Source of the DNA: an uncultured bacterium
GTDB lineage: Bacteria; Oederibacteriota; PGYV01; CAWJRG01
NCBI GenBank assembly: GCA_963845185.1
Contig: CAWJRG010000009.1
Span: 704,001 to 768,000, forward strand
DNA: 64,000 nucleotides
Direction: 5' to 3'
Shown here: one piece after another, positions 1 to 64,000 of the stretch
How the letters are laid out: each line of letters begins with the position of its first letter
How positions within the stretch are numbered: position 1 is the first letter of the stretch
Program-made: the position numbers and the translations under genes
Notes under the pieces: generated by a model
The model's database searches: none
What the model was told of the DNA's origin: nothing
What the model saw: only the letters and a program-made list of their open reading frames with translations

Positions 1-687
1 GACGCAATCCCATACTCCACCCAGACGCAGATTGCAAAATTATATACGCCGACTGTTACCGTGACAATGACGGCGACGCCGAACATGACGCAGACAATAG
101 GCGCGATACTTACGGCCGTAGGCGCAGGCAATGCTTCGGCAACTGCCGTTGCCGGTTTATACACGCCTACAATTACCGGCACAGGCACGCAGACTCCAAA
201 TACAACATTGACGGTCCAGGCAATATTGACAGCCGTGGGGGCGGGCAATGAGACAGCCACGCAAGCGGCGCAAATGACCCAGACTGCGGCAGCTGTTTTA
301 TGGACTCCAACAAGCACGGCAACCATTACCGCAACAATAAGCGGATTACAACAAACAGCAACAGTCCTGGCGCAGGAAACAGCGACCATGACCGCAATGT
401 TTGTTATCGGGCTTGGCAGTTCTGCGCCGTACCCCGGAACCTTTAACGGGCAGTTTCAAAATCCTTCGGGCGTGGCATTGGACAGCAGCGGAAACGTATA
501 TGTTGCTGACACGCTGAATTACAGAATCGAGGAATTCAACAATGCAGGCACGTATATTACCCAATGGGGCAGTTCCGGAAACGGCATAGGGCAGTTTTAC
601 CAGCCCCGGGGTATAGCAGCAGACAGCAGCGGCAACGTATATGTTGCAGACGAGGGCAACAGCAGGATCGAAGTATTCCATCCGTAA
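1..687 (+). CDS. NHL-repeat protein with Thr/Ala-rich repeated linker (5' end outside window)
   Basis: Frame is open from base 1. Two NHL repeats (GQFxxPxG[VI]AxDSSGNVYVAD...RI) at the C-terminus, preceded by repeated AILTAVGAGNxxAT units. Confidence 0.85.
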   Translation, partial: DAIPYSTQTQIAKLYTPTVTVTMTATPNMTQTIGAILTAVGAGNASATAVAGLYTPTITGTGTQTPNTTLTVQAILTAVGAGNETATQAAQMTQTAAAVLWTPTSTATITATISGLQQTATVLAQETATMTAMFVIGLGSSAPYPGTFNGQFQNPSGVALDSSGNVYVADTLNYRIEEFNNAGTYITQWGSSGNGIGQFYQPRGIAADSSGNVYVADEGNSRIEVFHP

Positions 688-785
688 AATAATTGGTATT
701 TAGGAATTGTCAATGCTGAATTTAGGTAGTAAAATAACCCTGATTAAAGCAGTCAGTTGAAAATTTACAGAATATGGAGGGAATC

Positions 786-3497
786 ATGAGTAAAATTTCC
801 GCTAAAATCGGGATTGGCAAGACTGCAAAAATAATCTTATCCGGGTTTATATTTCTGGTCTTATTAAATTACAGCCTGCATGCAGCAGTTATCTGCACGC
901 CACAATCTGCGGTTATTTGCGCGGCTGTCGACGATATTGCAGACATTTATGTCAACGGCATATACCTGGGGACTTTCGGGTACGTGGACATGAGCATGAC
1001 AGGCCAGGCGTCTCCCACATGCATGAGCCTGAATACGGCACAGCTTACGCCGCTAAACCTGGTGCCGACGGGAAATATTCTGGCAGTGCATGACCAGAAC
1101 ACTGGCTGCTGCGAAATGTGGGCAACCTGGTCAATGGATATCACATGCCAGGGCGGCGCGCACAGTTACGTGGAGAGCGACAGCGGCGATGGAATTGATT
1201 ATTTTGAGGATGCAAACGCATGCTGTAATCCAACGCCGGTTCCGGTGGGTACGGAAATATCCTGCGATTTAGGCCCGAACGACGGGACTTACACGTGGAC
1301 AGACCCAAATTATACAGAATCAGGCTGGTCGCCTGCTTCAGGCATAGTTTATACCGGTATCGGATACGGCCAAAAAACAGACTCTTTTCAGTTCAACAAC
1401 GTTATGCCGCCCCTGGGATTTGGCGGCATTGCGGCCGGGTGCCAGCAGATATTTTTCAGGCAGGCGTTTAACCTGAACGAAATGCCAACGCCGGCGCCGC
1501 CGAATTTAACAATAACAGAAACATCGGACAAGACCTTTGTAACAGGGCCGAATGATATAGTGAGTTTTTCTCTCCATATATGCAACACAGGCGGAGGAAC
1601 GACAAACCCTGTCGCAACAGTTGACAGCTGGACTGATACAATGAGCGCCTGGCAGTACCAGGGGCCGTGGGGCATTTTAAGCGGCTCTTCCAACGGATTT
1701 TATTATGGAAATATTTCCGGGGGCGCTGCGAACGGGCCGCCTGCTGTTCCAATAATTTTTGACAACGGGTTCCCGGGCGTTACCTGCACCGGATGCAACA
1801 CGCCCTGTTATGATTATACATGGATGCTGGAATCATGGAACATTGCTTCATGCGTCGGCTGGTACAATAGCGTCACTTTGACATGGCAGACAGGGTCTGC
1901 AAGCAGCGGCACAGAAATAGATAATTTCTGCCCGACATACATACCTACAGTGACGCAGACAATAACACTTACATGCACATATACGCCAAACATGGACACG
2001 CCAACCCAGACTCCAACCATCACTCCGGTGCTTGACTGTGTTTTCTATCATATAGACCGGTCAGCTGTGCCTGCAATGGTATTCATGCCAAAACTCACCT
2101 TATTGGCAAATATCGGCGATTGTGATTCGTGCACTGTGTATGTGGACGGCGTGCCGGTGTCATCAACATATACGGCATCCACCAGGGTAGTAATGTTCAC
2201 GGCGTACGGCACAGATATAATTATTTCAAGGAGCAATTACATAGGCAACGCGACATACGCCATAACAAAAGCAACTTTGTATAACAACAAAAAATGGGCT
2301 TATTCTTTTACCTTCGACGACTGCAGGCCGACCACCAGAACTGTCGTACTCCCCATGTTCCAGACTTATGGGTACATCGGCGGGTCTGCGCTTAATACAG
2401 GGAATATGGCCCCGACTACCGATGGCTACGGTATGAGCTGGGCGAGCGCAGACATACTGCGCGCAGCCGGCTGGAGCTTTTTTGACCATACCGTCAACCA
2501 CGATAATGTAACCTGCAGCAATATAAGTACACAGGTCCTGCCTGTCAAAAGCGCTATTGAGGCGAGATGGCCCGGATACCTGTGCACGGAATTTGTCTAC
2601 CCATACTGCGACACGACATACTGGACATGCATAGCTAATTCAGGGCTTTTTCTTTCGGCCGAAAGCTGCCCAGGCAACAATTATGCCGACATAGTGCCGC
2701 CGAATCCCTATATACTGAACAGGAACATATTATGTGCGGCAGGGAACCTAACCACTACTGCCCTGGCAAACGCGGCCGCGGATAACGCAGCAAACGACAC
2801 GCGGTCCAGGTGGCTGATAAACTTTACCCATTATGTCGAGCCGGGCAACGGCACTCCGCCGACTACATACGACACAAACGAAGCGACCCTGGGCGCGCAC
2901 ATTGCCTATGTTTACAATACCTACGGCGAGGGCGGTTTGAACAACATGTGGTTCGCGCCGACCGACGAGGTCATGCAGTATATACTAACAAGGACAAATG
3001 CCGTGGTAAGTTTTCTTAGTACAGGCCAGTGCGGTATAATAATGCCGGCATCGCCGACCAATACGCCGGTGAATACAATGACAAGTACGCCTGTTTTGCC
3101 AACGGCGACTTTCACGAAAACGCCAATAATAAGCCCGACAATTACCGAAACAGCAACAGCAACGGCAGCCCAGACAGCTGCGGCGGGCAGGTTTGCAATC
3201 ACAGATACTGTCATTTTTCCAAATCCGTATAACCCGGAGAAAAATTATTATTTCAATATCAAAATTGACCTTGCGAAGCCGGCCAGCCAGCTGAAAATAA
3301 GGATATATACGGCCGCGTTCAGGCGGGTAATGGAAGAATGCGAGGATGGCCTGTTTTCCGGCCTGTATACTTCAACACTGCCCTGGTGGAAATTTTCAAA
3401 CCTGTCGCCGGGAATGTATTACCTGGTGATTTTGGGCGAGTCAACAAGCGGGGAAAAGGCAATATCAAATCCTGTCGAGCTGATAATTTTAAAATAG
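786..3497 (+). CDS. Large secreted protein: Cys-rich N-terminal domains, polysaccharide deacetylase (NodB-like) domain, T/P linker, T9SS-like C-terminal domain
   Basis: Signal peptide; SFTFDDC and FFDHTVNH deacetylase-like motifs; C-terminal IFPNPYNP...IRIYTAAFR...GMYY...IILK; GGAGG RBS before ATG 786. Confidence 0.75.
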   Translation: MSKISAKIGIGKTAKIILSGFIFLVLLNYSLHAAVICTPQSAVICAAVDDIADIYVNGIYLGTFGYVDMSMTGQASPTCMSLNTAQLTPLNLVPTGNILAVHDQNTGCCEMWATWSMDITCQGGAHSYVESDSGDGIDYFEDANACCNPTPVPVGTEISCDLGPNDGTYTWTDPNYTESGWSPASGIVYTGIGYGQKTDSFQFNNVMPPLGFGGIAAGCQQIFFRQAFNLNEMPTPAPPNLTITETSDKTFVTGPNDIVSFSLHICNTGGGTTNPVATVDSWTDTMSAWQYQGPWGILSGSSNGFYYGNISGGAANGPPAVPIIFDNGFPGVTCTGCNTPCYDYTWMLESWNIASCVGWYNSVTLTWQTGSASSGTEIDNFCPTYIPTVTQTITLTCTYTPNMDTPTQTPTITPVLDCVFYHIDRSAVPAMVFMPKLTLLANIGDCDSCTVYVDGVPVSSTYTASTRVVMFTAYGTDIIISRSNYIGNATYAITKATLYNNKKWAYSFTFDDCRPTTRTVVLPMFQTYGYIGGSALNTGNMAPTTDGYGMSWASADILRAAGWSFFDHTVNHDNVTCSNISTQVLPVKSAIEARWPGYLCTEFVYPYCDTTYWTCIANSGLFLSAESCPGNNYADIVPPNPYILNRNILCAAGNLTTTALANAAADNAANDTRSRWLINFTHYVEPGNGTPPTTYDTNEATLGAHIAYVYNTYGEGGLNNMWFAPTDEVMQYILTRTNAVVSFLSTGQCGIIMPASPTNTPVNTMTSTPVLPTATFTKTPIISPTITETATATAAQTAAAGRFAITDTVIFPNPYNPEKNYYFNIKIDLAKPASQLKIRIYTAAFRRVMEECEDGLFSGLYTSTLPWWKFSNLSPGMYYLVILGESTSGEKAISNPVELIILK

Positions 3498-3506
3498 TAT
3501 TTGTAT

Positions 3507-3576
3507 ATTGATAATTGAGAATTAGTAAAGGTTTTCGGTTCGGCAAAACAAACGCTAGAAGTTGTCAATTTTCAAT
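3507..3576. repeat. Imperfect inverted repeat made of TCAATT-type heptads
   Basis: ATTGATAATTGAGAA (3507-3521) matches the reverse complement of TTGTCAATTTTCAAT (3562-3576) at 13/15. Confidence 0.6.
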
Positions 3577-3588
3577 GAAGGAGATTTA

Positions 3589-4118
3589 ATGAAAAAGTTT
3601 GGTTTTGTTTTTTTATGGCTGTTGATTCTTGTTTCTTTTGCGGTTTGCGCGGATGCAGGCGGAAATACCATAAATGCGGAGGCTGCTAAACCGGAATTAC
3701 TATATCCAAACCTTAATTATTTTCTCGGGATGAATATAGGTATTACGGGCGATGATAAAATATACAGCACCAATGACCCTGCTATAGAACCGCTATTAAT
3801 GAGTACTTCAAAAGGAAAAGAATACCTTGAGCACTATTATTTTAAAAATACATTCGGAGTTATTATGTCGCTCAGTTCAATCGCGGATATTATTGCTCAA
3901 TTCAATTATATGGGAACTCATGTCAACAGCCCCCGGACAAAATGACAGCAACAATAACTGTATCAGCTATGTTGTTGGGTATTATCGGCTGTGTTACAGC
4001 TCCATGGATTATAGATTCGTCATATAATGACCTTTATAAGAGCATAAATGAATATAACCTGACAGTCTCCTGCGGGAAAGAGACAAAGGCTGTTATAAAG
4101 AAGGAAATAAAATTTTAA
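3589..4118 (+). pseudogene. Hypothetical exported/membrane protein split by a 1-bp frameshift (or two coupled ORFs)
   Basis: ORF 3589-3945 has a signal peptide. ORF 3942-4118 (MTATITVSAMLLGIIGCV...DLYKSINEYN...EIKF) overlaps it in the -1 frame. One extra C in the C5 run at 3930-3934 fuses them. Confidence 0.5.
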
Positions 4119-4196
4119 TCATTCGCTCAGGAGATTAACAAAGGCAGGGATCAAGCAGATTTTTATATTGTCAATTTTCAGTTGAGGTGATCAATC

Positions 4197-4967
4197 ATGT
4201 TCAAAAAAATCATATGCATTGCAATATTATTGTTTAGTTTTGCCGGATTCGGCTGTGAACCGGCGGGACCGCCGAAAACCATACTTTTCATCGGCAACAG
4301 CTTCACCTACGTTAATGATTTGCCAGGTTTATTTACCAAACTGGCGCGCTCAGGCGGGAAACTGGTGGCTGCAGGAATGGTTGCGCCCGGAGGATACAAG
4401 CTCATTCAGCACGTTAACGACGGGAATACCATTCAAAAACTAAACTCGCAGAAATGGGACATGGTGGTTTTGCAGGAGCAAAGCCAGACACCGGCTATTG
4501 AGGATGATAAATACGACATCATGTACCCGGCCATACGCAGTTTTAATGAAATGATACGCAAGGCAGGTGCAGTGCCGATTCTTTACCTGACCTGGGGCCG
4601 CAAAAATGGCGACACTGAGTTAGGCTACAGCGACTATGCTTCCATGCAGGACAGCCTAACAAAGGGCTACATGGACATCGCACAGGAGCTTTCTATTGAG
4701 GTGTCACCGGTCGGGGCCGCCTGGAAAACAGCGCATGAGCGCCGGCCCGAGCTGGAGCTCTGGGCAGGTGACGGAGTACACCCCAGCCTGGCAGGTTCCT
4801 ATCTCGCGGCCTGTGTTTTTTACGCGGTCATCTATAAAAAAAGCCCTGAAGGTTTGGGTTTTAAGGCAGGCTTGGATGTGGACACAGCTTCGTTTTTACA
4901 GACAGTCGCGTCGGAAACTGTCCTGACCGATACAAAAAAGTGGCTTATTCCCGAAGAAGGGAAATAA
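4197..4967 (+). CDS. SGNH/GDSL-family hydrolase, exported (possible lipoprotein)
   Basis: FIGNSFT, LQEQS and DGVHPS motifs; N-terminal signal ending FAGFGC. Confidence 0.8.
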   Translation: MFKKIICIAILLFSFAGFGCEPAGPPKTILFIGNSFTYVNDLPGLFTKLARSGGKLVAAGMVAPGGYKLIQHVNDGNTIQKLNSQKWDMVVLQEQSQTPAIEDDKYDIMYPAIRSFNEMIRKAGAVPILYLTWGRKNGDTELGYSDYASMQDSLTKGYMDIAQELSIEVSPVGAAWKTAHERRPELELWAGDGVHPSLAGSYLAACVFYAVIYKKSPEGLGFKAGLDVDTASFLQTVASETVLTDTKKWLIPEEGK

Positions 4968-5064
4968 TAAATTTTCAATTTTGCTAATCAGGAAAAATTC
5001 CGCAACCTTTTTCATATTATTCCGTTATATTGATAGTGTCGGAAAACCCGGAGCGACTGAACCA

Positions 5065-5553
5065 ATGGATTTAAAAAATATTACTAAAAAAGGTAATGAA
5101 GGAGTATTTGACTCGAAGAACTTGGCCCTTTTTTCGTATTGTCGCCAAAACCCTATGATAATAATTGATCCAGATGGCAGAAGTGGTTTAAGTTTATGGG
5201 GTAATGTACCTATTGCACCGCTTGTCGATGTTACTTTGGGCCCGGTTTTTTCTGAAGAAGGAATTGCACTGAAAGTAGGAATATCTCTTGGTCTTGAAAC
5301 TCCATTTGGGAGTAGTCTTGATTTAGATAAATTTATGCCTGGATTTAATTCGGATTTTTCATTACTAGGAAAATTTGATGCTAAAGGAAAATTTACAGGA
5401 ATTAATTTATTAGCTGCAGGTTGGGAATTGAGTTATACCACCCCTGCTATATCGTGGCAAGAAGTTAAAGAACTTCAACATCCGTTAACAACAGGATCTC
5501 GACTTACGGGTCCAGATTTATCTCCTGACGTTGAAGATAAACAATTCTGGTAA
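5065..5553 (+). CDS. Orphan Rhs C-terminal module (core end plus putative toxin domain)
   Basis: GVFDSKNLALFSYCRQNPMIIIDPDG matches the Rhs core-end motif (NLYxYxxNNPxxxxDPxG) and is followed by about 124 aa of Gly-rich unknown domain. No upstream YD repeats. Confidence 0.75.
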   Translation: MDLKNITKKGNEGVFDSKNLALFSYCRQNPMIIIDPDGRSGLSLWGNVPIAPLVDVTLGPVFSEEGIALKVGISLGLETPFGSSLDLDKFMPGFNSDFSLLGKFDAKGKFTGINLLAAGWELSYTTPAISWQEVKELQHPLTTGSRLTGPDLSPDVEDKQFW

Positions 5554-5581
5554 GGAGGTATTGCAATATGGAGAACTATTC

Positions 5582-5872
5582 ATGAATATTTTTAAATGGG
5601 TAACGATTATAGTCGTATTGAGCTGGTCTTTTTTATTATTTTTTTTAAATAAGATAATTGCTAGAGCATATATAAATTTCCAGGTAAACACTATTTTTAG
5701 AGGTTTGTTTGTTACGTATTTTATTAAAAAGTATGGTTTTGAAAAAGCAAAAATTATATTATCAAGCGATAATAATATTTTAATGAAGATTTATCGATTT
5801 GATAATATATTTGTTTCTATAGCATCTTTGTTGTGTTTAATATATGTTTGTGTTTTTTTAAATAAAATTTAA
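5582..5872 (+). CDS. Small membrane protein, putative Rhs immunity protein
   Basis: Directly downstream of the Rhs tip; very AT-rich; 2-3 hydrophobic segments; GGAGA before ATG 5582. Confidence 0.55.
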   Translation: MNIFKWVTIIVVLSWSFLLFFLNKIIARAYINFQVNTIFRGLFVTYFIKKYGFEKAKIILSSDNNILMKIYRFDNIFVSIASLLCLIYVCVFLNKI

Positions 5873-6022
5873 AGTTTGTTGATAATATTTGTTAAAATAT
5901 TCGCAGATAGTTTTAAAAACTGATACCGCTTGTCGGGACCTGCGGCCCGGACTTGAGCGGGTATAAGATTCCGTAGGCGTTTGATAAAACCAAACGCAAC
6001 GGCATCTAACAAGGAGGCTGAC

Positions 6023-7615
6023 ATGATAAGAAAAGGCAGTAAACAAAGCTCTTTTCTTGACGCTGACTACATCTGCGAGCGGCTTGTGCCACAGGACAGT
6101 TTTTACCGTAAATTCAAGGAGCTTGTAATGCCGTTAATCAAAGACGAGAATTTTGATTCCATGTACTGCAGGGACAACGGCAGGCCCGCAATATCACCCG
6201 CATTGCTCGCGATAGCCTGTATTTTGCAGTTCTACTGCGGCTTATCCGACCGGGAAATGGAAGAAGCCTGCATGTACGACATCCGTATAAAGCATGTTCT
6301 CGGAGTAGGCATAGACGAGAGGCCTTTTGACCACTCATCGCTCGGCGACTTCCGGCAGCGTTTGCTTGAAAACGGAAAAGAAAAAGACATATTCGACAGG
6401 ATTGTCCAGCACCTTGTGGATAAAAAGCTGATAAAGAAAGACGAAATCCAGCGCATTGATACTACGCATGTAATAGCGGATATTGCCATCCCTTCCATGA
6501 TAGCAATGGTCAAAAAAGGCGTATATGAAATATTCAAGATAATCAGGAAGCAAAACAAAGATGTGTACAACACGATAAAAAAGCGGATACATATATCCGA
6601 ATACAAAAGAGAGACGATTAACCAGAATATGCCGGGCAGGTTCGACCTGGAGAAACGCAAGAAAAAGCTTGTGCGGACAATAGCTGAGGCAAAAATAGTA
6701 TTAAGGTACATTGAAAGACTGGAAATGAGCGCAGAACTAAAAAGCAAGGTGGATATATTAAAACAGATACTTTTGGAAAATACAAAGGAGGATAAAAGAG
6801 GCAGACTGGTGGAAATGGAGAATAAAGAAAAACCAACAAACAGGATGATATCGCCCATTGACCCGGAGGCAAGGTGCGGGGCAAAGTCAAAAACCATGAG
6901 GTTTTACGGTTACAAAGCGAATGTAACAGAAACAGTAAACAGCCGTTTTATCACGAACATAATGGCTATGGTCGGCAATGCCCCAGACGGTTCGAAAACT
7001 GTGGAAATGGTGATGGAGCAGGAGGAACATAAAATAAAGCCGGTTAAGTTGATAGGTGACGCGGCTTACAGCAACGGAGAGAAGCGGAAAGAACTGCTTA
7101 AATACGGGACACAGATTGTGGCACCAATGAGAAACAAGACAGGCAGAGCCCAGCATATATTCCCGAAGAACATGTTTAAGTACGATGAAGAAAAACAGAC
7201 TTTGACATGCCCGAACGGTGTTGTGACCAAAAGAACCACCCTTGACAGGCTGCACGACGCTATAACGTATCACTTTCCGGTTTATGAATGCGAGATATGC
7301 GACCTGCAGGCAAGGTGCACGAATAGCGGTGAAGAAAGAAGAACCGTAGGCATTACAAGCTGGCATGATGTGCTGTTAAAAACCGAAAAATATAACAGGA
7401 CAAAACAATACCAGAAAGACATGAAACTGCGCCAGCCCATAGAAGGCAGCATGTCTGAGATGAAAGAATATCACAAGATGATAAGGGCGCGATACCGCGG
7501 ATTACAGAAAGTCGGATTGCAGTTTTACTTCACGGCAGCCGCAGTAAATATAAAACGCTGGATTAAAGTAATACTTGAGAAAGTGAAGCCAAAGCGGGTT
7601 TTGTGTCCGGCCTGA
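6023..7615 (+). CDS. IS1182-family DDE transposase
   Basis: N-terminal GRPAISP...LSDRE...DHSSLGDFRQR (DUF772-like); IDTTH, GDAAY, RQPIEG DDE residues; CPNG...CxxC...C insertion; AAGGAGG RBS. Confidence 0.9.
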   Translation: MIRKGSKQSSFLDADYICERLVPQDSFYRKFKELVMPLIKDENFDSMYCRDNGRPAISPALLAIACILQFYCGLSDREMEEACMYDIRIKHVLGVGIDERPFDHSSLGDFRQRLLENGKEKDIFDRIVQHLVDKKLIKKDEIQRIDTTHVIADIAIPSMIAMVKKGVYEIFKIIRKQNKDVYNTIKKRIHISEYKRETINQNMPGRFDLEKRKKKLVRTIAEAKIVLRYIERLEMSAELKSKVDILKQILLENTKEDKRGRLVEMENKEKPTNRMISPIDPEARCGAKSKTMRFYGYKANVTETVNSRFITNIMAMVGNAPDGSKTVEMVMEQEEHKIKPVKLIGDAAYSNGEKRKELLKYGTQIVAPMRNKTGRAQHIFPKNMFKYDEEKQTLTCPNGVVTKRTTLDRLHDAITYHFPVYECEICDLQARCTNSGEERRTVGITSWHDVLLKTEKYNRTKQYQKDMKLRQPIEGSMSEMKEYHKMIRARYRGLQKVGLQFYFTAAAVNIKRWIKVILEKVKPKRVLCPA

Positions 7616-7854
7616 GCGAGAAAGCAGTAGGAAAATAAGGGAATAAAAAAAGCAAGCGAAGGCGAAATGGAGAAAACGGAATGAACGAAGCAGTTGAAGT
7701 AAAGATTGAAGAAGAGGAAGCGGGCAAGAAAAGAATCCGGGAAACCCGGAATGAAAAAGCTATGCCTTTAAAACACACAGCTGAAATAAACCCCTTTTTT
7801 AGAGGGGTTTTCCGACGGTATCATATTATATATAATCCATATTGGAGGCTTTTA

Positions 7855-8898
7855 ATGAAAACAACATTTAACATGGTTATTGTAATGTGCTTATTAAACG
7901 CTATTTTTTCCGGCTGCAGCCATGAAACAGTTCGCATTACAGCGAAAACCGACGGGATTACACCCCTGAAAGTGCAGGCTAACCGCATCGTTGATTCAAT
8001 CGGAAATATAGTAATACTTAAGGGACTGAATATCTGCTACCCGTCTATTTTGATCCGGGAAAACCACTGGAACGAGGAATATTTCAAGGAAATGGCATCC
8101 TGGGGTGCAAAGCTTATACGCGTACCCATAGACCCGGGAAGCTACAGAAGATTTGGCAGCAAAAAGACTTTTCAAGTGCTTGACCAGGCTGTGCAATGGG
8201 CTAAAAGATACGGCATGTACGTCATGATAGACTGGCATTCCATAGGAAATATTGTATCCGGTATTTTTCAGGACCCATGGCAGGAGGAAATGAAGACAAC
8301 TGCTAAGGAAACAAAAAAATTCTGGTCAGATACGGCACAACGCTACAAAAAAGAACCAACGGTTGCTTTTTATGAAATATTCAACGAGCCTGCCTCGATG
8401 CACTGGAAAGGAGGCAGCATGTCATGGCAAAAATGGAGGGATGTGGCTGACGAAATTATAGATGCTATATATGCGCAAAACCCGGCAGCTATCCCGGTCG
8501 TAGGCGGGATGGAATGGGCCTATGATTTAAGGGACGCTGCAGAGGCGCCTCTGCGCAATAAGGGCATTGTTTTTGCCGTGCACCCGTATCCCGGCCATGC
8601 AGGCCAGCCGTGGGAGGATAACTGGGAAGAGGATTTCGGATATTTGGCAAAGGATTACCCGATGATGCTCACAGAATTTGGTTTTGACCCGGATGATAAA
8701 ATTATGCCTTCTGTTTACAAAGCAGATAATGATTACGGCCGCCGCATCCTGGCTTATGCGGATAAAAAAGGAATGTCATGGACAGCATTTGTTTTCTGCA
8801 ATTGCGAAAGCTGGCCGATGCCGCTTTTTAAGGACTGGGAAACTTATACGCCTACGGAATCAGGGGCATTTTTTAAAGAGCAGTTAAATAAACAATAA
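7855..8898 (+). CDS. Glycoside hydrolase family 5 (cellulase-like) lipoprotein
   Basis: IRVP, IDWH, FNEP (acid/base), HPY and TEFG (nucleophile) motifs; lipobox-like FSGC; GGAGG RBS before ATG 7855. Confidence 0.9.
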   Translation: MKTTFNMVIVMCLLNAIFSGCSHETVRITAKTDGITPLKVQANRIVDSIGNIVILKGLNICYPSILIRENHWNEEYFKEMASWGAKLIRVPIDPGSYRRFGSKKTFQVLDQAVQWAKRYGMYVMIDWHSIGNIVSGIFQDPWQEEMKTTAKETKKFWSDTAQRYKKEPTVAFYEIFNEPASMHWKGGSMSWQKWRDVADEIIDAIYAQNPAAIPVVGGMEWAYDLRDAAEAPLRNKGIVFAVHPYPGHAGQPWEDNWEEDFGYLAKDYPMMLTEFGFDPDDKIMPSVYKADNDYGRRILAYADKKGMSWTAFVFCNCESWPMPLFKDWETYTPTESGAFFKEQLNKQ

Positions 8899-9097
8899 TT
8901 TGTAGTTTGGCATTCAGCATCATGAATTAACGAATTAAATACATAATGCAAAATAAAAAATCAATGTAATTACATCGCAATAAAAACCAAAATTAAATTT
9001 AAATTCATTTATTAATTCCAAAATTTACTGCATAAAAACACATAAAACCGATCAAATTGTTAAACATAAAATTCTTTCATTTTTTTGAAAATAATGC

Positions 9098-9138
9098 TTG
9101 ACAAAATAGTAATTACTTTGTATACTCAAAGTAATTAC
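9098..9138 (+). promoter_or_regulatory. Sigma70 promoter with palindromic operator around the -10 box
   Basis: TTGACA (9098-9103), 17 bp, TATACT (9121-9126); perfect inverted repeat GTAATTACTTTG (9109-9120) / CAAAGTAATTAC (9127-9138). Confidence 0.85.
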
Positions 9139-9165
9139 AGAGCAAAAAAAGAAAGGAGGTAAAAC

Positions 9166-9579
9166 ATGAGGCTACAGGTTGTTGAGATTGGAAATTCGAA
9201 AGGCATCAGGATCCCGCAGGCAATCCTGAAGCAGGTGCATTTTGAAAATGAAGTCGACCTTGACGTGTCGGAAGGAAAGATAGTCCTGCGCAGGCTTGTG
9301 GACCCGGATTACATTTTTGGTTTTGAGTCAATCGCAAAGATGGACGACCAGAGCATTCAGAGAATGCTCAGAAAGGTCACCAGGACAGACCTTCTGATTG
9401 CGCTTATCGACGCGGACAAAACCGTAAAAGAAGCAGTATTCCGGAACCTGTCGGAATCGGCCAGGAATTACATCAAGGCAAAAGTGACCAAGCTGGAGAA
9501 AGGCAACGCGCGCGACCTGATGATTGAGAGGAGCCGTAACATGATCAGCGAAGCTTTCGCAGAAATGATCAGGGAGTAA
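9166..9579 (+). CDS. AbrB/MazE-type DNA-binding domain fused to FliG C-terminal-like domain
   Basis: N-terminus IGNSKGIRIP...IVLR (AbrB/MazE); C-terminus FGFESIAKMDDQSIQRMLRKV...LLIAL...VFRNLS (FliG-C pattern); GGAGG RBS. Confidence 0.8.
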   Translation: MRLQVVEIGNSKGIRIPQAILKQVHFENEVDLDVSEGKIVLRRLVDPDYIFGFESIAKMDDQSIQRMLRKVTRTDLLIALIDADKTVKEAVFRNLSESARNYIKAKVTKLEKGNARDLMIERSRNMISEAFAEMIRE

Positions 9580-9610
9580 TGCATAGTAATTCGAAGGAAA
9601 CAAAATTTCA

Positions 9611-9627
9611 GCCGCGTTTAACGCGGC
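9611..9627. repeat. GC-rich hairpin between the two AbrB-FliG genes
   Basis: GCCGCGTT-T-AACGCGGC, immediately before the AAGGAGG RBS of the second gene. Confidence 0.5.
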
Positions 9628-9642
9628 AAAAAGGAGGATGTC

Positions 9643-10095
9643 ATGGCAGTAGAAATTTCCGAAGCAGGAAATCTAGAAAGCTTGAGGTTTACGGGTGTAG
9701 TGCTGGAAAGCTTAAAAGCTGATAAAAAAGTTGAAGTTGTTGAAGTTGAAGCGGAAGAGAAAGTTGTTGTGCGCAGGAATATCGACAGGAACTTTAAAAC
9801 GGGTTTTGAATTACTCTCAAAAAAAGAAGACGCGGACATCAGGAAAATGCTGAACAAAGTGGACATTTTAGACGTTGTTACTGCGCTTGCAAATGCCGAC
9901 AAAACTGCAAAGCTTGCCGTTCTCAGGAATCTACCTCCAAACCTCAGGGAATATGTAGAGATCAATATACTGATTGTTGAAAAAAAGGGGATACACGGCA
10001 ATGAAACCGAGACATGCAGGACAAAGATAAGCGAAGCGTTTGTGGAAATGCTGTATGACGTGCATGCTTCAAGCCCGTCAAACGCGGTAATTTAA
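9643..10095 (+). CDS. Diverged paralog of the AbrB-FliG-C fusion
   Basis: AGNLESLRF...VVVRR (degenerate AbrB); GFELLSKKEDADIRKMLNKVD..DVVTAL..ADKT...RNL; shares ISEAFxEM with the upstream gene. Confidence 0.7.
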   Translation: MAVEISEAGNLESLRFTGVVLESLKADKKVEVVEVEAEEKVVVRRNIDRNFKTGFELLSKKEDADIRKMLNKVDILDVVTALANADKTAKLAVLRNLPPNLREYVEINILIVEKKGIHGNETETCRTKISEAFVEMLYDVHASSPSNAVI

Positions 10096-10236
10096 AGACA
10101 CAATAAATAATCCGCTTTTAACGGCTGGATATTTATTAATTTAAAGATATAAACAATAAATTCTGTTTAAGCAAAAAAGGTTATTATTATACAAACAGCT
10201 TTAAACAGGATTGCGTGATACTTATCTCTGCAAAGA

Positions 10237-10329
10237 AATTTTCAATTAAGAATTGCCAATTTTCAATTGCCGTAGTAAATTGATAATGAAATGAAAATTA
10301 TTAATTATTTTCAATTATCAATTGAGGTG
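10237..10329. repeat. Cluster of TCAATT heptad repeats with an inverted repeat, ending at the RBS
   Basis: TTGCCAATTTTCAATTG (10253-10269); AATTGATAATGAAA (10278-10291) / TTTCAATTATCAATT-GAGGTG (10309-10329). Confidence 0.55.
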
Positions 10330-10337
10330 TTGGTTTT

Positions 10338-10634
10338 ATGAAAAGGCAGACCATCAGTGAGATTAACAGGGAAATAAAGCTAAACCCGGATAACCCGGTG
10401 CCTTACAACAACCGCGGGAATATTAAAGCCATGATAGGAGACTACAAGGGAGCTATTAATGATTATAACAGGGCAATAGAGCTTAACCCGAAGTATGCTG
10501 AGGCTTATTACAGGCGCGGAACCGCTAAACATAATTCAGGAGATAAACAGGGCGCGCTTGAGGATTTAAACAAAGCCGGAGAACTGGGATATAAACAGGC
10601 CTATGATGAAATTAAGGAAATTCAAGGTGAGTGA
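10338..10634 (+). CDS. Small TPR protein
   Basis: YNNRG...GAIxDYxRAIELNP..AEAYY.RG TPR motifs; similar to the C-terminus of the 11293-12162 protein. Confidence 0.85.
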   Translation: MKRQTISEINREIKLNPDNPVPYNNRGNIKAMIGDYKGAINDYNRAIELNPKYAEAYYRRGTAKHNSGDKQGALEDLNKAGELGYKQAYDEIKEIQGE

Positions 10635-10721
10635 AAGTTTTCAATATTCAACTGAGGAGAGCGCAGTGTGCAAACATAGAAGTGCAGAATATGCTGGCAA
10701 ATACAGGCCGGTTTCCTATAT

Positions 10722-11303
10722 ATGACTCCCAAAAAACACCTAAATAAAATAATCGGCCCTATTTATGTCATTATTTTGTTTTTGATCCCTTATATATTAA
10801 TCGGTGTTTTTGGATGGGAAAAAATATGCATCAGGCTGATTTCGGTTTTTTTGTTGTCAATGACTGCGATTATTTTTTTTGTTTATTGGAGTGTGATGCC
10901 TTATCCGGGCGCAATGGATGTCAATGATTTTCCGAAAGAACAGCAGCCAATTAAAACCAAAAAAAGGAAGGTATTTAGGCCTTATGTGCGTGTTTTGCTG
11001 CTGGGATTATCTGTTGCCATGGCATGGGGTTTTATGCCATTTTATAAAGATGTAGTTTCAATTGTTTTTGGGAAACAGGGCTATGAAACAATAAGGGGTA
11101 AAATAACCAACGTGAAAATTCTTTTTGACAGCGCGTTCATTTTCAAAAGCATTCAACTTAACGGCAATAAGGATGATACCTATGAATATTTATATTCGTT
11201 TTCGGGCCGGATGCCTGTCGGCGCAGAATATGAGTTTATTTTCCTGAAAAATTCAAAATTTATTGTCGATGATGTAAGGCTTGGACTGCAAAATGGGAAA
11301 TAA
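10722..11303 (+). CDS. Hypothetical membrane protein (about 3 TM segments)
   Basis: Three hydrophobic segments followed by a soluble beta-rich C-terminal region. Confidence 0.65.
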   Translation: MTPKKHLNKIIGPIYVIILFLIPYILIGVFGWEKICIRLISVFLLSMTAIIFFVYWSVMPYPGAMDVNDFPKEQQPIKTKKRKVFRPYVRVLLLGLSVAMAWGFMPFYKDVVSIVFGKQGYETIRGKITNVKILFDSAFIFKSIQLNGNKDDTYEYLYSFSGRMPVGAEYEFIFLKNSKFIVDDVRLGLQNGK

Positions 11304-12162
11304 ATCCGCTGCGGAAAAGTATTTTAATTCCGGTAAAACAAAACACAGAGCAGGCGATTATAAAGGCGCGATTGAGGATTATAACACGGCAATTGCTCTT
11401 GACCCGGATATTGCTGAGGCTTATAACAACCGCGGAAATGCCAAGTATGATTCAGGCAATAAAATGGAAGCCATTAAAGATTATGATAAGGCCATAGAGC
11501 TTGACTCGGATCATGCGGTAGCTTATTACAACCGCGGTAATGCCAAAAGTGCGCTGAGCAAGCCTGATGAAGCGATTAAGGATTATGATAAGGCAATCAC
11601 TCTTGACCCGAGTTTTGCAGATACTTATAATATGCGAGGCATTGCCAAGGAGGAGATGGAAGACCATAAAGCCGCAATTGAAGATTTTGACAAGGCAATA
11701 GGGATTGCACCAAATGACTCAAAGGCTTTAGCCAACCGCGGGGTTGCTAAATTTAATTCAGGAGACTTTAAAGGCGCAATTGGAGATTTCGATAAGGCAA
11801 TAAGGCTTGACTCGGACAATGCAAGGATTTATACCAGCCGCGGCACAGCTAAAAATATGGCAGGCGATAAAAGAGGCGCTATTGAAGACAGTACCAAAGC
11901 GATAGAGCTTGACCCGAAATTTGCGCCTGCTTATCGCAACAGGGGGAATGTTAAAGGCATGATAGGCGACTTTAACGGTGCGATCAAGGATTATGACGAA
12001 GCAATAGAACTTGAACCAAAGGATGCCGAGGCTTATTATTACCGCGGGCTCGCTAAAAGTAATTTGGGCGAAAAGCAGGGCGCGATTGAAGATTTTAAAA
12101 AGGCCGGGAAATTGGGGTTAAAAAAAGCAAATGACGAAATCAGAAAAATGCAGGGGAATTAA
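11293..12162 (+). CDS. TPR-repeat protein (about 8 TPRs)
   Basis: Regular 34-aa repeats AYxNRGxAK...AIxD[YF]DKAIxLDP. Confidence 0.9.
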   Translation: MGNKSAAEKYFNSGKTKHRAGDYKGAIEDYNTAIALDPDIAEAYNNRGNAKYDSGNKMEAIKDYDKAIELDSDHAVAYYNRGNAKSALSKPDEAIKDYDKAITLDPSFADTYNMRGIAKEEMEDHKAAIEDFDKAIGIAPNDSKALANRGVAKFNSGDFKGAIGDFDKAIRLDSDNARIYTSRGTAKNMAGDKRGAIEDSTKAIELDPKFAPAYRNRGNVKGMIGDFNGAIKDYDEAIELEPKDAEAYYYRGLAKSNLGEKQGAIEDFKKAGKLGLKKANDEIRKMQGN

Positions 12163-12251
12163 AAAAGCTAAGAAAACAGAAGTTATATTGTATGCGTTAA
12201 GAAAATTTACAAAAACAGTTTAATCCGGGTCCGAAATATACGGACTTTCCA

Positions 12252-12281
12252 TTGACAACAACAAGGTTTCTATTATATACT
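12252..12281 (+). promoter_or_regulatory. Putative sigma70 promoter
   Basis: TTGACA (12252-12257), 18 bp, TATACT (12276-12281) upstream of the MBL gene. Confidence 0.5.
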
Positions 12282-12340
12282 TTTTTCTACATTGAAGCGC
12301 TGAGGAAATATCACGACAGCAGCTCGACAGGAGGTTTGGC

Positions 12341-13012
12341 ATGCTTATTATTCCGGGCGTCCATGAAATCAAATTGAATTTTGTCAACGCTTTTCTTATC
12401 GAAGAGCAGGGGGCATTGACTTTAATAGACACAGGCATACCGGGCTGCGACAAGAAAATCGCGGCATATATCAAAAGCATTGGCAGGCAGGTGACGGATA
12501 TTAAAATAATTCTCATTACCCATTCTGACCCGGACCATATCGGCTCGCTGGCTTCGCTTAAGAAATCAAGCGGCGCTACGATATATTCTTCGGCCATTGA
12601 AGCTGAAGCTGCAAAAACCGGGCGTTCCTCCAGGCAGATGAAAACAAAGGGGTTCCGCAGTTTATTGCGCAAATTGCTCATGTCGCTTATTATGAGAATC
12701 AAACCGGCCAATGTCGATAAAATTTTAAAAAATAGCGAGGAGCTTCCCATTTTGGGCGGGCTCGTGGCCGTTGAAACGCCGGGACACACACCGGGGCATA
12801 TGTCATATTATCTTAAAATACCGAAAATTTTGTTTTGCGGTGATTCCATGAACCCTGTCGACGGTAAGATTGCTTCGTCAAGGCCAGGATATACCGCGAA
12901 CGCAGAGCAGTCGGAGGCATCGTATAAAAAACAGGCCTCAATGAGTCCGGCTATTGTATGTTTCGGGCATGGCGAAGCCATAAAAGAGGCTGAGAAAAAG
13001 TTTATCCAGTAA
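12341..13012 (+). CDS. Metallo-beta-lactamase-fold hydrolase
   Basis: LIDTG, THSDPDHIG (HxDxDH variant), TPGHTPGH, CGD and FGHG motifs. Confidence 0.9.
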   Translation: MLIIPGVHEIKLNFVNAFLIEEQGALTLIDTGIPGCDKKIAAYIKSIGRQVTDIKIILITHSDPDHIGSLASLKKSSGATIYSSAIEAEAAKTGRSSRQMKTKGFRSLLRKLLMSLIMRIKPANVDKILKNSEELPILGGLVAVETPGHTPGHMSYYLKIPKILFCGDSMNPVDGKIASSRPGYTANAEQSEASYKKQASMSPAIVCFGHGEAIKEAEKKFIQ

Positions 13013-13047
13013 GGTTGCTACGCAATAGGCATTGTTAAAAATTTCTC

Positions 13048-13076
13048 TTGACAAGTTTATGAAAAAGTTCTATATT
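13048..13076 (+). promoter_or_regulatory. Putative distal rho promoter
   Basis: TTGACA (13048-13053), 17 bp, TATATT (13071-13076). Confidence 0.6.
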
Positions 13077-13121
13077 AAATAAATAATCAGTAATCAATAT
13101 TCAGGAAAATCTAATTTTCCC

Positions 13122-13155
13122 TTGACAAAAACCGCAAACTTGTTATTTTTGCGGT
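13122..13155 (+). promoter_or_regulatory. Putative proximal rho promoter overlapped by an inverted repeat
   Basis: TTGACA (13122-13127), 16 bp, TATTTT; ACCGCAAA (13131-13138) / TTTGCGGT (13148-13155). Confidence 0.4.
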
Positions 13156-13334
13156 AAAAAAACTTTTATCGGAGTTAATAGTTGAATTTATGAGTAAGTG
13201 GGATAATTTTAGTCACAACAAGAATGTCCACGAGAATTTAACCCCTTAACAAAACAGTTTGATACTTATGTATCAATATATCAGCCGGAAAAATACCGTA
13301 GTCTGAAAAAATCCATTTAGGAGGCAAAAGAAGT

Positions 13335-14588
13335 ATGAATCTTACGGAATTAAAGGTAAAGAAAACATCGGAACTACAGACAATCGCGAAGGAACTGAAA
13401 CTCGAAGGCATCAGCACTTTAAAAAAACAGGACTTAATCTTTAAAATCCTTGAAACCCAGACCAAACAAAATGGCCTTATTTATGGAGAGGGCGTGCTTG
13501 AGATACTGCCTGACGGCTTTGGTTTTTTGAGGTCGCCAAACTATAACTACCTGCCGGGGCCTGATGACATTTACATATCACCGTCCCAAATAAGGAAATT
13601 TGACCTTAGGACAGGCGACATGATTGCAGGACAGATAAGGCCGCCAAAAGAGGGTGAAAAGTACTTTGCGCTTCTAAAAGTGGAAACTATCAACGGTGAT
13701 GACCCTGAAAAGGCAAAAGACAAGGTGTTTTTTGACAATTTAACGCCGCTTTACCCGCATGAAAAAATCAATTTGGAAAACAAGGAAAAGGACATGTCCA
13801 TGAGGATTATGGACCTTTTAATACCTCTAGGCAAGGGCCAGAGGGGAATAATAGTCGCTCCGCCCAGGACGGGCAAGACCGTACTGCTCCAAAAAATAGC
13901 AAACAGCATATCTGAAAATCACCCTGAAATTTTCCTCATAGTGCTTCTCATAGACGAGCGTCCTGAGGAAGTTACCGACATGGAAAGGACAGTAAAAGGC
14001 GAGGTCATAAGCTCCACTTTTGACGAACCGCCGACAAGGCATTTGCAGGTATCGGACATGGTGCTCGAAAAGGCAAAAAGGCTAGTTGAAAGCGGTAAAG
14101 ACGTGGTAATACTCCTTGACAGCATAACAAGGCTTGCCAGGGCTTACAACACGGTGGCACCAAGCAGCGGCAAGGTGCTGACAGGCGGAATAGATTCAAA
14201 CGCTTTGCAGAAACCAAAAAGGTTTTTCGGTGCTGCCCGCGCAATAGAAGAGGGCGGTTCCCTGACAATAGTGGCAACAGCGCTTATTGAGACAGGAAGC
14301 AGGATGGACGATGTCATATTCGAGGAATTCAAGGGAACAGGCAATATGGAACTCGTGCTGTCAAGGGAACTGGCTGACAGGAGGCTTTTCCCGGCAATAG
14401 ACTGCTCCAAGTCAGGCACAAGGAAAGAAGAGCTGCTTTTGGCCAAGTTGGAACTACAGAAGGTATGGATACTCAGAAAGGCGCTTTTAAGCAAAATGAA
14501 ACCTGTGGAAATAATGGAATTCCTTATTGACAAAATGGGAAAGATGAAAAATAATAAGGCGTTTTTAGACGCTATGAATACGGATTAA
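13335..14588 (+). CDS. rho: Transcription termination factor Rho
   Basis: [49 protein letters not shown]. Confidence 0.99.
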
Positions 14589-14604
14589 AAGGAGAAAGAA
14601 TATT

Positions 14605-14832
14605 ATGAAGGAAAAAATTCATCCCGAGTATAAAAAGGCCATAGTTACGTGCTCGTGCGGCAATGTATTTGAAACAAAAAGTACAGTAGGTGACATGAAG
14701 ATTGACATATGTTATGCATGCCATCCGTTTTACACTGGCGTTCAGAAATTCGTGGATACTGATGGTAGAGTTGAAAAGTATAACAAGAGAATGAGTAAAA
14801 AGACAGCCAAGGCCGAAGCGCCGAAAAATTAG
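14605..14832 (+). CDS. rpmE: 50S ribosomal protein L31 (Zn-binding type)
   Basis: [12 protein letters not shown]...[15 protein letters not shown]. Confidence 0.97.
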
Positions 14833-14843
14833 CAGGATTTTCA

Positions 14844-14900
14844 GGGCGTGTTATACGCCGCGCGTGATTATATCACGGCAAGCGTATAATGCGCCCTTTT
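14844..14900 (+). terminator. Long nested hairpin with short U-tract after rpmE
   Basis: GGGCGTGTTATACGC...GCGTATAATGCGCCC-TTTT with inner stem CGTGAT/ATCACG. Confidence 0.6.
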
Positions 14901-14952
14901 CATTTTAAAATAATTAATTCCGCTTTTAAACGGGGAAACAAGGAGATTTTAT

Positions 14953-15906
14953 TTGAAAACGCAAAAAGAAAAGATGAATATAGGCGGCGAAGCCGTGATT
15001 GAAGGAGTTATGATGCGTTCCCAGCATTATTATGCAGTTTCCGTCCGTAGAAAGAACAAAAAAATAACAACTGTATCAGGACCGATAAATTCGCTAAGTG
15101 AAAAATACAAATTTTTAAAATGGCCGTTGTTCCGCGGATTGCAGGCCATGTGGGAATCATTGACACTCGGCTTTTTTGCACTTGATTTTTCGGCGAATAT
15201 GTATGAAGAGGATTCCGGGGAAAAAGGCAAAAAGTCAGGAAAGAAAAAGGAAAGCAAAGAGCAGGGCAAAGGCATGGAAATGGCACTTTCCATGGGCTTG
15301 GCGATTATAATAGGGGTGGCGGTTTTTATCGCGGTTCCTTACTACCTTAATAAATTTATTGCTCTGAAATTCAAGGCAGTCGCGAACAACCGGGTTTTGT
15401 ATAACGCCGGCATGGTGTTTTTTAAACTGCTGATATTTTTCTTTTATGTCTGGGGCATTTCAATGCTGGAAGACATAAAAAGACTTTTCCAGTACCACGG
15501 GGCAGAGCATAAGACCATATTCGCGTATGAGAACAACCAGAAACTGACTTACGGAAATATTAAGCAATATTCCACAAGGCATCCGCGCTGCGGTACTGCT
15601 TTTATAGTCATAACCCTTGTGGTCAGCCTGGTGATATTTATACTGTTCCTGCCGCCTAATCTCAAGGTATGGCAAAGGATACTTGTGGAAATACCGCTTT
15701 TAATCCCGATTGTAGGACTGTCTTACGAGGCATTGAAATACTCGGCCAAATTCCAGGATAATCTTTTTATCAAGATTCTTATTGCGCCGGGGCTTGCGTT
15801 CCAGCGCCTAACGACAAAAGAACCTGATAAATCACAGGTGGAAGTGGCCGTGAAATCTTTTAATACAGTTTTGAATCTTGAAAAAAAGCATAAAAACAAA
15901 GGGTGA
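14953..15906 (+). CDS. DUF1385 family membrane protein
   Basis: IGGEAVIEGVMMR, FQYHGAEHK, HPRCGT, QRLTTKEP; typical position between rpmE and prfA. Confidence 0.92.
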   Translation: MKTQKEKMNIGGEAVIEGVMMRSQHYYAVSVRRKNKKITTVSGPINSLSEKYKFLKWPLFRGLQAMWESLTLGFFALDFSANMYEEDSGEKGKKSGKKKESKEQGKGMEMALSMGLAIIIGVAVFIAVPYYLNKFIALKFKAVANNRVLYNAGMVFFKLLIFFFYVWGISMLEDIKRLFQYHGAEHKTIFAYENNQKLTYGNIKQYSTRHPRCGTAFIVITLVVSLVIFILFLPPNLKVWQRILVEIPLLIPIVGLSYEALKYSAKFQDNLFIKILIAPGLAFQRLTTKEPDKSQVEVAVKSFNTVLNLEKKHKNKG

Positions 15907-15916
15907 GTGCGGCGTT

Positions 15917-16993
15917 ATGTTAATAATGGATAAAGTAAAAAAGAAATTTCAGGATTATGAGACATTGACGAAGGAACTTTCAATGCCTGAAATTATAAAT
16001 AACAGGGAATTGTATCAAAAAAAAATCAAACAGCACAATGAACTCATGGACTTAGCTGATGAATACAAAAAATATCTTGAAGCTGAAAAGGCGCTGCTTG
16101 ATTCAAGGGAAATGATAAACACCGAAACAGACCCTGAGATGAAGGAACTGGCCATGCAGGAAGCTGCGCATACCGAAGAGAAATTAAAAAGTATCGGAGA
16201 AAAACTTAAATATCTCGTGATACCCAGGGATCCAAATGACGTGAAAAATGCCATTGTGGAGATAAGGGCAGGAACCGGCGGCGAGGAAGCGGCTTTATTC
16301 GCACTCGACCTTTATAAGATGTATATAAAATACGCTGAAAACCGCGGGTTTAAAATAGACGTCATGGACTCGCACCCGACCGAGTTGGGCGGTTTTAAGG
16401 GAATTATATTCATGGTGCTGGGAAACGGCGCGTATGCGAAGCTTAAGTTCGAAAGCGGTACGCACAGAGTCCAGAGGGTACCTGCAACCGAGGCAAGCGG
16501 CAGGATACACACTTCAGCAGTAACTGTGGCTGTGCTGCCAGAACAGGAAGAAATTGACGTACAGATAAACCCTAGTGATTTGAGAATCGATATATTCTGC
16601 GCGTCAGGTCCGGGTGGACAGTGCGTAAATACCACTTATTCGGCGGTCAGGATAGTGCATATACCAACCGGTATAGAGGTAAGCTGTCAGGACGAGCGTT
16701 CGCAGATTAAAAACAAGGCAAAAGCCATGAAAATCCTTAGGGCGCGCATAAAAGAAAAAATGGAACTTGCGGAAAAGGAAAAACTCGATTCAAACCGCAA
16801 AGCCCAGATAGGCTCGGGAGACAGGAGCGAAAAAATCAGGACTTATAATTATCCACAAAACAGGATAACCGATCACAGGATAGGGTTCACAGTATATAAC
16901 CTACCGGCTGTAATGCAGGCAGGAAATCTTGATGAATTTTTTGAGAAGCTTGCTGCCGATTACAACGAGAAGCAGCTTGAAAAGGTAGGCTGA
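15917..16993 (+). CDS. prfA: Peptide chain release factor 1
   Basis: EIRAGTGGEEA, HRVQRVPATE (PxT), GGQ, RSEKIRTYN. Confidence 0.98.
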   Translation: MLIMDKVKKKFQDYETLTKELSMPEIINNRELYQKKIKQHNELMDLADEYKKYLEAEKALLDSREMINTETDPEMKELAMQEAAHTEEKLKSIGEKLKYLVIPRDPNDVKNAIVEIRAGTGGEEAALFALDLYKMYIKYAENRGFKIDVMDSHPTELGGFKGIIFMVLGNGAYAKLKFESGTHRVQRVPATEASGRIHTSAVTVAVLPEQEEIDVQINPSDLRIDIFCASGPGGQCVNTTYSAVRIVHIPTGIEVSCQDERSQIKNKAKAMKILRARIKEKMELAEKEKLDSNRKAQIGSGDRSEKIRTYNYPQNRITDHRIGFTVYNLPAVMQAGNLDEFFEKLAADYNEKQLEKVG

Positions 16994-16997
16994 AATC

Positions 16998-17528
16998 ATG
17001 AAGCAGCCCCTCCTTAATGAAAAATTAATAAACTGCGCGGAATGCGGCGACCTTGAGGGAATAAAAGAACTCATGCATGCAAATATTGATATCAATGTAA
17101 AGGATTTTTCATCGCTTTACAACTATACGCCCTTGATGCTTGCTGCAAGATGCGGCCATACTCAGGTCGTGAAGGAACTTATTAAAGCAGGGGCAGACAT
17201 TAACTACAGGAACAGTCTTGGTTATACCGCACTCATGGAAAGCGCGTGGTTCGGCAAAATTGAAACTGTAAAGGCACTGATTGAGGCGAACGTAAATATT
17301 GACTTAAGAAACAACGAGGGCAATACCGCGCTCATGGAAGCTGCCGCGATGGGCCATGTCGAAATAGTAAAGGTACTGATAAACGCCGGGGCAGGATTTA
17401 ATATTAAAAACAAAAATGGAAATTCTTGTTTTGACATGTCCAAAAAAAAGGAAATAAAGGAAATTTTTAGTGAGTATGAGAAAAAACCCGGGATAATAAA
17501 AAGAATTATTAAAAAGTTTAAAAAATGA
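16998..17528 (+). CDS. Ankyrin-repeat protein
   Basis: TPLMLAA..GH..VVKELIKAGADIN and TALMEAA..GH canonical 33-aa repeats. Confidence 0.92.
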   Translation: MKQPLLNEKLINCAECGDLEGIKELMHANIDINVKDFSSLYNYTPLMLAARCGHTQVVKELIKAGADINYRNSLGYTALMESAWFGKIETVKALIEANVNIDLRNNEGNTALMEAAAMGHVEIVKVLINAGAGFNIKNKNGNSCFDMSKKKEIKEIFSEYEKKPGIIKRIIKKFKK

Positions 17529-18397
17529 AGATTTGCGAAGCGCTTAATTTTGCGAAAAATAAGCTGCACAAATTCATAAAAAACCGTAACGAGGCTTACA
17601 TGGAGGCCGAGAGCCTCTTGATCTATATCCTTAAAACATCAAGGGAAAAACTATATACAAGGCTGCGCGACAGCCTGGAAAATTCCGATAAAAAGAAATA
17701 TGTAAATCTCGTCTTGCTCCGCTGTAAAAGGATTCCTAAACAATACCTTGTAAAATTCGTTTTTTTTTATGACAGGAAATTTTATATTGAAAGCGGGGTT
17801 TTTATTCCAAGGCCTGAGACTGAATGCGTAATTGAAGCAGCAAAGAAGATACAATTGCAACTTGCCAAGAACTCAATCGCTGCTGACATTGGCACAGGCA
17901 GCGGCATAATAACACTAACGCTGTTAAAAGAAATTAAAAAATTCAAGAAGATATATGCTTATGACATAAGCACTAAAGCAATTAAAGTTTCTTGTTTCAA
18001 CGCTAAAAAATACGGCATTTCAGAAAAAATCAAGTTTATTCATGGAGATTTTTTCAGGCAAATAAACAGGACAAAAATCAAATTTGATGTTGTACTGTCG
18101 AACCCGCCGTATATAAAAATGGCTGATATGAAAAATCTTCAAAAAGAAGTTTTACACGAGCCGATCCCGGCCCTAACCGACAAAAAGGACGGATTATCTT
18201 TTTACAAAAAATTTATGAAATATGCTAAAATATACCTGAAAAATAGGGCCTATTTAATATTTGAGATAGGCGATAAAATGGGCCCAGAAGTAAGGAAAAT
18301 ATTCAAAGGCAAGGAATGGATTTTAATAAAAAGCATTTTTGATTTTAATAATAAAGAAAGGGTAATGGTATACAGGTATCTTGGTCAAACTAGATGA
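17525..18397 (+). CDS. prmC: Release factor glutamine methyltransferase
   Basis: FIPRPETE, DIGTGSG, SNPPY. Confidence 0.96.
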   Translation: MKICEALNFAKNKLHKFIKNRNEAYMEAESLLIYILKTSREKLYTRLRDSLENSDKKKYVNLVLLRCKRIPKQYLVKFVFFYDRKFYIESGVFIPRPETECVIEAAKKIQLQLAKNSIAADIGTGSGIITLTLLKEIKKFKKIYAYDISTKAIKVSCFNAKKYGISEKIKFIHGDFFRQINRTKIKFDVVLSNPPYIKMADMKNLQKEVLHEPIPALTDKKDGLSFYKKFMKYAKIYLKNRAYLIFEIGDKMGPEVRKIFKGKEWILIKSIFDFNNKERVMVYRYLGQTR

Positions 18398-19503
18398 AAA
18401 TTAAAATAATGATGATTATTTTTATAACAAGTTTTTATGCCACAGCTGTACTGCGGGCAGACTGGCTTATGTATAAGAAAGACATTTCCAGAAATGCGGT
18501 TATTGAGGACAAGACCCTTGATTTTAAAGGTTTTAAGGAAATCTGGCGTTTTAAGACAGCAGGAGGTGTGTATGCGACGCCATTGGTATATAAAAACAAA
18601 CTGCTGTTTGGCTCGCAAAACAATATATTTTACTGTCTTGACAGAAAGGCAGGCACTCTGATATGGCAAAGAAAATTTGGAAGTTTTATTTATGGTTCAT
18701 CAGCCGCTTTATACGAACCCAAAGACATGGTACTGGTCGGCTCTGTTGACAAAAATCTTTACGCGCTTAGCGCTGGCACAGGCAAAATTCTTTGGAAATT
18801 TGAAACGGGCGATTATGTTTTTGCATCAGTGCTGGTATGTGGGAAAGCTGTATATTTCGGTTCGGACGACAGGTTTGTTTATAAGTTATACGCCGATGAC
18901 GGCAAGCTAATCTGGAAAACGAAATTAAACGACAAAATACACGACAATTCATTTGCCATGCAGGATAATTTGCTTGTGACAGGTGATTTTTCAGGAATAA
19001 TTTACGGGATAGATTCCGACAACGGTACTATACTATGGAGTTACAAAACAGGCGCGAAGATGAACACAACACCGCTTATTTATAACGGCCAGATATTCGC
19101 AGGCTCAGAAGATAAAAATTTATACGCCATGGATAGAGGCGGTAAACTGAAATGGAAATACAAAACAGACAGTTTTGTCATGTCCCCGCCTTCGGCAGCT
19201 GGCAATCTGATATATTTCGGCGCCGGCAACGGCGAGGTTTTTTGCGTGGATATGCAAGGCAATAAAAAATGGAGCTCCAATATAATGCATGATTATATTT
19301 TTTCATGCCCCCTTATAGTAAATGACAGGGTAATTTTTACTTCATACAGCGACAGCATTTATGTTTTCAACCGCATGACAGGAGAGCTTCTTTTTTCCTA
19401 CAAGCTGGACGGTGATATATACGCGTCGCCCTATATTGACCGCGGATTTTTATTCATAGGCACCAGGTCGGACACGATGTTCTGCCTGGAACTTACGAGG
19501 TAA
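18394..19503 (+). CDS. PQQ-like beta-propeller repeat protein (BamB-like), exported
   Basis: Signal peptide; repeated SP...G.D..LYAL...G...W motifs. Confidence 0.85.
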   Translation: MKIKIMMIIFITSFYATAVLRADWLMYKKDISRNAVIEDKTLDFKGFKEIWRFKTAGGVYATPLVYKNKLLFGSQNNIFYCLDRKAGTLIWQRKFGSFIYGSSAALYEPKDMVLVGSVDKNLYALSAGTGKILWKFETGDYVFASVLVCGKAVYFGSDDRFVYKLYADDGKLIWKTKLNDKIHDNSFAMQDNLLVTGDFSGIIYGIDSDNGTILWSYKTGAKMNTTPLIYNGQIFAGSEDKNLYAMDRGGKLKWKYKTDSFVMSPPSAAGNLIYFGAGNGEVFCVDMQGNKKWSSNIMHDYIFSCPLIVNDRVIFTSYSDSIYVFNRMTGELLFSYKLDGDIYASPYIDRGFLFIGTRSDTMFCLELTR

Positions 19504-19507
19504 AAGA

Positions 19508-22500
19508 ATGATTTCAAAATTTGTGCATTTGCACCTTCACACAAAATACAGCTTACTGGACGGCATGTGTAAATTTGATGGCATTATAGAAAATGCGAAA
19601 AAATATGACATGAACGCGGTGGCGATAACCGACCACGGGAACATGTACGGTGTCATTGATTTTTACGACGAGATGGTAAAGGCCGGCATAAAGCCTATGA
19701 TTGGCTTGGAAACCTATGTGGTAAACGACATAAAAAAAGATATAAGCGAAAAAGTCAGGGAAAAAAATCACCTGGTGCTGCTTGTAAAAAATACCGAAGG
19801 TTACAAGAACTTGATTAAATTGTCCACTTATGCTTTCACACAGGGGTTTTATTACAAACCAACAATAGATAAAAATATCCTTCGAGAGCATTCATCAGGG
19901 CTTATCGCGATTTCCGCATGCATACACGGCGAAATCGCTGCTAAAATAATCAATAATGACGAGGCAGGGGCCTTTAACGCAGCTACCGAATACCTTTCTA
20001 TATTCGGTGAGGGAAATTTCTTTTTGGAGTCGCAATATCACGGGCTCGAGGAAGAAATTGTGATGAACAGGGGATTAAAGGAGCTCAGCCAGAAGACATC
20101 CATACCCATAGTCGCCACCAATGACGTGCATTACCTAAAAAAAGAAGACGCTAAGGCTCATGATATCCTTTTATGCATTCAGACCGGACAGACCATGAAA
20201 GCAGAAGACAGGATGCGTTTTGCGACAAACGAGTTTTATTTTAAAAATTACGATGAAATGAAGCAGGCGCTGCCAGAGCAAGTGGATGCCATAGAAAGGA
20301 CAGTTGAGGTTGCAAACAAATGCACTTTTGAACTGTCGCTTAACAAGAACAAATATTTTATGCCTTCTTATAAAATCAATGAAAATATTAAGGACCTTGA
20401 CGAATATCTTGCGGAAACCGCGAGAACAGCGCTTAATAAAAAATACAAAAAAGTTGACGATAATTATGCACAACGTCTGGAACATGAGCTTGGAATAATA
20501 AAAAAAATGGAATATTCTGGTTATTTCCTGATTGTTTACGACATAGTCAATTACGCCAAGGAAAACAATATCCCCGTCGGGCCGGGCAGGGGAAGTGCGG
20601 CAGGAAGCCTGGTTGCCTATGTCCTGGGAATAACCGACATTGACCCGCTGAAATACGACCTGCTCTTTGAGAGGTTTTTAAATCCCGACAGGGTATCGCC
20701 GCCTGATATAGACATTGATTTTTCAGATGAGGAAAGAGACAAGATAATAAGCTACATAGTCAATAAGTTTGGCAAAGACAGGGTTGCCCAGATAATAACC
20801 TTTCAGACTTTGGGTGCGCGCCAGGCAATAAGGGATGTAGGCAGGGTGCTTGAGATACCGCTTAAGGCGGTGGACGAGCTGGCAAAAAAGGTACCTGAAG
20901 GCATAAACGTTTCCCTGGCCGACGCACTTAAGGACGAGGGTTTCGTGACATTTGTAAACCAGGATACTGCAAGGCAGGAAATAGTAAACAACGCGCTGAA
21001 AATAGAGGGCCTGTTGCGACAGGATTCGACGCATGCCGCGGGTGTCGTGATAGCGCCTGAGGATCTTATCAATTATGTGCCGCTGGCTGTCCCGAAAGAC
21101 AAGGATAAAGACGACAAAATCTCGGATTTAAATTATATGACCCAGTATGAAATGGCAACCCTGGAAAAAATCGGGCTTTTAAAATTCGACATACTTGGAT
21201 TAAGAAACCTTTCTGTAATAAAAAAGACGCTTGAAATGATAAAGGAAAACACCGGCAAGGAAATCAAAATTCCGGACGATGATTTTTCAAACCAGGAAGT
21301 TTACAAATTACTGTCCGAAGGCAACACTGCAGGCGTATTCCAGCTGGAAAGTTCTGGCATGCGCGATTTACTTGTGAAAATAAAACCAACTGCTTTTGAG
21401 GAAATAATCGCAATAAATTCTCTTTTTAGGCCTGGGCCAATGAAAATGATTGACGATTACATAAGAAGGAAAAAAGGCATTGAAAAAATTAAATACGATA
21501 TGCCACAGCTTGAAGAGATATTAAAAACTACATACGGAATCCCGATTTACCAGGAACAGGTAATGCAGATAGCAGTAAAAGTGGCCGGGTTTACCCTGTC
21601 GGAAGCTGATAATTTAAGAAGGGCAATGTCAAAGAAGAAAGCTGATGTAATGGAAACCATCGGCGAAGCATTTATTAAAGGCGCGGTTAAAAACAATATC
21701 GACAAGGACGCGGCTGAAAACCTGTTTTTAAAGCTTGACCAGTTCAGCCAGTATGGCTTTAACAAATCACATGCTGCGGCTTACGCCGTGCTTGCCTACC
21801 AGACAGCTTATTTAAAGACTTTATATCCTGTCGAATACATGGCCGCGCTTTTGACAAGTGTCATGGACAAGCAGGAAAAAATGACGTTTTACATACAGGA
21901 CTGCGCAAAAAACAACATAAAGGTCCTGCCACCGGATATAAATAAAAGCGGCGTTGATTTTAAGGTGGAAATGAATACAATAAGGTTCGGTCTTGCCGCA
22001 GTAAAAAACGTTGGCCTTCTCGCGGCCAGGGATATAGTCGCAAAGCGCTGGGAAAAAGGTGATTATACGGCAATATTTGATTTCTGCCAGAAAGTTAATT
22101 TAAGGATTGTGAATTCAAAAACGATTGAAAGTCTGGTAAAGGCCGGCGCTTTTGACTGTACGCTTTCAAAAAGGGCGCAGGTATTTGAAGGCATTGAAAA
22201 AGCCATGAAAACTGCTGAATCCCTGCAAAAGAATGCCGCGTCAGGCCAGGAGAACCTGTTTGAAGTAAAGGAGGACGAAAGCCTGTCTGATATACCGGAG
22301 TGGGCTGAAAGCCGTTTATTAACGTTTGAAAAAGAAGTACTGGGAATTTACATTTCTTCGCATCCGCTTGCCAAATATGAAAAACTGCTGAAATATGTTG
22401 CAATGAATATAAAGAATTTGAAGGAAAACAGGCCGAAAAATTCCGATGTTGTCTTTATTGGTGGGGTTGTGCATGATTTGGCGAAAAAGATAAACCAAAA

Positions 22501-22951
22501 AGGCGAAGAAAAGATGCATTTTTTCATAGAAGATTTGACGGATAAAATAAAAGTAATAGCCAGCGAGAAATTGACTAGGGAAAAGAAAGATATTTTCGGG
22601 GACTCTATAATGTTTATGATAAGGGGCAAAATGAGTTTTTATGACGAAGATGACCCTGTTGTATACGCGGATGGCATAATAAAACTGAATGAAGCTTACG
22701 GGATGCTGGGTAAATTTGTTCATATTAACCTGCTCGAAACCGGGAATGAAGAAATAATTATTAATGAAATAAAGGCCATAATTAGCCGGAATAAAGGCGA
22801 GGCAAAAATTATATTGCATTTGTTGACCGCCGACAACAAGGATTACACAGTAAAGCTGGCTGATAACAGCGGAGTGAAAGTGAACGAAGAATTGTTGCAA
22901 CAGCTTGGTAACATTGTGGGCGAAGAGAATATTAGGCTGTCATGGAAATGA
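19508..22951 (+). CDS. dnaE: DNA polymerase III alpha subunit
   Basis: HLHLHTKYSLLDG, GPGRGSAAGS, PDIDIDF, KFDILGL, YGFNKSH. Confidence 0.99.
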   Translation: MISKFVHLHLHTKYSLLDGMCKFDGIIENAKKYDMNAVAITDHGNMYGVIDFYDEMVKAGIKPMIGLETYVVNDIKKDISEKVREKNHLVLLVKNTEGYKNLIKLSTYAFTQGFYYKPTIDKNILREHSSGLIAISACIHGEIAAKIINNDEAGAFNAATEYLSIFGEGNFFLESQYHGLEEEIVMNRGLKELSQKTSIPIVATNDVHYLKKEDAKAHDILLCIQTGQTMKAEDRMRFATNEFYFKNYDEMKQALPEQVDAIERTVEVANKCTFELSLNKNKYFMPSYKINENIKDLDEYLAETARTALNKKYKKVDDNYAQRLEHELGIIKKMEYSGYFLIVYDIVNYAKENNIPVGPGRGSAAGSLVAYVLGITDIDPLKYDLLFERFLNPDRVSPPDIDIDFSDEERDKIISYIVNKFGKDRVAQIITFQTLGARQAIRDVGRVLEIPLKAVDELAKKVPEGINVSLADALKDEGFVTFVNQDTARQEIVNNALKIEGLLRQDSTHAAGVVIAPEDLINYVPLAVPKDKDKDDKISDLNYMTQYEMATLEKIGLLKFDILGLRNLSVIKKTLEMIKENTGKEIKIPDDDFSNQEVYKLLSEGNTAGVFQLESSGMRDLLVKIKPTAFEEIIAINSLFRPGPMKMIDDYIRRKKGIEKIKYDMPQLEEILKTTYGIPIYQEQVMQIAVKVAGFTLSEADNLRRAMSKKKADVMETIGEAFIKGAVKNNIDKDAAENLFLKLDQFSQYGFNKSHAAAYAVLAYQTAYLKTLYPVEYMAALLTSVMDKQEKMTFYIQDCAKNNIKVLPPDINKSGVDFKVEMNTIRFGLAAVKNVGLLAARDIVAKRWEKGDYTAIFDFCQKVNLRIVNSKTIESLVKAGAFDCTLSKRAQVFEGIEKAMKTAESLQKNAASGQENLFEVKEDESLSDIPEWAESRLLTFEKEVLGIYISSHPLAKYEKLLKYVAMNIKNLKENRPKNSDVVFIGGVVHDLAKKINQKGEEKMHFFIEDLTDKIKVIASEKLTREKKDIFGDSIMFMIRGKMSFYDEDDPVVYADGIIKLNEAYGMLGKFVHINLLETGNEEIIINEIKAIISRNKGEAKIILHLLTADNKDYTVKLADNSGVKVNEELLQQLGNIVGEENIRLSWK

Positions 22952-22966
22952 TGAAAGGTGGTTGTT

Positions 22967-23185
22967 ATGAATCCTGAAGCAATTGGCAAATTATTAATAA
23001 TTACTGGGCTTGTGCTTGTTGTTATAGGTGCACTTTTTATTTTTACAAAATTTATTCCCATGGGCAGGTTGCCTGGGGATATTTATATCAAAAAAGACAA
23101 TTTTTCTTTTTATTTTCCTTTGGCTACGTCAATAATCATAAGTATAATATTGACCTTAATTTCCTTTTTTCTCGGAAAGAAATGA
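22967..23185 (+). CDS. DUF2905 small membrane protein
   Basis: GRLPGDI...FYFPLATSIIIS signature. Confidence 0.9.
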   Translation: MNPEAIGKLLIITGLVLVVIGALFIFTKFIPMGRLPGDIYIKKDNFSFYFPLATSIIISIILTLISFFLGKK

Positions 23186-23189
23186 CAGG

Positions 23190-24368
23190 ATGAAAACCAA
23201 GCTGCTTTCTTTCATCCTGGCTGTTTTTCTTTTTCCTTCCTGCGTATCATTGAAGGAACACGCAAAAGTTTCCAGCAAAGAAATACAAATACAAAAAGAG
23301 GAATTAAACCAGGAAGTTGTTGAAAAAAAGATAATACTGAAAGTTTTGATAGCGAAAAAGTCAAACGATGCCGTGTTTGAATCAGACAGCGGAATCAAAA
23401 TAAAAGATAACGCCATGGAACTTTCTAAAAAGTACACAGTATCACTTGAAAAAGGGAATATTTATGTTAACGGCAACAAAGCAGAGGGTGATAGGCTGTT
23501 TTTTCAAGCAAAAGACAATTTGATAAAATTCGGTAAAAACAGGTATAGGGGCAGCTTCATGATAAAAAATATGGGCGATGAAATGCTTGTAATTAATCTC
23601 GTCGAGCTTGAAAAATATTTGTACGGCGTCCTGCCGTCAGAAATATCGTCAAAATGGGACATTGAAGCATTAAAAGCCCAGGCGGTTGCGGCAAGAAGTT
23701 TCGCCATATATCAGAAAATTAACTCCAAATATCCGGATTATGACCTGGATTCAACCGTATTATCCCAGGTTTACAAAGGTTATGACGTGGAAAAAGAAAC
23801 CGCAAATAAGGCCATTGAAAGCACTTATGGGGAAGTCCTAACTTATGAAAACAAGGTAATACAGGCATTTTTTCACTCAAACAGCGGTGGCAGGACCGAG
23901 TCATCCGAAGAAGCATGGGGCGGAAATTTGGATTATCTTAAAAGCGTTGACGACCCTTTCTGCATTAGCCAGCCACACTACAAATGGACTCTTGTGCTTG
24001 ATAAAACAAAAGTCTATGATGTGCTGCGCAAAAACAGCATAAACCCCGGTGAAATTTATGATATATCGCCCAATGAAAGGACTGAAAGCAACAGGATAAA
24101 GTCTTTACGGATTTCCGGGAGCAATGGGTCATTTACGGTAAAAGCAAAGGATTTCAGGGCTTATTTTGGCGTGGATGCAATTAAAAGCACAAATTTTGAC
24201 CTAGAGCAGAGAAACGATAAGTTTTATTTTAGGGGATTTGGCTGGGGGCACGGGGTAGGGCTGTCGCAGGAAGGCGCGGACGGCATGGCTGATAAGGGGT
24301 TTTCATACTCAGATATACTGAAACATTTTTATACAGGCGTGAAAATAATGAAGATAGAAATCAAATGA
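23190..24368 (+). CDS. SpoIID/LytB-domain lytic transglycosylase-like lipoprotein
   Basis: YLYGVLPSE, EALKAQAVAARS, QVYKG, GWGHGVGLSQEGA; N-terminal Cys lipobox-like. Confidence 0.93.
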   Translation: MKTKLLSFILAVFLFPSCVSLKEHAKVSSKEIQIQKEELNQEVVEKKIILKVLIAKKSNDAVFESDSGIKIKDNAMELSKKYTVSLEKGNIYVNGNKAEGDRLFFQAKDNLIKFGKNRYRGSFMIKNMGDEMLVINLVELEKYLYGVLPSEISSKWDIEALKAQAVAARSFAIYQKINSKYPDYDLDSTVLSQVYKGYDVEKETANKAIESTYGEVLTYENKVIQAFFHSNSGGRTESSEEAWGGNLDYLKSVDDPFCISQPHYKWTLVLDKTKVYDVLRKNSINPGEIYDISPNERTESNRIKSLRISGSNGSFTVKAKDFRAYFGVDAIKSTNFDLEQRNDKFYFRGFGWGHGVGLSQEGADGMADKGFSYSDILKHFYTGVKIMKIEIK

Positions 24369-24418
24369 AAAGATTTTTAACAAGTTTGGATAAGATTAGG
24401 CTATAAGCTGAGGTTATT

Positions 24419-25462
24419 ATGAATTCTTTAAGAAACATCCTTTTAGTAGTTATAACGGTAATTTTATGGCTTGTGTTTGGTTTCATAATTGCAAATAAAA
24501 TGAATGAAAACAATTCATTCGAAAACAAGCTTGAAGCTATGATGCCAAAAGATAAAGACAATTTTGACTTTTCCCAGACAATTTTCAACATAACAAAAAT
24601 GATTGATAGCGATGCAGATGCGGAATGGTGCAAAAGAGAACTGGCGTCGCTTACTCATGAATTAAGACTTTCACTAGGTGATGAAGGCAATCCCGAAGAA
24701 AAAGTTAAAATTATAAATAATTTTATGTTTAAGGAAAAAGGCTTCGGTTACAGTGAACGAGCAAAAGAATATTTTGCAGGAAAAATCCCGGATAATCAAT
24801 TATCCAATGAAGAATACAGGGATTTTTTTACGATATCAGCTCTCCTTAAAACAAGAAAAGGCGTATGCCTGAACCTGTCCATACTTTATCTGATGCTCGC
24901 CGAGCAGCTCAAACTTCCTATTTACGGTTCTATTTTACCAGGACACATATTTGTTAGGTATATTGAAGACGGCAGAAGCAGGATAAATATAGACCCAGCC
25001 GGAAGCGGCCTTGAGTATTATCATTATGACGATTCTTTTAAAATAGACCTAGATGATAAAAATGACAGCATTTACGGACAAAAAGTGGGCAATTATAATG
25101 TCGTAGGGGCATATTTGTATAACCTTGCCATAATATGCGAAAGAATGTGTAAAAGGGGCAAGGCTGAAATATTGTTTAAAAAAGCAGCTGAAATAAACCC
25201 AAACGATGCCAATACCCATTATGCCTTAGCCGAATACCTTTTTAATGACAAAAAGTACTCTGATGCTGAAAGGCAGTATAGGGAATCCATCAGGCTTTAT
25301 CCGAATAATTCTAATGCTCACAGTGCCCTTGCAGTGGCCTGTTTTTTGCAGGCTGAGTATTATGACGCTGAAAAAGAAATCAATGAAGCCTTAAGATTAA
25401 ATCCCAATAATGAGTATGCCAAGCAATGGCTGGAAAAAATACAAAAGTTAAGGAAACAATAA
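24419..25462 (+). CDS. Membrane-anchored transglutaminase-like (SirB1-like) domain plus TPR protein
   Basis: RKGVCLNLSILY, LPGHIFVRY, NIDP; three C-terminal TPRs. Confidence 0.75.
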   Translation: MNSLRNILLVVITVILWLVFGFIIANKMNENNSFENKLEAMMPKDKDNFDFSQTIFNITKMIDSDADAEWCKRELASLTHELRLSLGDEGNPEEKVKIINNFMFKEKGFGYSERAKEYFAGKIPDNQLSNEEYRDFFTISALLKTRKGVCLNLSILYLMLAEQLKLPIYGSILPGHIFVRYIEDGRSRINIDPAGSGLEYYHYDDSFKIDLDDKNDSIYGQKVGNYNVVGAYLYNLAIICERMCKRGKAEILFKKAAEINPNDANTHYALAEYLFNDKKYSDAERQYRESIRLYPNNSNAHSALAVACFLQAEYYDAEKEINEALRLNPNNEYAKQWLEKIQKLRKQ

Positions 25463-25483
25463 ACAAAGTGCATTATTTCATTC

Positions 25484-25512
25484 TTGACAACACGGTTTTA
25501 CTGGGATAAAAT
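25484..25512 (+). promoter_or_regulatory. Putative sigma70 promoter
   Basis: TTGACA (25484-25489), 17 bp, TAAAAT (25507-25512). Confidence 0.6.
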
Positions 25513-25553
25513 AATCAGGATTTTAGGCAGGAAAATAAAAGTAGGAGGATTTT

Positions 25554-26276
25554 ATGAGAATTAGATTGTTTCATTTTATCTTTTTAATAGGATTTTTTCT
25601 TATGAATAATCATATTTTTTGCCAGCAAAACGTAGATAACGGCAACGAATCCGGTAATCAGGCATCTTTTTCGGATAACAATAAAATACCGGATCAGGAC
25701 GATGCATATTTTTTTACACCGACGGTTGTTGTTACACCCATATATTCTTTGACCCCGCAGGAAAAGAAAGTTTGGGCATTATTATCCAGCACAAAAAGTT
25801 ACATTGACAGAATAAATCTTGATACTAAAAGGTATGAGAAATTTCTTAGAGAAAACCTTGATAAAAATTTGATGGATTTAGGTAAAGTAATAAGTACAAT
25901 ACACACTGCAGCTTCGATATACGAAAGGGATAAAGTAGAATACGTGTGGTCTGAAACCATAAAGGATCCCGTACGTAATTTGCAAATAGTAAAAGAATAT
26001 GTAAACGAATTCAATGAAGATTTTAAAACAATGGGGAAAAATCAAAAAAAAGTTAAACGCATTATAAAAAAAGAATCCAAAGGCATCCAGAAAATAGATG
26101 AAGTCAAGAAGGCTTATAATGATAATAATGAAGACATAAAGGAAATTCATAAAAAAATAATCTATTTTGAAAATCTTTACAACAATTATGAAATACTTTA
26201 TGCGAAGAAAGTAAAGGAAAAAGAAGCGAAAATTAACAAGTTAATAACCGACAATAAGGAACTGCATAAACCCTAA
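25554..26276 (+). CDS. Hypothetical exported coiled-coil protein
   Basis: AGGAGG RBS, signal peptide, helical K/E-rich body. Confidence 0.7.
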   Translation: MRIRLFHFIFLIGFFLMNNHIFCQQNVDNGNESGNQASFSDNNKIPDQDDAYFFTPTVVVTPIYSLTPQEKKVWALLSSTKSYIDRINLDTKRYEKFLRENLDKNLMDLGKVISTIHTAASIYERDKVEYVWSETIKDPVRNLQIVKEYVNEFNEDFKTMGKNQKKVKRIIKKESKGIQKIDEVKKAYNDNNEDIKEIHKKIIYFENLYNNYEILYAKKVKEKEAKINKLITDNKELHKP

Positions 26277-26296
26277 GTTTTGAAAAACCCAATAAT

Positions 26297-27439
26297 ATGA
26301 ACAATAAATTAAAGGGCGCGACCCGGTTTACAAAATTATTTCTTCGTATGCAATATAAAAATAGAAAAACAATTGGCTTTGGTGGATTATTTAAGAATAC
26401 AATATGTTTTCTATTCAATAAAAAAGCTCTGATATCAAATTCTTTTGGAGACCTAGAAAATAATATAAATTACAACCATTTTGAATATACTATAAAAAAT
26501 TTTATAAAAAGGAATAATTTTCATCCTGAAGTTATTGTATGTGACAAACACCCTGATTTTTTATCCGGAATTTACGCAGAAAAATTTGGCATAGCAAATA
26601 AAATCCCAATTTATAAAATCCAACACCATTATGCACATTTATTGTCTGTTTTGGCCGAAAATAATTTTTATAAAAAAACTATTGGTGTTTTATTTGATGG
26701 GACGGGGTACGGCGACGACGGCAATATATGGGGTGGTGAATTCATAGTTGGAAATCATTCTAATTATATAAGGGCAGCACATCTCAAATATAGGAAATTA
26801 CCTGGTGGTGATGCGGCAAGCAGGGAAGGGTACCGTATGGCAATCAGCTTACTTAATGAATTTCTGTCTAAAAAAAATATTCTTAGAATGTATAAACGAA
26901 TAAACGCGGAATTAATCATGCAAATGCTGGATAAAAACATTAATACTCCGTTGACATCTAGTGCGGGCAGGATTTTTGATGCAGTCGCTTCCATCATAGG
27001 CATATGCGATATTTCAACCTACGAAGCAGAAGCAGCAATAAAGCTTCAGGCGTCAGCTCAATCATTAAAAGGTAGGGAAATTAAGGCATATTCTTTTAAA
27101 ATCAAAAAAACTGTTAACGGCATCTATGAAGCTGATATAATACCTGCAATAAAGGAAATATTGGAGGATAAAAACAAAAAATCAAAAGCGTATATAGCGA
27201 TGGCATTTCATAAAACACTGGCTTGTCTGATATGTGATACCGTTAAAATATTAGCAAAAAAACATAAAGTATTAAATATCGCCTTAAGTGGAGGCGTGTT
27301 TCAAAACAGCATACTTTTAAATGAAACTATTAATTTATTGAAAAAAAATAGATTTAATGTTTTAATGCATAACAAATTATCACCTGGTGATGCTTCAATA
27401 TCATTGGGCCAGGCGGTATATGGTGCAATAAAAGGCTAA
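26297..27439 (+). CDS. hypF: Carbamoyltransferase HypF, Kae1-like C-terminal domain only
   Basis: DKHPD, QHHYAH, DGTGYGDDG..WGGE, SSAGRIFDAV, LSGGVFQN, SLGQ. No acylphosphatase, Zn-finger or YrdC-like domains. Confidence 0.85.
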   Translation: MNNKLKGATRFTKLFLRMQYKNRKTIGFGGLFKNTICFLFNKKALISNSFGDLENNINYNHFEYTIKNFIKRNNFHPEVIVCDKHPDFLSGIYAEKFGIANKIPIYKIQHHYAHLLSVLAENNFYKKTIGVLFDGTGYGDDGNIWGGEFIVGNHSNYIRAAHLKYRKLPGGDAASREGYRMAISLLNEFLSKKNILRMYKRINAELIMQMLDKNINTPLTSSAGRIFDAVASIIGICDISTYEAEAAIKLQASAQSLKGREIKAYSFKIKKTVNGIYEADIIPAIKEILEDKNKKSKAYIAMAFHKTLACLICDTVKILAKKHKVLNIALSGGVFQNSILLNETINLLKKNRFNVLMHNKLSPGDASISLGQAVYGAIKG

Positions 27440-27452
27440 GAAGGAGAATTTT

Positions 27453-27677
27453 ATGTGTCTTGCAGTTCCCGGGAAAATATTAAAAGTAGATAACGAATTT
27501 GCAAAAGTAAGTTTTCAGGGCATAATAAAAAAAATAAATATCCAGCTTGTACCTGATATAAAAAGAGGGGAATATTGCCTTGTACACGCGGGTTTTGCCA
27601 TCGAGAAAATAGACAAGGAATACGCAAAAGAAGCGCAGGGTTATCTCGAGGAATTATATGGCAAAAACAAAGAGTAA
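27453..27677 (+). CDS. hypC: Hydrogenase maturation chaperone HypC
   Basis: MCLAVP, LVHAGFAI. Confidence 0.97.
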   Translation: MCLAVPGKILKVDNEFAKVSFQGIIKKINIQLVPDIKRGEYCLVHAGFAIEKIDKEYAKEAQGYLEELYGKNKE

Positions 27678-28743
27678 AATAACAATAAAAAATTTTCTTG
27701 CAGCCGTCCATTCAGAAGCTGCTGGTTTAAAAAGAAAAATAAATATCATGGAAGTATGCGGCACTCATACCATGGCAATATCAAGATATGGTATTAGGCA
27801 ACTTTTACCTTATAAAATAAACCTGATATCGGGACCAGGCTGCCCTGTTTGTGTCACTCCTATTGAAGAAGTTGACAAAGCAATAGAACTGGCTGGAATA
27901 AAAAATGTAATAACGGCTACTTTTGGCGATATGATGCGGGTTCCGGGCACGAAAACAACGCTTGCAAGGGAAAAATCCAAAGGTAGAGATATACGTATTG
28001 TATATTCAGCCTTCGATGCCCTTGCTTTGGCAGAAAAAAATAAAGAAAAAAATGTTGTTTTTCTTGGAATTGGATTCGAAACAACATCGCCTACCGTGGC
28101 TCTGACAGTAAAAGAAGCAGCTAGAAGGAAGTTAAAAAATTTTTTTATATTACCGGAATTTAAAACTGTAATACCCCCGATGGAAGCATTACTTTTGGAT
28201 AAGAATATTAAACTGGATGGATTTATAGCACCAGGCCATGTAAGCGCAATAATAGGCGCGAAACCTTATGAATATTTGACCAATAAATATAAAATTCCCT
28301 GTGTAATAACCGGTTTTGAAGCCGAGGATATAATGCAGTCTATATTAATGCTTATCATGCAGGTAAAAAACAAGGAGGGAAAAGTAGAAATACAATATAA
28401 ACGCATAGTCCGTTATGAAGGGAATAAAGAGGCTTTGAATATTATGGATGAAATATACCTAATAAACGATTCAAACTGGCGAGGGATAGGTATCATTCCT
28501 TTAAGCGGAATGATATTGAACAATAGCTACAATGGTTTTAATGCTGTTCACAAATTTCATCTTGTAAAAGCTGCTTATTCCAAGGAACCAGCTGGTTGCA
28601 GGTGTGGAGATGTATTAAAGGGTATAGTAATACCAAAAGGATGCCAGTTATTTTCAAGAAAATGTACGCCTGAAAATCCTGTTGGAGCCTGTATGGTTTC
28701 ATCGGAAGGCACTTGTGCGGCTTATTATAAATACGAAACATAG
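27658..28743 (+). CDS. hypD: Hydrogenase maturation protein HypD
   Basis: CGTH, GPGCPVC, GFETT, PGHVS, C-terminal Cys cluster GACMVSSEGTCAA. Confidence 0.98.
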   Translation: MAKTKSKITIKNFLAAVHSEAAGLKRKINIMEVCGTHTMAISRYGIRQLLPYKINLISGPGCPVCVTPIEEVDKAIELAGIKNVITATFGDMMRVPGTKTTLAREKSKGRDIRIVYSAFDALALAEKNKEKNVVFLGIGFETTSPTVALTVKEAARRKLKNFFILPEFKTVIPPMEALLLDKNIKLDGFIAPGHVSAIIGAKPYEYLTNKYKIPCVITGFEAEDIMQSILMLIMQVKNKEGKVEIQYKRIVRYEGNKEALNIMDEIYLINDSNWRGIGIIPLSGMILNNSYNGFNAVHKFHLVKAAYSKEPAGCRCGDVLKGIVIPKGCQLFSRKCTPENPVGACMVSSEGTCAAYYKYET

Positions 28744-28759
28744 GGAGAATAATATAAAA

Positions 28760-29776
28760 ATGAATAAAGATATTATAACATTGACCCATGGCAGTGGCGG
28801 TAAGGCCGCTTTAAGATTAATTAATGACTATATAAAAAAATATTTTTCAAATGAAGTTTTAAATAGAATGGAAGACGCTGCCTTATTGAAAATAAATAAC
28901 AAGGCAATATGTATAACTACGGATTCATTTGTAATATCACCTTTATTTTTTTCAGGCGGTGATATAGGCAGGCTTTCAATAAGCGGAACTGTAAATGATT
29001 TAAGTGCTATGGGAACCAAACCTTTATACATTACAATAGGCTTAATTATTGAGGAAGGTTTTTCAATTGCAGATTTTGAAAAAATAATTATTTCCATGAA
29101 AAAAACTGCGGTTGAATCGGGAGTAAAAATAATTGCAGGCGATACGAAAGTCGTAGAACATGGCAAAGCCGATAAAATATTTATTAACACTACAGGAGTG
29201 GGTGAATTGATTGATTCCAAAAGCAAAATATCCGTATCAAACGCAATGCCAGGGGATGCTGTAATAATCAGCGGTTCGATAGGGGACCACGAAATAGCTA
29301 TATTAAAAGAAAGAGAAGGTCTTGATTTTAAGAGTAAAATTAAGAGCGACTGTGCTCCATTGAATAAAATTATTGAAAAACTTATAATAAATAAAATTAA
29401 AATAAATACAATGCGCGATCCGACCAGGGGTGGATTGGCAACTGTTCTTAACGAAGTTGCAACATATTCAGGCACAGACATTTCGATTGAGGAAAGTAAA
29501 GTACCAATAAAAAAAGCCGTAAAAGCTGCTTGTGATATTCTTGGTTTTGATCCGTTTTATTTAGCTAATGAAGGTAAAATGGTAATAATATGCTCTAAAA
29601 ATCACACTAAACGTGCATTGAAATTATTAAAATCTACTATTTATGGCAAAAACGCGGCATTGATTGGTTATATTGGCAACAAAAAACAAAAACCGCGTGT
29701 TACTTTAAAAACCCGAATAGGTGGAGAAAGAATTTTATTTATGACAGAAGGGGAGCAATTACCGAGAATATGTTAG
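28760..29776 (+). CDS. hypE: Hydrogenase maturation protein HypE
   Basis: HGSGG, GTVNDL, GDTKVV, RDPTRGG, C-terminal PRIC. Confidence 0.98.
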   Translation: MNKDIITLTHGSGGKAALRLINDYIKKYFSNEVLNRMEDAALLKINNKAICITTDSFVISPLFFSGGDIGRLSISGTVNDLSAMGTKPLYITIGLIIEEGFSIADFEKIIISMKKTAVESGVKIIAGDTKVVEHGKADKIFINTTGVGELIDSKSKISVSNAMPGDAVIISGSIGDHEIAILKEREGLDFKSKIKSDCAPLNKIIEKLIINKIKINTMRDPTRGGLATVLNEVATYSGTDISIEESKVPIKKAVKAACDILGFDPFYLANEGKMVIICSKNHTKRALKLLKSTIYGKNAALIGYIGNKKQKPRVTLKTRIGGERILFMTEGEQLPRIC

Positions 29777-30756
29777 AAAATGTCAAAAAAATATTAATAG
29801 TTAAACTCAGAGATATCGGAGATATAGTGCTTTCAACACCGGTTTTAAGGATTTTAGCGCAGAATTTTCCAGAAGCTGAAATCACTTATGTTTTGAAAAA
29901 AGAATATAAAGATTTTAAATATCTTCTACCTAATGTAAAACAAGTAATTGCTTATGACAAAAACAATATTTTCAGTTTTTTTAGTGTAGTTAATAAATTA
30001 CATAGGGAAAGCTTTGATTTTGCCGTTAATCTGCATGCGACATACAGGAGTGCTCTAATTACTTTGTTTTCAGGTACAAAAATCAGGCTTGTACATAACC
30101 ATAGCGGTAAAAATTATTTCACTTCTTACCCAATTGATATAATTGAAAAACCAAAGAATATTATTGAGCGCGATATAGATACCTTAACCCCTTTGAAGCT
30201 TAATATTCCTGATAATTTGAAAAAAACAGAGCTTTTAAAGGTAAAAGAAGACTTTTCTGAAATAGCATGGAATACTATTGGTCTTGGTATAGGCGCAAAA
30301 AGGAAAGTCAAGATATGGAATAAAGACAGGTTTATTGAGCTTGGCCGGAGTTTATCACGAATAGGGTATAATTTGGCTGTTTTTTGCTCAAATTTAGAGA
30401 AAAAGGATGGAGAATATATAACCAAGGGAATAGGCCTACAGACAAAGTTATACTGCGGGCTTGCTTTTAGGGCTTTAGGTGCAAATATAAGTAAGCTAAA
30501 ATTATTTATAGGCAATGATTCTGGACTTAGGCATATTGCCGCTGCCTATAACGTGAAAACAATTACTTTATTTGGGCCAGAAAGCATTAATGAGTGGCAT
30601 CCATATAAATTGGAAGATGGACATATTGCCATATTTCATAAACTGGATTGCATAAATTGCGGTCTTAAAGAGTGTACTAAATCTGTAAATTGCATGGATA
30701 AGATAAGCGTTAATGAAGTTTTTAATGCCGTTATGGATCTAAATCTTAATAAATAA
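29770..30756 (+). CDS. Glycosyltransferase family 9 (ADP-heptose LPS heptosyltransferase-like)
   Basis: IGDIVLSTP, FIGNDSGLRHIAAA, LFGP, C-terminal CxxC..C..CM. Confidence 0.92.
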   Translation: MLENVKKILIVKLRDIGDIVLSTPVLRILAQNFPEAEITYVLKKEYKDFKYLLPNVKQVIAYDKNNIFSFFSVVNKLHRESFDFAVNLHATYRSALITLFSGTKIRLVHNHSGKNYFTSYPIDIIEKPKNIIERDIDTLTPLKLNIPDNLKKTELLKVKEDFSEIAWNTIGLGIGAKRKVKIWNKDRFIELGRSLSRIGYNLAVFCSNLEKKDGEYITKGIGLQTKLYCGLAFRALGANISKLKLFIGNDSGLRHIAAAYNVKTITLFGPESINEWHPYKLEDGHIAIFHKLDCINCGLKECTKSVNCMDKISVNEVFNAVMDLNLNK

Positions 30757-30884
30757 TGAATAAAATACCTCAAGCTTACCTTTAGCAAATCTATTAATTC
30801 TTTTACTTAAATTTTAAATTATTACTTTTAATGCAAAACTTTAATCTTGATTTTACTCATTAATTAAAAAAACATATAAGTCGT

Positions 30885-30912
30885 ACTTATCATAAGATAG
30901 ATTATACGAACT
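30885..30912 (-). other. dif-like XerC/XerD chromosome dimer resolution site
   Basis: On - strand: AGTTCGTATAA-TCTATC-TTATGATAAGT (11-6-11). Right arm matches E. coli XerD arm TTATGTTAAAT at 9/11. Lies in the gap where gene orientation switches. Confidence 0.8.
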
Positions 30913-30973
30913 ATAGTCATCAACTTAATTTTTTATAGAATGTAAAAATTAGTATCAAATTGAGAATATTGAA

Positions 30974-33589
30974 TTATATTGAGCTTTTACCACAACATTT
31001 CTTATATTTTTTACCAGACCCACAAGGACAAGGATCATTTCTGCCAATTTTTGGTTGTTCCCGCCTATATGTTTCTACCTTAGCCGGTTCATCTGGAGCG
31101 TTTGTATACATTTCTCTTTCTTCAAGCGCGTCTGGTTTTTGAGATGCATTCATGACAAACATCGGTCTTGATTCCTGCAAGTTTTTCGAGTGATGTTTTC
31201 TTTCTAAATTTGAATTATCAACTACTTGAACCTTAAATAGGAATTCCACAACCTCGTCATGTATTATTCCTGTCATATTTTCAAATAGTTCAAACCCCTC
31301 TCTTTTATATTCTATTAACGGGTCTTTGCCTGCATAAGCCCTTAAACCAATACCTTCTTTTAATTGGTCCATTTCATATAAATGTTCCCTCCATTTGTTG
31401 TCAACAACTTGCAAAACTATGTTTCGTTCTATTTCCCTCATCAACTCGGAACCTATTTGACTTTCTTTTTTGTCATATTCTGTCTTAATTTTATCATATA
31501 TATCGTCAAAAAGAATCTGAACTGTTAATTTTGTTGTGTCCACTTTTGATTCATCAATAATATATCTAATATTGAATGTTTGCTCAAGCATTCTTGTAAG
31601 TTCCTCATAATCCCATTCTTCTGGATATGTTTTTTCGGGAGCTACAAAATATATAATATTCCAAACTACCTCTTGTAACATTTCAAGTATACCGTCTTTT
31701 AAATTCTGCCCTTCAAGTACTTTTTTTCTTTCGGCATATATTACTTCCCTTTGTTTGTTCATAACATCATCAAATTCAATCAAATGTTTTCTTATTGAAA
31801 AATTATGTCCTTCTACTGCCTTTTGAGCTCTTTCAATTGATTTTGTGATCCATGGATGTTCTATTCTTTCATCTTCTGTCATGCCTATCTTGTCCATAAG
31901 GTTTTTAATTCTGTCTGAGCCAAAAATTCTCATCAAATCATCTTCCAATGATACATAGAACCTTGACGAACCTTCATCCCCTTGCCTTCCTGAACGCCCA
32001 CGCAACTGATTATCAATACGTCGACTTTCATGCCTTTCAGTGCCTATTACATGAAGACCACCAAGATCCTTTACTCCGTTACCAAGCACAATATCTGTCC
32101 CGCGGCCAGCCATATTGGTTGCTACTGTTACTGCACTTTTCTGCCCTGCAAGTGCGATTATTTCTGCTTCCCTCTCATGGTTTTTCGCGTTTAATAGCTC
32201 ATGAGGTATGCCTCTTTTTTCAAGTATTGTACTAAGACGTTCGTTTTTCTCAATTGATGTTGTGCCTACAAGTGCTGGTTGACCTCTCTTATAGCAATCA
32301 ATTATATCTTCGGCAATTGCCTTGAATTTGCCTTTTTCAGTCTTATAAACAACATCAGGATTATCCATGCGTATCATAGGTTTATTTGTGGGTATTACTA
32401 AGACATCAAGTTTATATATATGCCAGAATTCTTCAGCTTCAGTTTCTGCCGTTCCGGTCATGCCAGATAATTTCTTATACATCCTGAAATAATTTTGTAA
32501 AGTAATTGTGGCCAGCGTTTGGTTTTCACGTTCGATTTTAACTCGTTCTTTTGCCTCAACTGCTTGATGAAGTCCATCAGACCACCTGCGCCCAGGCATC
32601 AACCGACCAGTAAACTCGTCAACTATAATTACTTTTCCTTCTTTGACAATATAGTCCTTATCGCGTTTAAACAATGTATGAGCTTTAAGCGCTTGATCAA
32701 CATGATGTATTATTTCAATGTTCTGGGGTTCATAAAGATTTTGTTTGCCTAATAATTTTTCCGCTTTAGCGACGCCTGCCTCAGTAAGAGTGGATGTATG
32801 GGCTTTTTCGTCAATCTGGTAATCGGTATTAGGCATAAATTTTGGTATTATTCTGTCTATGCTATAATACAATTCTGTTGATTCCTCTGCGGGGCCTGAA
32901 ATAATAAGAGGTGTCCGTGCTTCATCGATTAATATGCTGTCAACTTCATCAACTATAGCATAATTCAATTCACGTTGAACTCTTTCTTGTGGATAAACAG
33001 CCATGTTATCCCTTAAATAATCAAATCCAAATTCATTATTTGTCCCGTAAGTTATATCACATGCGTAAGCCTTCTGACGTTCTTCGGTTGAAAATTCATT
33101 TTTTATGCATCCTACCGTAAGTCCGAGAAAATTATAAATGTTACCCATGCCCTTAAAATTACCCTTACCCATGCTGTCTCGTTCGGCAAGATAATCATTA
33201 ACAGTTACAACGTGTACGCCTTTACCGGCAAGGGCATTTAAATATACAGGAAGTGTCGCAACAAGCGTTTTCCCTTCGCCAGTTTTCATCTCTGCTATTT
33301 TCCCGTGATGAAGTACCATGCCTCCCATTAATTGCACATCAAAATGCCTTAAGCCAAGAGTTCTTTTACTTGCTTCGCGGACAACAGCAAAAGCTTCCGG
33401 AAGAAGATCTTCCAAAGTTTCGCCGTTTTTATAACGGTTTTTTAAAATTTCGGTTTGATTTTTCAAATCACCATCAGATAATTTTTTAAGTTCTTCTTCA
33501 AGCAAGTTTATTTGCTCAACTACAGGCAGCATTTTTTTCATTTCCCTTTCATTTCTTGTTCCCAAAACTTTTTTAATAAAATCAAGCAT
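30974..33589 (-). CDS. secA: Preprotein translocase subunit SecA
   Basis: [49 protein letters not shown] motif [13 protein letters not shown]. Confidence 0.99.
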
Positions 33590-33687
33590 TAGTATTTACT
33601 CCTTTAAGAATTGAAAAATTTCTCTAATGATAACATAATTAGAGCGTTTTTCAATAATGATGTTTGTAAGTTCGTATTGTTTGTTTT

Positions 33688-34374
33688 TTAGTATAATATA
33701 TTCTTATAATAAATAACCATCAATGCAAGATCTGCCATGAAATGACTTATTATTGGTGCGTATATATTGCTATTTATATGCCTCAAATAGCACCAAATTA
33801 CACTTACAACAAATAGAACCGGCATAAATATCAAAGCTATCCTAAACGAAAAAATAATCCTTATCGTAACGAAATGATATTGTATAAAAAAGAAGGAAAT
33901 AACAACTGATGAAGACGGTATTCTTATCTTTTTCCCGTACTGATAATACAAATAACCACGCCAAAATAATTCCTCCACTACAGAATTGAAAAGAATGAAA
34001 TAAATAGCCAGTAGGAAAAAATATTTCTTAGGAAAGCCGACGACGTTAAAAACCATATTTAAATGCAATTTATTAAGTAATTGCGATTTTAAATATGAAA
34101 ACAAAAAAATTATAGTACCAAAATAAATAATCCCCAATAAAACCCCTGATATTATGCTCCGTCTATCAATTCTGCCAAGACCTAAGATTTCGTGCATCGA
34201 CGACGTTCCTTTTCGGTAAAAAAAATAATAATCCAATGACGGTATTAAAAGGCAAATAATAATATGATAAAGAACAAATGTAAAAATCATATTTTTCATC
34301 ATTGAAAATCCCAAATATACAAAAACAAGCGGTAAAAAACTGATTATTATTGTACGAACGGAAATATTTTTCAT
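33688..34374 (-). CDS. CPBP (CAAX/Abi) intramembrane metalloprotease
   Basis: EELFWRG, FxxxH, SHFMAD; multiple TM segments. Confidence 0.88.
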   Translation of the reverse strand: MKNISVRTIIISFLPLVFVYLGFSMMKNMIFTFVLYHIIICLLIPSLDYYFFYRKGTSSMHEILGLGRIDRRSIISGVLLGIIYFGTIIFLFSYLKSQLLNKLHLNMVFNVVGFPKKYFFLLAIYFILFNSVVEELFWRGYLYYQYGKKIRIPSSSVVISFFFIQYHFVTIRIIFSFRIALIFMPVLFVVSVIWCYLRHINSNIYAPIISHFMADLALMVIYYKNILY

Positions 34375-34380
34375 AAAAAA

Positions 34381-34920
34381 TCAATATTTTTTTTCTTTTA
34401 TTAAATTGCCGTTTTCATCAAATTCTTTTATTGATTTTAGTTTGCCATGAACGTAAACCTCCTCTATACCCAACCCTCCGGATTCATAATATCTACGCAG
34501 AATACCATCAAGTTCACCTTGCTTATACATAGCGTATGATTCCAGTTTTCCATCAGGATAATATAGTTTGAAGATACCATCCCTAGAACCTTTTTTATAA
34601 ATTCCCTCAAGTTTTACATCGCCAGACTCGAAATACTGAGTATAAATACCGTCTAACAAAGTATCTCTAAATGTTCCTGTTTCTTCAAGCATACCTGATT
34701 CGAAATAAAGTTTATAGTAACCATCAAGCTCACCATTTTTGTATGAAATTTCTGACTGAATTTTATCCGAGATATAATATTCTTTAACTACGCCATTTAT
34801 TGTACGACCTTCTTTTTTTATTGTACCATCATCATTATATATCCATTTTGCTATTTCACTACCATCTTGAAAATAGAATTTTTGTATGTTTCCGTTAATC
34901 TTCGCTATTATTTCTTCCAT
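34381..34920 (-). CDS. MORN-variant repeat protein (YwqK-like)
   Basis: Repeats Y[YF]ESG.L..E..Y..G.LDG. Confidence 0.85.
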   Translation of the reverse strand: MEEIIAKINGNIQKFYFQDGSEIAKWIYNDDGTIKKEGRTINGVVKEYYISDKIQSEISYKNGELDGYYKLYFESGMLEETGTFRDTLLDGIYTQYFESGDVKLEGIYKKGSRDGIFKLYYPDGKLESYAMYKQGELDGILRRYYESGGLGIEEVYVHGKLKSIKEFDENGNLIKEKKY

Positions 34921-35014
34921 TTTTTCCTCTTTTTGTTTATTCTTTTTATTCTTTAATAATATATCATATGAAAATTTAAAAATCAAAACAAATTTCCAAT
35001 CTGAAAAATTTAAA

Positions 35015-37645
35015 TTACTTAAGCTTGTCCTTTAATTCCTTTAATTTGAGAAGCGCATCTACAGGAGCTATCGAATCTATATTGGTTTTTTCTAGTTCAA
35101 ATACAATCTGACTATTTATTGAAAAATCAAACAAGTTATCCTGCTCTATATTTTTATCAAAACCGGCTATTTTTGATTTTCCATCTTTTGTATAATTTGC
35201 CTCTTCAAGGTTTTTCAATATTTTATTGGCGCTATTTATAACTAATTCGGGTAGTCCTGCAAGTTTAGCAACATGTATTCCATAACTTTTGTCTGTACTT
35301 CCTTTGATAATCTTGCGTAAAAAAATTATCTTTTCACCCCATTCTTTTACCTGTATATTATAATTTTTTGCTCCTTTAAGTACATCGGAAAGTTCAGTTA
35401 ATTCATAGTAATGCGTAGCAAAAAGCGTTTTTGCCCTTATTTGATTATGAATATATTCAGTAATAGCCCATGCAATTGATATTCCGTCAAAAGTACTTGT
35501 CCCCCTTCCCACTTCATCTAAAAGTACAAGGGATTTTGTGGTAGCATTGTTTAAAATATTAGCCGTCTCTATCATTTCAACCATAAAGGTTGACTGACCG
35601 CGCGCTAGGTAATCTGCTGCACCGACGCGTGTAAAAATTTTATCAATTATACCTATTTTTGCATTTTTTGCAGGTACAAAAGAACCGATTTGTGCCATTA
35701 TTACTATCAAAGCCACTTGTCTCATATAAGTTGATTTTCCTGCCATATTAGGGCCGGTTATTATCATTACAAGATTTTCATTATTGTCTAAATTTGTATC
35801 GTTTGATATGAATTCATTATAACCCAGGTTTTTTTCAACTACAGGATGCCTGCCTTCTTCAATGTGCATAATATCAGTCATATTAACTTCTGGTTTTTCA
35901 TAATTATTGTTTATTGCAGCCATTGCAAGAGAAACCAGACAATCAAGTACAGCTATTTTTTTTGCTAACTCTTGGATATCTTCAATATATTTTGAAATTT
36001 TTTCTCTTATATCTATAAATATTTTATACTCCATTTCTTTAATCTTGTCCTGAGCTCCCAGAATCATACTTTCATATTCTTTTAATTCTGGCATTATAAA
36101 TCTTTCTCCGTTAACAAGCGTTTGTTTCCTTATATAATCTTGAGGTACACTTTTTAAGTTTGCCTTGCTTACTTCTAAAAAATAACCAAATATTGATGTA
36201 TAACCAACTTTAAGAGAGGAAATGCCTGTCCTTTTTCTTTCCCTTTCCTGCAAAGAAGCTATCCATATCTTCCCATTTTCGTTAATATCCCTTAGCTTTT
36301 TAAGCTCTTCGCTGTATGCCGGTTTAATTATTTCTCCTTCTTTTATTGATATGGAAGGTTCTTCCATTATTGCTAAATCAATTAATTCATAAATCGTATT
36401 AATATTGGGATTTAAAAATGAAAATTTATCTTTTAATAAAGCCGCTCCGGATGTTTTAATATATTCATCAAGTTCTTTTACGGCTGCTATTGTCATTTTG
36501 AGAGCTATCATATCCCTCGCATTTACAGATTGGCTTCCAAGTTTACCTCCAATTCTTTCAATATCATTAATTTTTTTTAATAATTCCCTGATATTTTCTC
36601 TTATATCTGAAAAATCTAAGTGAAATTGAATTATGTCCTGCCTTTCCTTTATTTTTTTTATGTTGGTCAGAGGAAATTTAACCCATTTTTTAAGTTCCCT
36701 ACTGCCCATAGCCGTTTCGGTATAATCAAGGACATCATATAAGGTGCTGTATTTAGGGCCCTTTATATTCGATTCAACAATTTCAAGATTGCGTAAGCTT
36801 ACTGAGTCAATGTGCAATATTTCAGAAGTTTCGTAACGGCTAATTTTGTTAATATGAAAAAGCAGAGTTTTTTGAGTTTCGTATAGATAATTCATAAGTG
36901 CACCAGCAGCGCATATAACAATATCTTTTTTCTCCAAACCAAAGCCATCCATGTTCATTACTCGAAAATGTTCGACCAATTTATCATGGGCAACATCCAC
37001 TTGATAATTCCAATCGCTGTAGAAATTTACAAAAATACTGTGTTCGCTGTTTTTAAACCTTTCAATTAGATTTTTTTGGTAGTCTTTATTTTCATTGAAA
37101 GATTCAGGCATTATAATTTCAGAGGGTTGTATTTTTTCTATTTCGTCAATAATTTTGTCGAAATTTTTATTATAATCAAATTCTTCAATGTAAAACTCAC
37201 CAGTCGATATGTCAACAAATGCAATAGCGGCAATACTTTTTTCAATATAAATAGATAAAAGATAATTATTTGATTTTTTATCAAGTCCTGCCTCATCTAA
37301 AATTGTTCCTGGAGTTATAATCTTAATTATTTCCCTTTTTACTATCCCTTTCGCCAATTTTGGATCTTCAACTTGTTCGCAAACAGCCACTTTATAGCCG
37401 TTATTTATCAACTTAAGAATATATGCATTTGCTGCATGAAATGGGATTCCGCACATTGGCATTTTTATTTGCCTGCCTTCTCCCACACTTCTTGCCGTAA
37501 GCGCAATTTGTAATATTCCCGAAGCTATTTTAGCATCTTCACCAAACATTTCATAAAAATCGCCTAATCTAAAGAATAAAATTGCGTCCTTGTATTTTTT
37601 TTTCATTTCTAAATATTGTGTCATCATTGGAGTTAAATCGGACAT
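35015..37645 (-). CDS. mutS: DNA mismatch repair protein MutS
   Basis: TPMMTQY, GDFYEMF, TGPNMAGKST, STFMVEM, DEVGRGTST. Confidence 0.99.
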   Translation of the reverse strand: MSDLTPMMTQYLEMKKKYKDAILFFRLGDFYEMFGEDAKIASGILQIALTARSVGEGRQIKMPMCGIPFHAANAYILKLINNGYKVAVCEQVEDPKLAKGIVKREIIKIITPGTILDEAGLDKKSNNYLLSIYIEKSIAAIAFVDISTGEFYIEEFDYNKNFDKIIDEIEKIQPSEIIMPESFNENKDYQKNLIERFKNSEHSIFVNFYSDWNYQVDVAHDKLVEHFRVMNMDGFGLEKKDIVICAAGALMNYLYETQKTLLFHINKISRYETSEILHIDSVSLRNLEIVESNIKGPKYSTLYDVLDYTETAMGSRELKKWVKFPLTNIKKIKERQDIIQFHLDFSDIRENIRELLKKINDIERIGGKLGSQSVNARDMIALKMTIAAVKELDEYIKTSGAALLKDKFSFLNPNINTIYELIDLAIMEEPSISIKEGEIIKPAYSEELKKLRDINENGKIWIASLQERERKRTGISSLKVGYTSIFGYFLEVSKANLKSVPQDYIRKQTLVNGERFIMPELKEYESMILGAQDKIKEMEYKIFIDIREKISKYIEDIQELAKKIAVLDCLVSLAMAAINNNYEKPEVNMTDIMHIEEGRHPVVEKNLGYNEFISNDTNLDNNENLVMIITGPNMAGKSTYMRQVALIVIMAQIGSFVPAKNAKIGIIDKIFTRVGAADYLARGQSTFMVEMIETANILNNATTKSLVLLDEVGRGTSTFDGISIAWAITEYIHNQIRAKTLFATHYYELTELSDVLKGAKNYNIQVKEWGEKIIFLRKIIKGSTDKSYGIHVAKLAGLPELVINSANKILKNLEEANYTKDGKSKIAGFDKNIEQDNLFDFSINSQIVFELEKTNIDSIAPVDALLKLKELKDKLK

Positions 37646-37654
37646 TTCATCACC

Positions 37655-37683
37655 AAAAAAAAACACGGACTGGAAAGTCCGTG
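37655..37683 (-). terminator. Intrinsic terminator-like hairpin directly upstream of mutS
   Basis: On - strand: CACGGACT-TTCC-AGTCCGTG followed by T9. Confidence 0.7.
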
Positions 37684-37706
37684 AAGTATAATTTTTTTTT
37701 AATATT

Positions 37707-38615
37707 CTATTCTTCCTTCTGTTTAATCTTTGCCAACCTTTTATCTATTATCCTTATTTTCTCATCTGCATATGTTCGCCATAATGAATCAGAAAAAGTG
37801 TCGATTAATGTACTAAAACTTTCCTTGGCAAGTTCATAATCCCCATCTTTATACTGGGCTATAGCAAGGCCTATTAAAGCTTCCTCAACAAACAAAGATC
37901 TACTTTTTATCATATTTTGAAATAAATCTTCAGCGGCTTTATTATCACCACTATCGATAAGATTTATGCCCTTATACAACGATGCCAGAGTAGAGAAATA
38001 CTTGTTTTCATCATTTTTAATTACCATATCATAATATTCTGCAGCTTTATTAAAGTTTCTTTTTGAGTGGTATATATGCCCGCAGTATATGGCAGACCAA
38101 TTATAAAACCATACATCGTTTATATAATTCTGCAAAATTTCATTATAACTTGATAGGGCTTTATCATAATCTCCTTTACCTTTATAAAGGGAAGCAATGT
38201 TAAATAACGCCATGACTTTATACTGCCCGCGTGGATATTTTTTTAAATATAAATTATAGGCGTTTATTGCTCTGTCATAATTATTTTTAAGCATAAAAAT
38301 TCTACCAATTTCAAAAAACGCTTCTTCTGCCTGTGGATTTTTTTTAAATTCTTTGATTATTGATGTATATTCCTCAACGGCTTTTTCAGTTTGCTCTTTT
38401 TTTTGGTAAATTTTCGCGCTTAATAAGGCGGATTGCAAAGCCCAGTCACTATCTGGATATACCTGTTTTAAATTGTTGCATATCTTTAAGGCCTCTTCGT
38501 ATTTGCCAATTTGAAAATATTTTTCTGCCTGTACTATGGGGTCTTCTGCAAATAAATGTAAGGTAATAAATAAAAAAAATATAATTAGAAAAAACGATCT
38601 ATTGTTCTTCTTCAT
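37707..38615 (-). CDS. Exported TPR protein (CpoB/BamD-like repeats)
   Basis: Signal peptide; TPRs ending in YP.S/G. Confidence 0.8.
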   Translation of the reverse strand: MKKNNRSFFLIIFFLFITLHLFAEDPIVQAEKYFQIGKYEEALKICNNLKQVYPDSDWALQSALLSAKIYQKKEQTEKAVEEYTSIIKEFKKNPQAEEAFFEIGRIFMLKNNYDRAINAYNLYLKKYPRGQYKVMALFNIASLYKGKGDYDKALSSYNEILQNYINDVWFYNWSAIYCGHIYHSKRNFNKAAEYYDMVIKNDENKYFSTLASLYKGINLIDSGDNKAAEDLFQNMIKSRSLFVEEALIGLAIAQYKDGDYELAKESFSTLIDTFSDSLWRTYADEKIRIIDKRLAKIKQKEE

Positions 38616-39591
38616 AAACTTTGCGATTAATCTCTTCGAGATTCTTTAAACTGTTAATTTTTTCTTCTGCCTCGTGCACGTAATTTTCCTTACTATAATA
38701 TTGGAACATTACCCTGCTGTAAGCTTCTTTAGCCTCTGCTATGTCACCAGCCAGTTTATATGTATCACCTATGTCAATCGCGGCACGGGGCGCCCATTCT
38801 GTATTTGCAAATTTATACTCAATGAGTGTATATTCCTTTACTGCGCTTTTGAACCTATTTGTTTGAGCGAGTATTGAAGCCAGTTGAAATCTTGCATTTA
38901 TTTCATCCTGCGAATTTGGAAAATACTTAACTATATTCCTAAAAATATTCTCAGCTCTTTTAAAATTCCTAGTGCGTATATATATAATCGCCATACTTGT
39001 ATATGCACGGATTGCATTTTTGGAATCTTGGTTTTTTCTTATTATATCCTTATATATTTCTATTGCATAATTCCATTTTTGAAGATTCGAATAACAATTA
39101 GCTAAACGATAATACGCTTCATCAGATACTTCACCTTTTGGTTTTTCTGCTAAAACTTTCTGAAATGTTATGATAGCTTTGTCGTAATTTCCGTTATATT
39201 GATAAGCATTAGCAAGAAAATATTTTATATTATAAAGCTGCTTTGAGGTGGGATAATTCTGAATAGTTCTTTCCCATATTTCTATTGCACCAGCATAATC
39301 TTCCAAATCGTAATATTTTTTACCTTCCTTAAACAAATCACCAACTTCTTTTTCAATCGTTTCTTGTGATTTTTCTTTTGCTTCCACAGATATGCCTGAT
39401 TTCATTATGTCTTCCTGTTTTGCCTGCGGTGTTGGTTCTGTTGTTGGTACTACACCGGAATTCATTTCATTTTCATTTACAACGATTCTATTCTCATTGC
39501 CAGGTATATTCGTATCCTGGGAAAATAATGGCAGGCTTAACAAGCATAAAAATATTATCAAATAATATAATATAAAATAAGATTTTTTCAT
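38599..39591 (-). CDS. Exported TPR protein (CpoB/BamD-like repeats)
   Basis: Signal peptide, P/T linker, TPRs with YP.S / FP.S ends. Confidence 0.8.
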   Translation of the reverse strand: MKKSYFILYYLIIFLCLLSLPLFSQDTNIPGNENRIVVNENEMNSGVVPTTEPTPQAKQEDIMKSGISVEAKEKSQETIEKEVGDLFKEGKKYYDLEDYAGAIEIWERTIQNYPTSKQLYNIKYFLANAYQYNGNYDKAIITFQKVLAEKPKGEVSDEAYYRLANCYSNLQKWNYAIEIYKDIIRKNQDSKNAIRAYTSMAIIYIRTRNFKRAENIFRNIVKYFPNSQDEINARFQLASILAQTNRFKSAVKEYTLIEYKFANTEWAPRAAIDIGDTYKLAGDIAEAKEAYSRVMFQYYSKENYVHEAEEKINSLKNLEEINRKVYEEEQ

Positions 39592-39666
39592 TATTTTCTC
39601 TCCTTTTTTACATACATTTTCTTTATTTTTTCTTACATTATCATATTATTTTTGCTTTGTCAATAA

Positions 39667-40242
39667 TCATAAATTTTTAAAAAAAGTGCCTGCTGAAATG
39701 AAATGTTGATTCCAATAAGGCTTATAAAGCGAATCTGTTTGAACACATTTTGTGGCTGAAGGTGAGTGTATGAATTTCCCGTTTCCTATGTATATACCGA
39801 CGTGTGTAGGCCATTGCGCATATGTGCCAAAAAACAGCAAATCGCCTTTCCGAGCCAAACTAAAAGGAATTATCTTTGCTGTCATGTATTGCTCATATAC
39901 AGTCCTTGGTATTTTTATGCCTGCTTTCATATAAGAATAATGTGTTAATCCTGAACAATCAATCCCTTCCCCGTTAGGGTCATCGCTTGACCAGTACGAT
40001 ATGCCAATCAAACTTTTTGCTATAGAGATAATCACCTGCCTTTTAATTAATGTTTTACTAATATTTTTGGATTTCGCATGTGAAAATGATACAATACTAA
40101 TATCTTTTTTTATACAAGAATACATTTTTTTAAGTTTTTCTTTTGGCAAGTAATTCTCCTCTTCATGACAAAAAATCAAATTTGAAAATAGTAGAGTTAA
40201 TAAAATACTTAAAATTTTAAAGGATTTCATAAATATATTCAC
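39667..40242 (-). CDS. NlpC/P60 peptidoglycan endopeptidase
   Basis: DCSGLT, GDLLFF, HVGIYIGNGKFIHS. Confidence 0.93.
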   Translation of the reverse strand: MNIFMKSFKILSILLTLLFSNLIFCHEEENYLPKEKLKKMYSCIKKDISIVSFSHAKSKNISKTLIKRQVIISIAKSLIGISYWSSDDPNGEGIDCSGLTHYSYMKAGIKIPRTVYEQYMTAKIIPFSLARKGDLLFFGTYAQWPTHVGIYIGNGKFIHSPSATKCVQTDSLYKPYWNQHFISAGTFFKNL

Positions 40243-40324
40243 CTCACAGCTTCGTATTATTTGTAATTCATCAGATTGTATTTTGGTTGATAAAATATTA
40301 TTTGTAAAATTCCATAATAAATAA

Positions 40325-40783
40325 TCAAAAAAAAGTTCCTACGCTGAAATAATGTTTTTGCCAATAAGGATTGTCTATGCTTACTATTTGGATTCTTTTG
40401 CCCTGGGATGGCGAATGAATGAATTTATTATCGCCTAAGTATATACCTACGTGAGACGCACCCGAACCGTTTGTTGAAAAAAATATCAAGTCGGCAGGTT
40501 TGATTTCAGATAAACTTATTTTTCTAGAATAATTATATTGATTTTGTGAAGTCCTTGGTATTCTTATGCCTGCTTCCCTGTAGGCATATTGTGTCAAGCC
40601 AGAACAATCAAATCCCCATGAAGGATCTTGTTTGCCATATTTGTATTGTTTGTTTAGCATGTTTTTAGCAATTCTAATTATAAGCAATCTCTGATTTGAA
40701 TTTGTGCTTTTTAAAGAAGCGCATGAAGGTAAAATAAGAATATAAATAATAAATGCTGTTATAATTTTAAATATGATTTTCAT
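40325..40783 (-). CDS. NlpC/P60 lipoprotein
   Basis: LPSC lipobox-like; GFDCSGL, HVGIYLG...FIHS. Confidence 0.93.
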   Translation of the reverse strand: MKIIFKIITAFIIYILILPSCASLKSTNSNQRLLIIRIAKNMLNKQYKYGKQDPSWGFDCSGLTQYAYREAGIRIPRTSQNQYNYSRKISLSEIKPADLIFFSTNGSGASHVGIYLGDNKFIHSPSQGKRIQIVSIDNPYWQKHYFSVGTFF

Positions 40784-41445
40784 TTTATAGCTCTTAACAT
40801 TTTTTTGCTTTTTATATCGTCGTCTATTATATACATTATATAAGTATCTATTAGGTAATTTATTTCATTAATGGGTGCATCTTTTACCGTCATATTCTCT
40901 ATTGTTTCTGTATTTTCTAAAATATGCGAAAAATAATCTCTTATTTCCTTTTTTGTTTTACTTTCGGAAAGAAATATTTTGTTATCGGTAATATTAAAGC
41001 CAGCATGTTTTAAAAGTTTTAACTTAAAAAATGATTCGATAAATCCGTCGTTTGCGTAGTCTACTGAATCAATGTGCCGTAATATTTGTTTTGTAAGAAC
41101 AAAAAGTTCTTCAGCAGGAGATTCAGCCGGTAGAAATTTATCCAGAAGTTCAGCTATAAGATATGCCAGATATATCTTTTCAAGTGATGCACGGATATTT
41201 TCATATGCACAAAACTGGGATGCCTGGATTAATCTGAAATATTTTGTGGTTTCTTTTTTGCGCATCAAATAATAATGATTTAGAGAAAAAAGTTCAAGAA
41301 CTGGTTTTAATCTGCTTGTCAGTTTTTTTGTGCTTTTTGATAGTATAAAAGTTTTACCAATCTGCTCGGTAAATAATACAGTTATATTGTCATTTTCGTT
41401 TACGGTATAGTTATTCAAAACTATACCGTCGGTTTTAATCTCCAT
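40780..41445 (-). CDS. recO: DNA repair protein RecO (no Zn finger seen)
   Basis: N-terminal OB fold GIVL...E.D..VLFT..GK...SRL...LELF; helical domain AELLDK...F.LKLL..AG. Confidence 0.8.
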   Translation of the reverse strand: MEIKTDGIVLNNYTVNENDNITVLFTEQIGKTFILSKSTKKLTSRLKPVLELFSLNHYYLMRKKETTKYFRLIQASQFCAYENIRASLEKIYLAYLIAELLDKFLPAESPAEELFVLTKQILRHIDSVDYANDGFIESFFKLKLLKHAGFNITDNKIFLSESKTKKEIRDYFSHILENTETIENMTVKDAPINEINYLIDTYIMYIIDDDIKSKKMLRAIK

Positions 41446-41535
41446 CGGTTTTAATAAAAATTTCTAAAAAAAGAATAGTTGTAAAATCAAAATTGTATAT
41501 ATGTAGTATTATATTCATTTAGTAGCTTATTTAAA

Positions 41536-41964
41536 TTAATAATAACCTTCCCCAATATTGAATCCACCTTCGCCACCTGCCAGTAAAGTTAAAACAACGC
41601 TGATAATTATCAGTATGAGAAGCACTACCAAGCCGATTCCCATTATTATCAGGCAGTTCTTTCCGAACTTTTTAGCAAGTTCATCCTTTTGCGAGAAATA
41701 AATCAAACCAATAATAAAACCTGCTATTGGGCTAAAAAAGGAAATGATATAAGCAATATATTTTATTAAACCTTCAGGTGCATAAAAATACACAGATTTG
41801 ACAACAGAAGCAAATTGTACTTTAGGGATACAATTTCCGCAATAATTTTTATCATTTGTTTTTTTTACAGTTTCTTCGGTCAGCAATGTACCGCAATTTA
41901 AGCACGCCGCTACATATTTGGGTGTGTTTCTTTGAACAATACTTTTTCGCGGAATTTTTTTCAT
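41536..41964 (-). CDS. Zn-ribbon plus two-TM hypothetical protein
   Basis: CxxC...CxxC followed by two hydrophobic helices. Confidence 0.7.
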   Translation of the reverse strand: MKKIPRKSIVQRNTPKYVAACLNCGTLLTEETVKKTNDKNYCGNCIPKVQFASVVKSVYFYAPEGLIKYIAYIISFFSPIAGFIIGLIYFSQKDELAKKFGKNCLIIMGIGLVVLLILIIISVVLTLLAGGEGGFNIGEGYY

Positions 41965-41973
41965 AATAACACC

Positions 41974-42474
41974 TCATTTTAAAATTTTTTCAATATTTAA
42001 CAGTCTGACTTTCCATTTCATACCTGAAGCAAAACCGCCGAGCTCTCCTCCACTTTTTATAATCCTGTGGCATGGTAATATCACTGGAAATGGATTACTA
42101 TGAAGAGCCCTTCCAACTGCTCTTGCTTTACTGTCATTGCCCAGTTGCCTCGCTACCCATTTATATGTTTTTAGTTCGCCATAAGGTATCTTTTTAAGTA
42201 CAGCAAGGACACTCTGAGTGAAAGTTGAAATACCGTTCATGTATAACTTAATACCTGAAAAATCAACTTTCTTCCCTCTGAAATAATTCTCTAACATGCA
42301 CTTTACGCCGTAAATATGTTCCAGCGATTCCTCTTCTGGTTTTTTATAAGCCTTTTTTATTTTTTTAATTAATTTTCCTATGCTTTCTTCTGGCATAAAA
42401 ACGCGCCTCAAGCCTTTATTATCGTATATAAAAGCTCCAGGCCCGAAATTTGTTGAATATATTGAAAAATTCAT
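41974..42474 (-). CDS. ogt: Methylated-DNA--protein-cysteine methyltransferase
   Basis: IPYG...Y, RAVG.A...NP...PCHRI. Confidence 0.93.
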   Translation of the reverse strand: MNFSIYSTNFGPGAFIYDNKGLRRVFMPEESIGKLIKKIKKAYKKPEEESLEHIYGVKCMLENYFRGKKVDFSGIKLYMNGISTFTQSVLAVLKKIPYGELKTYKWVARQLGNDSKARAVGRALHSNPFPVILPCHRIIKSGGELGGFASGMKWKVRLLNIEKILK

Positions 42475-42506
42475 ATTATTTTACCGTATGTTATTTTACA
42501 ATGAAA

Positions 42507-43073
42507 TTAAAAATTTACTTTCGGAACTTCTTTAGCCTTTTCTTCAGCCTTAAAATAAACATCCTTGACTTTAAAACCAGTCATTCCAGCTATTATATTA
42601 CCAGGAAAGCTCCTTACAGTAGTATTATATTCCTGCACTATCTCGTTATACCTTTTTCTTTCAACTGCTATTCTGTTTTCCGTGCCAGCAAGTTCATCCA
42701 TTAATTTTTCAAAAGACTCATTTGCTTTCAACTGGGGGTAATTTTCAGATATTGCAAGTAGCCTTGAAATCGCACCGTCAAGTTGGGAATACGCGTTTAC
42801 TTTTTCATTAATGGATTTTGCGCCGGCAAGCTTTGCCCTTGCATCAGCTACATCGTCAAATACCGCTTTTTCGTGTTTTGCGTAACCTTTTACTGTATTT
42901 ACCAGGTTGGGAATAAGGTCATTCCTTCTCTGCAATACATTTTCAACCTGAGCCCACGATCCGGTTATTGCGGTGTCGAGAGCCACAAGGCGGTTGTAGG
43001 AAGACCCAATCATACCGCCTATGATTAAAGCCAAAATCACAATTGCCAATAAAACTTTCATACCGGTTTTCAT
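42507..43073 (-). CDS. lemA: LemA family protein
   Basis: N-terminal TM; QRRNDLIPNLV, ENYPQLKA, ENRIAVER.RYN. Confidence 0.96.
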   Translation of the reverse strand: MKTGMKVLLAIVILALIIGGMIGSSYNRLVALDTAITGSWAQVENVLQRRNDLIPNLVNTVKGYAKHEKAVFDDVADARAKLAGAKSINEKVNAYSQLDGAISRLLAISENYPQLKANESFEKLMDELAGTENRIAVERKRYNEIVQEYNTTVRSFPGNIIAGMTGFKVKDVYFKAEEKAKEVPKVNF

Positions 43074-43104
43074 TTTTTCCTCCTTTTCACTAAGCTTTCT
43101 GACT

Positions 43105-43815
43105 TTACCTTTTCTTGAATTTATCCAAATAATCCGTTACTTTTTCAATGTCATTTATGTAAGAATGAAACATATTATCAATTTCATTATTTTTAATCTT
43201 ATTCACCCCATCTTTTAAAGCTAATATATCAAAAAATACCTGCGTATTCAAGCTTATCTTTTTTGAAAGAGCAGCAATTATTTCCGCCTTTTTTAACGGG
43301 GGCTGTATCTTAAAATACCTGAGAATACCCTTAAATATTGCTATGAAAGTTGAGACGGAACCCCGCATTAGCTCCTTAACCTTTCGGGCATTGCCTCCTG
43401 TGATTATAAACGATTGCCTTAAACGTATGATTTTACTTTTTAATTCCCTTTCAATTTCAAGCCTAAGGTTTCCTGTGGCTATTTTCATATTCTTAAAAAC
43501 ATCTTCGCCATAAACTACAAAATGGTTTTCTTTAATATCAAGAAATTCTATTGGGAAAACGTCGTTTGATTTTATAATGCTGTGCCTGTCAAATATAAGA
43601 GGAATTGGCTGGCCGTGTCTGCACCATTTTTTTACGGGATTTTCCATATTTTTTAGGCATTCCGGGCTGAAATAGCCTACAACTATAAGTGTATTATAAT
43701 CCGAGGTTTTATAAAATTCGCCTGTAGCTGCAGAACCGTAAACTATAAACGATTTTAAATTATCTCCGAGAACATTTTTTAGATCTTTTGCGAAGCTAGT
43801 TAAAAATTTGTCCAT
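43105..43815 (-). CDS. Nucleotidyltransferase-fold protein
   Basis: YGSAA.G...SDYN.LIV (pol-beta-like GS..DxD motif with D to N); DVFPIEFLDI; helical C-terminal domain. Confidence 0.7.
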   Translation of the reverse strand: MDKFLTSFAKDLKNVLGDNLKSFIVYGSAATGEFYKTSDYNTLIVVGYFSPECLKNMENPVKKWCRHGQPIPLIFDRHSIIKSNDVFPIEFLDIKENHFVVYGEDVFKNMKIATGNLRLEIERELKSKIIRLRQSFIITGGNARKVKELMRGSVSTFIAIFKGILRYFKIQPPLKKAEIIAALSKKISLNTQVFFDILALKDGVNKIKNNEIDNMFHSYINDIEKVTDYLDKFKKR

Positions 43816-43856
43816 ATATTACCTCCATAAACTTAAAATACAAAATTTAATATTCT

Positions 43857-44606
43857 TTACCAGCCTCCTGATGCTCCTCCACCGCCGCTTGAGCCTCCGC
43901 CAAATCCTCCACCAAACCCAGAGCCTCCAAAACCACCGCCAAAACCACTGCTTCCGCCGCGGCCCGGCATTAAGAAAAATAATAAAAGCCACGGATTTCT
44001 TATTATTATCGGCAGTACAAAAACAATAAAAATTATAATCCAGAATATATCAGAACCTTTTAGCTTATAGTTTAGCTGTTGATTTTCCGTATAAATACCA
44101 TAGTTGCCGGAAAGCGATATGCCTTTTTCACCGGCTATTGCGATTGCAATTGAATAAACTCCCGCTAATATGCCATTTGAAAAATCCTGTTTTTTAAAAT
44201 ACGGCACAATATCGTTTCTTATTATATCACCGGCCTTGCCGTCAGGGATAATGCCTTCGATTCCGTAGCCTGTTTCAATTCTAATTTTCTTGTCCTCATA
44301 AGCAACGAGCAACATTACTCCGTTATCTTTGCCCTTCTCGCCCACGCGCCATTTTGCGAAAAGTCTATTTGTAAAGTCATCTAGGTCATCGCCTTCAAGC
44401 GATTTTATTGTAACAACAGCAATTTCAGCACCCGTCTTACTTTTTAATTCCGTAATTAAAGCTGTTAATTTCTCTCGGGTTGATTCATCTACAATACCTG
44501 CATAGTCATTTACCCAACCAGATGGCTGATAAGCATTCTCGTTAATACCGTAAACTGCAGTTGCGCAGCATGCCATCAAGGTTAGAATTAGTATATATTT
44601 TTTCAT
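43857..44606 (-). CDS. TPM-domain (YgcG-like) membrane protein with Gly-rich tail
   Basis: VNDYAG, W.VG.KGKDNG, IETGYG.EG.IPD, C-terminal GGGFGGGSSGGGGASGGW. Confidence 0.93.
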   Translation of the reverse strand: MKKYILILTLMACCATAVYGINENAYQPSGWVNDYAGIVDESTREKLTALITELKSKTGAEIAVVTIKSLEGDDLDDFTNRLFAKWRVGEKGKDNGVMLLVAYEDKKIRIETGYGIEGIIPDGKAGDIIRNDIVPYFKKQDFSNGILAGVYSIAIAIAGEKGISLSGNYGIYTENQQLNYKLKGSDIFWIIIFIVFVLPIIIRNPWLLLFFLMPGRGGSSGFGGGFGGSGFGGGFGGGSSGGGGASGGW

Positions 44607-44654
44607 TTCAAATTTATCTTGAAGGTTTTGAATTTTGTATTGCGAAAAAAATGA

Positions 44655-46253
44655 TCATAGCGAATATGCAGTCCAGTCAATATCCGGGAATATATTATCT
44701 TTCCATTCAATTTCAGAGATATAGGATTCATCAAAATTATTATTTTTCAGCATGTCGTACAGTTTATTAAACCTGAATATATGAACTTTTGTCCTTTTTA
44801 CTGCGTATTCAACCATTGTCTGGGTTTTCATTATGAAAGCCCAGTCACTGCTCTGGGCAAGCAGTACTTCCCTTGCAGCCTGTTTTAAAGCCCGTTCCTG
44901 ATTCCCAGAAAGCGGTTTGTATCTAAATGCATAAGCAAGCTCCATCATTTTCTCGTAGATTTTGTGCAGGTGCTTATAAACCCAGTCATTATTGCCGTTC
45001 AGCCAGAATTCGGCATAACCTTTATACCCCCAGCTTGAAAAAGAAGGAGTCAGAACCTGATTGCGCGGATATTTTTCCAAATATTCCGAAAGAGTAATAG
45101 TTTTAACGGTGTTCTGGTCGTAAAAAATTTTGCGCATTAAAAAATTTATAAAATCAGGGCCTTCATACCACCAGTGTCCGAAAAGCTCTGCGTCATAAGG
45201 AGCTACTATTATTGGCTCTCTTTTCATAATCCTGAATAGATGCTCAACTTGTTTTTCCCTGTTAAACATGAAGTTGCCGGCATGCTCAGCTGCTTTATCA
45301 AGGGCCTTCGACGGGTCATATACGTCTTTGAAAGAAATATCGCCTCTGCCGGTTATTCTGTAATATTTTATGCCGGTATTGATTCGTATGCCGCTTTCAT
45401 GGATATAGGGCTTTATATAATTATAATCAAGGTCAAATCCTATGTCCCTGTAAAATTCCCTGTAAGCAAAATCTCCAGGATAACCTTCTTTTGCGCTCCA
45501 GACCTGTTTTGATGATTCCATGTCCCTACCGAAAGCAGCAACTCCGGACCTGCAATAGACAGGCGCAAATACACCATATTTTGGCCGAGGCGTGCCGTAA
45601 AGTATGCCGTGCGTGTCAACTATAAAATACCTTATACCCCATTTTCTCAAAAGCTCGTCATCGCCAGGATTATACCCAGCTTCAGGCAGCCATATACCTT
45701 TTGGCCTTCTGCCAATATATTTTATGTGATTATCAACGGCAATCTTTATTTGAGCATTGACTGGTTCCCTGTAAATGGAAAGCGGTAAAAATCCGTGCGT
45801 AGCACCGCAGGTTATTATCTCGAGTTTGCCTGCGTCTTGGACCTGCTTAAACCCTTCAACCAGATCGCGATGGTATTTTTCCTCAAATATATATCGTGCT
45901 TTATAAAATTTTTCCCTATACATGACGGCTACTCTGTTGAATGCCGGCTCAAACTTTGTCCTTATTACTTCTTTTTCCACAAGCTCGATTAGTTTGTTGA
46001 TATGTCTGGAATATCTTTCCTGAAGGAGCGGATCTTTTAGCATGGCTATTAATGGCGGTGTCAATGACATCGTTATTCTGAAGTCAACGCCGTCTTCAAT
46101 GAGTTTATTAAAAACATCGAGAAACGGTATATATGTTTCTGTTATTGCCTCGAAAAACCAGGTTTCCTCAAGGGCATCATTGTATTCAGGATGTCTGACA
46201 AAAGGCAGGTGTGCATGAAGTATTAGGGCTAAATATCCCGAGGGTTCGCTCAT
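44655..46253 (-). CDS. GH57 1,4-alpha-glucan branching enzyme (DUF1957)
   Basis: HAHLPFV, ETYIP, WLPE, PYDAELFGHWWYEG, QSSDWAF. Confidence 0.93.
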   Translation of the reverse strand: MSEPSGYLALILHAHLPFVRHPEYNDALEETWFFEAITETYIPFLDVFNKLIEDGVDFRITMSLTPPLIAMLKDPLLQERYSRHINKLIELVEKEVIRTKFEPAFNRVAVMYREKFYKARYIFEEKYHRDLVEGFKQVQDAGKLEIITCGATHGFLPLSIYREPVNAQIKIAVDNHIKYIGRRPKGIWLPEAGYNPGDDELLRKWGIRYFIVDTHGILYGTPRPKYGVFAPVYCRSGVAAFGRDMESSKQVWSAKEGYPGDFAYREFYRDIGFDLDYNYIKPYIHESGIRINTGIKYYRITGRGDISFKDVYDPSKALDKAAEHAGNFMFNREKQVEHLFRIMKREPIIVAPYDAELFGHWWYEGPDFINFLMRKIFYDQNTVKTITLSEYLEKYPRNQVLTPSFSSWGYKGYAEFWLNGNNDWVYKHLHKIYEKMMELAYAFRYKPLSGNQERALKQAAREVLLAQSSDWAFIMKTQTMVEYAVKRTKVHIFRFNKLYDMLKNNNFDESYISEIEWKDNIFPDIDWTAYSL

Positions 46254-46262
46254 AAATATTTC

Positions 46263-47321
46263 TTATTCGGTCTTTCTTTCCACAGTTATTTTAATAGTTA
46301 TGTTATCTTTTTTATCTTGTGATGTCGCGTTCACCGGCAGGTCTATTTTACCTGTTGGCAGATGGAATCTGAGGTTAAATGTACCGTCTTCGCTAAGCTT
46401 TACTGGTTCATTTTTTATTGTCAAAGAAGCATTTTTTTCGGTTGCTCCATATAAAATAAGCTCGGTATCAGCTATAAGAAAGAATCCTTTTCCTTCCGGT
46501 TTATATGCAGGACTGCTAAAACTGCTGACATTTTCAGATGAAAGGTTAAATTCAAGCCTCCCTTTTTCAGAAGCACCAAGTGGTCTGCCCCCACCCGACA
46601 TCCTAAATATTTCGTCAAAATCTTCATCAACAACCATCCATTCCTCGTCCAAAACATTTGAAACTTTATCGCGCGGTGTGTTTACTACATTTGACCGCGC
46701 TATCATTATAAAATGACCGTCCGAAGTTTTCAATCCTATATCGACAATATATGTGCGTCCGGATTCCCAGACATTTACATACCAGTTATTGGCGCCTCCT
46801 GTTATTGTTATATCTTGAAATTTATGCGCGTTTCTCCCGTTAAAGATTATGTCAGTTATATCATATACCCTTAAAGTAAGCTCGGCGTGTCCCCACTCCG
46901 GTTTTAATTCCTTACTTTTGGCTGCTATTAATTCACCCGAAATATCCCAAAAAGCGTAACACCAGTAAGGATCCCTCACGAGTAAAATTATTTTGTTATC
47001 GTAATATCTTTCCTGTATTTGGTCTTCTGTAGGTTTTGGCTTATATTCTTCCTTAACCGGTTCCGGTTTTGATTTTTTTTCCTCATCCTTCATTTGTGCA
47101 GGGTAATATTTTGTTGCTTCTATTTTTGATTCCTCGGCCATTGGTTGTATTTTATGAGTGGTTAGGCCTTTTTTAGCTTTTATTTTAACAGATTTAACAG
47201 TTTTTGCTTTTGCTTCAGTAACTTTTTTTTCTTTAACTACTATTTTTTTGGCAACTGGTTTATCTTCCGAAACCTTGGAATACTTACTCCTTCCCCTTTT
47301 TTTAGGATCTTTATCTGCCAT
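46263..47321 (-). CDS. DUF4912 domain protein with Lys-rich N-terminus
   Basis: LLVRDPYW.YAFW, LRVYDIT, ARSN.V.TP, ELILYGATE. Confidence 0.85.
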   Translation of the reverse strand: MADKDPKKRGRSKYSKVSEDKPVAKKIVVKEKKVTEAKAKTVKSVKIKAKKGLTTHKIQPMAEESKIEATKYYPAQMKDEEKKSKPEPVKEEYKPKPTEDQIQERYYDNKIILLVRDPYWCYAFWDISGELIAAKSKELKPEWGHAELTLRVYDITDIIFNGRNAHKFQDITITGGANNWYVNVWESGRTYIVDIGLKTSDGHFIMIARSNVVNTPRDKVSNVLDEEWMVVDEDFDEIFRMSGGGRPLGASEKGRLEFNLSSENVSSFSSPAYKPEGKGFFLIADTELILYGATEKNASLTIKNEPVKLSEDGTFNLRFHLPTGKIDLPVNATSQDKKDNITIKITVERKTE

Positions 47322-47437
47322 AGCATTACTTCCTTTCTTTTTATTTTATATTATGAAACTTAAATGTTAAGACAAAATAAACTTTAAATTAATTTTTGAA
47401 AATACCCTCTTAATTATCAGGTAAAATTATTTTATTT

Positions 47438-47728
47438 TCAGGCTGATGGTGCTATGCCAAGCAGGATTTCAATTAAATCTTTACCTGGTTTAAATTTTAC
47501 AACTTTTTTGGCTGGAACTTCCACCTTTTCGCCTGTTTTAGGATTCCTCGCAAGCCTTGCTTTTCTTTCTTTTACTGAAAAGGATCCCAATCCTGTAACT
47601 GAAACTTTTTTGCCTTCTTTTAAAGATTCCTGAGTAATTTTCACAAAACTATCCAATACTTTTTCAATATCTTTCTTTGGCAGGGATATATTTTCACCAA
47701 TTTTGTCAACAATTTCTATTTTTGTCAT
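47438..47728 (-). CDS. hup: HU family DNA-binding protein
   Basis: MTK.E, GLGSF, RNPKTGE, KFKPGK. Confidence 0.95.
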   Translation of the reverse strand: MTKIEIVDKIGENISLPKKDIEKVLDSFVKITQESLKEGKKVSVTGLGSFSVKERKARLARNPKTGEKVEVPAKKVVKFKPGKDLIEILLGIAPSA

Positions 47729-47766
47729 CGGTTCTAAAACCTCCTTCCATTTGATTTTGTTGTATT

Positions 47767-47795
47767 AATGTACCAATAAACGCCAAAAAAGTCAA
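47767..47795 (-). promoter_or_regulatory. Putative hup promoter
   Basis: On - strand: TTGACT, 17 bp, TACATT, with extended TG. Confidence 0.5.
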
Positions 47796-47859
47796 GGTTA
47801 TTTATGATTTTACATTGAATATTAAATGAATATTCAAATAATTTCGCATAGTGAAAATT

Positions 47860-48351
47860 CTATTCCAAGGGCTTATTAAATTTTTTTCTTAATTTTTGCG
47901 CAACATAAGCAGGTACAAATTTATTTATATTTCCATGATGAAATGCTATTTCTTTAACAGATGACGAGGATATATAAAGATATGATTCATCCGGCAACAT
48001 ATAAATCATCTCGACGTCGTTATAAAGCTTTTTATTGCTCAATGCAAGCTGAAATTCATATTCAAAATCAGAAAGGGCACGCAACCCCCTTATTACTATT
48101 CGACGTCCTGTTTTTCTCAGAAAATCCACAAGTAAACCCTTATAACTCATTACTTTAACAAAATTCATTGTTTTCGTGGCTTGTCTTGCCATATCAATCC
48201 TTTCGTCCCACGAAAACAGAGGTTGTTTTAACTCGCCTTTTGCCACTGCGACTATAACTTCATCAAACATTTTTCCTGCTCGTTTAATAACATCAAGATG
48301 ACCATTTGTTATCGGGTCAAAAGTACCAGGGTAAACAGCTTTATTTTTCAT
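47860..48351 (-). CDS. coaD: Pantetheine-phosphate adenylyltransferase
   Basis: YPGTFDPITNGH, RGLR...DFEYE, ISSS.VKE. Confidence 0.97.
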   Translation of the reverse strand: MKNKAVYPGTFDPITNGHLDVIKRAGKMFDEVIVAVAKGELKQPLFSWDERIDMARQATKTMNFVKVMSYKGLLVDFLRKTGRRIVIRGLRALSDFEYEFQLALSNKKLYNDVEMIYMLPDESYLYISSSSVKEIAFHHGNINKFVPAYVAQKLRKKFNKPLE

Positions 48352-48388
48352 TAATATCACCTTCGGTTAAAATTTCCTTAGGGCTAAG

Positions 48389-49240
48389 TTATCCCTGCTG
48401 CAAGCCTTTCTGGTAAATATATGCCTCGTAAGTATTTTGCATGAGCATTGCCCTTGTCATTGGACCTACCCCTCCGGGCACCGGAGTTATAAAAGAAGCT
48501 TTTGTTTTTACAGCCTCAAAATCGACATCACCTTTTAATTTCCCATCTTCATCCTTATTTGTGCCCACGTCAATGACTATAGCTCCATTTTTCACCATAT
48601 TTTCCTTGACAAACTTATATTTGCCTACGGCTGCTACTAGGATATCTGCCTGAGCCGTTATCTGTTCAATATTTTTTGTTTTAGAATGGCATACGGTCAC
48701 CGTGACGTTTTTTTGCATTAAAAGTATGGCCATAGGTTTGCCTACAATGTTGCTTCTGCCGATAACAACAGCATTCTTTCCTTCCATTTTTTCGCCTGTA
48801 GATTCAATCAGCATCATTATCCCTTTTGGTGTGCATGGTATAAAAAAAGGGTTGCCTGAAAACAACTTGCCTGCATTAAAATAAGTAATGCCGTCCACAT
48901 CCTTTACAGGATTGATTGAATTTATAACGACATCAGTATTTAAGTGTTTGGGCAAAGGCAGTTGGACAAGCAGCCCGTTAATTTTGTCATTTTCGTTCAA
49001 TGTGTCTATTAAATTAAGCAGATCGCTCTGGCTTGTTGATTCAGGAAGCTTGTGCACTTCCGAATAAAACCCGATTTCGCCGCTGTCTTTTTCTTTTAGT
49101 CCTACATAAATTTTTGAAGCTGGATCTTCTCCAACAAGTATGACAGCAAGTCCGGGTTTTTCCTTAAGCCCTGATACTTTTCCTGAAATCTCCTGTTTTA
49201 CTTTTGCAGCTATCGCTTTTCCGTCAAGTATTTGTGCCAT
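48389..49240 (-). CDS. folD: Methylenetetrahydrofolate dehydrogenase/cyclohydrolase
   Basis: VQLPLP, KDVDG, PCTP, GRSNIVGKP, TPVPGGVGPMT. Confidence 0.98.
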   Translation of the reverse strand: MAQILDGKAIAAKVKQEISGKVSGLKEKPGLAVILVGEDPASKIYVGLKEKDSGEIGFYSEVHKLPESTSQSDLLNLIDTLNENDKINGLLVQLPLPKHLNTDVVINSINPVKDVDGITYFNAGKLFSGNPFFIPCTPKGIMMLIESTGEKMEGKNAVVIGRSNIVGKPMAILLMQKNVTVTVCHSKTKNIEQITAQADILVAAVGKYKFVKENMVKNGAIVIDVGTNKDEDGKLKGDVDFEAVKTKASFITPVPGGVGPMTRAMLMQNTYEAYIYQKGLQQG

Positions 49241-49333
49241 ATGTATTCTCCTATAACATAAAAAGCAAATATTTCAAGTATTTTTATATTGAGAATCCAA
49301 CCTCAGCTTTAGTGATTGCTGCTTTTGCTTTCG

Positions 49334-51211
49334 CTAAAGTATTTCCAATACAGCCTTTTTAATGCCTGTACTTGTCAGGCCGCACTCTTTCCTGAGTTCT
49401 TCCATTGTGCCATGTTCTATAAACCTGTCTGGTACGCCAAGTATTCTGATATTTATGTCCTTTATGTTGCTTTTTTCGGCCAGCTCAATGACGCTCTGAC
49501 CAAAACCGCCTTCTATGGCTCCTTCTTCTATGGTTACAAGCTTTTTTGTCTTTCTTATTGATTTCAGTATTGCGGTTTTATCCATCGGCTTTGCAAACCG
49601 CGCGTCAATTATTTCGATTTTAATTTTATTTTCTTTTTCTAATTCATCCGCTGCTTTTATGACGTATGGCAAAAGCGCTCCCAAGTTTACTACCGTAATA
49701 TCCCTGCCTTTTTTTATAAGTCTTGATTTGCCTATTTTTGCAGCTAAAGGATTTTTTTCCTTTTTAAAATCCCATGCCCTTCCACGCGGAAACCTTATGG
49801 CTACAGGTCCTTTCCTATAGTCCGCTGCAAACAGCAAAGCTTTTCTCAGCTCATTTTCGTCTGAAGGCGCCATAACGACCATATTAGGCACCATTTTCAT
49901 AAATACAATGTCAAAAATACCATGGTGCGTAGGTCCGTCTTCGCCAACAAGTCCCGCCCTGTCCATTGCGAATATAACAGGAAGCTTCTGCAGGGCCACG
50001 TCATGTATTATCTGGTCAATGCCCCGCTGGAGAAAAGTGGAATAAATCGCCACAACCGGCTGCATGCCTGAAACAGCCATCCCGGCTGCAAAAGTGACCG
50101 CGTGTTCTTCTGCTATGCCGACGTCGAAAAATCTTTCCGGGAAAAGGTCCTTAAATTTGGATAAATCCGTGCCTTCAACCATGGCCGCAACTATTGCAGT
50201 TATTTTTTTGTTTCTGCGGGCTATTTTTACAAGAGTTTCCGAAAAAACATTTGAATAAGTAAATTCAGATTCTTTTTTTAAAGGCTTTCCTGTTTTTATA
50301 TCAAACGGACATATTCCGTGAAAAAAAACTGGGTTTTTTTCAGCAGGCCCATAACCTTTGCCCTTTTTTGTTATGACATGAATTAATTTTGGGCCTTTTA
50401 CATCCCTTATCCTGTTCAGTGTGTTCGTCAGCAATCTTATGTTATGTCCATTTATGGGTCCGAAATAACGCAGCCCGAGTTCCTCGAATATCATGCCCGG
50501 CGACAATACGCCCCTGATGGCTTCCTCTGTGTGTTTTATGATACTGGCTGTCGGAGAACCAAAGACCGGGATATGGTCAAGTATTGATTTTACCCATATT
50601 TTTAAATTAATATAAAGTTTCCCTGACACTATGCGGTTAAAATACTCGGATATAGCGCCGACCGTACGGGAAATGGACATTTCATTGTCTATGACAACTA
50701 TCAGGATGTTTGTCTTGTCATGGCCGATATTGTTTATCGCCTCAAGCGACATGCCGCTTGCAAAGGAAGCGTCGCCTACCACTGCAACGACGTTATATTT
50801 TCCTTTTGCGATGTCCCTGGCTTTTGCTATGCCCATTGCAGCTGATATTGCCGTTGAAGCATGGCCTGCCCCAAAAACGTCAAATTTGCTTTCATGTATT
50901 TTTAAAAATCCTGAAACCCCGCCGCGCTGCCTTAATTTCTGGAACTTCTTCTGCCTGCCAGTGAGTATTTTATGTGCGTAAGCCTGATGCCCCACATCCC
51001 AGATTATTTTATCCGACGGCTGGTTAAAAACCTTGCCAATCGATAGTGTAACCTCTACTGCGCCCAGAGACAATGCAAGATGGCCGCCGGTCTTTGATAC
51101 CACATTGACCATGTAATCCCTTATTTCCGCAGCCAATATGTCTAATTCTTTGACAGAAAGACTTTTTAAGTCGGAAATTTTTTTGATTTTTTTAAGAAAC
51201 CGGTAATACAT
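49334..51211 (-). CDS. dxs: 1-deoxy-D-xylulose-5-phosphate synthase
   Basis: GGHL, WDVGHQAY.HK, GDAS...DN, IAEEHA, DRAGLVGEDGPTHHG. Confidence 0.98.
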   Translation of the reverse strand: MYYRFLKKIKKISDLKSLSVKELDILAAEIRDYMVNVVSKTGGHLALSLGAVEVTLSIGKVFNQPSDKIIWDVGHQAYAHKILTGRQKKFQKLRQRGGVSGFLKIHESKFDVFGAGHASTAISAAMGIAKARDIAKGKYNVVAVVGDASFASGMSLEAINNIGHDKTNILIVVIDNEMSISRTVGAISEYFNRIVSGKLYINLKIWVKSILDHIPVFGSPTASIIKHTEEAIRGVLSPGMIFEELGLRYFGPINGHNIRLLTNTLNRIRDVKGPKLIHVITKKGKGYGPAEKNPVFFHGICPFDIKTGKPLKKESEFTYSNVFSETLVKIARRNKKITAIVAAMVEGTDLSKFKDLFPERFFDVGIAEEHAVTFAAGMAVSGMQPVVAIYSTFLQRGIDQIIHDVALQKLPVIFAMDRAGLVGEDGPTHHGIFDIVFMKMVPNMVVMAPSDENELRKALLFAADYRKGPVAIRFPRGRAWDFKKEKNPLAAKIGKSRLIKKGRDITVVNLGALLPYVIKAADELEKENKIKIEIIDARFAKPMDKTAILKSIRKTKKLVTIEEGAIEGGFGQSVIELAEKSNIKDINIRILGVPDRFIEHGTMEELRKECGLTSTGIKKAVLEIL

Positions 51212-51224
51212 TATGCAAATACCA

Positions 51225-51701
51225 TTAATACATCACAATTGCGGATAAAATCCCGAGTAAAATGCCTGCCGCCGCTTCAATTGGCGTATGGCCAAGCAAT
51301 TCTTTCAGCCGGTCAGGGAAATTTTCATTTTTATCATACATTTCGTCCATCATTTTATTCAGCAGGCTTGCCTGCTTGCCAGCGGCCCTCCTGACTCCTA
51401 CGGCGTCTGTTATTACGATAACTGTAAAGGCGAGCGTTACAAGATAAATCGGAGAATCCCAGCCGCAGTAAAGGCCGATATTTGTGGAAAGCGCCGAGAC
51501 AAAAGCAGTATGCGATGAGGGCATGCCTCCTGTTCCGACCAAAAGCCTGAAGTCTATCTTTTTGTGGTGCACAAAATGCAGGAAGACCTTTAAAGTCTGC
51601 GCAAAAGCCCATGCAATAAATGTTGTGATAAAAATTTTATTGACTACACTTGTCTTGATTATTATTCCCATTTCCGCAAAAGCGTCTTTGAACAAAATCA
51701 T
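51225..51701 (-). CDS. Divergent PAP2 (DUF212) family protein
   Basis: GGMPSSH, DA.GVRR.AG.QA..LN, LKELLGHTP. Confidence 0.93.
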   Translation of the reverse strand: MILFKDAFAEMGIIIKTSVVNKIFITTFIAWAFAQTLKVFLHFVHHKKIDFRLLVGTGGMPSSHTAFVSALSTNIGLYCGWDSPIYLVTLAFTVIVITDAVGVRRAAGKQASLLNKMMDEMYDKNENFPDRLKELLGHTPIEAAAGILLGILSAIVMY

Positions 51702-51970
51702 TTATTTGTCTCCTTAGCTCCGTTCAGCATTTAATAATTCTTTATTTAACATTTCACAACACCGATTAAAGAATCCCAAATTCCACATCTGACATATTAA
51801 CAATGATTTGATTTTTTTTCAACAGGAATGATAGACAGGCGGGTATTTTAAATCATATTTTATCATTTGTTTAATAGCAAAATTCCCCAATAGCTCTTGA
51901 AATTTAGTGTTCTGTAATAGCGGGCCGAGGCTAAAAAATCAGGTTAACAATCCAGCTGAAATAAATTAAA

Positions 51971-52606
51971 CTACTGTAAAACAGTTGCATTAAAAGCTGC
52001 CGAAGAAGTAGTAGTTGTAGCACTGCAGCTTATAACAGAATTCTGCAATTCAATAGGCAAATTGGTTTTGTTCACGACAAAATAATCAATTATTTCAGCA
52101 ATTGCATTGCACCACGGCCCTCCGCTGCAATATGTTGGACTGTATGTATTTAAAACATTCAAATTAACTGTATTGCAATCGGTTGTTATATTATTTAATG
52201 ACCATACCGGCTCATAGCAAGCTCCCATTATTGAAATTCCTATTACCATTTTTGCATTAAAATCTACAGAAACAGGAGTAGGTGTCGGAGATCCGGCAGG
52301 AGCAAATCCTGCGTAATTTGCAAGATAAGCTGTTTGTGATTTAATAATATAGTTTCCTCCCCAAGTTAAAGAAGACGGATAGCTCAAGCTGCTGAAACTT
52401 TCATTTCCTGGAGTGCACGGATAAATTGCAGGAGTCGGTGTATTTGTTACGTTATTTTGAACCTGCGCAGTTGCTGTAATATTAGGCGTATTGGCAAGTA
52501 TTGGCGTTGCTGTCGGTAAAGCAGAAACCGGTGAAGGTTTATTGCAGGATAATAAAAATAGCACAAAAATTACAAGAACAACTGTAAATAATGTGATTTT
52601 TTTCAT
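51971..52606 (-). CDS. Hypothetical lipoprotein with T/P-rich linker
   Basis: LLSC lipobox, TPNITAT linker, VDFNAKMVIGI segment; AGGAGG RBS. Confidence 0.75.
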   Translation of the reverse strand: MKKITLFTVVLVIFVLFLLSCNKPSPVSALPTATPILANTPNITATAQVQNNVTNTPTPAIYPCTPGNESFSSLSYPSSLTWGGNYIIKSQTAYLANYAGFAPAGSPTPTPVSVDFNAKMVIGISIMGACYEPVWSLNNITTDCNTVNLNVLNTYSPTYCSGGPWCNAIAEIIDYFVVNKTNLPIELQNSVISCSATTTTSSAAFNATVLQ

Positions 52607-52746
52607 TTGTAATTCCTCCTTGATGTAAAATTTTGTTAATATATATTAATTATATACTATATTTGACAAATTATCCATTAAAAAGTTCCGAGGAATCTTA
52701 TACTAGAAAATCCCCTACTTCACAAATTAGAATCTATGCTACAAGA

Positions 52747-54318
52747 CTACTTCAGCACAATAAACACTCCCGGCTTGCTTTTTATTTTCCTGCCTGTGCT
52801 GTCTTCGGCTATAAGAATATAATAATACAATCCGCTGGCAAAGTTTCCCAGTTCGCCTTGAGAAAAGCTCACGTTATAATTCCCTGTTATAGAAGTGGCG
52901 GGCCACGTCTTGTCTTTTACCAGCCTGAAACCTGCCGTGTAAATTTTTATGCTCACTGATTGGGGCTGCTGAGTCATATCCATGTGCACGTAAAGCGCGT
53001 CTTTGCCCGCAATTGCGGGATTTGGATAAATAAGGACATTGTTTACTGTAAACCCAGTATTTACGGTCACGGTTTGTGTGCTGGTTGGCGAACATATTGG
53101 GGTCGCAGTTGATGTGGGTGTAATTGTCGGTGAAGGGCCTATTATTTCATAAAGATGAACGTCATATGCCTGGAAGCTGTCGGAAAACGAACCTCCTGTC
53201 AGTTGCACTTGCCTGCTTTCGCCAAGCACATTCACGCTGTTATCCGGGAGCGGTACAGTGAATGTCCCTGTCGTAGTGTTGCCTCTCATTGCCGCAGCAA
53301 ATATATAAGTAATGCCGCCTTTCTGTTTTACCATTGTGTCTATTGGCACCGTGGTATCACTTGAACTGTCAACCACAAGATTTTTGACTGTATTGGTATT
53401 TAAAACCGGCGCAAGCGCAAGTACCTGCTGGTTGATTGCGGAAACTGCAGCCAGCATCACAGGATCGTCCAGCAATGCCTGGTCGTCCTCTGTCGGATAA
53501 AAGCTATGGCAGAAATAACCAAAACCTGCTGCGCCGTGAATAAGCGCCATCCATACTTCGGACCTGACCTGGCTGGTTGTAGGCTTGGCAACTGAAGTAG
53601 AGTCAATAAGCGTGGTTTCTATCCAGCACCAGACCGGCTTTGTGTCGCCTGTCCAGCTTCTTAAATTGTCAATTCCCTGCGGCACGTACCATAACGGGTA
53701 ACCGCTATTTACCGGATAAATATCAAATGAAATAATATCTCCTCCCTGGCTGTATTGGGCGTACATTGCTGTGTCCCCTGTGCAGGTGCCGCGGCCGTAA
53801 TAGCCTGTATTTGAAGCGCCCTGGCCAAAGCCAAGGTAAACAGGCCTTGTAGGGTCATTTGCGGTCCATGTATTGTAATTCTGCACAATAATACTCGGGT
53901 CAATGCATGGAAGATACCCGCCGCTGCCGTCTGGCTGGGCATTATCAGGCTCATCCGGCTGTATCCAGCCCATTATGGTCTTGTTGGTTAGATTTGCCAG
54001 TCCTACAGCGTTCTGGTCGCAAAGAACAGGCATGCCTGCGGCTGCCAGCGTAGTAAGGTCGGTTTGAGCAGGACCGTTCCAGATGCCTATAAAAAGCGTG
54101 ATGCCTGCGTTTTTATAGCCAGTTGCTGTTGACGGGTCCTGCAGCCAGGCTGCGATTGGAAAATAATTTGGGTCAGATGGGATGCCATTGGACCATTTTG
54201 AGTAATATGCAGGGATATTATCCATAGAGTAAATTGGCATTATGAAAACCGCAAAAGCAGCAGCCATAAACGCCGCAGTTATAAATATCCTGCCTGAATT
54301 TTTTCTTATGGTTTTCAT
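52747..54318 (-). CDS. Secreted putative glycoside hydrolase with T/P linker and T9SS-like C-terminal domain
   Basis: Signal peptide; WIQPDEPDN, SFDIYP, WMALIHGA TIM-barrel-like motifs; C-terminal IYPNP...IKIYTAGFRLV...GLYYY...IVLK. Confidence 0.7.
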   Translation of the reverse strand: MKTIRKNSGRIFITAAFMAAAFAVFIMPIYSMDNIPAYYSKWSNGIPSDPNYFPIAAWLQDPSTATGYKNAGITLFIGIWNGPAQTDLTTLAAAGMPVLCDQNAVGLANLTNKTIMGWIQPDEPDNAQPDGSGGYLPCIDPSIIVQNYNTWTANDPTRPVYLGFGQGASNTGYYGRGTCTGDTAMYAQYSQGGDIISFDIYPVNSGYPLWYVPQGIDNLRSWTGDTKPVWCWIETTLIDSTSVAKPTTSQVRSEVWMALIHGAAGFGYFCHSFYPTEDDQALLDDPVMLAAVSAINQQVLALAPVLNTNTVKNLVVDSSSDTTVPIDTMVKQKGGITYIFAAAMRGNTTTGTFTVPLPDNSVNVLGESRQVQLTGGSFSDSFQAYDVHLYEIIGPSPTITPTSTATPICSPTSTQTVTVNTGFTVNNVLIYPNPAIAGKDALYVHMDMTQQPQSVSIKIYTAGFRLVKDKTWPATSITGNYNVSFSQGELGNFASGLYYYILIAEDSTGRKIKSKPGVFIVLK

Positions 54319-54390
54319 GATTAATATCATCTCCACTAACATTTTTTACCACATAAAAAATCAGAGCACAGGATGTTATCTTGTCTTGCT

Positions 54391-57300
54391 TTACCTGCTC
54401 CACCCGACCGATACAGGCTCAACTTTTGCGGCATCGTTTACAGAGCCATCGTATGTATAAACAATCTTAGCATGGGGGTTGGTATTTATATAATTTTGGC
54501 TTTGCATGTATTGCGCGGCGGTCGGGAAATCGCCGGTAATGTAAAAATTTGTAAATTCTTTATTTCCGTTGCCGAAATACATGACATCATAATCATTATC
54601 CGTCACACCTTCTCCTGTTGGGTACCGTGGAAATGCGCCTGCTCCGCTGAGATGATAAGGCTCAAGATATATACGCACCATAGTGTCTTCGTGGGGCCTT
54701 AGTATGGGGCATGTCTGGCCTATTACCGGCGCAAATACATCGTAAATCGCCGTGTCATTTTTGGCATAGTCCAAAGTATAGCCGTTTAATCCGTACTCAA
54801 AATGATTAATGTAGTCAAGCGAGGTTGTAAGTGCCGCGTCAGAACCGACAGCATAAGGGTTGGGGCTGGTATAAAATATCCCTGCCAGCGGGTCATAGCT
54901 GTTGGCGTACATGTTATTGTAATTAAACTCAAATGTGACTTCCAGATCAAAAGTTCCTGCCACTGTATATTCGTTGGAGTCATTGGATAATTCTACGTCC
55001 ACATAAGCGGGCCTGTAGATATAATCAGGGTCGAGTTTTAAAAACGGGGCGCCTACAGGATTTGGCGCTCCACGGTTTGCCGAATTGACTATCTGCTGTG
55101 CAAGGCCCTTTGAACCCTGGACAACTTTGTTTACAGCGTCTTCAGTCATCTGGTCGGCAGGAACTCCTGCTTCTGTCATGGCTGTTTCAGCAATATAATC
55201 AATGCTCATGCTGGATAAGTCGTCAAAATTCGGTATTGACGGCGGCAGCCCAACCACAACCAGGCCGTAATTGACCATGCCTTCCAGTATGGTTTGGAAA
55301 GCACCTTTTAGCGAATCAATCGGGCACAGGTCAACAACAAAATTTATCAAATCGCTTTTTAAGTCAGAATAAGCAGCGCTTATTGTATCCACCAGTTGAT
55401 CCGCTATACTCCACAGGTCCTTAAAAAAGTCGACAACATCGTCCCAAAGTTCCTCATACCATGATTTGTTTTCAGGCACAGGCGGCGGGAAATATACTTT
55501 TGTCCCTATGTTCAGAACCTTTGGAATTTCTATCTGCTCATACTGCTGTTTGTTTGTGATACCAATGCTTTGATAATATACCATGGTGCCAATATCAGAG
55601 GTGTCATATGGATACAGAATTACCTGCGTATCCACGTTTTGATAGGAGCATGTTATTTCGTCGGCAGTTGGCATCCTGTAGACAATATAGTGGCTGAAGC
55701 TGTCCTGTGCCTGCCATTGTATTGGAGTGTAGGCTTTTATTTTTATAGTCGGCAGCGACTTGCCTATTATCTGCAATACCGGCGTAGGCGTGACATAAAA
55801 TGTAAAATTTGAAGTCCCATAACCGTATTGGATTATCACAGTATTGGTAATTTCCTCGTCAATATAACCGGGCATGCTTGAATTTTTTATTATAAGCCCG
55901 CGCGCGTAATATGTTATGTACTGGTTGTTTTGCATTTCAGAAACCTGCTTGGCGAAAGTGCCAAACGCGGCAAACAACGAGGACGGGTACTGGCCAATGG
56001 GAAAACCAGACGGCGCGCCTGACTTGTCCACGGGCAGATTCTGGACTTCCTCATACAGCAAACCGCTTGAGCCCGGCGTGTCATTATCCGTGGTAAATGG
56101 CTTGTCTGAAATCTGTAGCACTATCTCAGCTTCTGTGTTGTCTGCCCCGTGAAAATAAAATACCCTCGGGTCAGCGTTGTTGTGCGGATCCATAGAAATA
56201 CTGTCGCGCTTTGAGGGCGGGTCCTGGAACTCACCGTGATATTCTCCTAAATTGCTTCGGCCCGGCGTCCACAGCTCATATGTTGTGGATATTTTACCTG
56301 CTGAAGCCTGATTTACCAGTTGTTTGCCGTAGATTACCGCTATTCCTTTAGCCGGGTCTCCGATTGGTTTTCCCGTAGCGTCTACAGGCACTGCCCTTAC
56401 ATAATAGCATTTATGATTTTTTCTGAAGTGCTCAGGGGTTACAGTGCCTGTCTTTTTAAGAAGAGCGGTATTCACTATTGAAGTTTTCAAGATTAAAGGG
56501 TCAGAAAAATCCACTGAAAATTCTTTTGCTGTCGCAGGCACCTTGCCTGTTTTTAAGAGCCCTGCCGGATTTTTCCAGGTTTTTACACCGCCGCTGAACT
56601 GCACATCAGCGACCTGCCAAACAACATTTGCTGCCTTTGGGGCGTTTTTCAGGTTAAAGGTAAACCATTTCTTTTTATCGCCTTTTTCGTCGATAAAAGA
56701 TCCGAAAGTTGCGCTGGTATAAATTGATTTATTCACCGGTATTTTTATTATGGCAGGCTTTGGCAGAGATTTTGCCGTAGCTGTCGGGCCTCCGGGAGAA
56801 ATTATTTTTTCTACAGAAAGCGGCTTTTCCTCCGGCTTGCCGGCGCCTGCCGCGGCAAAAAGCTGAATGCGGGAATCATACTTTGGGAGAAAATAATTGT
56901 TATCCTTTGCGCCCTTGTAATATTTTGTCAATTCGCTGTCTTTTTTAAACTGCATTTTTTTATAGCGCAAAGTTTTCTTTCTGCCGGGAGGCGAAGCTTT
57001 TTTTGTTTGCTCGGAAGTATATACAACTATGCCTGCGCCGAAAAATGGCCCTGATATGTCCGCTGTTTTCTCATTGAACACTTTTTTGGGAATAGAATTA
57101 AATGTTTCGTTAAAAGGCGCCACATTAGGGTATTTGACGAGGAATTCCCCTTCCCTGTACCCTCCATAAAGTGACAATCCAAAAATGTCATTAAATAAGT
57201 ATTGAAGCCCCAGCTTCAGGTTGCCCCCAAAACTATAATCAGGCGAGTTGAAAAAATATTTTGAGCCTGAAAATTCCTTAAAGCTTATGCCAAGATCGGT

Positions 57301-57792
57301 AATTTCAGTCTGCCCGGCCGGGGTTTGGTTTGGGTAAATGTGATAGTACATCCCCATCTGGAAAAAAAATCCTGCGTCAGCGCCGGCAAATAAAGACAGG
57401 CCCGACGCTAGTTTGAGGTAATAATCCGCGCCAAACCCTGCGTAACCAGCCGGTATATTCAGATTGCTGTAGGCAAAATTCACATTGTCAGCCTGGTATG
57501 TGGTCTTCATTCCCGGGTTTAGATATGAACCTGTAAGCTTCAGGTCAAATGCATCGCATAAAAAATATTTAAGTGAAGCGGAGATATCATAAAGATTATT
57601 TTCATAACTCGGGGTTGCCTGTATTGGGTGCAAGACCGTCAGGTCTGCAATATAAGAAGTTGCAAAAGTATCGTTAAAATCCTTGGGGTTAATAAGACCT
57701 ATGCCGCCGTTGATTTCAAATCCGATTTTTGAATAGACAAGCGAAAAAAGGAAAACAAGAAATAAGGCTGCGATTAACAATTTTTTATTCAT
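54391..57792 (-). CDS. Large exported protein: N-terminal outer-membrane beta-barrel-like domain plus about 870-aa unknown region
   Basis: Signal peptide; alternating aromatic/Gly strands (GFGADYY, LGLQYLF, GPFFGAGIVVY); basic/Pro linker; long C-terminal region; GGAGG RBS. Confidence 0.7.
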   Translation of the reverse strand: MNKKLLIAALFLVFLFSLVYSKIGFEINGGIGLINPKDFNDTFATSYIADLTVLHPIQATPSYENNLYDISASLKYFLCDAFDLKLTGSYLNPGMKTTYQADNVNFAYSNLNIPAGYAGFGADYYLKLASGLSLFAGADAGFFFQMGMYYHIYPNQTPAGQTEITDLGISFKEFSGSKYFFNSPDYSFGGNLKLGLQYLFNDIFGLSLYGGYREGEFLVKYPNVAPFNETFNSIPKKVFNEKTADISGPFFGAGIVVYTSEQTKKASPPGRKKTLRYKKMQFKKDSELTKYYKGAKDNNYFLPKYDSRIQLFAAAGAGKPEEKPLSVEKIISPGGPTATAKSLPKPAIIKIPVNKSIYTSATFGSFIDEKGDKKKWFTFNLKNAPKAANVVWQVADVQFSGGVKTWKNPAGLLKTGKVPATAKEFSVDFSDPLILKTSIVNTALLKKTGTVTPEHFRKNHKCYYVRAVPVDATGKPIGDPAKGIAVIYGKQLVNQASAGKISTTYELWTPGRSNLGEYHGEFQDPPSKRDSISMDPHNNADPRVFYFHGADNTEAEIVLQISDKPFTTDNDTPGSSGLLYEEVQNLPVDKSGAPSGFPIGQYPSSLFAAFGTFAKQVSEMQNNQYITYYARGLIIKNSSMPGYIDEEITNTVIIQYGYGTSNFTFYVTPTPVLQIIGKSLPTIKIKAYTPIQWQAQDSFSHYIVYRMPTADEITCSYQNVDTQVILYPYDTSDIGTMVYYQSIGITNKQQYEQIEIPKVLNIGTKVYFPPPVPENKSWYEELWDDVVDFFKDLWSIADQLVDTISAAYSDLKSDLINFVVDLCPIDSLKGAFQTILEGMVNYGLVVVGLPPSIPNFDDLSSMSIDYIAETAMTEAGVPADQMTEDAVNKVVQGSKGLAQQIVNSANRGAPNPVGAPFLKLDPDYIYRPAYVDVELSNDSNEYTVAGTFDLEVTFEFNYNNMYANSYDPLAGIFYTSPNPYAVGSDAALTTSLDYINHFEYGLNGYTLDYAKNDTAIYDVFAPVIGQTCPILRPHEDTMVRIYLEPYHLSGAGAFPRYPTGEGVTDNDYDVMYFGNGNKEFTNFYITGDFPTAAQYMQSQNYINTNPHAKIVYTYDGSVNDAAKVEPVSVGWSR

Positions 57793-57936
57793 GATATCAA
57801 TTCCCTCCTCTTTGATGATTTGGAAAGCTTAAGTCAATAAATATATTATAACATATAAAAATATTATTTCACTCAAAAGATAAATTCTTCCCTGTTAAAT
57901 ACTCCTTTCACTTCTTCTCCTTTTGGGGGAAAAATA

Positions 57937-59060
57937 TTATTTTCTTCTTAATAATGGTTTTCTTATTATTATGGCTTTATCAGGGCATATTTCCTGGCAT
58001 ATAAAACAGCTTATGCATTTATTGTAATCGCAGTCAATGCGCTTTTTTTCATTGTTATAGACGATAGCATCCACAGGGCAGGATTTCACGCACTTCAGGC
58101 AGGCAGTGCATTTTTCTTTTATGTAAATCTGTTTTGGGGATAAAGGTCCTTAGCAAAATTTTTCAAGAAGTTCGGGAAAAACGCTGCCGATCCGCTTCCC
58201 TCTGCGACAGGCTTGAACTTCTTTCCCCTGACATTTTCTATTTTCTCGCCGAGTATGTTTACTTCAGGAGCCCTGCCATTGTTAAGGAATTTTTTATACA
58301 CAAGGTTTGTCCAGACTTTTTCCGGGTCAAGCCCTGCTATCTGCGGCATTACATGGTCTATGGCAAAACCGTCCTGGCCCATTACAATAACGCCTGTGTT
58401 AATCGGGTCCCCGCCTCCGGGGCCGTTGCCTTCCATGCCGATAATCCCGTCCACAATGTTCATGATTGGCGGTTTTGCCCTGTAAAGGTCAACCAGCATC
58501 TTGGCAAACAGCATTTTTTCCCTGCCCGCGCGTAAATGATAACCTGCTTTGCTGGTGCCGGGTATGATGCCGAACATGTTCTTGATTGCGAGCGTCATAT
58601 ACATGAGCCCGTGGGTCTTGAATTTAGGCAGGTTGATTATCTTGTCGACTTTGTTAATAATGCCGTCCACTTTAAAGGTCTTGTAGTTCAGCGCGTTTTC
58701 ATTCCTGATTTCTTCCTCTTCTTTAAATTCAACAATAGTTACATTCTCTTCCTTTGCCACCTGTTCATAGCCGCATTTTTTCGCGCCTCCAACGAATGAC
58801 CCAAAACCCGGGCTGTCGCCAACCATGATATTTGAAGTTTTATCCTTTAATATCCGGATGACAGCTTTCAATACTACAGGATGGGTTATTATTGCTTTTT
58901 CAGGCACTGACGGCGAAAGGCAGTTCACTTTCAAAAGTACTTTTTCATCCTTGCCGATGAATTTATCCAGGCCGCCGAGCATGTCAAACCCTTCTTTTAT
59001 TGCTGCTTTAACTTTTTCAAGGTCGTACTCTGTACACTTTTTTATAACGATATTTTCCAT
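57937..59060 (-). pseudogene. DUF362 plus 2x[4Fe-4S] ferredoxin protein, split by a 1-bp frameshift
   Basis: DUF362 motifs (VLLKVN, THP, INLPKFKTH, DGIIGMEGNGP). The -1 frame from about 58142 continues ...CTACLKCVKSCP...CISCFICQEICP... to a stop at 57937. Confidence 0.8.
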
Positions 59061-59138
59061 AAAGCTCCTTTTTATTAGAAATTGAATTTTAAAATTTAGG
59101 CATGTCTGATAATAAAACGAATATATTTTTAGGTTGTT

Positions 59139-59894
59139 TTACCACCGGCTATTCATTTGCTGGAAGCTCTTATCCAAATCCGCCCGCGACATTTTTGTCC
59201 ATTGCTCTGTCATGCCGTAAGTAATTTCAAACGTATCAGTTTCCAGTCCTTTCATGACGCCATCCACAAATACTTTCGGCTCAAGGTTTGCCTTATAACC
59301 GCCTCTCTGCGCCCTTCCTTCAGGGTTCAATTCCGTATCCACTCCCGGAGGGATAATCTCAAATACTTTTATCCCGGTATCTTTCAACTGTTGCCTGAGG
59401 CACATGGAAAAGACGTGCAATCCTGCCTTGGTCGCGCTGTATATAGGCATCTTGGCTGCAAACACAAACCCGAGCCCTGATGAGACATTAATAATAGCCG
59501 CCTCTTTCTTGCCGGTTAAATGCGGGATAAAAAGTCCTGACAGGATAATTGGCGCTTCCAGATTAATCCTGATTTCGTTTTGCCCTGCCATGAAGTTTTC
59601 TATGCCTTTTTTAAAGTCAATATCGCGCTGGATTCCTGCGTTATTCACCAGTATGTTCAGGTTGCCGAACTTGCCTGTTGCCCACTCAACAAGGGATGCG
59701 CGGTCCGCCTCCGACGATATATCGCAAACTTTTATATGCAGTTCAGGATGTATTTTTTGCGCCTCAAACAGCCTATCTTCCCTGCGGCCGCATATAAGAA
59801 CTGTATTTCCAGCATTTAAAAAATATTCTGCCATGGCAAGCCCAATACCCATTGACCCGCCTGTGATTAAAATAGTATTTCCTGACATTTTCAT
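59139..59894 (-). CDS. Short-chain dehydrogenase (DltE-like)
   Basis: ITGGSMGIG, NNAGIQ, YSATK. Confidence 0.93.
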   Translation of the reverse strand: MKMSGNTILITGGSMGIGLAMAEYFLNAGNTVLICGRREDRLFEAQKIHPELHIKVCDISSEADRASLVEWATGKFGNLNILVNNAGIQRDIDFKKGIENFMAGQNEIRINLEAPIILSGLFIPHLTGKKEAAIINVSSGLGFVFAAKMPIYSATKAGLHVFSMCLRQQLKDTGIKVFEIIPPGVDTELNPEGRAQRGGYKANLEPKVFVDGVMKGLETDTFEITYGMTEQWTKMSRADLDKSFQQMNSRW

Positions 59895-59927
59895 AATAGT
59901 AAACCTCCTTAAGGTTATTGTTTTTAT

Positions 59928-60412
59928 TTATCTTTTTTCAGGATATCCGACTGTCTGTCCAAAAAGCGCGCGCTGATTAGGCCTTAATTTTAACTTTTCT
60001 GAAAGCCCTGCCTTGTCGCAATTGTGGAACCACGTAGCCAGGCCCTGTGAAGCAGCGAACAAATATACATTTCCTGCAATCAGGCCGGTATCAACGTAAT
60101 AATATGCCTTTTGTATATCCGGGTCATGCAGCCCTGGTTCCTGAAATCCTGCCTTGCTGAACCTGCTGTTATTCCCGGAATCCCAAAAGGGCCTTTCTTG
60201 CGGTTAACCTCTCAGGCGGCCCAGAGAAGGTTTGACAGCATCTGCGGTGAAATCTTTTTATCACCGATTTCCCGTGTTGTCTTTCTTTCCTTAAGTGCCG
60301 CAAGCATTGGCTTGCTTTTGTCGATCGTGGGTTTCAAAAGCGCAATAGCATGCATTCCTTTGCCGGCATTACAAGGAGTTGTTTTTAAAATTTTCTTGTT
60401 TTTGGGCATCAT
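59928..60412 (-). pseudogene. Nitroreductase (SagB-like) pseudogene
   Basis: 5' part ...ALKERKTTRE...LSNLLWAA-TGA-EVNRK...TAGSA; 3' part in another frame ...VDTGLIAGNVYLFAASQGL...GQTVGYP. The central segment is missing. Confidence 0.8.
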
Positions 60413-60472
60413 TTTTTACACCTCATGAATTTTTTGGAATTTATAAAAATATACTGATAAATAATATTTTAT

Positions 60473-61465
60473 TTATGGATGGAATTTTTCAATTCTGTCA
60501 TTCCCATTGTCCACAACATAAACGTTCCCAATGCTGTCCACTGTTATTCCGAAAGGATTATAAAAATATCCGTTGCCGTTCCCGGCATTTCCCCATTGCG
60601 TTAAATATGCCCCTGTACCTACAAATTCCTGGATTAAATTATTATTTGTGTCCGCAACATATACGTTCCCGCTGCTGTCTAATGCTATTCCCCATGGGCC
60701 GTTAAACAACCCGTTCCCTGCTCCGGAACTACCCCATTGCGTTATATATGCGCCTGCATTGCTGAATTTTTGAACCCTGTTATTCTGCGTGTCCGTGACA
60801 TAAACATTCCCGCTGCTGTCTACAGCCACTCCCCATGGCTTATTAAACAGCGACGGGCCGTTTCCGCTATTGCCCCATTGTATTAAATATGTGCCTGTAT
60901 TGCTGAATTTTTGGATGTTGTTGTTATTAAAATCTACGACAAACACATTCCCTGTAGCGTCTGCTGCTATTCCAACAGGCCAGTTAAACTGCCCATTGGT
61001 GCTTCCTTGAGAACCCCATTTTGTTATATATGCGCCTGTACTGCTGAATACCTGGACCCTGTAATTATATGTATCTGTAACATAAACGTTACCGGTGCTG
61101 TCCAATGCTATTCCTTCAGGGTTATTAAACTGCCCGTTGAGATTTCCCTGGCTGCCCCATTGCGCCATAAATGTCCCTGTCATGCTGAATTTTTGAACCC
61201 TGTTATTGTTTGTGTCGCAGACATATACATTACCGCCGTTGTCTACTGCTATTCCATACGGCGAAAGAAACTGGCCATTGCCAAAGCCCTGGCTGCCCCA
61301 TTGTGTTATGTACATTGCGGTCATGGTTGCTGTTTGATGCGCCTGGGCTGTTGCTGTAGCATTAGGGGCTGATGTATCTGCAGGTGAGGATTTATTGCAC
61401 CCTGAAACAACAGAAATAGTTATAAATAAAGCAAAAAGAAATAATGGGATTAAAAATTTTTTCAT
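60473..61465 (-). CDS. NHL-repeat (6-bladed beta-propeller) lipoprotein
   Basis: VSGC lipobox; six repeats QWGSxGxxNGQFxxPxGIAxDSxGNVYV.D..N.R.QKF. Confidence 0.92.
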   Translation of the reverse strand: MKKFLIPLFLFALFITISVVSGCNKSSPADTSAPNATATAQAHQTATMTAMYITQWGSQGFGNGQFLSPYGIAVDNGGNVYVCDTNNNRVQKFSMTGTFMAQWGSQGNLNGQFNNPEGIALDSTGNVYVTDTYNYRVQVFSSTGAYITKWGSQGSTNGQFNWPVGIAADATGNVFVVDFNNNNIQKFSNTGTYLIQWGNSGNGPSLFNKPWGVAVDSSGNVYVTDTQNNRVQKFSNAGAYITQWGSSGAGNGLFNGPWGIALDSSGNVYVADTNNNLIQEFVGTGAYLTQWGNAGNGNGYFYNPFGITVDSIGNVYVVDNGNDRIEKFHP

Positions 61466-61497
61466 GTAAGCCTTTCAGTTAAAATTAGCATACTACA

Positions 61498-61526
61498 ATT
61501 ATAATTTCATGAAGGCATTTCGTCAA
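61498..61526 (-). promoter_or_regulatory. Putative sigma70 promoter of the NHL lipoprotein gene
   Basis: On - strand: TTGACG, 17 bp, TATAAT. Confidence 0.7.
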
Positions 61527-61625
61527 GGACAAAAAATTTTAGAGTAAATTTATCTTTATTTCTTTTACTTGTTTTACTTTTAAAACCGGAACAAATTGCG
61601 CATTAAAACCTTGGCAGGCAATGGA

Positions 61626-62456
61626 CTATCCCCAACTAGCAACATATTCCCATCCTTCTTTACCTTGAATCCCGCCTCCAAGTTTCCATACCCCTTTTAC
61701 CCCTGCCTCTTCAGCAGCAACGTCAAAATTGCATATTCCTATGCCTATGTCCATGAGCTGGAGGTCTTCTAAGGGCGCGCGCCGGTAATTCGGCGTGCGT
61801 TCGAGGAATATATGCAGCCTGTCCTTGTCCTTTATTACCCTCCACGGCTGTTTATTAGACGCGGACGGAGCCAGGCGCAAAGCTTCCAAGGGAATCTTTA
61901 GGCTGCCCGCAGAATCCTCTGCTAGTGGTATGCTGGGATCCCCATTAAAGTATATTTCCTTCCATGGTTTCCTTTTATCTGCCGATACAAAAAGCCTTGT
62001 GCTTATATCAGCAGCGTGTTTATTTTTTGCAGCGTACCCCAAAGCGGATATCGCAGCTACAACCTCCCCCGGTTTTGCGTTTATTTTTTCCAGGAAACCA
62101 GCCCTGCTGAAGTTCCCGCCAATCCAGCATGTTCCCAGGCCGAGTGATGTTGCAGCGAGTATGTTCTTTTCCATTAAATAGCCGAAATCCAGCACTGCAG
62201 CAGGAGAACTTTTTATGACGCCTGCGATAAAATACTTTGGCCCTATTATATTGCCGTAACTGGCCAGTTTTTTTAACTCATCCTGGCCTGCGCCGGTCAG
62301 GTCAATGATTTCAAACCTTACATTTGTGCCGAAAGGCCCGGTACTATTTGACCCGATAAACGAAACAAGCATTTCTTTGACTTCGGGTGCAATAGGATTG
62401 TCTGTATAAGTCCTGATGGATTTTCTTTTTCTGATATCTTCGAATGTTATTTTCAT
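61626..62456 (-). CDS. Nitroreductase family protein (two-domain)
   Basis: RKSIRTY, GLGTCWIGG, LAPSASNKQPW, D.GI..C.F. Confidence 0.9.
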   Translation of the reverse strand: MKITFEDIRKRKSIRTYTDNPIAPEVKEMLVSFIGSNSTGPFGTNVRFEIIDLTGAGQDELKKLASYGNIIGPKYFIAGVIKSSPAAVLDFGYLMEKNILAATSLGLGTCWIGGNFSRAGFLEKINAKPGEVVAAISALGYAAKNKHAADISTRLFVSADKRKPWKEIYFNGDPSIPLAEDSAGSLKIPLEALRLAPSASNKQPWRVIKDKDRLHIFLERTPNYRRAPLEDLQLMDIGIGICNFDVAAEEAGVKGVWKLGGGIQGKEGWEYVASWG

Positions 62457-62488
62457 TGATTCCTTTAGGTTTAAGTATTCAGAACCGT

Positions 62489-63049
62489 TTACCCGATCTT
62501 CTCGAACTCGTCCCATTTCCTGATATCTTCAGTTTCTCCATTGGCTAGATATTCGTAACTCGTTAAAGTATTCGGCAGCCCCAGGATATCGGAAAATGAC
62601 GCCAGCAGTTCAGTCGTAAAAACCATGTTTTTTACATTTTCAGGCTCAAGTAGTTCTTCTAAGCTGTTGATTTGCTCGCTGCTGAAAAGGCCTGAAAAAA
62701 CTACGGGATTTCCTTTTACCTTTTCTTTTTCATCTTCAGATACTTCGCCAAAATAGTCAGGATTGGAATTGTACTTGTCGATCAACCTGCCGTCTTTATG
62801 AAATGAATATATAAAAATGTCGTCGTCATGGACTATCAATTGGAGCATCTCGTTTTTAATTTCACCTGCCATTTCTTCCGATATTGTTTCATCCTGGCCA
62901 TGGTTATCCGGATATACTCCTACCCAGCCGTCAATTGCTGGTGAAATATAGAATTTCGTCCCGATTGATTTATTGATTTTCGTAAGGGTTTCTTTAATCT
63001 CACCCTTATACTGCGACTTTATAAGTATTGCTCCATAAAAAGCTCCCAT
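62489..63049 (-). CDS. Hypothetical acidic protein
   Basis: 186-aa ORF with GAGGAG RBS, co-oriented with neighbours; no family recognised. Confidence 0.7.
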   Translation of the reverse strand: MGAFYGAILIKSQYKGEIKETLTKINKSIGTKFYISPAIDGWVGVYPDNHGQDETISEEMAGEIKNEMLQLIVHDDDIFIYSFHKDGRLIDKYNSNPDYFGEVSEDEKEKVKGNPVVFSGLFSSEQINSLEELLEPENVKNMVFTTELLASFSDILGLPNTLTSYEYLANGETEDIRKWDEFEKIG

Positions 63050-63115
63050 ATGTTTCTCCTCTTTTGCCTCATTGTAAAAGCTTCAGAATAACTTAAAACA
63101 AGCTGTAATTCTATT

Positions 63116-64000
63116 TTATTTCTTTTTGTTTTTTTCTTCCTTTATAATTTTTGCGATATTTTTATGCCCCTGCGCTGTTGCGAAATTAATTGCTTCATCA
63201 AAACCATTCGCGCCTTTTTCAAGCATCAGCTTTACAACCTCAACATGCCCTTCGCCTGCTGCCCAGCGCATGGCGCTGTTATAATTATTCGCGCCTTTAT
63301 CAAGCATCAGCTTTACAATCTCAATATGGCCTGACGTGGCTGCAGCACTCATTGTGTCATTGTAATTATTCGCGCCTTTTTCAAGCATAAACTTCACGAC
63401 CTCAATATGCCCTTTGCCTGCCGCAGACCTCATAGCGTCATTATAATTTTTGGCGCCTTTATCAAGCATAAGTCTCATTATATCAACATGCCCTCCGCCC
63501 GCAGCTGAGTCCATGGCGCTGTCAAAATTATTAGCGCCTTTTTCCAGCATAAGTTTCACAATATCAATATGGCCTGCTTCGGCAGCGCTTGTCATTGCCG
63601 TGTTATAACTCCTGGCGCCTTTTTCCAGCATAAGCTTCACAATCCCGGTATGGCCACCGCCTGCGGCTGATTCCATGGCCCTGTCATAATCTTTCGCGCC
63701 TTTATCAAGCATAAGCTTCATTATCTCAATATATCCCCCGCCTGCAGCTGTTCCCAATGCCCTGTTATAATCTTTCGCGCCTTTTTCCAGCATAAGATTT
63801 ACTATATTTACCTGCCCCGTACCGGCAGCTGATTCCATGGCCCTGTTATAATCATCCGCTCCTTTTCCAAGCAAAAGCTTCACAACCTCAATATGTCCGC
63901 TGTAAGCCGCAGACCTCATAGCTCCGTTAAAATCACCGGCGCCCTTTTTAATCATTATTTTTATAATCTCAATCTGGCCTTTTTCAGCCGCAGACCTCAT
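63116..64000 (-). CDS. Ankyrin-like repeat protein with 27-aa period (5' end probably outside window)
   Basis: Ten tandem units MxSAAxxGHxxIVKLMLxKGAxx[YF]NxA plus a capping repeat. Confidence 0.88.
   Translation of the reverse strand: MRSAAEKGQIEIIKIMIKKGAGDFNGAMRSAAYSGHIEVVKLLLGKGADDYNRAMESAAGTGQVNIVNLMLEKGAKDYNRALGTAAGGGYIEIMKLMLDKGAKDYDRAMESAAGGGHTGIVKLMLEKGARSYNTAMTSAAEAGHIDIVKLMLEKGANNFDSAMDSAAGGGHVDIMRLMLDKGAKNYNDAMRSAAGKGHIEVVKFMLEKGANNYNDTMSAAATSGHIEIVKLMLDKGANNYNSAMRWAAGEGHVEVVKLMLEKGANGFDEAINFATAQGHKNIAKIIKEEKNKKK

Follow-up and report, generated by a model that had tools for sequence, protein, structure and literature searches.

An IS1182-family clade that mostly inserts at rhs core ends and carries Rhs tips in frame

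Described systems closest to the locus

The usual form of an IS1182 insertion sequence is a compact element with the transposase as its sole gene. Transporter insertion sequences (tIS) hold passenger genes within their ends, and these genes move with the element. H-repeat (ISEc1), an insertion sequence of another family, is found repeatedly at the rhs loci of E. coli, where it lies beside rather than within the rhs frame and is not known to bring an in-frame tip. Some integrative elements rebuild the gene that they enter, including phages in tRNA genes, e14 in icd and SXT in prfC; they use site-specific recombinases and near-identical att sites, and the same function is restored. Within the IS1182 family, IS1272 goes to inverted-repeat structures, according to the part of the paper drawn on here (PMC5678879).

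The exchange of Rhs tips has been described as C-terminal displacement by Jackson et al. 2009 (PMC2935791), Zhang et al. 2012 (PMC3482391) and Koskiniemi et al. 2014 (PMC3967940). The parts of these papers drawn on here invoke homologous recombination, an episomal circle and a very high core identity, which confines the exchange to one clade. In the same extracts, the 2009 model needed near-identical cores and predicted a mobile tip pool that had not been seen (PMC2935791). How Rhs toxins come by foreign tips has so far been an open question; the clade described here offers a concrete, testable vehicle, for which a short degenerate site suffices.

As in displacement as described in those extracts, a new tip is joined to the core in frame, the old tip is shunted downstream and arrays build. 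In contrast to the published process, the junction here bears the marks of transposition (a DDE transposase, terminal repeats, a 5-bp duplication), and a single element clade is present in the rhs genes of nine or more phylum-level groups, going by record names. The clade shares with gene-rebuilding integrative elements that a replacement end is supplied and the target frame stays open, but it differs in its DDE transposase, its degenerate site and the different variable domain that it supplies. Like H-repeat, judged by the familiar features of that element, it is an insertion sequence at rhs loci, here within the rhs frame and with an in-frame tip. Taken singly, the IS1182 transposase, the passenger genes and the Rhs tips are of known kinds. 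The working system, an IS-driven in-frame tip exchange, was not found described in the literature searched (main texts, outside subscription journals).

The element in the window

The window is a 64,000-nt stretch of contig CAWJRG010000009.1 (positions 704,001-768,000; assembly GCA_963845185.1), and coordinates are window positions. It contains an IS1182 element of 2791 bp, within which lie an Rhs core end with its tip, the transposase and, between them, a gene for a small membrane protein. A genome-wide search found it to be the sole full copy in the 3.5-Mb genome. The features are as follows.

4197..4967, plus strand: neighbour on the upstream side, an intact hydrolase gene (DUF4886/GDSL-like), not rhs
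5014..5031, plus strand: left target-site half, intergenic; the DNA reads like L-F-R-Y-I, a look-alike of the rhs motif LYxYx
5027..5031, plus strand: left copy of the target duplication ATATT; 5 bp, the duplication length of the clade
5032..5049, plus strand: left inverted repeat (IRL), doubling as codons 1-6 (DSVGKP) of the cargo frame
5032..5178, plus strand: Rhs core-end stub of the long-loop type (distance from Asp to Asp, 45), with an open frame that runs from IRL base 1 as far as DPDG; ATG at 5065
5179..5553, plus strand: variable C-terminal tip of 124 aa, putative toxin, without Pfam or other homologue
5582..5872, plus strand: gene for a small membrane protein of 96 aa with two hydrophobic stretches, putatively the immunity gene; GC content 20.6%
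5889..5908, plus strand: short conserved block 5' of the transposase, common to the window copy and two relatives (L072, L043) and close to where the exchangeable cargo ends on the right
5923..6007 (end approximate), plus strand: member of a dispersed two-hairpin repeat, directly 5' of the transposase ribosome-binding site; a later passenger
6023..7615, plus strand: IS1182-family DDE transposase, 530 aa, uninterrupted
7805..7822, plus strand: right inverted repeat (IRR); reads GVFRRY(H) in a frame that runs on into the displaced tip at rhs targets
7823..7827, plus strand: right copy of the target duplication ATATT, 5 bp
7828..7840, plus strand: right target-site half, ATA-TAT-AAT-CCA, a look-alike of codons for xNNP
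7855..8898, plus strand: downstream neighbour, glycoside hydrolase family 5 (GH5) gene, intact, not rhs

The inverted repeats pair at 16 of 18 positions and are conserved in relatives. They are not a chance match, because repeats of the same type bound the relatives and an exact 5-bp duplication is present at 30 of 57 distinct two-ended sites (none for 3, 4, 6 or 7 bp). An earlier, sequence-only reading had proposed that these ends, with ATATT on both sides, enclose the cargo as one 2791-bp unit, and both the letters and the relatives bear this out. Its assignment to IS1182 also stands: the transposase scores 332.8 bits against NF033551 (cut-off 270) and contains the Pfam domains PF05598, PF01609 and PF13751. 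The visibly lower GC content that it had noted for the small membrane gene compares with 44.1% in the transposase and 37.5% in stub and tip. With two further frames within its 2791 bp, the window copy is not a compact, transposase-only insertion sequence.

An inner left end near position 5920 was considered as an IS end and rejected. The segment starting at 5923 belongs to the dispersed hairpin repeat, which has 170 nhmmer hits in the genome and is absent from matching contigs of other samples, where 5891 is joined to 6020.

The relatives come from 126 loci picked by transposase similarity alone. Single-protein scans of genome and metagenome contigs gave no relatives, but an alignment query did find these loci; viral contigs contained none. 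The wider transposase set comprises 442 clusters, and a further candidate locus, that of WP_082021125.1, is on record for cultured Geobacter soli and G. anodireducens. Same-type repeats form the left boundary at 85 of the 126 loci and the right boundary at 101. Of the 27 two-ended sites at which the duplication is not exact, 13 are off by a single base; the missing exact duplications may stem from collapsed assemblies or from copies recombining with each other. A quick tree, which came with long-branch warnings and does not prove the clade to be a single group, placed related tips on separate branches.

The clade resembles the IS1182 family, including IS1272 as far as the source drawn on here describes it, in passing NF033551, in its terminal inverted repeats and in having a target preference. 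It departs from other IS1182 elements in its length (mostly 2.2-3.2 kb; two-ended relatives, 2016-3155 bp), its asymmetric protein-coding target motif, its 5-bp duplication and its translated left repeat. This genome has two other IS1182 families, whose elements are about 1.63 kb long, lack cargo and have different ends; one of the two families sits in palindromes. The closest plasmid-borne IS1182 transposases, among the 15 matches listed, are less than 30% identical.

The window copy lies between two ordinary hydrolase genes. It shares the motif and variable tip of orphan Rhs tip-immunity modules, but it is neither in an rhs gene nor downstream of a full-length one. Scored with a matrix derived from 28 foreign sites, its target site falls in the top 0.02% of genome positions; under the same matrix, the core ends of the genome's two native rhs genes rank first and second of 7.0 million positions. 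Both genes, on contig C5, are intact and free of such an element. A second left end (G000:C9:230212) also lies outside rhs genes, with no right end or transposase within about 30 kb. The search for an empty site suggested by the sequence-only reading was run in the order of the window (24 genomes, no close GH5 match) and in read contigs of other samples, which did not span the site; neither yielded one. We conclude that the window copy is an off-target miss into an intergenic look-alike site.

Insertion at rhs core ends

In the relatives, the surroundings are mostly rhs genes. The left flank is rhs core in the same frame at 45 of 71 sites, and the right flank is the displaced remainder of the rhs gene, in frame, at 59 of 84; other frames account for none on either side. 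At these 59 right flanks and on the locus maps, the right repeat is followed downstream by the old tip. The left end itself, read from the first repeat base (DSVGK...), runs into an Rhs core end and tip in frame 0 in 66 of 70 distinct cases and never in frames 1 or 2, and the reverse orientation fits none of 70 left flanks. Off the rhs pattern are 26 of 71 left and 25 of 84 right flanks. Off-pattern sites retain an AATAAYCC-like run 3' of the duplication.

The resulting fused frames are long. Unbroken examples comprise 2155, at least 1906, 1678, 1437, 1350 and 1246 aa, all with YD repeats, and TIGR03696 was above its cut-off in 26 of 27 longer fused frames tested. In paralogous cores without the element, YxYx is directly continuous with xNP. 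Such paralogues were the only IS-free cores in the fetched loci; no true empty allele was found there, in the genus of G061 (28 genomes) or among relatives of G064 (61 genomes). A protein search gave 670 representatives (E up to 0.001). Among the best 150 of these, the repeat-derived pentapeptide precedes NP..DxxG in 135, and in 103 of those 135 it follows a host YxYx. The DSVGK signature is a handle for collecting hundreds of unannotated tip-immunity pairs.

These observations suggest a stepwise mechanism. The transposase would read a degenerate DNA site that corresponds to the codons of N-L-Y-x-Y-V-x-N-N-P. The 5-bp duplication is seen to cover the second Tyr codon, except for its first base, together with the codon after it, so that the left repeat begins on a codon boundary. 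The host frame then continues across the repeat (DSVGK) and on into the stub with the new tip, as read in the unbroken genes of up to 2155 aa, and the old tip ends up 3' of the right repeat, as seen at the gene level. In the pattern observed, the stub restores the target, which lets elements stack.

An alternative, close to the sequence-only reading, is an ordinary passenger-carrying insertion sequence with no special target, whose toxin-immunity pair acts as a stand-alone addiction module or serves the spread of orphan modules. The window copy and the second left end, both outside rhs genes, agree with it, as do the ATG at 5065 in the window stub and cargo that travels with the element. Yet the flanks are for the most part rhs core ends that share one phase and one orientation, off-pattern sites keep the run after the duplication, and 54 of 67 stubs lack a Met before the last DPxG. 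We therefore regard this alternative as very improbable. The addiction module in particular finds little support, with such a Met in 13 of 67 stubs, though the window copy is among them. What survives of the transporter proposal is that the passengers travel with the ends; a plain transporter gives way to insertion at one phase and orientation in the Rhs core end, with the tip fused in frame.

Classical displacement could also account for the rhs link if the stub recombined with rhs cores and the transposase were a bystander. The stub does resemble its target: it matches its own at 19.1 of 33 bases against 18.0 of 33 for other stubs, and is the closer one at 26 of 37 sites. Recombination of orphan tips is likewise documented in the part of PMC3967940 drawn on here. 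However, the junctions coincide exactly with the ends of the repeats and carry a 5-bp duplication, the host core is still separated from the stub by the repeat, and an identity of about 58% over 33 bases falls far short of the very high level demanded by the 2009 model in the extract used (PMC2935791). We give this account next to no credence. Stub homology as a guide for insertion by the element was also rejected, being weak at on-pattern sites and absent at 11 off-pattern sites.

Cargo, catalytic register and consequences of fusion

In the window copy, the frame is open from IRL base 1 to 5553 and contains NLALFSYCRQNPMIIIDPDG followed by the 124-aa tip, that is, the core-end motif YxYxxxNPxxxxDPxG and then a variable tip. 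The stub matches TIGR03696 only at E 0.062, below the cut-off, and over the first 146 bp it shares 75% identity with the left end of L043. Near-identical DNA for the tip is present in contigs from other samples; Pfam and other searches gave no homologue elsewhere, and ESM Atlas gave only unnamed matches below 0.9. Neither the tip nor the second gene matched a toxin or immunity family. The core-end part of the proposed Rhs cargo is upheld; the terms toxin and immunity are inferred for the window copy from position.

Across the clade, the 68 cargo tips fall into 47 clusters. Three of the 68 match toxin families (Tox-WTIP twice, Tlde1 once); among 65 second genes, a single one hits an immunity family, with a score below the cut-off. 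The cargo tips are likely toxins, and the small gene that follows likely encodes the immunity protein. A promoter scan was at chance level (9 vs 7.8).

Several copies document movement. Identical 2569-bp copies with their cargo occupy three sites of one chromosome, 2720-bp copies occur at two sites on one contig, and the window left end with its cargo has another upstream flank in two other samples. As the sequence-only reading expected, and as in tIS, the cargo inside the ends therefore moves with the element. Unlike in tIS, the passenger is a gene fragment that depends on the start and frame of the target gene. Copies with the same and with different cargo, for which that reading had advised a search, both occur, and backbones 85-90% alike bear unrelated cargo; as a pattern, this shows a further step of the mechanism, in which elements exchange cargo.

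Fused core ends were considered against the Rhs aspartyl autoprotease, for which two Asp about 22-24 residues apart meet in the folded plug; the pair in RhsA is D1324/D1346, according to the portion of PMC8765631 used. Native spacing is 23-24 in 29 of 30 cases. Residue 1 of the IRL is Asp in 55 of 67 left ends (Gly or Glu in 12), and lies 23-25 residues before the last catalytic Asp in 49 of 67; in the window stub the spacing is 45, not 24. The fusion would still self-cleave via the first Asp of the host or the first-codon Asp of the repeat, at the native distance to the last Asp of the stub. In predicted structures, pLDDT stayed below 50 over the last 25-45 residues, both for a fused core end and for a native control.

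Taken with the in-frame flanks, fusions, cargo mobility and tip swaps, this register argues that the clade performs Rhs C-terminal displacement via targeted transposition. We hold with good confidence that an rhs-core-targeting IS1182 clade carries a tip and a small gene, fuses the tip in frame and leaves the old one behind its right end, likely re-arming the host Rhs. We also lean, less firmly, towards a dedicated warhead exchanger, in which the transposase recognises autoprotease-loop DNA, the left repeat supplies the codon for the first catalytic Asp, and an rhs gene of whatever host lineage gains a working new toxin-immunity pair with every jump.

Targeting and in-frame fusion could instead be real and the fusions dead or neutral, with redundant rhs cores as a safe landing, the immunity gene kept by the host and the open frame a leftover of capture. 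In keeping with this, many insertions lie in short orphan cores rather than full-length rhs genes, or outside rhs; most tips have no toxin family; and insertion adds about 16-17 residues between the first Asp of the host and the last Asp of the stub, raising the distance from 23-24 to mostly 37-45. But stub lengths fall into 12 classes, every one in whole codons, with no frameshifted stub among 70 left ends, and tip frames are open over 90-213 codons in 67 elements. The first codon of the repeat preserves the catalytic register, and at least six fusions exceed 1200 aa. We consider dead or neutral fusions unlikely.

With targeted insertion, an insertion sequence edits a protein domain in frame rather than disrupting the gene, and its repeat serves the transposase as a site while also being translated; the transposase is a candidate motif-directed, frame-preserving integrase. 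If the warhead-exchanger reading is true, the clade would be the mobile tip carrier predicted by the displacement model, and an IS end would have been shaped by protein function.

Cargo-free forms occur as well. A 2016-bp variant without cargo sits at non-rhs sites (L118-L123), and short cargo-free repeat pairs with like ends are found in G021 and G014. The extra repeat matches in these two genomes (46 and 49, respectively) are mostly short cargo-free elements in the 40 stretches read, and one site has a tip.

Ends, contents and setting of the transposon

The paired ends that the sequence-only reading had assigned to an IS1182-family element were confirmed. GATAGTGTCGGAAAACCC at 5032-5049 and its near-complement at 7805-7822 match at 16/18 positions, both flanked by ATATT, and enclose the following features (window positions).

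5032-5049, left repeat, GATAGTGTCGGAAAACCC, with ATATT flank
Base 1 of the left repeat to 5553, open frame
Inside the ends, 96-aa membrane gene
5923-6007, hairpin repeat inside the ends, just before the ribosome-binding site of the transposase
Inside the ends, 530-aa transposase, above the IS1182 cut-off
7805-7822, right repeat, near-complement of the left (16/18), with ATATT flank

The transposase genuinely belongs to the IS1182 family, and the element itself is a transporter IS; its cargo comprises an Rhs core-end piece (the stub), a variable C-terminal domain (the tip) and a small partner gene. The genome of the window (G000) holds one full copy, located between two hydrolase genes, both intact. 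An element starting near 5920, weighed in the same reading, was not borne out. This stretch is ruled out as an inner IS end: it is one member of a dispersed repeat that has 170 hits in the genome, and contigs from other peat samples join 5891 straight to 6020, leaving the repeat out. Two of these samples carry the same left end and cargo behind another upstream flank. In one peat-sample contig, a partner gene that is 99% identical (3 differences in 316 bases) accompanies a transposase start that is only ~81% identical (85/458). The window backbone, the remainder of the element including the transposase, is shared with locus L072 (82%), but the stub is shared with L043.

The dispersed repeat contains two hairpins. 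Among the matches listed of its 170 genome-wide nhmmer hits, there is a strong strand bias along contigs C9 and C10, and it sometimes forms 100-bp tandem arrays (e.g., C9, about 916500-917200). Elsewhere in the window, a MazE-like N-terminus is fused to a FliG C-terminal-like domain (9166-9579), followed by a second FliG_C-like gene (9643-10095).

In-frame junctions with Rhs core ends

A search of 61 genomes identified close transposases in three other genomes, and in the loci read from two of these, the remaining Rhs core end lies directly beyond the right repeat. Using a query alignment of 40 of the at least 120 transposase homologues listed, loci were selected on the transposase alone to avoid bias (46 in genome contigs, plus the best 80 of the 176 in metagenome contigs). 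Across these 126 loci, the left repeat was recovered in 85, the right in 101 and both in 70, with contig ends explaining most misses. After duplicate removal, base 1 reads into an NP..DxxG core end at 66 of 70 left ends, and neither alternative frame does so at any; the remaining four comprise two in-frame motif variants, one decayed cargo-free form and one distant outgroup. In the same frame, the left flank terminates with N-x-Y-x-Y-x in 45 of 71 cases and the right flank continues xxNP....DxxG in 59 of 84, with 0 in other frames for both. None of 70 left flanks fit the opposite orientation. A typical insertion (L026) has the left junction GLEGGINLYVYV / DSVGKPRFEANLYTYAANNPVNLADPWG and the right junction / (H)VAANPVNLVDPSG. 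Junctions occur in records labeled Thermodesulfobacteriota, Nitrospirota, Nitrospinota, Bdellovibrionota, Omnitrophota, FCPU426, Bacteroidota, Bacillota and Pseudomonadota, a spread resting mostly on MAGs, for which binning may err.

Six distinct loci have 1100-2051 uninterrupted in-frame codons ahead of the left repeat; their products contain YD repeats and are 1246-2155 aa long. The Rhs-core cut-off was passed by 26 of the 27 longer frames scanned, and many other insertions sit in short orphan cores. IS-free paralogues of the same cores run from YxYx directly into xNP, so DSVGK is not native to the rhs gene. A profile of 39 junctions matched 670 protein representatives, some of them the same as fetched loci. 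Among the best 150 of 670, the repeat-derived pentapeptide is present in 135 (after host YxYx in 103), and 11 are at least 500 aa long; 129 tips among these protein matches form 90 clusters.

According to PMC8765631, Rhs release requires two aspartates, D1324 and D1346 in RhsA. Insertion shifts the first Asp of the host ~16-17 residues farther from the last. In 55 of 67 elements, the first codon of the repeat encodes Asp; in 49 of 67, the spacing from this first residue to the last Asp is 23-25 residues, compared to 23-24 in 29 of 30 native junctions. Given this repeat-encoded Asp at near-native spacing, the stub looks, from its sequence, like a full copy of the Rhs protease loop, which we infer to be functional. 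Structure predictions for a fused core end and for a native control both had low confidence (pLDDT under 50) over the final 25-45 residues and so favor neither outcome. The window stub has the long-loop form (Asp spacing of 45).

We consider it quite likely that targeted, frame-preserving transposition replaces the Rhs tip: the new tip would join the core in frame, with the old tip pushed downstream (C-terminal displacement). The gene-level part of this replacement is observed directly and held with very high confidence; the fusions are probably working weapons. That the fusions are dead and the rhs site only a safe harbor is unlikely, next to the near-native Asp spacing; the 12 of 67 left ends without Asp count against tip replacement.

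Target choice and relatives without Rhs cargo

A matrix built from 28 exact-duplication sites in other genomes places the two native rhs core ends of G000 at the top two ranks among 7.0 million positions. Neither contains the element, and the two genes (G000:C5:651809-669114) adjoin very long Thr-rich repeat proteins. The window site falls in the top 0.02%, with 1453 positions scoring as well. Most sites off the left pattern retain T^A where the cut falls and, 8 bases on, AATAAYCC (nine sites, that of the window included), which suggests that it is the codons for Asn-Asn-Pro that the element reads. An untargeted transporter or addiction module is very improbable; one third of flanks are off pattern and cargo-free relatives exist, both of which weigh against tip replacement. 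So does the failure to find an empty allele among 28 genomes of the genus of G061, 61 relatives of G064, the fetched loci and 24 genomes of the window's order.

One variant (L118-L123), 2016 bp long, lacks cargo and has a decayed stub; it is nested among cargo-bearing elements in a quick tree and occupies non-rhs, partly palindromic sites. Two genomes, G021 and G014 (L215-L254), hold 46 and 49 repeat matches, of which many form 90-200-bp pairs bearing 5-bp duplications; these short pairs are MITE-like derivatives without rhs link. Two further IS1182 families of G000 (~1.63 kb; e.g., C1:191972-193342 and C5:708857-710224) differ from the window's clade in their ends, carry no cargo and target palindromes: each of 12 copies read from one family is centered in a GTAGAG...CTCTAC-type palindrome, and the six read from the other likewise have partly palindromic flanks.

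G000 also contains a second left end (L198, G000:C9:230212-232547), matching at 15/15 bases and carrying an in-frame Rhs stub. Its stub and tip differ from those of the window, its partner is a 618-aa TPR gene, and it cuts off a HEPN/DUF86 gene. A right end and a transposase were sought nearby, and neither was found. L198 is likely a relic of the same transposon clade.

Known routes of tip exchange and the origin of cargo

The outcome resembles the displacement described by Jackson et al. 2009 (PMC2935791), which they explain by homologous recombination through an episomal circle, a route open only to near-identical cores; in their account, tips might come as mobile-element cargo, yet would still need circles. 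Recombination with an orphan tip was demonstrated by Koskiniemi et al. 2014 (PMC3967940), and cassette recombination was invoked by Zhang et al. 2012 (PMC3482391). For the present junctions, recombination with the transposase a mere bystander is scarcely credible: the target duplication spans 5 bp, with perfect copies at 30 of 57 sites and no more than one mismatch at 43. The 27 inexact duplications count against tip replacement. IS1182 members can be target-specific, as reported for IS1272 (PMC5678879), and the available text of a 2026 preprint (10.64898/2026.07.13.738213) mentions IS sites beside poly-immunity loci, not in-frame delivery. No IS-driven Rhs tip exchange was found in the literature searched, outside subscription journals and ISfinder, and the system formed with rhs genes is unlike any found there.

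Copies with the same or different cargo, anticipated from the window, occur elsewhere. Identical 2569-bp elements occur three times on one chromosome (L047, L048 and L050), twice in rhs cores and once outside, and 2720-bp elements occupy two sites of one contig (L035 and L037). Unrelated cargo is found on 85-90% identical backbones (L026/L090, L086/L087, L086/L136 and L092/L100). The 68 tips form 47 clusters, and cargo comes from the native tip pool, since tips that were displaced at other sites fall into four of the cargo clusters. The GC content of the cargo is below that of the transposase in 63 of 67 elements. Toxin-family matches are limited to 3 of 68 cargo tips, which says little against toxicity because annotation is similarly sparse for displaced native tips (any Pfam match in 8 of 51).

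The stub recreates the target, as head-to-tail elements and tandem stubs occur; the latter are the expected trace of an element landing in the stub of an earlier one. At L035:7018-13732, three head-to-tail elements on one full-length rhs gene are spaced only by the 5-bp duplication; two have a common tip, and the third, whose transposase match is truncated, bears a different one. Tandem in-frame stubs (DSVGK...NLYxYx DSVGK...) are present at L080, L103 and L027:5707 and in proteins P0178, P0179, P0181, P0185 and P0285.

A hydrophobic stretch is present in 53 of 65 cargo partner genes versus 21 of 34 genes after displaced tips, counts in which kin are not independent; the cargo may lean to membrane-acting tips.

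Follow-up and report, generated by a model that had tools for sequence, protein, structure and literature searches.

How a rotor subdomain of the flagellar motor came to be joined to a putative DNA-binding domain in a pair of small genes, and what it may do there, is the question raised by two adjacent open reading frames, g1 and g2, in the 64,000-nucleotide stretch of DNA from an uncultured bacterium that was analysed here as a whole (the window). The C-terminal subdomain of FliG is the part of the rotor that receives torque from the stator, and apart from the motor the fold is familiar mainly from the magnesium channel MgtE. A sequence-only reading had described both frames as fusions of an AbrB/MazE-type N-terminus with a FliG C-terminal domain and had proposed an undescribed, autoregulated two-gene module. 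Both frames were found on the forward strand where that reading had placed them, the fusion proved to be a genuine conserved two-domain architecture, and the strings IFGF, LSESARNYIKAK and LPPNLREYVEIN that had been quoted are all present in the sequence. The fusion also appears to be undescribed: a literature search found no paper on an AbrB/MazE-FliG_C fusion, and in the part of PMC8789113 considered here PF01706 serves only to gather FliG sequences. The module is rare yet strongly conserved and, judging from its sequence, most likely represses its own promoter.

The gene pair and the FliG_C-only paralogs

The two genes are tandem paralogs (34% identity over 137 residues, E 3e-21), and a strong Shine-Dalgarno sequence stands ahead of each (Table 1). 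The stem-loop between them has an 8-bp counterpart at the same place in the metagenome contig L108 (z -4.2) and only a weak 4-bp stem in another relative, L005. The pair recurs with a matching operator on L108, where g1 is 77% identical to that of the window and g2 only 49%, and in the tree the g2-like proteins are nested within the g1 clade. PF04014 gave no match on g2, and of the invariant columns of the g1 family, as read by eye, g2 keeps 4 of 16 in the N-domain and 9 of 14 in the C-domain; g2 is apparently a fast-evolving paralog whose predicted DNA-contact residues are lost. Its close relatives are few (3 proteins), and a metagenome scan with the three-sequence g2 alignment found one locus; these three proteins are 51-77% identical, with 69 invariant columns. 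In seven more clusters at 50% identity the C-domain is of g1 type and the N-terminus is degenerate or absent; the conserved C-domain of g2, together with these several g2-like clusters, argues for a retained function.

Table 1. Features of the g1-g2 locus, in positions of the window
Feature	Position	Strand	Description
Sigma-70-type promoter	9098..9126	+	TTGACA 9098-9103, 17-nt spacer, TATACT 9121-9126
Putative operator	9109..9138	.	perfect 30-bp palindrome GTAATTACTTTG / TATACT / CAAAGTAATTAC; centre is the -10 hexamer
g1 ribosome-binding site	9154..9159	+	AGGAGG, read from the sequence
g1	9166..9579	+	137 aa; AbrB/MazE-like domain fused to FliG C-terminal-like domain
g1 residues 1-45	9166..9300	+	predicted swapped-hairpin AbrB/MazE-type DNA-binding domain, invariant motif IGNS.G.RIP.A.L.Q
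g1 residues 50-135	9313..9570	+	FliG C-terminal-like domain, from hinge IFGF to last helix; PF01706 54.9 bits
Stem-loop	9611..9627	+	GC-rich, 7 bp; g1-g2 intergenic RNA, right before g2 ribosome-binding site
g2	9643..10095	+	150 aa; tandem paralog of g1, N-terminal region degenerate, FliG_C-like domain conserved
g2 residues 1-44	9643..9774	+	degenerate AbrB-like remnant; pLDDT <50, no secondary structure
g2 residues 54-142	9802..10068	+	FliG_C-like helical domain; g1-type six-helix pattern, pLDDT near 90

Small FliG_C-only proteins of 82-88 aa, with the same diverged FliG_C-type domain as g1, are encoded immediately after the g1 homolog at 7-8 of the 33 loci of relatives, often followed by a three-repeat ankyrin protein. 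They are common in Spirochaetota, make up ESM Atlas clusters with 142 and 52 members, and form a clade of their own (support 99/97). Unlike g2, they hold no AbrB-like region; the window has the full-length degenerate paralog and, downstream, TPR genes instead. An ankyrin protein of the window (16998-17528) was rejected as a relative of the g1-linked ones, the likeness being at the generic repeat level only.

A diverged copy of the FliG torque subdomain

The C-terminal region of g1 both scores and folds as FliG_C. Residues 50-135 match PF01706 at positions 18-101 of the 108 in the profile (E 1.2e-14, cut-off 23.3 bits), g2 lies barely over the same cut-off (E 3.7e-5, 24.4 bits), and the profile of 27 family members matches solved FliG chains with a best E of 3.2e-9. 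The full-length FliG model TIGR00207 gives g1 47.6 bits against a cut-off of 226.7, covering positions 236-298 only, and a Pfam scan found no FliG_N or FliG_M domain in g1 or g2. In the AlphaFold model of g1 (mean pLDDT 76) this part consists of six helices at pLDDT 84-91. A Foldseek search with the model returned FliG chains at ranks 1-12 and 14-16 with probability 1.00, and by VIA-align the model superposes on residues 236-297 of Thermotoga maritima FliG (1lkv): 62 residues, 40% of them identical, align with an rmsd of 1.2 Å and Z 9.6, and the values for three FliG structures are Z 9.6, 9.1 and 8.8. The next-best structural match is the MgtE N-domain (8gps, Z 7.2), which sets a precedent for the reuse of the FliG fold outside the motor. 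Unlike MgtE, g1 has no CBS or transporter domains; it matches FliG_C and not MgtE_N (PF03448), and its identity is 13% to MgtE, as against 30-40% to solved FliG. On g2 the MgtE_N profile reached E 0.04 and 14.9 bits against a cut-off of 25.9, also with no transporter domains.

The sequence-only reading had let the likeness to FliG run from the MFXF hinge through the ARM and C-terminal helices. The match does extend from an MFXF-like hinge through the helices that follow; the ARM is not included, since the ARM_C motif, which we take to sit before the hinge, falls outside it. The matched region is the post-MFXF torque-helix subdomain, and the FliG-FliG stacking mediated by ARM motifs, to which that reading had appealed, does not apply here because the ARM_C part is absent.

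For comparison with the stator-facing surface, the contact residues of Escherichia coli FliG were presumed to be K264, R281, D288, D289 and R297. In all 27 aligned family members the K264 equivalent is I, V or M and neither the D288 nor the D289 equivalent is acidic, 21 of the members having K or R in place of D289. Arginine is kept at the R281 position by 16 of the 27, whereas the g1 of the window has S there, and the R297 equivalent is R or K throughout. Most stator-contact charges are thereby lost; the sequence-only reading had likewise described the charged torque-helix pattern as replaced. Other polar residues of the C-domain (E121, S123, R124, N125) are invariant in the family alignment, which hints at a specific ligand or partner and not at mere self-association. 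The net charge of the C-domains is near neutral and uninformative.

In the tree the family domains group in one clade, which a branch of 1.3 changes per column (support 100/98) sets well apart from true FliG. By profile, fold and phylogeny it is evidently an old, diverged copy of the FliG torque subdomain. It shares with FliG (1lkv/1qc7, Salmonella 8umd) a homologous fold from the MFXF-type hinge on, the N(M/L)S motif and the hinge phenylalanine; it differs in the lack of FliG_N, FliG_M and ARM_C, in the loss of the acidic stator pair and of the K264 equivalent, and in its separate clade and fusion to a predicted DNA-binding domain.

The N-terminal domain and its putative operator

Pfam had been proposed as a check on both halves of the fusion. 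For the N-terminal half, g1 matches MazE_antitoxin (PF04014) with E 0.0011 and 19.3 bits, under the cut-off of 24.7, and a precomputed PF04014 match is present in 7 of the 120 family members listed. The matches of the family profile to solved AbrB/MazE chains span 4.3e-5 to 0.005 (AbrB/MazE/SpoVT 7d2n_E, E 4.3e-5; MazE 1mvf, 0.0023, and 1ub4, 0.0026), and all 27 aligned members carry the motif IGNS.G.RIP.A.L.Q unchanged. In the AlphaFold monomer the AbrB part shows strands at residues 3-8, 30-35 and 38-43 and a helix at 18-21, with a pLDDT of only 47-65. The N-terminus of g1 appears AbrB/MazE-like and that of g2 degenerate, as had been read from the letters.

The g1 promoter has 11 of 12 consensus matches and is the best site within 8850-10400; most relatives show the layout TTGACA ... 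TATACT/TATGCT ahead of their gene. The -10 hexamer is flanked by two palindromic boxes of 8 bp, GTAATTAC, at 9109-9116 and 9131-9138, which lie 14 nt apart and 22 bp from centre to centre, and in the 3.5-Mb genome of the window the mismatch-free double box is unique to the g1 promoter. Two boxes at the 14-nt spacing occur upstream of 23 of the 34 family members at up to 2 mismatches in 16 positions, and in 15 of the 34 regions with at most 1 mismatch in total, against a chance expectation that we estimate ourselves at about 1e-4 per region. The carriers belong to Spirochaetota, FCPU426/Goldbacteria-type and Bacillota-labelled metagenome-assembled genomes (MAGs), and at four loci (L015, L019, L022, L028) paired changes preserve the inverted symmetry. 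No double box at up to 2 mismatches per box was found in 7 of the 34 upstream regions, one of which is too short to judge. High-GC treponemes have, by eye, apparently diverged GTG..CAC boxes.

In each of five further genomes the best operator match was the g1 promoter, the reversed pattern used there as a control giving 0-3 matches per strand. No second good site was found across the six genomes; the window's own genome yielded only 2-mismatch matches at chance level and one 1-mismatch match at a 16-nt spacing. A palindrome that is centred on the -10 hexamer, recurs across phyla and is unique in the genome strongly suggests the autoregulation that had been proposed, and on this sequence evidence g1 is most likely an autorepressor.

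A TAATTAC-rich 30-mer common to genomes G005 and G001 was rejected as a second site, since it looks like AT-rich low complexity and has no counterpart in the window's genome; it is located between DAHP-synthase-like and prephenate-dehydrogenase-like genes.

Proposed mechanism

The reading that we regard as moderately probable is that g1 is a small chromosomal autorepressor with its C-domain as a protein-protein module, and that g2 enters mixed oligomers to tune the repression. AbrB/MazE-type domains dimerise, and those of g1 would do so with one dimer on each GTAATTAC palindrome either side of the -10 hexamer, so that g1 bound at its own strong promoter would turn off g1-g2 transcription. The FliG_C-like domain, most likely the protein-protein module, could hold the two dimers on the DNA together as a tetramer that spans the 22-bp spacing, in the way that AbrB and SpoVT use their C-terminal domains, or alternatively could bind a paralogous FliG_C-like partner; such a partner cannot be its general role, since about 25 of the 33 relatives have no FliG_C-like second gene immediately downstream. 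Tandem duplication of g1, with loss of the DNA-contact residues and retention of the C-domain, would have given g2, which may join the mixed oligomers and so weaken or tune repression. As no second target site was found, the output of the module probably lies at the protein level, via the FliG_C-like domains.

A point against the autorepressor reading is that its own promoter as the only target leaves no obvious output.

Neighbourhood and the question of an addiction cassette

The absence of flagellar and toxin genes beside the pair, noted earlier from the sequence, extends to about 12 kb on either side. An unlikely alternative is nonetheless a toxin-antitoxin-like or addiction cassette, in which g1 would belong to the MazE class of antitoxins as an atypical member and would use its folded FliG_C-like tail to neutralise a partner of non-standard kind; that partner might be g2, a small FliG_C-only protein, an ankyrin protein or something encoded elsewhere, and in many genomes g1 would survive as an orphan antitoxin. 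The small size of g1, a distribution that is rare and patchy with high sequence conservation across phyla, and a second gene that evolves faster would suit such a cassette, as would the N-domain, which is 52% identical to AbrB/MazE genes carried by Leptospira plasmids. Of the features of a MazE-type type II antitoxin, g1 has, at the sequence level, the palindromic operator over its own -10 with no other genomic target; no cognate toxin was found beside it. Among 254 neighbouring ORFs in the 33 loci, those under 90 aa being scanned only if immediately downstream, none matched a known toxin family, and the possibility raised at the outset, that homologs are routinely followed by a standard toxin, is realised in 0 of the 33 relatives. 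A conserved second gene is missing in about 25 of the 33 loci, and in the window it is a paralog of g1, unlike the make-up of toxin-antitoxin pairs.

The flanks of g1 vary between loci, and in the window an IS transposase lies 1.5 kb upstream, which would agree with an addiction cassette. Against it, no full-length relative was found in phage records, plasmids or viral contigs, the plasmid matches being FliG genes or N-domain-only AbrB/MazE genes; PADLOC gave no match for g1, g2 or a small paralog, and PHROGs gave for g1 only a weak AbrB-type family of unknown function. In the window and in L108 alike the locus is syntenic with rho, which suggests that this lineage has inherited it vertically.

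Hosts and the question of motor coupling

The g1 family consists of uncharacterised proteins, mostly of 137 aa, in Spirochaetota and in FCPU426/Goldbacteria-type MAGs, and no fused or longer forms scored among 387 candidates, which is weak evidence. One homolog, L033, at 42% identity, comes from a named isolate, Sporosalibacterium faouarense. The earlier suggestion to survey this architecture, its neighbourhoods and the flagellation of its hosts was followed with 33 relatives, whose hosts are mostly flagellated: FliG_M is present in 31 of the 33 host genomes, and one of the two exceptions still has FlhA and FliM. The window's genome itself carries fliG, fliM and flhA, the true 340-aa fliG lying elsewhere (C9:267804).

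It is conceivable, but improbable, that g1 is a motor-coupled regulator whose FliG_C-like domain binds a flagellar component, such as free MotA/MotB, FliM or a FliG-binding brake; the operon would be derepressed once g1 is sequestered at the motor, and the FliG_C-only products, g2 and the small paralogs elsewhere, would be soluble decoys or brakes. Such coupling would gain from the true homology of the domain to the stator-facing FliG subdomain, from the retained R297 and partly retained R281 equivalents, from the flagellar genes of the hosts and from the centring of the family on Spirochaetota, where the small FliG_C-only proteins are also common; at one locus of 33 (L036) motA/motB lie about 2.5-4 kb from g1. 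Co-occurrence with flagella carries little weight, however, because the host lineages are nearly all flagellated: FliG is borne by 22 of the 24 genomes in the window's order, and g1, present in 8 of the 24, is missing from 14 of those 22, as from all but 7 of 301 sampled Spirochaetia. L036 remains the only locus of the 33 with flagellar genes nearby, one further locus having a chemoreceptor gene; the acidic stator contacts are lost throughout the family, the R281 equivalent is gone as well from the g1 of the window, and the clade stands well apart from true FliG. In one host MAG (G008), which may be incomplete and whose contig is possibly mis-binned, no FliG_M, FlhA or FliM was found. For a coupling to C-ring assembly or a binding of the motor, both of which the sequence-only reading had entertained, homology alone would speak.

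Less credible again is a titration-feedback motor sensor, in which the g1 mimic would be sequestered by a motor component, such as stator units not yet incorporated or a FliG-binding brake, with derepression and FliG_C-only decoys (g2, or the small spirochaetal paralogs and their ankyrin partners) matched to the motor state; if true, a piece of the rotor itself would have given rise to a motility regulator of a new class. Very unlikely, finally, is that g1 acts as a general transcription factor of AbrB-like kind on a regulon that is wider and degenerate, its FliG_C-like domain being a tetramerisation scaffold only and g2 a functionless decaying duplicate. The sites of AbrB-family regulators are indeed loosely defined and these proteins depend on C-terminal multimerisation, and the decayed g2 N-domain and few close g2 relatives would fit. 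Against this, the operator is sharp and conserved, none of six genomes showed a second good site, the C-domain of g2 is well conserved and g2-like proteins make up several clusters.

Comparison with known systems and significance

With the MazE/AbrB/SpoVT family (PF04014; 7d2n, 1mvf, 1ub4) g1 shares a predicted N-domain of about 45 residues with matching strand/helix pattern and loop motif, the small size and a palindromic operator overlapping its own promoter. It departs from MazE in that no adjacent toxin was found for g1 or any of its 33 relatives, and in a C-terminus that is a folded six-helix FliG_C-like domain, as against the disordered toxin-binding tail of MazE. In Bacillus subtilis, AbrB and SpoVT combine a swapped-hairpin N-domain with a C-terminal multimerisation or GAF domain; g1 resembles them in having a predicted swapped hairpin and a separate domain that, in those proteins, builds tetramers or senses signals, and its half-sites, two helical turns apart, would fit a dimer of dimers. 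The C-domain folds are unrelated, AbrB has loosely defined binding sites in contrast to the sharp palindrome of g1, and the operator search in six genomes found no g1 regulon beyond its own promoter.

A FliG torque domain appears to have been recruited long ago into a small, predicted DNA-binding protein, and strong constraint has preserved this protein in several phyla along with its precisely conserved operator. With one protein, one 30-bp site and one paralog, the system is compact and testable, and suited to asking which partner a free FliG torque domain has. Should that partner belong to the motor, spirochaetes and their neighbours would have a new link between motility and gene expression; should it not, the family would be a clean example of an AbrB-type repressor in which a machine part serves for oligomerisation or for binding a partner. 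The finding also corrects automatic annotation: at present the relatives carry the label 'flagellar motor switch protein FliG' or the label 'antitoxin MazE', and neither fits.

Domain content and fold

The tandem genes g1 and g2 encode paralogs (34% identity over 137 residues, E 3e-21), and the g1 architecture is classed here as that of a probable autoregulator of the AbrB family which has exapted a domain of the flagellar rotor. In Pfam, FliG_C was matched at residues 50-135 of g1 (E 1.2e-14, 54.9 bits) and, narrowly above the cut-off of 23.3, in g2 (24.4 bits); MazE_antitoxin at the g1 N-terminus scored 19.3 bits, below its cut-off of 24.7. The NCBIfam fliG equivalog was matched only at positions 236-298, with 47.6 bits and a cut-off of 226.7, and therefore neither protein is a FliG. 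The profile from 27 family members matched solved FliG chains (best E 3.2e-9) and, independently, the AbrB/MazE/SpoVT chain 7d2n_E (4.3e-5) and MazE; in the 27 aligned members of the g1 family, the motif IGNS.G.RIP.A.L.Q never varies, nor do 14 positions of the C-domain.

AlphaFold, run on a 27-row alignment, modelled g1 (mean pLDDT 76) with three strands and a short helix at residues 3-43, in low confidence, and six helices at residues 53-136 (pLDDT 84-91). FliG chains filled Foldseek ranks 1-12 and 14-16 (probability 1.00, 23-35% identity). In an independent all-against-all search, Thermotoga maritima FliG (1lkv) was superposed by its residues 236-297 on model residues 51-113 (Z 9.6, rmsd 1.2 Å over 62 residues, 40% identity), with the FliG of A. 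aeolicus (Z 9.1) and Salmonella (Z 8.8) close to it and the MgtE N-domain (Z 7.2) as the next match after the FliG chains. The six helices recur in the g2 model (pLDDT about 90), with residues 1-44 free of secondary structure (pLDDT <50). In our own reading of the alignments, g2 retains 4 of the 16 columns that are invariant in the family's N-domain, and 9 of the 14 in its C-domain. The domain assignments of the sequence-only reading, namely an AbrB/MazE-like N-terminus, intact in g1 and degenerate in g2, and a FliG C-terminal region in both, are borne out. Its ARM motif has to be withdrawn, since the FliG match starts with IFGF, the g1 version of the MFXF-type hinge, and ARM_C of FliG is located ahead of this hinge, so that g1 carries the torque-helix subdomain.

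Promoter and predicted operator

The best promoter-like site of the region lies upstream of g1 (TTGACA, 17 nt, TATACT; 11 of 12 positions match), and a palindromic operator, an addition beyond the sequence-only finding, is centred exactly on its -10 hexamer. Two 8-bp palindromic boxes GTAATTAC are placed within it 14 nt apart (22 bp centre to centre). Among 34 upstream regions (the window and 33 loci with a full-length g1 relative), 15 have the double box at this spacing with 0-1 mismatches overall, 8 have it with 2 and 4 have it with 3-4; it was not found in 7, one of which offers just 36 nt and several of which are high-GC treponemes where boxes of GTG..CAC type can be made out by eye. Four loci (L015, L019, L022, L028) carry mirror-image changes in their two boxes, and therefore the inverted repeat is preserved, as would be expected if a symmetric oligomer reads the site. 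In the window's genome there are 69 single boxes and one perfect double box, the g1 operator, and the top double-box match (0-1 mismatch) of five other carrier genomes is always just upstream of the g1 homolog; no second target site for g1 was seen in any of them. The autoregulated module proposed earlier gains a conserved palindrome over the -10 hexamer, and repression by g1 of its own promoter is very probable as a prediction from sequence.

Table. Coordinates of the features in the window and on the metagenome contig L108
Feature	Location	Strand	Description
g1	window 9166-9579	+	ORF, 137 aa, AGGAGG-type ribosome-binding site ahead
g2	window 9643-10095	+	ORF, 150 aa, AGGAGG-type ribosome-binding site ahead
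Operator	window 9109-9138		perfect 30-bp palindrome GTAATTACTTTG-TATACT-CAAAGTAATTAC, upstream of g1
GC-rich stem-loop	window 9611-9627		7 bp; RNA between g1 and g2, directly ahead of the g2 ribosome-binding site
GC-rich stem-loop	L108 2962-2981		8 bp, z -4.2; g1-g2 spacer
rho	window 13335-14588		few kb downstream of the g1-g2 pair
rho	L108 5043-6296		few kb downstream of the g1-g2 pair; intervening genes differ from the window's
IS-type DDE transposase gene (DDE_Tnp_1_6, DUF772)	window 5981-7615		1.5 kb upstream of g1

The most likely mechanism is that of an AbrB/MazE-type autorepressor, for which we infer that one swapped-hairpin g1 dimer would bind each box and occlude the -10 region. Most plausibly, the FliG_C-like domain would join two dimers or bind a paralogous or other partner, and g2, its DNA contacts lost and its C-domain kept, would modulate g1 by entering its oligomers. 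If g2 were instead a copy in decay, a broader AbrB-like regulator would suit its degenerate N-terminus; the retained g2 C-domain and the sole perfect double box speak rather for the autorepressor.

Two relatives of the window's genome have in common a TAATTAC-rich intergenic stretch (L109 1500-1590 of G005:C3; G001:C22:5146-5175), absent from the window's genome and flanked by DAHP synthase-like and prephenate dehydrogenase-like genes, both named by eye.

The second gene and other downstream partners

Only two close relatives of g2 were found, 74% and 49% identical, and one follows directly after a g1 on L108, with promoter and operator as in the window. In this pair g1 is 77% and g2 49% identical to the window's, so g2 evolves much faster; its C-domain is nevertheless kept, with 69 invariant columns among three sequences. 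The intergenic stem-loops of the window and L108, differing in loop and stem letters, may set the g1:g2 expression ratio; at this position the locus L005 has only a weak 4-bp stem. The rho gene downstream in both suggests that the pair has been inherited vertically in this lineage.

In the C-domain tree, true FliG proteins from 12 genomes fall into a single clade (100/98), set off by a long branch. The g2-like proteins of the window type (g2, P0122, P0123, L008d1) nest within the g1 clade, as does L005d1, and hence g2-like proteins arose by tandem duplication. Small FliG_C-only proteins (77-96 aa) form their own clade (99/97), with which the provisionally g2-like L019d1 groups.

Among the 33 loci, g1 is followed by a FliG_C-like second gene in 7 by Pfam and one more by eye, and an ankyrin-repeat protein, usually of about 122 aa with three repeats, is downstream in 9 by Pfam. 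At least two treponemal loci have a dienelactone hydrolase downstream, and TPR proteins and a membrane protein follow g1-g2 in the window. Three spirochaete-type loci (L011, L012, L026) share, downstream of g1, a conserved membrane protein of about 127-145 aa without a Pfam family, starting MPKIL..GE, alongside the small FliG_C-only gene and the ankyrin one. In an Exilispira-labelled MAG (L035 665-1027), a divergent g1 homolog, 40% identical, is overlapped by 4 nt by the following DUF4180 gene (E 4e-40). The window has also a 176-aa ankyrin-repeat gene (16998-17528) between prfA-like (PCRF/RF-1) and prmC-like genes, rejected as the g1-linked type because the resemblance is at the generic repeat level only.

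Toxins, mobile elements and the flagellum

No toxin family was matched among 254 neighbouring ORFs of the 33 loci (22 + 121 + 111; ORFs of ≥90 aa within about 4.5 kb and immediate downstream ORFs of ≥60 aa). A toxin-antitoxin-like cassette, for which the MazE-like N-domain could be taken to speak, would need a non-standard partner. The earlier statement that neither a flagellar gene nor a MazF/VapC-type toxin is adjacent stands, no flagellar gene being found at 1-23 kb of the window; the sole motility genes near g1 in the 33 loci are motA/motB in L036, 2.5-4 kb from the g1 homolog on the opposite strand, and a chemoreceptor in L030. A GH5 cellulase gene lies between the window's IS transposase and g1.

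A motor-coupled sensor would agree with the flagellated hosts: fliG, fliM and flhA are present in the window's genome, far from the window, and FliG_M was found in 31 of 33 other host genomes, one of the two exceptions having FlhA and FliM. However, this co-occurrence carries little weight, because FliG_M is in 22 of 24 genomes of the window's order and g1 in 8. Moreover, the charges of the torque helix, which we take to be K264, R281, D288, D289 and R297 in E. coli FliG, were compared in 27 family members: K264 is replaced by I, V or M, R281 is kept in 16 of 27 only (S in the window's g1), D288 and D289 are never acidic (K or R at the latter in 21 of 27), and R297 is R or K. The stator-facing ridge is therefore not preserved, in line with the replaced charge pattern noted before.

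In the other exception, G008, a MAG labelled Ignavibacteriales, none of FliG_M, FlhA and FliM was found, although its locus L011 has g1 together with a small FliG_C-only gene and an ankyrin gene. This would fit a flagellum-less carrier, a genome that is incomplete, or a spirochaete contig placed in the wrong bin.

Family size and distribution

The AbrB/MazE-FliG_C architecture is already in public protein collections and automatic clusters, and no describing paper was found in the literature search. In a 90%-clustered collection, 252 of 274 candidates were g1 relatives at E ≤ 1e-3; among the matches listed, all 120 have PF01706, 108 of 120 are exactly 137 aa long (58-100% identity), and the source names are 'FliG', 'MazE antitoxin' or none. 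When 1.84 billion 50%-identity representatives were searched exhaustively with HMMER, 1645 proteins were found at E ≤ 1e-3 and just 40 at ≤ 1e-10, about 14 of which span nearly the whole profile, so the two-domain family is small. Twelve inspected representatives comprised 4 with an intact N-motif, 1 with an unrelated N-terminus and 7 that were g2-like, with a degenerate or missing N-terminus and a g1-type C-domain.

With one genome per species, full-length relatives occur in 33 loci (L004-L036) and N-domain-only matches in 47 more. The record labels are mostly Spirochaetota, then candidate division FCPU426, Goldbacteria, one Ignavibacteriales MAG, one Bacillota MAG and a Sporosalibacterium faouarense isolate. 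Among 99 genomes of the window's phylum, full-length copies are confined to the window's order (8 of 24, the window's included), and 7 of 301 genomes sampled evenly from the class to which G013 belongs carry a relative; none was found on the plasmids, phages and viral contigs searched. The g1 homolog of L036 (5989-7248) appears to be interrupted: the ORF is in frame for residues 1-73 alone and continues for 419 aa, and the tblastn match spans residues 1-136, which makes a frameshift or assembly error probable.

As a module, FliG_C appears more promiscuous than its name implies. A set of metagenomic proteins (P0149, P0154, P0157, P0161, P0179, P0181, P0195, P0216) includes ones with 2-4 tandem FliG_C domains and other unusual fusions, among them one of 948 aa with a MotA_ExbB-like stretch and another of 996 aa that combines FliM, four DUF4116 repeats, FliG_M and FliG_C.
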